The notes beneath the pieces are model-generated. The model was given only the letters and a program-made list of their open reading frames with translations. It was not told the origin of the DNA and did no database searches. A stretch of 64,000 bases of DNA. It comes from Diadema antillarum (lineage: Eukaryota). The position numbers and the translations under genes are program-made. Numbering within the stretch: position 1 is the first letter of the stretch; each line of letters starts with the position of its first letter. The DNA lies in contig NW_027270992.1 of the NCBI RefSeq assembly GCF_040938485.1, positions 5,890,001-5,954,000 on the forward strand, written 5' to 3'. Of this stretch, positions 1 through 64,000 are shown in pieces.

Positions 1-3000
1 GAATGGCTCAGCCTCTATATCTATCTTGAAGGTGAGGGTTGAAATGAAAACATGAGAAGTCAAGTTCAATGACTGACCTGACTGCTGAATAACCCACCAC
101 AATATGCCAACTGAAACTGAGCACTCCGTACTTTAAAAAAGAGAAGCAAAAAGAAAACAACAGTATCGAAGTGAAACGCCATTCCACAAGTTGACCTCAA
201 CAAATCAGAAAAAAAAGTAGAATGTTAGAAGTCTCTTAAACTTGACATGAAATAAGAAAATTTATGGAATTATTACAGTTTCATATGTCACACCACATAA
301 CTCTTGTTTGCTAAATATATTTAAATGACTGAGATATCTGACTGACTTTCAAGGTTCTGTCTCATTGACCTGCACACAAATCTTCACCAAATATCCTCTT
401 TTTGAAAAAAAAAACAACAACAAACAAATGACAAAACTGCTTATCTTTATCATCACACAGTAGTAGAGTTGCAAAGATATAGACACTTCAAAGGGTTGAT
501 GGTTGCAATTGCTACACATCCTGCATAACTGACAAAAAAACCCAAAACAATACATGCTGTTTACCGGTGCTTTTGTCTAAAAATCTTGTGGGAGGCTTAT
601 GAGATGACAATGGTCACATGAATATTGCGATCCTTTATAAACAATCATAGTCACCTGACTGGGAGAGTAAAATCAAACTGACTTATTGGCTCCCACCACA
701 TTCGATGCAATAATGCCACTCAACCTGTGGCAATCTTTTCAATACTTGTACACATTTCAGCTGCAATTTTCACTCAGTCCCAATATCAGTGACGCTGTCT
801 ATAGTCTACTGAAACAGCACTGTCTCCTTGGATGCATGTCTTCTTCCGACATCTCAATCCCACAAGAGATGTGCACCTGCAGTATTTTTTATCATGCCTC
901 TGTTTAACAAAGATTATCTCTTTCAATGAAAAGACTGGACAGGAGGCTATAGATGCTGCTTGGATTGGAAACCTCAGAAAGTGCTGGAGGAGAGCTGAGG
1001 GAGTACAGTAGTTGGTGCTCCCCCAAAACAAAACATAAGGTGGATGTGATATGCAGGGAGGACACATTCTTGTAGGATGAAAAAAATATTATGAGAGGAC
1101 TTGGGTCAGCATTTCTGTCAACTTCCTACAATCTGGCTAGGGATGGAATGAATAACAGAAAAATCATCACTGTGCTTCACAAGTGATCTTTGGGGCCAAT
1201 AGGTATTGCAGCCCCACCCTCCACTTAAAGTTAGTTATTGTGGGGTTGAAAGAGCAGATTGTTGATTAAAAAAAAAAAAATGACCTTCAAGAAATCTGTA
1301 AGGATGTGCAAACATGGATTCTAATCATACTTGGTGTCACTTGCCACCACAGTGACAGGAGTCAGAGAACGGTCAAGGGGATACATGATTCCCATACAAG
1401 GACATTTGTTTATGATGTTTTGAGAGGAAGAATTTTGGGCAGTCTTGGCTCAAAGACAGAATAAATCTCTATTTGAAACGGATGAGAAGAAAAGCACAAG
1501 AAAAGTTTTTTCTGCCATAAATCTGATTGCAAGCTTTAGACTAGTCCAACTGCATGCAAGTCTTAGCTCATTTCTGGCAATAATACCAGTATCTACTGCT
1601 TTATTTTCTTTCTTTTTTGTATCCCCGGGATACAAAGCACTTAGATTGGCCCCTACTAGTTCAACAGTCGCTTTCATACATCGTTTATTATGTACTCTGA
1701 TTCAAAAGTGTGCAAGAACACATAGGGTCAAGTCCTTGCATTTTTGAATGATTTCTTCATTGTCATTAACAGACTAAGAAAAAAACAATCTATTCATTAG
1801 AACTCATGAGAACTAGCTGAAAAAAAAATAATTTCAAGAATCTTAATCCCCCATAAAAAAGTGAAAATATTGAACAGCTTTCTAGCTGTAAAAGTCAAGT
1901 GATGATGCCACATATGCCTTTTTATAATGACAAAGGAGCTAGGAGCTATCTCCATCCGCCAACCCTGCAGAGGGCCCCACTGTAGGCTTCAAAGTGGAGC
2001 AAAGAGAGTAAAGGAGAACAGAAGAGAGCAGGAAAGAGAAGGAGGGAGAGAAAAAGAGAAAGTGAGTATGGGTGAGCAGTATTTATCCTGCATATTATTT
2101 GAAAGTGATATGATGTGGCACAAGATGCCCGGCTGGATGGGAAAAAGAAAAGTGGTCGAGGAGCATGCGAGCCACGGACGCTTGCAGCAAGCTAAAATGA
2201 GATGTTGAGAGGGACGTGCAGTGCTGAACGCAATGATTACGCACGCATCCTCGTTAGAGATTGATGCCACGATGTGACACGAGGCCTTTAAGGATTATTA
2301 CCATCAATCCAACATGCCAATCCACTGGCCATGAGTAGTCATACTGCACGTAGCGGGAGATTAACTGACAACAATGAAGTTTTGATGGGCTCTTTATCCT
2401 GCCATCCTGAGTATAGACATCTATATCTACGTAGCTTGTGTATGATCGGAAGTGGTACAGAGCTGCCAAGCTCTACTAGATCTGCAGATCAGAAAATACA
2501 TTGATGCACTATGAATTGAAGGCAAAAATCACACTCAAAAATGACAATTTTAAAGGAAAATTGCACATATTTAGGATGCTTACTTAAAGTTTTGAGAAAA
2601 TTCTATTCAAAAACATACTTTTTCATTTTTTCTATAACAGAAAAAAAAAACACAGAACAGTAAATATCATAACAAAATACTAATTGGGAGCTCCTCTTAG
2701 AGAAATTGTTGCCAATTTGAACTGTGGTGGATCCATATTTGCCTTACAAGGCATTGCAAATTGCCCCCAAAACATTCAACACCGTACTATTCAGCCTATA
2801 GACATGATTTTTTTCAAAACATATCCTACGATAACATTACTTCTTCTTCTTTTTTTAAGTTAACCATTGTCATATCCAATTAAATCATATCCATTAATTT
2901 CACATTTATCACATTTAATGCTGCAGAATCTGATTTTTTTTTCTCCAAAATGCAGACAAGCTTGGAAGATCTAACCTAGCATCATGATGGTTAATGTTTA

Positions 3001-4001
3001 TAGTTAATTTCTATAGTAATTTTGAGCAACACATTACACACGCAGTACACATGACTAAAATGCCCCCCCCCCCCCCCCCCCGCCTAAATTTGAGAACACA
3101 TCTGACAGCAATACACAATGAACAACACACACACACACAAACACACAGAGGGAAAAACAAATACTAATCTACAAGTACTTTCCTCCTTTGAGCTGTGTTC
3201 AGCACTGGGGGGATAGAGCCTTTTATTCGCCCTAATCTCTGTACACAAAACTGTTGCAGGCAAATGGGGCCTACACTCCTTGTAATAGAATAAACCCTGT
3301 GAGAGGAAAATATTCAAATACATACATACAATGTGGCACTTCTCGATTACTAGCAAAAGCTTACAGGGACTTGTGAACAGAGTTTCTCTCTCCCACTCAT
3401 TTTTTTTTCTTTCTTTTTCCTCCCTTTTTTTTCAGGCATCCATTCAACTACTCCAAGGGATTTCCACACACTAAGATCACTCTGAACAAACTTTTTTCCG
3501 AATACCTTGTTCAAACCAAATCTCTTGTGCAAGCCACCCTTCATGTTGTCTTAGCAATCAAGTCATGCCCATATGCATACTCACAGAAAATCCGCTTTCA
3601 CCTTTCACTTTCTCTTGCCACTTGAGGGGCCGAGTCGGAAACCCCGTGCCCCTGTGCAAACCAGACACACATGGAAGACATTTTGGATGGACGTACGTAC
3701 ACTATATAGAACCCAAGGTTTTGCTGGTTTATCCAAAGTCGGTGCTATTTAGTGAGATGGTTGTAAGGTACTAAGGGGCAGGTATGCAGAGAGTCAGGTT
3801 CAAAGATTACGTATGCAACTGTCTCTGGCGCCAGGTCAGTTGATAAGCCACGAGGTCAGAGCAGATCAATAAACACGTTACAAGCAGAGGCAATAAATAT
3901 GTCCATTAGTACATCAGTGCACTTTATCATCTGTCCAAACTTTATTGGGATGGGGGGGTGGGGGAGGGGCATGGAGAGAAATAGAGAGGTTTCACACTCA
4001 C

Positions 4002-4062
4002 CACAAAGGACGAAGTTGCAAATGTGTTCTTAAATGCATTTCATGGTAATGGAGCGTAAAGT
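4002..4062 (-). other. Candidate 61-nt internal exon of an unidentified minus-strand transcript
   Basis: gtttgtgttcag|ACTTTACG...CCTTTGTG|gtgagtgtg; one open frame (FTLHYHEMHLRTHLQLRPL); product not recognised. Confidence 0.35.
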
Positions 4063-4739
4063 CTGAACACAAACTTGAACCAAAGTTTTCCTTATGCATG
4101 TTCCTTATGTGAAGATTCGAGCAATCACAGTCTTAAGGTGATTCCCTGTATTTTTGCTCCATTTTGGCTCCTCATTTGCAAGGAGAAAGGTTTCACCTTT
4201 ACAACAAGCATTAAGAGCTCATGAATCTTAGTTTGACCTTGTATTCACTTCCACAATGGTACGTGCATGAAGGTTTGTCGTACTCCTGCTATCTAAGCAG
4301 ATTGAGAGTTGGAATGTTTGATTGACAGGTTACCGAGTTTGTGACACAGCTGTTGCTTGAAAACTTGTTTGCAGGCATTTTAATGCGACCAGCAAGGAGA
4401 CACATTTCAGTGTCTGAACACCCGATAAATACTTAAACAAATTTAGGAAAATGTATTTCAGAAATGTGATCACAAACAATATATTTTGTATTTTGTGTGA
4501 AATCCAGCACAGAGGATCAGGGGAACAGAAATGGCTGTGGGGTTGGGGTTAGGTGTCAAGCTCAAAAACTAACTCGAGACTACTGTCAGGGTGGTAGTAT
4601 GGTTGTTCTTCTATTAGTGTTATTCTTAAAAGGAATGTAGGGCCTAAATCATTATTTCAATTTCTTCTCAATGGCTTTGCCAGCATATCCTGTATCTATA
4701 TCATTGACTGCTGAGAAGTGACAATTTCGTCTAACAAGC

Positions 4740-4870
4740 AATCATCATAATCATTGTCAATACTATCGTTTTTGTCATCATTGATATCACAATTATCACT
4801 GTTATTCTCATTATCATTATTCTTTATTATCATCAGCATCATTGACATAATCATCAGTTCATTATTAGTG
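4740..4870. repeat. Degenerate (TCA/TTA)n low-complexity tract
   Basis: Visible trinucleotide periodicity; explains the spurious ORFs at 4696 and 4754. Confidence 0.75.
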
Positions 4871-7140
4871 TCTAGTTGTTTCCTCTTTATACTGCTGCCC
4901 CATATACCGTACCTAATCCCTACAATGAGAGATATTATTCGTGACACAAGTATCTGATTCTGCCACGATATCAGTTTGAAATGGATGCATGAAGGACCAT
5001 CTTGATATCAACATATCCATCTTTGGGAGGGGCCAAGTGCACCACTGATAGAAATGGGAGCCATTTCGTAACCCACGCATTGGGTGGAAATTGGTAAAGA
5101 AAAACTGTGGCACAACATCATTATTGCCGGAAATATCAGCACCCTGGCACCACACAGACTGTGGAGTACAGCTGCCCAGCATGAAAAATGGAGCCAATGA
5201 TATTGCTTCTGTCCACTTGACTTGTCTGCGGTGAGAGAATTGAGAACAAATCTGTATTTGACCTGGATATCTCTTGATTTGTTTGGAGGACGAAGATCAA
5301 AGTCTCTGTGATGTGCGACATACCTGACTCGGACTATCTTTAATCCACCTACATTAGGAATGAACGTCATTCCCTGGGCTTTGAGGTGAAGTTATCAGCC
5401 AGTCACAAAAGACTGTCAATAATCCCATTCTTTTCAACACGTGGGACTACAGCAGCTACAACAACACATTCCCACATTTCCCACCAATCATGTAGGCCTA
5501 TTGTTAGCTGAATGGATTTTTCCTGACTCACATCATTAATCAGTCCAATCCTCCTCTCAAGTAAATTCAGTGGCGTCAAGGCCTCTCCAAACATTGACTT
5601 TTGGTCACCACGGTTACGTGTACATTTCTCATCAACTGCCGGGCAAACAGGTACTTAATGTAGATAAGCCAGCACCCTGCAAGAAGTGCAGATTTTGTGC
5701 ACATGAGCCTGAGGGAAATGAGCTGAATCTACAACCACCTTGGGACTACCGAGTGGAATGATTAATGTGCATTACTTCCCCTTGATTAATGTCATATCCA
5801 GACATGATTTCCACTGGGCTTTCAGTACTGCTTCGGAAGTCTAATGGCAATATTTTCGCAGAGTTTCATTCCTACTGCTCAGCTAAAGAAAACAAAAAGT
5901 GCTAAACATCTAAACAATTTACTCCTTTTAATCAAATGCAGTGAGACACTATTACACGACATGAGCTGCGTAATAATCTCAATTTTGCTGATACCCCAGC
6001 TGGGGTGCAGTCTAGCATCTGATACTGTACCCCCCATTCATACTGCTACCGAGTCTGGGGTCGGCCTGGTGTACAATAGCTTTTTCCTGATCATCAGCAG
6101 CAACAGAGCATGTGGGTTTCAGAGCTTGTGTGGGTTCACACTGCTATGAACTCCATCCCAATCTCCCGTGTATATCGTAGAGAGTGAATTGCAACTGGCA
6201 GACGTCCGAACAAGCCATGGGTGAGCTCAACTCAGAGCTCAGAGCTCACCTGAACCTAGCCAGAGACTGGAATCAGTATGAAGGGGGCACGCAGGAAACC
6301 CATCACAGAGGCTGGAGCCAGTTTGCTCTGCAATGATATATTATTGATCCTGGAGTCGGATGTCTCTTTCTTTCTCTGTGTCTGTCAGTCTGTCTCCCCC
6401 ATTCTCATCCTTTTTTTTTAACCATCATCCATCTACCTCCTCTTTATTCTCCTCCCCATCCACCACTGCCAAGGACACCTGGGACTGGATGGATGCTTAG
6501 TCTTACTCCACCAGACTTTACTCTGTCGGGGCTCATCGAGAACAAGACTCGAGATCGCCACCTATTCATATCCAGCTGATTTATGATGCACATCTTAGAT
6601 CACTAAAGAGGCATGATGTTGTACATCATACCACTGAACACATCATACATCCATTTCTGCTGATAATGTGTCATTTCGATTTCGATTTCATGTCTTTGAC
6701 TATTAGAATTTCTCCTTGCAATATACATAACAAAACAAAACGGTGTGGAGGAGACTAGCATGGCAAAATGATCAATAGAGTGATAAGTACCATCTGAAGA
6801 TACTGGATATGAAAATGTCACACTAAAACTAGGCAAGACTTCAGAGCAGCTTGGTTAAGAGTAATTCTTATCTTATTAGAAATAGTGATATATACCACTG
6901 CCATCCAAATATCTCAAAGAGCCACCGAGATATAACCTGCCTGACATACTAGTAGGACCTATATCCATACCCTCAATATATCACGCTCCCAAAACAGGCC
7001 ATCTGACACCAACTTTTCTGTGGACTGTCCAACCTTTTCAAATTGCAATGTTAATGTTTATGAAAAAGAAGTTAATGGGGACGAGAGAGAGAGTTATAAT
7101 GATGAAGATGAGTTTTACAGTATTGATGACGACGACAACA

Positions 7141-7530
7141 TTAAAGGGATAGTACAGTATTGGTGGAGATGAGAATTGGGCTTCTAACTTTTTGCAAGAT
7201 ACCAAGAAAACACTTATGATATAGTACAGAGCATACCATTTTAAGAGGAATTCAAAGTTTATTTTATTAAAATTGGGTTTGGAATAACTGAAACATACAA
7301 AAACAAAGTAAAACAAAGCGATCGTAGTAAAGTGTGGGTCCCTCACTTTATTATAATCACTCTTTTTTGGATATCTCAGCCATTTCAAAACCAATTTTCA
7401 TCAAAGAAACATTGAATACCTCATAGAACTACATGCTCTTTATTATTTCATAAGAGGTTTCTCATTATCTCACCAAAAAATGTTAGAAACCTGAAATTAG
7501 GTCTCAACCAAAACTGTACCATCCCTTTAA
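7141..7530. mobile_element. Kolobok/T2-like MITE (TTAA-AGGG termini), subfamily A
   Basis: TTAA|AGGGATAGTACAGTATTGG ... CCAAAACTGTACCATCCCT|TTAA; about 25-bp imperfect TIR; close copy at 47912. Confidence 0.85.
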
Positions 7531-8102
7531 AGGTATAGGCCTATATAGATGTCTGTAGCATGATTTCATCGCTAGCATCACAATCAAAATATGATTGGTG
7601 CCATGAACTCTATAAAACTGTCGCCCCAGTTCTTGTCCCCGCTCCTTTCCTTCACTCATCATCCAACTTATTAGAGTTGGAGGTTTGAGTGGGAGGACAT
7701 ATCGCTCTTAAAGCCTGATTTCGCTCCGAAAAACTACCTCACCAAAAAAAAAAAGAAAAAATACTGCATAGTCAGCTCTTTGTTCACAATGATGTGGTTC
7801 AGAATGTTGGTGTCCGTAAGATCTAGGCCATGAAATTAATGTGGAAAACACAAAAAGCTCTATAGTGAATAAATCATTACACTATAACTACATTATAAAC
7901 TCAAATTGATCATCCAGGTCCCACATACCCACCACTGTGTTTGCATCTTTACACTTATGCAGTCTTCATCTTTGTTTTAGAAATTTTGTGCACTTTGGTA
8001 TAATACAACCCTAAAATTCCACCCTTGCTGAATTCAAGGAATTAACAATTTACAAAAATGGCATTTCACCTGTTGAGAAAGGTATTCAATAGATTATCAG
8101 TG

Positions 8103-8193
8103 CTAAGCCCCAATGTGAGTCCCGAGTATACTAGGGCAAGCGTATATGGGAAATGCGCGTTGTAGCAAAATCAAACCATCCTCAACGGGTTAA
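8103..8193. mobile_element. Short piggyBac-like MITE copy, left end degraded
   Basis: CCCGAGTATACTAGGGCAAG...TAGCAAAATCAAACCATCCTCAACGGGTTAA matches the other two copies. Confidence 0.65.
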
Positions 8194-8682
8194 GGAACAA
8201 CGCATTTGCATCCTTCTCAGACCCATTGCTCATCATACATATATCCATGAAAACTGCCAGAGTTTGGCCACACACCAAGCTCACCGAGCTCCATTTCCGT
8301 GCATGAAGACGTACCTTCAATGCACGATAAACATCTTGACAAATAAAAAAAAAAAAAAAAAGTTTTTTTTAAATAAATCACACCATGAAATCCATCATGC
8401 AATAACAAGTTAACTACAGTTGGCTCCATGTTCTCTGATATGTATCATTAGTTCCTATCTTTATTGGCAGGCCATCCCTGCAAATGGCAATGATGATCAT
8501 GATAACGAATGTGCCACAAACTGTTTACTTGAGTATCAAACATGAGCACAATTCCTGAAGAGAATTTCTTCTGACAGCTTAATCATGTTGCTGGTGCTGA
8601 AGTTGCGGCATCTGAAAACAATCCCGGTCAATGCCCTGAATGTTTAAAGATGCTCCCAGGGATGCTTAGTTAAAGCAACTTA

Positions 8683-9110
8683 CCCCATGTTCAGGCATAA
8701 ACTAGTCTATACCAAAACTCGATAAAGAAACAACATATAAAGAATCATTGTATAGCTGACAGACCGTTCAGACACTAATCTCGACCATCCTGGAAAACGT
8801 ATAGACGCACAGTTTCCCACTGCACATGTTGTTATGGTCATGACATCGCCGCTACTGAGAAGAATAGAGTCACCTTTTGTGCACGCTTTGTGCAGTTGTA
8901 CCGTTCTATGGTCGCTATACGCTCAGACACACATGGACATGAATGAAATGCTGATTCATTATCAAGTTCTGGTTCGAAACGATGCTCTGACCGCTGTTTC
9001 GTTACACATCATTTCATTATACATCGTTTCATTAGTCAGCGTTCAGACACATGAATTCATCATTATTAGCTATACCGTTTTGGTATAAATTTTTTGTGTC
9101 TGAACACCCT
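8683..9110. mobile_element. Degraded MITE, PIF/Harbinger-like (GTTCAGACAC motifs)
   Basis: Imperfect TIR core TGTTCAG.CA.AAA....T.TATACCAAAAC at both ends; internal CGTTCAGACAC repeats. Confidence 0.45.
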
Positions 9111-11703
9111 GCAAAACAAGCAAATGAAATGTTTTGAGTCCACACACCTAACTCCTTGTCTTCATAGACTGGTCTGAATACATATATTAGCATCATAATT
9201 GTAACCTCTCTATGGCATGCAGCAAAGATATCATCTACATAGAGACATATTTTAATTTGTAGCAAAACTAGCTAAACAATTAATTTAACATGTGCCTTAT
9301 TTCAAATATTCCTTCCACTTTCCTTCCTACAGACTAAGAACCCTTCCTTCCTTCACAGCGGTCTTTACTAGGCACCTGAATTCAATTCCGTTGTTCACGT
9401 ATGCCTATCTAATATTAACCGATCCCTATTTTAAGAGATTGGTCCTTCGCAGAGTGAAAATCAATCACACTCAACTGGCAAAACACTTGAGACGTTACGA
9501 TTACGAGTTGGTAGTCACTTAATGTCTCCTCCTTATCAGGCCCTTTGATCTGAATTCCATTCCACTGACCACTCTTCTTACTTATCATTCCTCGGCATCC
9601 TCTTCAACTGCTTTTGCTTTTCACTTTCTTTTTCTGAATGCCAGCTTGCCTGTTTGCTGGACATCTGTATTATTCTTTGCTCAAAGAGTTTTTCATCACG
9701 TCATTAATTCCAGTTTTTGCTCATCCTTTGTTTGAACTAGTTTAACCTTGCTGATGTTGCTATGGTGACTAGCACCTCTTCTTTCCATAAAGACCTTGCT
9801 ACCTTTTCAGACACTTCTTGTTCTAAGGTTGAATCATCACCTTCGCAGATATAATGCAAAAGAAATAGTTTTTATTCAGTTCCTCTTCCCTCTGCTGGAT
9901 CCTTGACGTACTTTTCCTTTTTCCTGCATGGGACATTTTGTGTCAATAACCTCCCCTCCCCCCCCCCTCATTCACACCCCCTACCATGAAAGGGGTATAA
10001 ATGATTTCTTTCTCTTTTTCAGTGTACTTCCTCCCGCACTATCCGCCCAGCTAAGCCATTAAATTAAATCCACTCCTTCTTTGGCTCCTTATTTCTGATC
10101 AAAAAAGGTTCACAATGGCTTGCGTCCTGGACGAGCTCCAAATGACAACACGGGGACCAGTAACAGCACGTGGTATTGTTACCCCCATCACCTGCCCTGT
10201 TGTTATCCTGTCACTGTGTCCTGTATACACAGCATCATCTATGATGCTTATTCCCCCTCCCTTTCAACCCCCTCCCCTTCCATAAAGCAATATACCCCAT
10301 TAAGTGGAGATACTTCCTTTCTTTCACCATAATGCATATAAATGAAAGGAAATTCTTTGCCGGTCCATTGTGTGGGTGCTCATTAGCATCTTCAAGCCTC
10401 ACAGAAGTATTCACAGCGGGCCTTTCATGGTACGCACGTACATGACACTTGCACCGAGGTACCGCCGGTGCTGACAATGGGTACATGTTGCAGGGGATGA
10501 ATCTGGGGACTTTGCCTTGCAACATGAGATGATCTTCTATGAGGAGTGATGAGTTTGTGTTGCCTGCGCAGTTCAGCTTGGTGGCTCCTCCAAGGGCGTG
10601 CATTAATGAGTGCCTGTAAATGCCACTGCCATGCTTGCTCAAAAGCATGGGCCTCCCATCATGTTTGCAGGTTGTGTAACCACTCTGTCCAAAAAGTAAC
10701 TCGAAAATTTCTGTTGTGTACGCAGAAGAATTGCACTGTGGATCTAATTCTTTGTTGGTATAGCAACAGAAGCATCTGAATATTTTATATTTAGGCTTTC
10801 TGTATTTCCCCTGAAACAATCCACTTGATATGTGTGTTCAATACTCTGTCCTTACACTGGTTTGCTATGCCAAAGGGGGAAATGTTTGACACATTTGGGC
10901 TGGAATTCTATAGGCTAAACAGAAGCTACTGTATCATCAAGAAATGCAATGAAAGCCAACAGTTCCTCTCTTGTCTGGGTGTGAATTTAAAGCAACCAAA
11001 GGGATAGATTGACTCAGAGATACCTGACCCGTGAAGGGTAGGCCTAATGAGTTTTTGAAATTCCTTTAAAAATTCATTTTTCCATAATCCATGTATACTA
11101 AAAATAGCAACCCCCCTGAGAAAGCAAAAGTGAACCACTCTTCAATCGGCATGCTTGGAAACTGTGATAAAGCTTGTTCAAGACAAATGGGAAATAAATA
11201 TATCATGGAGGAAATGAGGGCAAAACACGAGATGCTTTATTTGTGCCTTGTTTTTTCCGTGGAACGAAAATGCACTTAGAGCACTTCCCTTCGGCGTCAT
11301 CAAATGGAACCGAACTTCGCAAAGTCACATTACGATGCATCAGAGATCACCTTGCGAAGGGGAAGCGAGGAGGAGGGTTCATTACATTGTGTGGACTCCC
11401 GTTCATCCTATTCCGGCCCCATTAGCTCACTGCCATTAGTCTGGCGGTAATCTGTCCTCGTCTTGCCCCGATAACCCTGCTTCTCCCATCACCTCAGCCG
11501 CCAAAAAAGAAAGGGGGGGGGGGGCAGGGGCAACTTGCGGCAACTCAAGACATTTGCCTAGGGCGGCCGTCAAAGGGCAAAGGGTATTTGGGGAGGATGC
11601 CTATCTCCCAATCCTGGCTAAGGGATTATTACAATTGGAATCATCACCTGATCACCACAAACTAAGCATTTGAAATCAAATACATCCATCACCTGTTTTT
11701 TGC

Positions 11704-11802
11704 TTAACCCGTTGAGGGCGGTTTGATTTTGCTACAAGTACAACATGCATTTCCCATAGACATCTGCCCGAGTATACTCGAGACTTGTCCTAAATGGGTT
11801 AA
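11704..11802. mobile_element. Short piggyBac-like MITE (TTAA-CCC...GGG-TTAA)
   Basis: TTAACCCGTTGAGG ... CCTAAATGGGTTAA; the internal GAGTATACTCGGGCAG and GTAGCAAAATCA motifs are shared with 8103 and 24853. Confidence 0.75.
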
Positions 11803-14758
11803 GAATGAAGGAAGGTGCACCTCTCATCCCCTCCTGACACAAACATACTACAGCTCTCCAATCTTTATATTCTGGAGTCATTCTATCCAATTCATTAAAT
11901 AAACGATGGGACAAAAATGATGAAGTAGCAGTCTAGGGCCTACATTTTTTATTACACATTACTCATATTATTCTATAAAATTTTGTCGAATTAACCATCA
12001 ACCATCAGCCCTACACAATTCAACAGATCAGCGGATTGAGTGTAATGATTTGTTGTTATAAGTATACTGTAGTAGGTACTATTTGTAATGTGTCCTATGG
12101 TTGAGTCAACGACAATGATAATGACGATAACTGTGATCATAATATAATAACATTAATTGTTCATTATTCCCCTTCCCCTCAACCCCCACCCCCCCCCCCC
12201 CACATAAATATTATGTTATTTGTAACTGTACTTGAATATGTTACCTTTCTAGGCTAGGGGCCCCTTCAATAGTTCAAATGCCAGTTTGAGACTTACAGGG
12301 TTAATGGGCCAATTAGGCACACACTATAAACCACAGCTTGTTGGTGGTAGCATTCGGTGAGGGTTTCCACGGACAGATGGCATAAACTCTCCTTGAGAAG
12401 TTTCGCTTCCATAAATCGCACCCCAAATGGCGAGCCTTCGCCACTGGTGATGGAGAAATGTTACCCCGGCAAGACCCAGATGCCCATCCTCTGTATCACA
12501 CATGTATGTATAGATGCTGAACACTACTGTGAGTATCACTCATACCGAAGGCATCCGTATCCAGTGAAGGATGTGGGTCATGAATTTTCACAACTCCTTT
12601 CACTGGGGAAGTTTATGGCATCTGTGCGGTGACAGACTTTCGTTAATGACACACGGGAAATAAACAACAGGGAATGAAGGATGTACGTTTAGGCCTACAT
12701 ATCAATTCAAATCACACAAACATAAAAGCAGTAAAAACAACAGCACATCAGCTATACACATAAATGCTAATTCACACCAAATAAAATTTGCAGTTCAACT
12801 CACTATCTGTTGTGGGGGGGGGGGGGCGTGGAAGTGGTTCCTCAGACATATTGTCTCCTGCACATCTCCTGAGTATCTTGTCTATCCTCCAATTCTGCCT
12901 TCTCCATTTTATAACAGCTTCTGTCATTTCTTTTATTAGTCTGTACAACAACAACAAAACCATAACCACAAATTCTCGTCCTACTTCAAAGGGATAGAAC
13001 TGTATCCTCAACGATGCAGGGCCTACCTAGGGATGACTTAAGTCTGTCGTCCATTCAAGACAAAAGCGCTAAAAGAAGGGATAACTTAGAACAATCATCT
13101 GTCTTCACTCAGGCAATAACCACTGAAATCCAATCAATTACTTCATTAATAATTCCGCATCCAAGAAAACATGAAAATGTGAATAAATCTTTGGTGCCTG
13201 TCAGCACTCTTCTACCAGGAAGGCCCAAGGTGACGAATTTCTGAAGAAATGCCACCAAAAAATTTATCACCACATCAAATATTCATCACTGAAATGTATG
13301 CTTGGCTCCTCATATTCTACTACCCCAAGGCCTCTCATAGTCTTGATTTCAGACCTCACTTCTCCTTCATCATAATTCATACAGCAAGTATCACCTATAA
13401 ATTGCAAATCAAAAGCTGCCACATGTTTCTGCAAACTGATACATTTATAGCTATGAAATACAATCTTGGAATCATACGCAAGACTCCAGAACAGGATTTA
13501 CCTCATTCTAGAAATTTAACTCCCGCACTGGATCCTGAACTGAATCAAAATACAAATTGTAAGTCTATAGTACGGCAATCCTGTGAAGCGTCTATCTCTC
13601 CTTCGAACTAGGACGGGGGTTGATCTGCAATGTAGCTTTATTCTCAGGCACGGCTGCGTTAATAAACATGATCAATTCTGAAAAATCCAGCCTCAACCAT
13701 ATTTTGTCAAGAATACTCACATGCAAAGAATGATGGATGAAACCTTCTTGCAAGAAAGCAGAAAGCCACAAGGGATTTGAAAAAAACCCACCTTTGATGC
13801 ATGATAATGTCATGAATTAGCATGACAAGTGCACAGGGCGGGCAAATAGAGATTTCTAAAAACAAAATGTTGTTGCTGGGAATAAAATGTATGAGAGTAA
13901 TGAACATTTCATGGTCAAAATGAAAATGTACCTAAAAGTTTGACGGGAAAGACAATATCATTTAAAAAAAAAGCATACGTAGGCCTACATAGTTGCTGGG
14001 TAGTCTCACAAAAATACATTATCACTTGGCCCTGCACTTGATTACGTGCAAATAAGTTGTACTTTTGATTTAAAACATCCTTATAGTTAGTTTCAAATCT
14101 TAGTGATATAGGGCCCATTCCTGCTGGCATTAGATTTTACAGGCACCAAATTATTTCCAAGCACAATCTCCTTTATTATTTTAGAATTTTACATGGAAAT
14201 AAAATCAAATATCAAATTCACATAGTCAAAATATCACAATAGACACTACACTATATATACATGGAAAACCAACACATAGGAGACTGCAGTATACAGACAA
14301 ATTCCACTTCGTCGCCACCGACGGCAAATTTAAGTATATGCAACCCAACCAACATTTATGCATTCTTCACAGCCAGTTAGGCATCGTAGCCTGATCCTCT
14401 TGTTCTCTTTGACTTCCGCACACTCATTACGTGTTCAATCTAAGAAAGCACTGGGCAAGAATTCGCACATCGTCAGCGAAGCATGTTGTGTTTATATCCT
14501 ACGAGCTATAACAGCGCAGTGCCTCCCCCCCCCCCAAATAAAAGATGGAAAATAAAAATGTGTCAAGCCCCTTTCTCCTGCGTTTCGTTCCTGCCGAGTA
14601 AAGAAAGAGTTCAACCAAACTGGATTTCTTCATCCGTGCACATTGAAATTGCAACAGAATTACCCAGGTCTTTGTGGAGAATGCCTCGAGGCTACATGGA
14701 AGGAGTGTGAGGAAAATAGGGAAGGCTAGTGAAATCAGTGTGTGCCTACAGCAAGGTT

Positions 14759-14761
<3 letters not shown>

Positions 14762-14798
<37 letters not shown>
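14762..14798. repeat. (CA)n microsatellite
   Basis: Direct reading. Confidence 0.95.
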
Positions 14799-14801
<3 letters not shown>

Positions 14802-28464: not shown

Positions 28465-29287
28465 TTTGTTGTGTCATAGTGCTGAAATGTTCCCCCCAAA
28501 AGAGTTCAGCAAAGTTTTCAAGCCACAAACTGTTGTACCACCACCATCCACCCCCCCCCCCCCCCGAAAAAAATAACAATAATAATAATGATTTCAAAGA
28601 AGTCTTGTCATTCTTGGTTGCTCGTTCATGCTCAAAAGACTGTAAGTCAACGGCTGATCACTTCCATTCATAACGTTTCCTGATTTGTGGCATGTTTGCC
28701 ATGCCGTGACCTTCACCGTGGCTTTGACTGTAATCAGAAACAGGAATGACCCTAGCTCTCCCAGCAGAACTCGAAGAGGGTGAAAAGGGCATGATGGAGC
28801 AATGTTAAACAAGAATGTGCACTTTTGGGTGTTTTGAGGAAATGCTGTTTGGTAAAGAAATCACTGTACTCTTGGAAGTAGAGACATGGTATAACAACAA
28901 AGAGAAATAACAAGGAGATGATTGACAGCACCAATAAGCCTCAAACCACAAAGAGAACCCCCAAATCGCTTGAATTTAGGGTCTACACAAAGACGAGGGT
29001 TCATCAAACATTTTTGACAGAAACAAAAATCAAATTGATATTCATTCCTCATACATTTCTTGAAAGGAGCTTACGTATTACTGTCACCTACAAAATCAAG
29101 GTTTAGGCCGATTTGGATAATTCACTGTCATACTCATAGAAAATAGAAATTCTTTTCTAAGGGCCTCATAATTTTGAAGGACTAATCGGAGATTGGGTTG
29201 GTATAATAGCACTATGACAGGTTTCAACTTTGTGAGATACCTACAGCTCTTGTTAACTTATGGGATATTAAAAGACTCAAGCATGAC

Positions 29288-29663
29288 NNNNNNNNNNNNN
29301 NNNNNNNNNNNNNNNNNNNNNNNNNNNNNNNNNNNNNNNNNNNNNNNNNNNNNNNNNNNNNNNNNNNNNNNNNNNNNNNNNNNNNNNNNNNNNNNNNNNN
29401 NNNNNNNNNNNNNNNNNNNNNNNNNNNNNNNNNNNNNNNNNNNNNNNNNNNNNNNNNNNNNNNNNNNNNNNNNNNNNNNNNNNNNNNNNNNNNNNNNNNN
29501 NNNNNNNNNNNNNNNNNNNNNNNNNNNNNNNNNNNNNNNNNNNNNNNNNNNNNNNNNNNNNNNNNNNNNNNNNNNNNNNNNNNNNNNNNNNNNNNNNNNN
29601 NNNNNNNNNNNNNNNNNNNNNNNNNNNNNNNNNNNNNNNNNNNNNNNNNNNNNNNNNNNNNNN
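29288..29663. other. Assembly gap (N run)
   Basis: Ns in the sequence. Confidence 1.
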
Positions 29664-29947
29664 ATACGGGAAGGGAAGTGGGGTAGAGAGAGTAAGCAGA
29701 GACACTATGCTGGAACATAACGATCTGATTTTGTGTACCGCGTCTGTCACCACATGGGTACTTTTCTCATTGGGGGGAGGGGAAGGGGGGAGGAGGGGAA
29801 TGAAATATGGGGGCATAGGGGAGAGGGTATGCAGGGTATTTCAGTATTTCATCCATTGTTGACCTCTGCCATTGATAGCCAGTCAGCCTTCTGCCTAGCC
29901 CAAAATCATATCCACCATCAAACCTCAGTGTATATTTTTTTCCACAG

Positions 29948-30151
29948 GACCTGCGTCACACTAGAGAGTCAACATCGGTGCAAGCTGTCCTGGGATGCCC
30001 ATGGCCACTACAAAAATAAACCCAAAAGTTTCAGCACTTGACAGCTGGCTTGACTTATGGTCCGCCCTCCCACAAAATGTCCCTGTGCGGAAACTTGAAT
30101 ATATGCTCCATAACTTGGTATTGGGTCTCGATGTTAGCGAATCCCCTTGTG
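29948..30151 (+). other. Candidate plus-strand exon (204 nt) of an unidentified transcript
   Basis: atatttttttccacag|GAC ... CCTTGTG|gtgagt; an ATG at 29995 opens a frame that reaches the donor. Confidence 0.3.
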
Positions 30152-32488
30152 GTGAGTACTCGGGGACTCCCATGCCAGTAGGAAGTGGCGTGGTATAAAC
30201 TTTCACAGTTGCCATGACAACCAACATTCCTCGAATCATTTCCACATGTCTCATCCGCTTCCTTCCAAAGCTGCCATCTCCACTCTGAACATCAATCCAC
30301 ATCAAAATGCTCATCCCTCCACACCAGAACATGAACCTCAACTTGAAAGCCTTCAATCAAATCAGGAAGAGCTTCTCACATTCTTGATCTTCATCTCCCC
30401 TCCTGCAACATCTCATCACATGAGACCCAACTTTTAGATGATTTCCGTTAGTGTGCTGCTAGACCAGAGCTGAGCTAAAATGCATCAGCAATCCCCTTCA
30501 AGATAAACAAATTTGGACCTCAAGGCCTTAATTGGCTGAATATTTATGAGAAAATCACATCAGACTGAACCCCCCTCTCCCTGGAAAAATAAAGCCTTAA
30601 TTTGCAAAAATGGCATTGTATATTTGTGTATATGGGGGGGGGGGGGGCAGTAGTGACTCAAAAAGATAATTCCACTCTTTCGCTCTCTCAGAAATGAGTC
30701 ATGGTTAATGACTATTACTACACAGCATGTAAATTAGTCCCTTTGGCCAGACATGACACAGGGACTCCATTCCATGCTAATATTTGACATTGCCTAAAAG
30801 CGTACAGTCTGACAATACAGTCAAGTTTCATTAACAATTGAACCACAGTGTCCGATTCAAGAGACCAACTATAAAGCTTCATATGTTTTTATAACACACT
30901 ACTATTATCATCATAAAGGCAAAGTGAATGAGGCAATGATATTCAAGCCCACAACTCTCCTACTGGCTTGGTTATAGGTATTATCACATGATTGTATTAT
31001 GGGTAAATAATTTAATCAACTAGTCAAAAAAAAATCATATCATCTTCACTTTGTCATTAGATCTTCAATTTGCATCCATCTAAACCTATGGAAATTTCAT
31101 GACCCTTGTCTGCAAATGCAATGGTTGAGAGTTCTGACTGTTCTAATGGCTAGTGTTTCCTGAAAGAGATCCACCCCCATCCCCTTCTCACATACCATTC
31201 ATGTTGTTCCACGCAATGCAACGTAAGTCCATTCATGGCTGATGTATGACAGCGACTACATTAATCACAATGAAGGGAGATCATTTTGACGTGATGCGCC
31301 TATACGTGGATCATGGGTGTTTATGCATACACACACTATGCATGTCTTGCCTCCTACTAAAAATAAACCATTGTACACAATGCATAAACAATGACGCTCC
31401 TCATGGACACATCAAAGCTCGTTTCTTCCCCCTTTTGTTATTTTTTTTGGGGGGGGAATGGAGGGGCTACAAATCACTACACTGAGCTTGTGTTTGCACT
31501 TAGCGTTTACATTATTCCAGCTGAGACTCGTGTGTAAAGTTTCATTGTCATGTAATATTCACTAGAAACTTCAAGAGTTTTGTGTAAATTTTGCAATGAT
31601 TTAACTTTCAATGTGCGGCACTTCTTACACACCACCTGCAACATGAACTTCAGATGATAATGACCAGATCAGGTTGCTACTCCAAAAGCTGCTGCCACGC
31701 CTCCACTCAAACACAACTACTAAATGGCATAAGCTATCAACTTTTGCACATGGGGAAACTGACCGTGGAAAACATTTATGATCATAAGATCCATGATCAT
31801 ACACATGTACAAAGTGAAAAGGAAAAGAAATGCAGCACGACGTTAGAGTGAGTAAATACAACAAGCGCAAGACACCATACTGTGACAGCCAATAGGAAGG
31901 ACAATATCATTATCAACTCAATATCAAGCTGGATATGAGAGCAAAGATGTCACAAATGTTGGTGCATACAATCAAATCTAATTTTGATGGGTTAGGCCTA
32001 CTTCATTCCTCATCAGATATTGAACAGACCCCCCATCTTCCAGATTTGGGCTTTGTTGTGCAATTTACATCCATCCCGCCGTAATGGCTAATTACGAACT
32101 GGAACGTCAATAAATCAATCAGTGTTTTCTCAGTGACGTAGATCGCTGACCTCCTGCAGCCAGACTCAATTCATGGTCCTCACATGTAAGTGTACCACAC
32201 ACATCGGTGCTGATGCGGTTTTGTACCCCCTAAAGTAAAGAAACGTCATCTCATACATCATTCTGCATATGCGTACTTCATATGTGTGGCATATAAAAAA
32301 GGAGTATGAAACTGCGTACGTACTCATACATCTAGTCTATGCTGCTAGTTGTGGAATCATAACGATGATATTCATATAATAAATTAGCTCCAATTTAAAA
32401 AACATCAGTATCAAGGCCAGTATTGAATTGAGTCACAAACCCTCTATACCATTTATGTGACAAGTGCGGAAATTTAGCCCCATCTTAC

Positions 32489-33250
32489 CCACCAGAAGTC
32501 TCCTTTTCTTGGCTGGATGACACCACTAAGCCTTTTATATCCACATGGCACACACAGCTGGCTGAGACTAGACACGAGGATAGAGTATTGAAGCCTTCAC
32601 TGAAATATTCCAGAGCGAGGGAGTTCGAAATCCACCCGAACAAAAAGAATGAACAAATGGCACAAGTCAAACCAGCTGAAAACTCGGGGCAGCAAATCTT
32701 GGGCGAGGGGGGTTTACAGGGTGTATAATTCCAACACTGGCAGCTTCTAGCTAGCTTCTCCCCCCCTTGATCCCTCCCTGAGATGCAATGTCACAGAGAA
32801 ATGTCCGCCCGCTGGAGAACAGACGGACCGCCACAGCAGAGTAGAGCAGGGCTAAGCCGGTGACTAGCTACTGTGGACAAGAGATGGTAGATGGATAGAA
32901 GCAGGCAACCATGCATACTCCTACACAGTGAGAGGACTTTCTAGAGAGAGAGAGAGAGATGGAGAGAAAGCATGTCACTCTGCAAGATCCCTCCCTGTTC
33001 TCCACTCACGCTCTCTCGCGGATCGCTCTCTTGCCTGGCAACGACTCTTCCCACTCCCATCACATCACCCCCCAGTCTTCAATATGATCCTCTGGCACAA
33101 ATGCATCCCCAACTCCACGTAGTCTTCAAACACAGACCCCATTCTCTCTTCCTCCTCTCATCCCTCCTCCATTATGCTGCATTATATGCTTGCATCATCC
33201 TCGCTCCTTCATGAAGAAAGAGCCAGGGGCATCAAATTCAATCAATTTCG
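32489..33250 (-). promoter_or_regulatory. Candidate promoter and first (5'UTR) exon, minus strand
   Basis: GC-rich block with (GA)n at about 32945 and a strong donor ctggtgg|gtaagatg at 32489. Confidence 0.4.
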
Positions 33251-35326
33251 TATCAAAGCACCATGCGCCTTCAACTGTAACATGTGCACTATTTTTTACA
33301 GTAACGAATGTGTTTCAACATCAACAAGCACTCTTCTTTTTTTGTTTGTGAGATAGCATTTTTTCCATCATATCGTTGTCTGCTCATGGGTCGTTCATGA
33401 ATAATTGATGATGATAGAGGAACATTCAAATATAGCTCCTGTCACTTTGGTCATGTCTAAATTTTTCCGGAATGATCAAAACATGTCTATCACTTGTGGT
33501 GTAGTGGCAACGCAGCTTTCACACACATTATTGTGAGGCCCACAAAGTCAGATAGAGTCTAATTTCATTAGGGGCATGGCAGTTTGAATTAGAAAATGAA
33601 TAAATTCTGTTATGCCTGTAATTTGATTGACTCGTTGGATGATGTTGCACCCCCCCCCCCCCCCCCCCCCCAAAGCGGGACTGTACTATCTATCTTTCTA
33701 TCTGCTTCAATAGCTGGCATGTTCATGATAAGCATTAATGCCTTTATCAGCCTACCCATGAATTCCGCTGTGAGGGTAGGCATTCCTCGGTACTAATGGT
33801 AGGGTATCCTGTACACCAACTACTTCTGATGTGGGATTCACATTTATGGGAACTAGCAGAATACAATCTCAAGATTTGCATTGGGATTGAAATTTCAAGA
33901 TTTTTGCCTGTGTGGACCCAAATATCCCACCAATTATTTGCAAATCAGCATTCCCATGCAAATCCCAAGATATCTTGTGCTTATTCCTGAATTATCGCGA
34001 TAATTCGCCCCGCTGTGTTTGTGTGAACGCTGGACCAAATAATCCTGAGATTTTACGTTCTAATATTCAGAGCGCACATCACATTAGCGTGTGCAGCACA
34101 ACAGCAGTGTGAGCACCATGTCACAAAAACAAAGGGCAAAGAGAAGCGCACACAGTGAAGTATGCTGTGTGTGTCAATTAGCTGGATACTTCTCTCCAAG
34201 TGAGCGCTTACAAAATATCCAGAGATATAAATTGCGATTGTTATCCCACTACTTTGTACATGTGAATGTGGTTATTGTATCTTTCTGACTTAAATGCTCA
34301 CGACATAATTTTTCCTTCACGATCCTCAACAGAGGAATTCCATACCCTGTTTCCTGTTTTCTGGTTAAGAATTCGTTTAGTAACCAAAAAAAATATGCTG
34401 TCAATTATGTTGTTGTCGTTGTTGAGACAAATAACAGCAGGATGGGGTGTGATCATGTAACATAAGAGAGAAAACTGTTTGGCTTTTTTTTTTTTTTTTG
34501 AACTTCATGGTGCATATCAGGTAGCCTAATCATTTGGAATGTAAAGGATGTCTCCCATCACAATGCAACATTTACATGACAACAGAACCCCATGTCCCTG
34601 GCTCATCAAATAAAAAATTTCTGAACAATGGGTCACACAAAGGGAGCAAATGGAAAGAGTTGACCCTGAAAGACAGACAGAGAGATATGCAACCTAACAA
34701 AGGAGAGCAACACCAAAGTGACTCGACAGTGACATCTTAGTTGACATTTTGTATGAGAATGATGACACGACATCTTCGAATGTTTATCTTAAAATTTCAG
34801 CTATAACACATTTCTCTACCCCCCCCCCACATTGTGCATGGGAACGTTTGTACGTGGTATGGATGCCAATCAGCTCAATGGAGCAGCCTCAATAAGATTA
34901 TCATAGATTCTTGAAATACAAAAAAAAAAATCAATCAAACATGAAAATGGAGCTTTTTTCATGGTACCATTAAACAGAAATTGCTGAATTACCTTGTATT
35001 TCAATCATGATTCAATAGGCTGTGAAACCTGATGTAGTGTTTTTGGTCACCAGACCCCGTCAAATCTGAAGTTGGTTTCAATTCAAGAATCAGACATGGA
35101 AATTGGAATAATTCTAGGTCCTGTAGGATGGTTTCTTGTAAACATACTCCAGAAACCTGGCTTTATAAACCCTTGCTAGGAAATTTCAGCTTCTGATGGT
35201 TGTCATGCAATGTTTATTGTTCAAGAGCTTCTACCATGATTAGGCATGTTATAAGTATAATTTGAGATGGTTAAGCATGAAACTGTATTAAACATGTGCT
35301 TGCACTTGTTTCAAACAAAACGTACG

Positions 35327-35539
35327 TACTGCAAATCCAGAAACATTGGTGGGGATGAAACTTTCACAAACTGGAGCCAATAGCTCTTTTTGCAACGTGA
35401 AATACGACTTGCCACTGACATTCAATGCATTGTATAGATGAGAATTTTCGCATGCATTTTACTTTTGCAAATTTTGGTTACACAAGAAAATCATGAAAGT
35501 TTCACGTAGGCCTATGTGAATATTTCTGGTTTTACAGTT
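35327..35539. mobile_element. Older, CpG-decayed relative of the TA-flanked MITE
   Basis: TACTGCAAATCCAGAAA ... TTTCTGGTTTTACAGT; length similar to 37654-37864, with internal GCATTTTACTTTTGCAAATTT similarity. Confidence 0.55.
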
Positions 35540-37653
35540 CTGCGCTACAAACTTGGATGAGAAGTGTCTGAACAGAGACTAGCTCTGGTGAGAAATCTGA
35601 GCCTAGAACATTTCCCTAGCAGTAACTGATGCGGCAATATGCTGCAAATCGTAATGGGTCGTCCGTGTCGTATCACAAATCGCAATGCAGGCCAAGCAGG
35701 TGCATTGTGTATTGAGGGGAGCTGTGTGTTTGTGAGTTTGTGTGTGTGTGTGATGTGTTTATGTGAGTGTGTGTTTGTGAGTACCACATTCCAAGCAATA
35801 TGACTCATGCTCCATGATGGACCAACTTGAAACTGAAGTCTCCAGGCTCCCTGGAACAAAGAGACGACTGTCCTACTCCCACGACACATCTCACCGTCTC
35901 CATTGCTACCTTTAGAATGTTTTGCAAGAAGGCCGCTGGTGCCAGCCAGAGCTGTTCACGGAGGAGCAAGAAGGCCGTATCATTGCAACATCAGAGACTC
36001 ATTCAGTGGGAGAATTCACACCACTGTGACAAGTGACAAAAAAACTCTTCTGTATCAGCACGGAGGTGACCTCCCTGGTATCAGTAATCATTCCAACATT
36101 TGGTGTATTACATTTCAATACTTTGAACCCTTTAAAAAGAAAGTACGCTCTTAAAAATAATATATCTTCTTGATTTCTCATTGATATGGTGGAAAGTGCT
36201 GAAGACACAATCATCAAGTATCAGAACTTTCATGGGAATATTTATTTTTCCGAAGAATAAGACATCACACGATGCTTTTATTCAAATCCTTTCTATGGCT
36301 TCCAGTACAGTATATTTGGTCTTCTTGCATAATATATTCTGAAATAAACATTGGCAGGCCCCTACAGCTTCACAACTGATACCACAGTCTTATTTTTATT
36401 GCCACAAAATTATGACTTAAGACATTTTGGCTCTAACAAGGTCATAAAACACATAGCTGGGCCGCTGGGTACAAGGCTACCCTTGTTCCTAAAGGTCCAT
36501 CTCTTTAAGGTTTGCACTTGCCCAGGGAGTGATGGATGATCACAACTGTTCTTGTTCACCCACACTACAGAACATAACTGAGGGAGAGATGTATCATCAT
36601 AGGACTATGTTATCTTGGCCCTACAGTGGGGTGGGGGAGGGGGATGGGGGGGGGGAGGGGAGGGGGAGGGGTTCTTAGAATAACTCTCTTATTCATCTAA
36701 AGGATACAAATATCCTTCTTGCATTTTTTCTTTCTTTGATTTTTTTTTGTGTTGGTCATTGTGAGGAAACATCAAACTCATCCTATTTCAGTTTTACTAT
36801 GATATTCTCTGAATTAGAATAGTTTGATCTGGTCACATTGAAACACGATGTGCCAATAGTGACCATTACTGCTATTTCTTTTTCTTCTTTTTTTTTTTGG
36901 GGGGGGGGGGGATAAGGAGTGGAATCTGACAACTAAAGCTGTTAACAACCAAGTCTCTTTCAGCAGACTTCCAAATAAAGTCCCATCATCCATGACAAAA
37001 AAAAAGCAGGGCTGACTTCATAAATCTCTCTGAAATACGTAAGTGTGGTCAAATAGCTGGCAAGTTTATTCTCTCGAACCACATCCACTCCCTCCAACAC
37101 AGTGTACTGGAGCTGACTGTGGGGTGAAAGGGATTGTATATTAAACAATTCACCTGCATAAGCCACATTTATATCGTGATAGACCACACATATTTCAGAA
37201 ATAGTTTTGAGGGTCTACCAGACTCCTTACTGGTTGCAAATCTCTACCCTGACAATCTTGTTTCAACATCAGCGTTTTCTTACAAAGAAGACTTGGGCTC
37301 ATTAGATATACTCAGAGTACCTTACTGATACATTGGGCAGCCATAAGTAAAAGATCTATCTATCTCTCTTTCTATATATATATATATATTCCACCCATTT
37401 CCTTGTACTTGCTTAAATGTTGAAGACATCCTCAGTAAAATGCCAAATCCAAATCCACCCCAACTTACTGATGCATTATCGGCAGAAACAAAAGAAGATT
37501 TAGTATTCCTTGAAACTTTCCCTTGCTTTGTCTTAGAATGTTTGTGTGTTCCAATGAACACTATTATTGAAATGTCTGGTGGTATTATCTACAAAACAAT
37601 TTATCACTGGAAGCCATAAAGGAGCCCAATGGAACAAAAGGATCTCACCTCCA

Positions 37654-37864
37654 TACTGTAAAACAAGGAATGTTCGCGTGCATTTTAATTTCGCGAATTT
37701 CGCGAGCGCCAAGATTCGCGAAATTAAAATGCACGCGAAATTTCTTATCTACACTATATGCATTGAACGCAAGTGGCAATTCGCGAAAATTTCTTCCCAC
37801 GAAAAAGGCCGTCGGCTCCAATTCGCGAAAATTTCGTGCTGCGAATATATCTTGTTTTACAGTA
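37654..37864. mobile_element. TA-flanked MITE (TA|CTGTAAAACA...TGTTTTACAG|TA) with TTCGCGAA motifs; well-preserved copy
   Basis: TIRs, TA TSD, and an internal 23-bp perfect inverted repeat (37676-37698 / 37714-37736); CpGs are intact. Confidence 0.85.
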
Positions 37865-38369
37865 TTCCACAGTAGGAAAGCTTTTAGATGACTGGTATAA
37901 CAGCATCATATTTGAACATTCCATCCATTGAAATGTTTGTTTCAATCTGATTACAAATGAATATGAATGATTACACATATTTACATCATGATATTTGTTT
38001 AGGGATCATTTTCAATAAGCCTACTTTGTGCTTCTCATGGTTCCACCACTATCATATTTGATACCACACACATTTGTTTGTCTGTTTGTTTTTTATGTAA
38101 ATTTTGTAAACCAATTATGAAAGTGGAAATAAATGAAGTGAAATGAAATGAAATGAATATTGCATGTTCTTCGCCTGGCCGACTGTTGACACATTGCTAA
38201 TAGTGAAACAAATTCATATGGACAAAAAAATAAATAAAAAGGGGGGCAAGCAGAATACTTGTAAACATGTTTTTATTTTCGCCTAGGTATCAGCCTGTAA
38301 GATATGCACAACGACTTTCCATACTGCAAAAGAAAATACAAAATCCATGCTGATGGTCCCTTGGTGTGT

Positions 38370-38385
38370 ACATGTGCGTGCGTGC

Positions 38386-38420
<35 letters not shown>

Positions 38421-38430
38421 TGTGTGCATA
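38370..38430. repeat. (GCGT)n/(GT)n microsatellite
   Basis: Direct reading. Confidence 0.9.
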
Positions 38431-38539
38431 TGTATATGACCACACAAATTGTAACATCAAAAACTGGTGGACACACAACAATTGATGCGCGATATACTTA
38501 TAATGTCTATCTCCTCCACATGACATGGCAGCAAAGAGA

Positions 38540-38690
38540 AGCCACCTCTGACGTCGAGCCAGTCATCTGCCATATTGCAACCTCCGTATAATTGGCCTCC
38601 TCGCACAGAGCAATCCAATGTAATTAGCCACCATTAATTAAATTGCACTGGCTGGCTCCTAACCTCGGTGTAATTAAATGAGGATGTTAT
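38540..38690. promoter_or_regulatory. Homeodomain-site-rich candidate enhancer
   Basis: TAATTG, TAATTA x3, TGACGTC and an E-box within about 150 bp of non-repetitive DNA. Confidence 0.35.
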
Positions 38691-39886
38691 AACCAAAACA
38701 CAGGAGGACAACATTACAACTTCAAGGCTATGGCTGTCCGACGAACAATACATGCTCTCTGAAAACACATTTTACCATGTCTCATTAAAATCTATAAGAC
38801 ATGCACCAAAATCGGTACCTACATTAATTCATCATGCAAGACAACAGAGTCACAAATGATGACAGCTATAAAATGCTCAAGCAGAAACTTTGGTAATTAA
38901 GATGTAGTTGGCGGAGTTTATTAAGCCATACTTATTTCAAGACAGATGATACAACAGCAACAACAACAAAGAAAAAAAATGTTTCCCCTCGTAAGGACGG
39001 GCAAGTAAAATGTTGCTACTTCATCAACAATGATGAGAAAATTGTAAAGTATTGGTATATTCCCACCCATTTTGGCTCATTGTTCAACCGTTTTGTATGG
39101 GTTGCATGAATTTAGTAGTACATCTTTCTATATGCTGATGCAGTTTTCTGCAGTTTTCCACAGTTTATATTGGCTCCATTTTTTTTTCATTTAAAAGATG
39201 AAAAGTCAGACTTTTAAGAGGCAATATTGCATTATCGTGTTTCACTCATTTTATCTGATCATACTGAATATTAGAAAATTGTACTGGTTGGCATCTCTGA
39301 GAATACACCTTTCTCATGCTGTGGATTTTATACAGTTATGGCTTTATACAAATTGCAGACTGTACGGCTGTTTGTGGATGGGGATCGAAAAGACCAAAGG
39401 CTACAAAATAAAGAAAGGGAACAAAATAATCCCTGTTTGAGATTCCATAAGGCAATTGCATTTACAAGTATGAATAACAAAGAAGAAATGGTGTATGTTA
39501 TGAAACAAGATGCATTGATGTCAAAGAGGTTAAACAAAGCCTGGCATACCTGTTTTAGACACATTTTCCCCCGATAATCCAAACCCGCTTATGATTCAAA
39601 ACTGAAGATGCAAGAACTGGAAGCAAAGAGAGATTCCTTGAAAAGGATAATACCCAAGAGGTAAATCCATAAATCTAGCCAAATGTCTTGAGGGGGAGAA
39701 AGAGATTGAGATAAAACAGGTTTCAGTGCATTGGACAAAAATACAAAAATTGATCCTCACAATTATGTGCACTTATGCTAAATGTATCAGCAGCTCTCTT
39801 TCAAGTTTGATTTAGAGTTTGTTTACTTATGCCACCTTCCATCAAATGCTCCTATGGCATTCTGTTTACAACCGACTTTAAACTCT

Positions 39887-40094
39887 TGTAAAAGTGGTTA
39901 TTTTCACATACGTAATTTTTTAGCACTCAGCCATGTAAGATGAGTTTGCTTCATTTCATATCCATGGAATCAAGACATCAACCACATAAACATATGGCAT
40001 GCAAAAATATTTGTGTATTTTTATTTTTGCGCTAGTTTCTTGTTGCCCGAAATGCGCAAAAATTTCAACATCGAAAAAATGTCCACTTTTACAG
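39887..40094. mobile_element. Degraded MITE with TGTAAAAGTGG...CCACTTTTACA termini
   Basis: 11-bp perfect terminal inverted repeat; interior resembles the TA-MITE superfamily (ATTTTTGCG/CGCAAAAATT). Confidence 0.5.
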
Positions 40095-41933
40095 TCCGTC
40101 AATCATACAGAATTTATTTCATGCAGTGAGTTGCTCTATTTATTTTTGTTTATAAAAGCGAGCACAGTGAAACTCACACATAATGATACTAACATGCTTG
40201 GCATCTCAAAAAAAAATCCCAAACGAATGACACAACAATTAAAAAAAACCCACAAACACTTCTTTTCTCATTTTTACACATCTATGTAAACCACATGATG
40301 CTGGTTCTTGCAAGATACATGGCCTGTGTAGCATTCATTGGTGATGCATACATTCAATCTAGCTTCAAAGGCCCTATCAAAACTTTAGATTCAATGAGAT
40401 TTACAACAAATCTAATCCATCAAGGTCTCAGTATTATAACCCTGCACTCTTGACTCACTAAGCCAGATTAAGCGGGACAAAAATCTTGTTAGAATCCCTT
40501 TATCCTAAGGACATGTTTTGCATACTGTGGGACTTATCGCCAAGTTATCTTCACCTTATAGCATTTTGATCTGTTTCCTTCATGTCTTTCTATTTTTGTT
40601 TTCAGTTGCGACTGGCTGAACAAATTGAAACCCTGGTTCCTGAAGGCATAAGATCAATGATAGTCAGAACACAGCATGCAAAATTGGAAAAACATATTTT
40701 TTAATACTGTGTGTGTTTCATATTAGCCCGTTCAACTAACATTTTGCATATATACCACATTGCATTTGAATAAAGCACATTAAAGAGCAAAGCTATTCAA
40801 ATGACGTATCAATTGGTTGAAACACAGAATCTAAATGAAACCGGGTAAATGCATAAAATGTATCATTTGTTGTGTTGCTTTGAGGCATCAACTTAGATTT
40901 ACAAACTGCATGATGACGTTTGATGTGAGCATAATATGGGGGGGGGGGGGAGGGGTGGTTTCTGTGCAGATTACTTTACATTTCTGATGTCAATGCCAGC
41001 ATAGAGAGAGCTATCATAAGGGAGAGCTAGCACTCAGCGGATATAGGCACATGAATAACATAGCAGGATGGATTCCCGGCCGGACGGTCTGCGATGCTTC
41101 GAAGTGGGTTAGTTGATGTCTCATGCCTCGTTATGATGCATGGTCATCCACTTTCTCACACTCGCTGGAGCGCATTGCCGGCAGGGCCTATGGTGCGCTC
41201 TCGTCAAGTGTCCATCGGCTACCGCCTTACACGCTTTCGTCACGAAAGTATGGGAGGCTCGACCGGGACGTGTTGGAGAGCTCCTTGTTGGATATGAGTG
41301 CTAGTGAATAATTGAAGGCTCCACGTAGCATTTCATCTTCTCTCGTTTGATTTAAATACATGGCCTCTTTCACGTAGATGGTTTGATGAACATTGTTTGT
41401 GGATCATGCCAGTGTTCTCAAGATGATATTGTGAAGTCCCAGTGGCAGAGTTTTTTTTTCCCCCCACTGATATGCTCGCCCAGAATTATTTCATAAAGTC
41501 ATTTCACACAAAAATCCATAACATCCTTTGCTGTTGCTGGAAACAATGAAATTTGGTACTTCCACTAAAAATGCCAATAACAAGCACTATGATAGCCGAA
41601 TAGAAATCAAGTACACAATTGTGTAGATAGTGCCAACAGGACTGACTCATTCTTTTCTAAAAAATCCCAGTACATAAAGAAGATGACAGGAATCTTATGT
41701 GGCATTATATAGCAAGACAGCTAAATTGCAATGTCCTAGTGTTTTCTTTTGCTTGAACCTTTTTTCCAGTTTTACTTTGGTATTTTTAAAGGTCAGTTTG
41801 CGTAGGTCTGCAGGTTATCACCCATGCTTATCCAGCTCTTTCTTTTGTTCCTTTCATCACTTTCATTCCTTTCCTATTCAGATGTCCATTTATCTATTGC
41901 ATCCCCACATCTGACTCTTGCGCAACATTCTGA

Positions 41934-42324
41934 TACCCTTTTCATAAACTCATCCTCCAATTATCCGCCTAAGAATTATGCGGACATTTCAATAAAAAAT
42001 GCGTTCACAAACTCTGAAAATTATCCGCACTTTTTTTTTTACGAGCGCCCGTCCTGAAAAAAGGCGGATAATCGTCATGGTGACTGCACATGTCCCTCCT
42101 GCGCCTAGGCTGCGGGGAAAGACAGGTGACCTTTTGACCGCACCCCCCCCCCAATTATAAGCATAACTTTGGATTTGCGTTCACAAACTCCAAATCTGGT
42201 CCCGATGCTGCTATCATGCGGATAATAGAAGCGTAGAAAAAAAGCGGATAATTCTTGCCCCGCTCCAATTTTACGACCAAATTATGCGGATATTATCCGC
42301 ATAATTGAGTTTATGAAAGGGGTA
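41934..42324. mobile_element. TA-flanked MITE with TA|CCCTTTTCATAAACTCA termini and repeated TTATCCGC/GCGGATAA and GCGTTCACAAACT motifs
   Basis: About 17-bp TIR at both ends, with multiple subterminal motifs in both orientations. Confidence 0.75.
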
Positions 42325-42582
42325 TAAGTTAGGCACTCACCCCAGCTAGTTGCCATCTTCATCCTACTACCAGCCTCACCTCCCTGATCCTACCTGCTTT
42401 CATTGGTGATTTTGGTGAATTATGTTCTAACATGTTAGTTGGTCTCCTCCATTCCATTTATCTTTAGTGGCTCATGCAGATTTCAAATTTGAATATGTAA
42501 AGTACTTTATGCAAATTATATCAATTTTGGAGAACTTTTCTCAGAGAAAGTAGCCCCAGAAAATAGCAATGCACCACAGGAC

Positions 42583-56646: not shown

Positions 56647-57010
56647 CACTGATCGTCCGAGACCAATGGTATGAAAACACACCTTTTGTCCGAGGACAAA
56701 ATCTACGTCCGAGGACGTAACATGCTGTCCTCGGAAGGAATAGACGTGCAAAATGATATTCTACGTCCGAGGACGCATCTGACCCGATATTCGGCTTGTC
56801 CTCGGACGTTCGAAAAGTATGAAGTTGACACACATAACACTCCCGTCGATGCAGCAACGTGTGTGAAAGAAAAAGTTAAGAGCGCCCCCTGTGAACACAC
56901 AGATCCTGGCGATCGCGCACGCGATTAAGCAGTGCTGCAGCTAGCTAGCGCTAGGGCGCTAGCGCGCGCTTCGCTAGCGATCAGCGATAGCGCTAGCGTG
57001 TAGCGCGCGG
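56647..57010 (+). mobile_element. Putative left end of a large DNA element carrying the SET gene
   Basis: Sharp compositional change after a (GT)n tract. It starts CACTGATCGTCCGAG, has 5-6 copies of GTCC(GA/TC)GGAC in both orientations within 160 bp, then a CpG/GCTAGC-rich promoter-like block. No matching right end is seen in the window. Confidence 0.5.
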
Positions 57011-57120
57011 TAGTACGGTATACTGTAGGTGAAGTATGAGCAGCATGCACCGTATGGATCCGGATCGTAATGTGTGAAAAGAGGTTATTGAGCTCGCCTT
57101 CGAGGACCGCTTTGTCAACG

Positions 57121-57129
57121 ATGTCAATG
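57121..57129 (+). CDS. Putative start-codon mini-exon (MSM) of the SET gene
   Basis: aacgATGtcaATG|gtaaga: ATG with A at -3, then a strong phase-0 donor at 57130 matching the phase-0 acceptor at 58280. An upstream in-frame ATG at 57070 is an alternative start. Confidence 0.4.
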
Positions 57130-60100
57130 GTAAGAAAACTAGCGGTACCGTCCGCAGATCTATTCATTCTTTTATGTTTTAATGTCAAGTTTAAGATCAT
57201 AGTCATGGTGACAGAAACCACGATAATGTTGGTGTCCACTTGTTCCTTTGCACTCACGCACCTGTGTACAACATGAATGAAGCCTGAGGCTGAGGCTGAA
57301 GCTGTGAACGCCTGCTGCTAGTCTAAAATGTAATGGACGACGAACGACGTTACCAGCAGTTCACAAAGGAGACTCGATCCACTGCTTCGAAAATAATTAA
57401 TTTAAAATTGTGGGTATTAGTCAATGGAAAAGGGGTGATGATAATCACGTAATTTACGGGTAACTCAGGGAGTCATTGGCATTGGTATGCTGAGCTGTGC
57501 AAATTTAAGTGACATGCGGCCCTCTATATTTGGAGATAGAAATCACCAAGATAATCAGCAAATTCTTGGAACATATATATAATTTTTTGGCATGTACACC
57601 TGTAATGATAAAATATCCTATATCCTATTTTCAGTCCATACCTTCAATTGGATCTAAATTACCATGATCAAGTGAATTTTTAACAATATTTTTCTGATCA
57701 CTGCTCTTGTTCCTCTATATTGGAATTCATATAGAACGTCTAGATCTAGAGAACGCTACTTTTCTATTGTGAGCAATTTGCACTATGCTAGACCTGAGTG
57801 CTAGGTTATCTGATGATAACCTGGCATGAGTGTTAGTGTGCTACAGTGCTTGTGGCACAGCTCTGTAGACTGGAGTTAGACTAGGCCTACAGTACAGTCT
57901 GTTTTTACACTTATGATATAAAGACTATAGGCTAGATCAGGGGAAAAATACAGGAGGGTAAAGGCGATTTGCCCCAAAATGTGAAAAATAGCCCTTGTAA
58001 GTTGCAAAAGAGCCCCCATAAATTGCTATTAGATTCAATAGAGAATTTAATTTGGAATGAACAGAGGTAGGAAAAAATAGCCCCTCGTACAGAAAAAAGA
58101 GGGTTTTTTTCCCCTGGATTAGATATGAATAGATATTTATTAAAGATATGTTTATGTTTTAGATTCTAGAGAAAAAGTGAAAAGAAAAGAAAAGAAAAGA
58201 AATGAAATGATATATTACTTTACATATAAGTATGCAACTGGATGTTCATGTACAGCATTTCATAATCCCCTATTGACAGAGTATTCCAGGACGAAAAAAG
58301 CGGCGTGTCCGCATCTCACCCAGTCTTATGGCGGAGCATTGGTGTAAGCTGGGAAAAGATCAAGAAGGTTTCAGGAAGGTTTTTCTCAACGACAACATAG
58401 GTACACGTAGATTATTTCTTTGTAGTTTAAGGAGTGGTACGTAGTATTGAACTGGTCAATGAAGAGGTTTCAAATTTTACTGTTTCCCTGCCAACCTGTA
58501 CCATATATGAAACACTATGTGCTACTTGTGCCAAGGGCTACTTAAGGAGGGTAATCTTTCTCTGTGTAGACCCACAGGGGATCATCCTTTGTGGGGGGGG
58601 GGGGGGGATGTTGAATGTCAAGCAATCTGCACGTTTATGCCTGAGGTGCATGTATTAGACTGTCCAGGTGACCTACTTTTTGCTATCTAAACAAAGTGCA
58701 ATTGCACTCATTCACCGACATTGTTCGGGGGGGGGGGGGGGGATGTACATTGGGTTTGTGGGACTTTGCATTCCTAACTCCTCTGGGATGAATTAACAAC
58801 AACAACAAAGATTACTGTACTAAAAAAGCACTTTTACTTTATGTTTTGTATAAGGCCTCTTGTCTTCCCCTAATAAAAAGGTTACAAAAAGAGCTAGAAA
58901 TTGACAGATAAGATAGTATATATGTACGTGTATCAAAAGGCTTATCTTGCAAGAAAGCATCATACATGTAAGTCCCTGTATTTATTTAGAAATCTCAGTG
59001 GAGTCAATGACAACATTATCCACTGGAGTTGGCTAAGTCTTTAGATATGGTAAAGTTCTGATGTTATCACAGTATGAATGGTCTCAAGAGAGGTTTCAAA
59101 TTTTACTGTTTCCCTGGCAACCAGTACCATATGTGAAACACTTTATATGCTACTTGTTAGAAACCGGAATGGTATAAATAAATTTGTAAAGGATGAATCA
59201 CTAAGGACTGTCCAGGGAGGCAGAAATTTCTCCTTGCCAAGGGCAGCGGGCTGTACAAGCGAGGCAAATGATAATGACCACATAACGATTTAATACATGC
59301 AAGGCCATACACAGAATTTTTTTTTTTTTTTTGGGGGGGGGAGCAAAACACATACAAACTTTGAAAACCTGAAAACGAGGGAGCGAAGTGACTGAGCTGG
59401 TCACAAGGGTGCTTTTGCATTTTTAACAGTGAAATTTGGTGCACACTTTTGATGGATTGTCTGAAAATTTTCAGTAGAAACAAATGTCAGTTTTCAAAAT
59501 TTCTGGGGGCAACACCCACCCCCCACCTCATTTCTGTGTATGGCCATGATTGCTTGAAACAGTATTGTTGAAAACTTTGTTTGCCATAAGTTTTATAAAA
59601 ATATAAATGTGTTTTAAATGTAGTTTTCCTTCTCCATTTCTAGGACATGGACTTGTGACCACAAGACCATTTCTTAAGGGAGATTTCCTGCTTGAATATC
59701 GTGGAGCTCTGTCCATTGCTAATGACGAAGATGAAGAGAATGTGGATTACATTTTCCATTTTTCTCACAGAAATACGGAGTATCGGTCAGTAATTTGAAA
59801 TAGTATATTGACTCTTATATGTTCAGTGTATGCTGGTTGATATTTGCATGCTGTAAAATTTATTATTTTAGTGTTTTGGATAGGTCAATTCTCAACAGAG
59901 CAAATAAATGCAATCCGTTAGCTACCTACCCAAAACAAGAAGAGCAAAATCCCCCCCCCCCATCACCAATCTGAAAGGGAAGATTTGATGCCATGAAATA
60001 GTTTACTAATTTATTTTACTAATTTAATTGCACTGTAAACAGATTTTCACTAGTTCATGGATAAATGTTAAGCACCTTATCAAAAGTCAGAGCCCATTTG

Positions 60101-62814
60101 GAACATGTTTTGTTAGTGTCTCTCCTGCACAGCGTCTTGCTCAAGCTCCCAAAGCTCTATGGACAGACAATAGGGGATCGGGAAAGCCGATGTAAGTAAA
60201 AGAAGAAGACGATTAAAGACGCAAGACGAGACTTTTGATAAGGTTCCTGATTCAGACATACAGACTGTGTTTCCTAAAGTGCTATGATTACTCGAAATAT
60301 GGATATGAAGAATTATTCTTTATTCCCTTTATTTTGATGTGTATTGTCTGTCATATGGTACAAAGCTAACGAATGTCCTGTTTGTTTAAATGTTGTTGTT
60401 TTTTAGGCCTCTGTAGATGAAGTCTTGAGGGAGCATTAAAACATTGCACCTTTTTATCCTTCTGTCCATCTGTCCTTCCGTCTCCAAATTGGGTTTCCAT
60501 GGGATATCGGTCTGATTTCAATAATTGTTGGTTTGGGGGAGACGAAACTAACATACAAAGGTCACACTTCATTATATTTACAAATTGGTCAAATGTGGTT
60601 TTCCATCCACAAAACTGATTAAATGATTGATGGATATTAGTATTTTTTGGTACATGTATATCACTTGTTGTTTTATAATGACCCCCCCCCCCACGAAGTC
60701 TGGAGAGTGAATTAACTTTTGCACCTGTTAGTCCGTCCATCCCCCAAATTGGTTTCCACCCGATAACTTGAAAAATATTGGACAGATTTGAATAATTTTT
60801 GTTGTGTAGGTACATCACACTAAAATACAGGTCGTTTGAATTTGGAGTCGGCAGGTCGCAACTCATTCTTTATGCGCATTGGTTTCCACACAATAAATTG
60901 ACAAATCTTGGACAGATTTAAGTAATTTTTGGTTTGTAAAATATCACACTGAAATACAGGTCAAGTTCGAATTCAAAGTTGGCAGGTCAAAGGTCACAGG
61001 TCATAATATATGCAAATTTGTTTCCATGCAATAACTTGAAAAATATTGGGCAGATTTAAGTAATTTGGAGTATAGGTAGAGCACACTAAAACAGGTCAAT
61101 TTCTAAATTCAGAGTTTGCAGGTCAGAGGTCTGAGGCCAGAGGTCACAGTCCTATATATGCAAATTGATCAACATTTTTGATGAACTTTTTCACACCAAA
61201 GAACTAAGAAATGCTTACTAATCACATTAACTTGGGCATCCGTGTCCTATGGACACAGCACAGCTTTTCTAGTTAATTTTTCATTTTAGTGCAGTGATTT
61301 ACCATTTGGGACAGATAGGGGAGTTGAAAACTTCCAGTACTGTATATAAAGTTCCTGTTCTGGGTATGTTCACTCTCTCCAGGATTGATGCATCAGATAG
61401 CAATTCTTGCCTGGCAAGGTGGGTCAACGATGAACACATCCGTCCAAATAGCATCATGAAAAAGGTCACATTTGATGATAGCTTCCCCCATCTGTGCCTG
61501 TTTGCTTTGGTGGACCTTAAAGAAGGTGTTGAACTGACATACGACTATGGAGTAGAGAATTTACCGTGGCGACAGGTAAGTGAATATATATGTTTTTGTT
61601 GCTTATTCTAGTGTATGCACTTGTTAAAAGGTGGACCTTAAATGTGAAAAACTTGCTTATAAAGTAACCTAACATTAGTAGACCTTTGACATTCAAGGTA
61701 ATTCCATTGTAAAAAAAAAAAAACCCTGCTGAACTTACGTAATACAGGTGGTCCTTACAGTGTGTAAATGACTAAACTTAGCTATAAAAAAAAGGATCTC
61801 ACTTTGATAGACAGGTCCACATTTCAGAATAAACCCTCAGAAAACGTCCTTTAGGAATATTCTGTTAAGTGGTAATTTATCAATTGTTTCAAAAAATTCC
61901 AGGGTGCTTAATGAAAAAAAAATTGTTTGCCAAACTTGATTCTCAAGTCTTCCTCCCCAATTGTTCCACCCCCCCCCCCCCCAAAAAAAAAAAACACAAA
62001 ATGGCGACAATTTTCTGCATAAATAAAACAGTGGAGAATTAAAAAGCGAGAGGAAGAGAAATAAGCAACTCAGCAATATAATGCCCTCAATCGTACAAGT
62101 ATTTTAGGAGAGAAATAATAAATTCTGACCAGTTTGATATTTAAGAATATGACCGTCTTATTTGTGCAACTATGAAACTATCAAGACAATAATGAAATGT
62201 TTTATGCCTTTTCCCATGATTGCAGTCCACTCTGGCCAAGGACACCCCAGTAAATAGAGGAAACAGCAGAAAAGATGCTCATGAAGAATCTGTGGTAAGT
62301 AATACCTGCAAAGGGTTTCTTTAGGGATCCTCAATGAATATGCTGATAGCTCAGCTATGATATATCCTCGTTTGAATATGATAATAATTTCTGTGTCAAA
62401 TTTGCAGTGTTATGTCCTCATACATTTATTGAAACAAGTTCATTGTTGTATTTGCAGTGTAATATTCTCACACATTTTTGCAAACAAGTTGATGTGTTCT
62501 GTAGTGTATCAGGGGGAGGGGGATGTCTATACCATTGCCAGCACACTGCACCAAAAATGCTAGTAGAGAGAAAGAAAAAGAAGAGAAAAGAAGAGAAATT
62601 AGCATAGGAAGCAATGTAGTGCTCCTCATTCTTATATATAAACAATTTCTTCGATGAATTTGCTGTTGTAATGTCCTCATATAGTTCTGTATTTCATTGA
62701 TGAAATGTTTTATGTCTTTTTCTTATGAATTGCAGTCCACTCTGGCCAAGGACACCCCAGTAAATGGAGGAAACAGCAAAAAAAGATGATCATGAAGATA
62801 TGGAAGAATCTGTG
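57121..62814 (+). CDS. Spliced gene (5' part) encoding a PR-Set7/SETD8(KMT5A)-like SET-domain lysine methyltransferase, probably transposon-associated; likely continues past the window end
   Basis: Hand-spliced exons 57121-57129, 58280-58400, 59644-59785 and 61383-61575 join in phases 0/1/2 with GT-AG boundaries. They give MSMSIPGRKKRRVRISPSLMAEHWCKLGKDQEGFRKVFLNDNIGHGLVTTRPFLKGDFLLEYRGALSIANDEDEENVDYIFHFSHRNTEYRIDASDSNSCLARWVNDEHIRPNSIMKKVTFDDSFPHLCLFALVDLKEGVELTYDYGVENLPWRQ. This matches SET8-family motifs (GxG, GDFxxEYxG, xDA, RxxN, PHLxLxA, ELxYDYG, PW). Confidence 0.85.
57938..58116. mobile_element. hAT-like MITE in SET gene intron 1
   Basis: ggctagat|CAGGGGAAAAA ... TTTTTCCCCTG|gattagat; 11-bp TIR and an imperfect (6/8) 8-bp TSD. 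Confidence 0.55.
58280..58400 (+). CDS. SET gene exon: basic NLS-like RKKRRVR and pre-SET segment
   Basis: ttgacag|AGT...ATA G|gtacac. The 121 nt are open (SIPGRKKRRVRISPSLMAEHWCKLGKDQEGFRKVFLNDNI). The last G joins the next exon to form I-G-H-G. Confidence 0.75.
58453..59157 (+). repeat. ~78-bp direct repeat pair in a SET gene intron (58453-58529 and 59079-59157)
   Basis: Shared AGAGGTTTCAAATTTTACTGTTTCCCTG.CAACC.GTACCATAT.TGAAACACT...GCTACTTGT. Confidence 0.8.
59644..59785 (+). CDS. SET gene exon: N-terminal half of SET domain
   Basis: ttttccttctccatttctag|GACATGG...TATCG|gtcagt; encodes GHGLVTTRPFLKGDFLLEYRG...DYIFHF (core of ORF 59607..59798). Confidence 0.9.
60399..60670 (+). mobile_element. 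Older 5' fragment of a related HINE-like element directly upstream of the 60671 copy
   Basis: Parallel head: ttttttaggcc...gaagtct...ttgcacct...ctgtccatctgtcc...caaattgggtttcc. Confidence 0.45.
60671..61274 (+). mobile_element. Helentron-associated interspersed element (HINE; Tsp/CvA/DINE-1-type architecture) in a SET gene intron
   Basis: T-rich 5' end with ATGACCCC, a GTCC microsatellite seed, three ~135-bp core repeats (60751, 60881, 61020), 3' GGGCAT, a GTGTCC-TAT-GGACAC hairpin and a CTAGTT end. Confidence 0.65.
61383..61575 (+). CDS. SET gene exon: C-terminal half of SET domain
   Basis: cactctctccag|GATTGAT...CGACAG|gtaagt; encodes IDAS...RWVNDEH...PHLCLFA...ELTYDYG...LPWRQ (core of ORF 61294..61611). 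Confidence 0.92.
62226..62294 (+). CDS. SET gene downstream phase-0 mini-exon (STLAKDTPVNRGNSRKDAHEESV)
   Basis: ccttttcccatgattgcag|TCC...GTG|gtaagt; 69 nt, open, symmetric phase 0, compatible with the preceding exon. Confidence 0.6.
62736..62814 (+). CDS. Duplicate mini-exon with an apparent +1 frameshift in an A7 run
   Basis: A near-identical copy of 62226-62294 with the same splice sites. It is 79 nt long; removing one A restores STLAKDTPVNGGNSKKDDHEDMEESV. Confidence 0.45.
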
Positions 62815-64000
62815 GTAAGTAATACCTGCAAAGGATTTCTATAGGGATCCTCAATAAATATGCTGATAGCTCAGCTATGGTATGTCCTCGTTTGAATATG
62901 ATATCTATTTCTGTGTCAAATTTGCAGTGTTATGTCCTCTTACATTTATTGGAACAAGTTCATTGTTGTATTTGCAGTGTAATATTCTCACACATTTTTG
63001 CAAACAAGTTGTGTGTTCTTTAGTGTATCAGGGGAGGGGCATGTCTATACCATTGCCAGCACACTGCACCAAAAGTGCAATGGAGAGAAAGAAAAAGAAG
63101 AGAAATTAGCATAGGGAGCAACGTAATGTCCTCATTCATAAATGTAAACAATTTCTGTGTAAAATTTGCAGTGTAATGTCCTCATACATTTATTGAAACA
63201 AGTTCAATGTTGCATTTGCAGTGTAATATTCTCACTCATTTATTTCTCTCCGAAACTACTTTGTTCTTTAGAGTCAATGGGAGGGGGAGAGGGGGAGGGG
63301 GGAGGGGGAGGGAGAAGGGGTATGTCTACACCCTTGCCAGCACACTGCACCAATAATGCAGTAGAGAGAAGAAAAAGAAGAGAAAAGAAGAGAAATTAGC
63401 ATAGGGAGCAATGTTGTGTCCTCGTTCATATATGTAAACAATTTCTGTGTCAAATTTGCAGACCTGTGTAATGTCCTCATACATCTATTGAAATAAGTTC
63501 AATGTTGCATTTGCAGTGTGTAATATTCTCACTCATTTATGCAAACAAGTGCTGTGTTCTTTAGTGTATAGGGGAGGGGGAGGGGGTATGTCTACACCCT
63601 TGCCAGCCAGCACTGCTTCAAAAATGCAGGAGAGAGAAAGAAAAAGAAGAGAAAAGAAGAGAAATTAGCATAGGAAGCAATGTAATGTCCTCATTCATAT
63701 ATATAAACAATTTCTGTGGAGTGTAATATCCTCATACATTTATTGAAACAAGTTCAATGTTGCATTTGCAGTGTAATAATCTCACATATTTATGCAAACA
63801 AGTGCTGTGTTCTGAAGTGTATCGCGGTGGGGGGGGGGGGGGGGGGAGGGGGAGGGGCTTGTCTACACCATTGCCAGCACACTGCACCAAAAATGCAATA
63901 GAGAAAAGAAAAAGAAGAGATATTAGCATAGGAAGCAATATAATGTCCTCATTCACTATATGTAAACAATTTCTGTGTCAAAATTTGCAGTTTTTATGTC

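What the first reader, a model, noticed from the sequence alone, without database searches (positions are those of the whole stretch)
56647..64000. Intact SET8-like histone methyltransferase gene just inside a transposon-like left end
Seen: three phase-matched exons give a complete, stop-free PR-Set7/SETD8-like SET domain with an N-terminal RKKRRVR, starting about 470 bp inside a structured terminus. Established: SETD8/PR-Set7 monomethylates H4K20, and an ELxYDY motif with Tyr at the F/Y switch predicts monomethylation. Inference: this is not the host Set8 orthologue (tiny N-terminus, variant active-site motif, repetitive linker exons). It looks like cargo of a large spliced DNA element. From memory, and not verifiable here, SET8-like domains occur fused upstream of a tyrosine recombinase in Crypton-type elements of fish and marine invertebrates. 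A mobile element writing its own chromatin mark would be the most interesting system in this window.
Basis: partly seen in the sequence, partly recalled or inferred. Interest (0 to 1): 0.8.

Follow-up and report, generated by a model that had tools for sequence, protein, structure and literature searches.

The report
Left end of giant SET-recombinase transposon
The last 7.4 kb of this sea-urchin window are the left end of a very large jumping gene whose own gene starts with a SET8-like histone-methyltransferase domain; in the complete purple-urchin relative that domain is followed by a tyrosine recombinase, a combination I could not find described in print.

Summary
Exons 58280-58400, 59644-59785 and 61383-61575 each match SET/KMT5A on their own, and polyA RNA-seq shows the predicted GT..AG junctions plus two repeated mini-exons.

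This is not the host Set8. Two Strongylocentrotus purpuratus loci on different chromosomes share the same exons, introns, mini-exon array and left terminus. All three flanks are unrelated dinucleotide microsatellites.

One purple-urchin copy is complete at 44.2 kb. It runs: left end, SET exons, an array of about 18 kb of mini-exons, one 1.9-kb exon for zinc fingers plus a tyrosine recombinase (fold matches XerH/XerD/Cre), and an imperfectly inverted right end. The other copy is a 24.9-kb deletion derivative without the recombinase.

The SET exons are under purifying selection (dN/dS 0.16). The odd N-D-E-H motif is the family norm.

Two things remain open. The window stops inside the array, so this copy's recombinase is unseen. 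As assembled, mini-exon 6 carries an in-frame stop, giving a SET-only product of about 193-195 aa.

The scan found a SET-recombinase element on other DNA of this genome before (s1-224545). This is a second, unrelated-in-DNA family.

The parts
56573..56636 (.). (GT)32 microsatellite directly flanking the element. It is the presumed insertion target and is not part of the element.
   Evidence: TRF. Similarity to both S. purpuratus copies stops here. Their flanks are a CA-rich stretch and a (GA)n repeat.
56637..56666 (+). Left terminus, GCGTATACATCACTGATCGTCCGAGACCAA. It forms an imperfect inverted repeat with the right end of the S. purpuratus element.
   Evidence: Alignments A3 and A4. The same start is found at L001:7594 and L002:9552.
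56637..56915 (+). Conserved left subterminal block. It is 82% identical to S. purpuratus, which is more conserved than synonymous sites.
56686..56811 (.). Array of five GTCC-GA-GGAC palindromic sites in both orientations, up to 16 bp long (TACGTCC-GA-GGACGTA). A sixth, degenerate site lies in the terminus itself. They are candidate binding sites for the element's own protein and/or promoter elements.
   Evidence: The positions are conserved in L001 and L002.
56840..57129 (+). Exon 1: 5'UTR plus ATG TCA ATG (57121-57129) and donor gt at 57130. The transcript start is not mapped. An RNA contig reaches to about 56822.
   Evidence: X1 contig 56840-58401 runs 18 nt over the stretch's start. Two X9 reads join 57129 to 58280.
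58280..58400 (+). Exon 2: basic patch RKKRRVR and the start of the SET pre-domain.
   Evidence: Junction 58400/59644 in RNA. It is 52-60% identical to urchin SET-recombinase proteins.
59644..59785 (+). Exon 3: N-terminal half of the SET domain (GHGLVTT...EYRG).
61383..61575 (+). Exon 4: C-terminal half of the SET domain (RWVNDEH..PN, ELTYDYG).
   Evidence: It is 87.5% identical to S. purpuratus P0003, P0151 and P0205.
61576..61893 (+). First 320 nt of intron 4, 82% identical to S. purpuratus. Its role is unknown.
62226..62294 (+). Mini-exon 5 (23 codons, STLAKDTPVN...), phase 0.
   Evidence: RNA junctions 61575/62226 and 62294/62736.
62736..62814 (+). Mini-exon 6. It is a repeat of exon 5, is 79 nt long, and has an in-frame TGA at 62787-62789 after an A7 run.
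62187..64000 (+). Tandem array: two units of about 510 bp with a mini-exon, then units of about 269 bp. It runs off the window. It is homologous to the mini-exon array of about 18 kb in the S. purpuratus element.

Best explanation
Window 56637-64000 is the first 7.4 kb of one copy of a giant cut-and-rejoin DNA transposon of the tyrosine-recombinase (Crypton-like) kind. In the complete S. purpuratus relative, SET exons and recombinase exons lie in one orientation in one element; an older gene model joins them into a single protein. Shown:
- the exons, their splicing and low expression;
- a left end shared with two S. purpuratus copies that have unrelated microsatellite flanks;
- in the complete 44.2-kb S. 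purpuratus copy, the order left end, SET exons, mini-exon array, zinc-finger plus tyrosine-recombinase exon, acidic tail exons, inverted right end;
- purifying selection on the SET exons.

Inferred:
- The recombinase excises the element as a circle and reinserts it, preferentially at dinucleotide microsatellites.
- The conserved GTCC-GA-GGAC palindromes near the ends are where the element's own DNA-binding parts (zinc fingers or C-terminal domain) dock, and they may also serve as its promoter.
- The SET domain methylates a histone lysine (H4K20 by analogy) on donor or target nucleosomes, or tethers the recombinase to the H4 tail.
- The mini-exon array gives a flexible linker of variable length. 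It may allow SET-only and SET-recombinase products by splicing.

As assembled, this copy makes only a SET-only protein of about 193-195 aa. Whether it keeps a recombinase lies outside the window.
For: - Exons and the SET/KMT5A match.
- RNA junctions.
- Sharp common left boundary in three copies, with (GT)n, CA-rich and (GA)n flanks.
- The two S. purpuratus copies are 96-97% identical and lie on different chromosomes.
- L002 and L006 overlap on one contig and carry SET exons, then the array, then the P0211 recombinase gene. P0205 joins them.
- Shared right end at L001:32469 and L006:22484, with a (GT)n flank, and TIR-like ends.
- Recombinase fold: the AF2 model's top ~40 Foldseek hits are nearly all tyrosine recombinases (XerH, XerA, XerD, integrases, Cre) or the related type IB topoisomerases. 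P0205 is 46% identical to the folded part. R, K, R-K-H, G-H and Y motifs align.
- dN/dS is 0.16.
- N-D-[DE]-H-x-x-P-N and E-[IL]-x-Y-D-Y-G are nearly invariant in 164 aligned relatives.
- No DDE transposase was found in any ORF tested from the complete copy.
Against: - The recombinase exon of this copy is not in the window, and I could not fetch the DNA beyond 64000.
- Mini-exon 6 has an in-frame stop.
- One S. purpuratus copy (L001) has lost the recombinase, so YR-less derivatives exist.
- No second D. antillarum copy and no empty site were seen, so mobility in this genome is inferred from S. purpuratus.
- Current RefSeq models the S. purpuratus SET part and recombinase part as two genes. The joined model P0205 is an older prediction.
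- Pfam does not recognise the recombinase, and a PDB sequence profile search found nothing. The assignment rests on the fold and the motifs.
- Methyltransferase activity and its substrate were not tested.
Confidence: 0.8

Rival explanations
1. This copy is a decayed or internally deleted, non-autonomous member of the same family. It keeps the left end and an expressed SET-only gene but no recombinase, like S. purpuratus L001.
For: - In-frame TGA in mini-exon 6.
- L001 is a 24.9-kb derivative that lacks residues 162-803 of P0205.
- RefSeq models in S. purpuratus are SET-only, at 198 and 194 aa.
Against: - The stop follows an A7 homopolymer and could be an assembly error or an allele. Read depth there is too low to tell.
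- The SET exons are intact and the left end is well preserved.
- The window simply ends before the place where the recombinase would be.
Confidence: 0.35
2. It is a domesticated host gene: a SET-only protein co-opted from such an element and now kept by the urchin for its own chromatin regulation.
For: - It is expressed and correctly spliced.
- dN/dS is 0.16 between Diadema and Strongylocentrotus.
- Noncoding parts are conserved more than synonymous sites.
Against: - Similarity to S. purpuratus begins exactly at the transposon end and the flanks are unrelated.
- In S. purpuratus the same unit is present at least twice at 96-97% identity on different chromosomes, once with its recombinase and both ends.
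- Purifying selection is equally expected for an active transposon lineage.
Confidence: 0.08
3. It is cargo of a DDE transposon that carries SET (HarbingerS or MuDR-like), or of a CACTA/EnSpm element, as the CACTG and the subterminal repeats suggested.
For: - SET genes are known in HarbingerS and in oomycete MuDR families (PMC12730594, citing Repbase Reports 2014).
- CACTG at 56647 plus subterminal repeats resemble EnSpm.
Against: - CACTG is not conserved and is not the boundary.
- No ORF tested from the complete S. purpuratus copy matches any transposase family in Pfam; the one long ORF is the recombinase exon.
Confidence: 0.02
4. It is the host KMT5A/PR-Set7 orthologue or an ordinary paralogue.
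For: - The nearest solved structures are KMT5A.
- NCBI names the S. purpuratus relatives PR-Set7-like.
Against: - About a third of residues are identical to human KMT5A in exon 4 (counted by eye from the alignment), against 50-88% to SET-recombinase family members from urchins to fish.
- The family-specific N-D-[DE]-H motif is present.
- The N-terminus is tiny.
- It is embedded in a repeated unit with defined ends.
Confidence: 0.02

Closest known systems
Crypton DNA transposons (tyrosine-recombinase elements; Kojima and Jurka 2011, PMC3212892)
   Same: - A DNA element with a tyrosine recombinase as the only recombination enzyme.
- No reverse transcriptase and no DDE transposase belong to the element.
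- Copies have shared ends and unrelated flanks.
   Different: - It is 25-44 kb instead of a few kb.
- The gene is split by many introns.
- The gene begins with a SET8-like domain and contains a tandem mini-exon array.
- The ends form an imperfect inverted repeat with palindromic subterminal sites.
- Neither Pfam DUF3504 nor the Pfam Phage_integrase gathering score is reached.
- No SET is mentioned in the Crypton paper.
SET-recombinase element found earlier in this genome (s1-224545), probably the L005/P0173 locus, and its Lytechinus pictus relative P0166
   Same: - The same protein plan: SET8-like domain, linker repeats, zinc fingers, tyrosine recombinase, C-terminal domain.
- A giant intron-rich element next to a dinucleotide repeat.
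   Different: - No DNA similarity to the window.
- SET exons 2 and 3 are only 52-53% identical to P0173; P0173 lacks an exon-4 match, and exon 4 is 65% identical to its L. pictus relative P0166.
- No GTCC-GA-GGAC sites.
- The linker lies inside one big exon rather than in an array of mini-exons.
HarbingerS and Phytophthora MuDR families (transposons encoding a SET histone methyltransferase; Repbase Reports 2014, cited in PMC12730594)
   Same: A DNA transposon that carries a SET-domain lysine methyltransferase, presumably to act on chromatin.
   Different: Those use DDE transposases and SET is a separate gene. Here the enzyme is a tyrosine recombinase and SET appears fused to it.
KMT5A / SETD8 / PR-Set7 (H4K20 monomethyltransferase)
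   Same: - It is the closest solved SET domain (E about 2e-11 for the S. purpuratus homologue, against 1e-5 for the next family).
- The ELxYDYG motif has Tyr at the F/Y-switch position.
   Different: - The N-H pair is split as N-D-[DE]-H.
- There is no long regulatory N-terminus.
- It is part of a mobile element.
- The substrate is unknown.
SETMAR (SET fused to a mariner transposase in primates)
   Same: A SET domain and a transposition enzyme in one protein.
   Different: SETMAR is a single domesticated host gene formed by exon capture of a DDE transposase. Here the fusion is the element's own gene and is spread over many animal phyla.

Membership tests
SET-domain lysine methyltransferase, SET8/KMT5A-like | SET domain recognised by profile | tested here: met
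   Pfam PF00856 on exon 4 scores 26 bits (cut-off 22.4). Exon 3 scores 18.5 bits on its own. The S. purpuratus homologues give E 6e-13.
SET-domain lysine methyltransferase, SET8/KMT5A-like | Closest solved relatives are KMT5A/SETD8 | tested here: met
   KMT5A chains fill the top 12 to 14 ranks.
SET-domain lysine methyltransferase, SET8/KMT5A-like | Canonical adjacent N-H (RxxNHS) cofactor motif | tested here: not met
   The window has RWVNDEH. HMMER aligns N and H with two residues inserted between them. N-D-[DE]-H is nearly invariant in the family, so this is a conserved variant rather than decay.
SET-domain lysine methyltransferase, SET8/KMT5A-like | C-terminal ELxYDY motif with the catalytic Tyr | tested here: met
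   ELTYDYG is in exon 4. The family consensus is E-[IL]-x-Y-D-Y-G.
SET-domain lysine methyltransferase, SET8/KMT5A-like | Monomethylates H4K20 | not testable with these tools
   This needs an enzyme assay.
Host KMT5A orthologue | Single-copy syntenic gene with a long regulatory N-terminus | tested here: not met
   The N-terminus before SET is about 40 aa. S. purpuratus has at least two 96-97% identical copies on different chromosomes. The flanks do not align.
Crypton-type (tyrosine-recombinase) DNA transposon | Encodes a tyrosine recombinase | not testable with these tools
   For the window copy, the place where it would lie is beyond base 64000. For the same family in S. purpuratus the feature is met, through P0211 and P0205, the fold hits to XerH/XerA/XerD/Cre, and the aligned motifs.
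Crypton-type (tyrosine-recombinase) DNA transposon | Several copies with the same ends and unrelated flanks | tested here: met
   The left end is shared by the window, L001 and L002. The right end is shared by L001 and L006. Only one copy was seen in D. antillarum itself.
Crypton-type (tyrosine-recombinase) DNA transposon | No reverse transcriptase or DDE transposase of its own | tested here: met
   Nine representative ORFs of at least 110 aa from the complete S. purpuratus copy gave no Pfam hit. The remaining ORFs are repeats of the mini-exon array and were not scanned. In L001 an ORF resembling, by eye only, the C-terminal end of a non-LTR element's protein sits at 20909-21352 and looks like a nested insertion. 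No profile search was run on it.
Crypton-type (tyrosine-recombinase) DNA transposon | No terminal inverted repeats and no target duplication | tested here: inconclusive
   The ends form an imperfect inverted repeat of about 25 nt. The flanks are microsatellites, so a short duplication or crossover core cannot be read.
HarbingerS / PIF-Harbinger | DDE transposase (DDE_Tnp_4) and a 3-bp target duplication | tested here: not met
   No such ORF is present in the complete copy.
EnSpm/CACTA | Conserved CACTA/CACTG termini | tested here: not met
   CACTG lies 10 nt inside the end and reads TATCG in S. purpuratus.

The most novel reading that the evidence does not exclude
A widespread but undescribed class of giant animal transposons encodes one protein that both recombines DNA (tyrosine recombinase) and methylates histone H4K20 or a similar lysine (SET8-like domain). 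The element thereby sets the chromatin state of its own donor or target site. It homes to dinucleotide microsatellites, tunes the SET-to-recombinase linker through a tandem mini-exon array, and has moved horizontally between sea-urchin orders.
Probability: 0.25. Interest if true: 0.85.

Novelty: new variant of a known kind. Interest (0 to 1): 0.66.

Why it matters
Transposons that carry their own chromatin writer are rare, and the known cases (HarbingerS, oomycete MuDR) use DDE transposases with SET as a separate gene. Here a SET8-like domain appears to be built into a tyrosine recombinase in elements of 25-44 kb. Relatives occur in urchins, brittle stars, crinoids, sea cucumbers, cnidarians, molluscs and fish.

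If the SET domain is active, recombination and histone marking are coupled in one protein. That would be a direct handle on how a mobile element chooses or prepares chromatin.

There are practical consequences too:
- Genome annotations currently name these genes PR-Set7-like or KMT5A-like, and split the element into separate genes.
- The strong nucleotide conservation between distant urchin orders raises the question of horizontal transfer.

Tried and rejected
- Reaching the DNA beyond 64000. Exact-product look-ups of two ORF translations around exon 4 found nothing. Three word searches returned no D. antillarum protein from this locus.
- Searching the findings index by sequence with the terminus and with exon 4. 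Both came back blank.
- Sequence profile of the recombinase part against PDB. No hit. Pfam Phage_integrase was weak, in only 2 of 9 members. Fold search settled the question.
- Looking for the recombinase in L001 with tblastn, phmmer and two HMMs. It is absent, and this was later explained as an internal deletion.
- P0007, the next-closest SET. Its contig could not be read.
- The other SET-recombinase loci, L003, L004 and L005. None shares the window's terminal motifs or any DNA.
- CACTA/EnSpm and HarbingerS readings. Both were rejected.
- Literature. Five searches and two papers gave no description of a SET-tyrosine-recombinase element. Repbase itself could not be searched.
- S. purpuratus database proteins served as whole-protein proxies.

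Full report
**What is in the sequence**

- An ATG at 57127 (a second one in frame at 57121) is followed by a gt donor.
- Exon 2 (58280-58400) encodes SIPGRKKRRVR...
- Exon 3 (59644-59785) and exon 4 (61383-61575) complete a SET domain. The phases match and there is no stop.

- Pfam SET matches exon 3 (E 0.0027) and exon 4 (E 1.3e-5, above the curated cut-off).
- The best solved structures for both exons are KMT5A/SETD8 chains.
- The whole S. purpuratus homologue P0003 hits KMT5A at E about 2e-11, while the next family (ASH1L) reaches only 1e-5.

**RNA evidence**

I laid three polyA RNA-seq runs of the same species, and one contig set that behaves like RNA, on 56840-62835.
- Junctions 58400/59644, 59785/61383, 61575/62226 and 62294/62736 are seen, all GT..AG.
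- The exon 1 to exon 2 junction (57129/58280) is seen in two reads of an allele with six extra bases near 57112.
- Depth in the raw-read runs is about 1, so expression is low.
- In the contig run the exons stand at depth about 100 and most introns at 2-20. One unspliced contig covers about 56822-58401 at depth 62, so intron 1 is often retained or the first exon is long.
- Two repeated mini-exons follow the SET domain: 62226-62294 and 62736-62814. The second is 79 nt long and has an in-frame TGA at 62787-62789 directly after a run of seven A.
- As assembled, the product is therefore a SET-only protein of about 193-195 residues. Read depth there is too low to say whether the run length is real.

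**It is not the host Set8**

An exhaustive search with exon 4 found 927 relatives, 102 of them at E below 1e-10.
- In most longer hits the match starts near residue 90, as it would in the window's model, so the tiny basic N-terminus is a family trait.
- Long members of about 850-1300 aa share a common C-terminal body.
N, D, [D/E], H, then x-x-P-N-C are nearly invariant in 164 aligned relatives, as is E-[IL]-x-Y-D-Y-G.

**The C-terminal body is a tyrosine recombinase**

- Pfam sees it only weakly (Phage_integrase in 2 of 9, best E 2e-5).
- A sequence profile finds nothing in PDB.
- An AlphaFold model of that part (pTM 0.66) gives, in the top ~40 Foldseek hits, almost only tyrosine recombinases (XerH, XerA, XerD, integrases, Cre) and type IB topoisomerases.
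- The alignment shows the expected R, K, R-K-H, G-H and Y positions.

**The element and its ends**

The nearest relatives of the window's exons are two S. purpuratus RefSeq proteins named PR-Set7-like, on different chromosomes: P0003 at L001 and P0151 at L002.
- The window aligns to both loci at the DNA level, and not only in the exons.
  - The left block 56637-56915 is 82-83% identical.
  - The first 320 nt of intron 4 are 82% identical.
  - Other intron pieces and the tandem array also align.
- Similarity starts sharply at window 56637, which corresponds to L001:7594 and L002:9552. Nothing upstream aligns.
- The three left flanks are (GT)32, a CA-rich stretch and (GA)n.
- The two S. purpuratus copies are 96-97% identical to each other from that point on.
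- Six GTCC-GA-GGAC-type palindromes, up to TACGTCC-GA-GGACGTA, lie within the first 175 nt. The 12-mer ACGTCCGAGGAC occurs 3 times in the window against 0.02 expected by chance, and the positions are kept in S. purpuratus.

**The complete relative**

A search with the Lytechinus protein's SET part brought up P0205, an older S. purpuratus model of 884 aa.
- Its SET part is 95-98% identical to the L001 and L002 exons.
- It continues into zinc fingers, the recombinase and an acidic tail.
- A member of its cluster, P0211, lies on the same contig as L002. Its locus L006 overlaps L002.

On that chromosome the order is therefore:
1. left end;
2. SET exons;
3. an array of about 18 kb with at least 20 copies of a 12-residue mini-exon;
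4. one 1.9-kb exon for zinc fingers plus recombinase;
5. small tail exons.

L001 and L006 stop being alike at L001:32469 and L006:22484. That point follows ...GGTCCTCGGACATAATAGGCGTGTATGTATGTG and is followed by a (GT)n repeat in L006. This right end is an imperfect inverted copy of the left end.
- The complete element is 44,234 bp.
- L001 is a 24,876-bp derivative that lacks P0205 residues 162-803. This explains why no recombinase could be found in it.
- Nine representative long ORFs from the complete copy matched no transposase or any other Pfam family.

**Selection**

Between the window and L001, exons 3 and 4 give pN 0.084, pS 0.40 and dN/dS 0.16 (68 synonymous sites). The left end and the start of intron 4 are more conserved than synonymous sites, which argues for cis-acting roles.

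**What this means for the window**

The window holds the left end and the SET part of a copy of this family, and it ends inside the mini-exon array. By homology the recombinase exon, if kept, lies some 10-30 kb beyond base 64000. I could not fetch that DNA.
- The copy may be complete.
- It may be an internal-deletion derivative like L001.
- It may be inactivated by the exon 6 stop.

**Mechanism (inferred)**

- The recombinase excises and reinserts the element, with a preference for dinucleotide microsatellites.
- The palindromic sites near both ends are the likely docking sites for the protein's zinc-finger or C-terminal parts, and they sit just upstream of where transcripts seem to begin.
- The conserved SET domain either methylates a histone lysine at the donor or target site or tethers the enzyme to the H4 tail.
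- The mini-exon array makes a linker of variable length and could allow SET-only products.

**Comparison with what is known**

- Cryptons are small intron-poor tyrosine-recombinase transposons. The reference paper mentions no SET domain.
- SET genes are known in HarbingerS and in oomycete MuDR transposons.
- Five literature searches found no SET-tyrosine-recombinase element. Repbase could not be searched.
- The scan found such an element before on other DNA of this genome (s1-224545). That one is probably the L005/P0173 locus, which has no DNA similarity to the window and no GTCC-GA-GGAC sites. The present element is therefore a second family.

**Organism**

Earlier notes name the organism as Diadema antillarum. 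In agreement, a 390-bp repeat of the window is 92% identical to one on a D. antillarum contig.

The joined spliced protein was never searched or folded.

Noticed in passing
window 56637-56915 and 61576-61893 against L001 and L002; also L005 against L003: Noncoding parts of two different SET-recombinase families are 79-88% identical between Diadema and camarodont urchins (S. purpuratus, L. pictus). From memory, these orders split over 200 million years ago. dS of the SET exons is only about 0.56. Either there is strong constraint on noncoding parts or the elements moved horizontally between urchin lineages.
   Followed up: partly
L002 22000-36736 and L006 1-9300 (S. purpuratus); window 62187-64000: A tandem array of units of about 450 bp each carries a short in-frame mini-exon (PSLEKEKNIPSS in S. 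purpuratus, STLAKDTPVN... in Diadema). These are spliced in series between SET and recombinase. Copy number differs greatly between copies.
   Followed up: partly
S. purpuratus AAGJ06000015.1, about 24,158,418-24,202,651 (L002 and L006): Current RefSeq splits one 44-kb element into two genes, a PR-Set7-like protein of 194 aa and an uncharacterized protein of 681 aa. An older model (XP_011677358.1) joined them. Many KMT5A-like or PR-Set7-like names in animal genomes probably belong to such elements.
   Followed up: partly
window 7141-7530, 23507-23899, 42583-42976, 47906-48302: An interspersed repeat of about 390 bp occurs in both orientations. Copies are 74-95% alike within the window. It is also present twice on the D. 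antillarum contig L005 at up to 92% identity. It looks like a MITE-type element.
   Followed up: no
window 56930-57015: A dense cluster of GCTAGCGC-type palindromes sits in the CpG-rich first exon/5'UTR. It is not conserved in S. purpuratus.
   Followed up: no
window 57111-57113: There is indel variation just upstream of the start codon. RNA reads carry 6 extra bases and the contig run X1 carries 14 extra bases.
   Followed up: no
window 60871-61131 (intron 3): A 138-bp unit is repeated about twice at 78% identity. An ORF of 166 aa on the minus strand across 60366-60866 has no support.
   Followed up: no
L001 29205-30912: Part of intron 2 and the start of SET exon 3 are duplicated in inverted orientation inside the S. 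purpuratus deletion derivative. The ORF at L001 20909-21352 looked to me, by eye only, like the tail of a non-LTR retrotransposon protein.
   Followed up: no
window about 21,000-21,300 and 29,250-29,700: These are runs of N (assembly gaps or masked stretches). I left them untouched.
   Followed up: no
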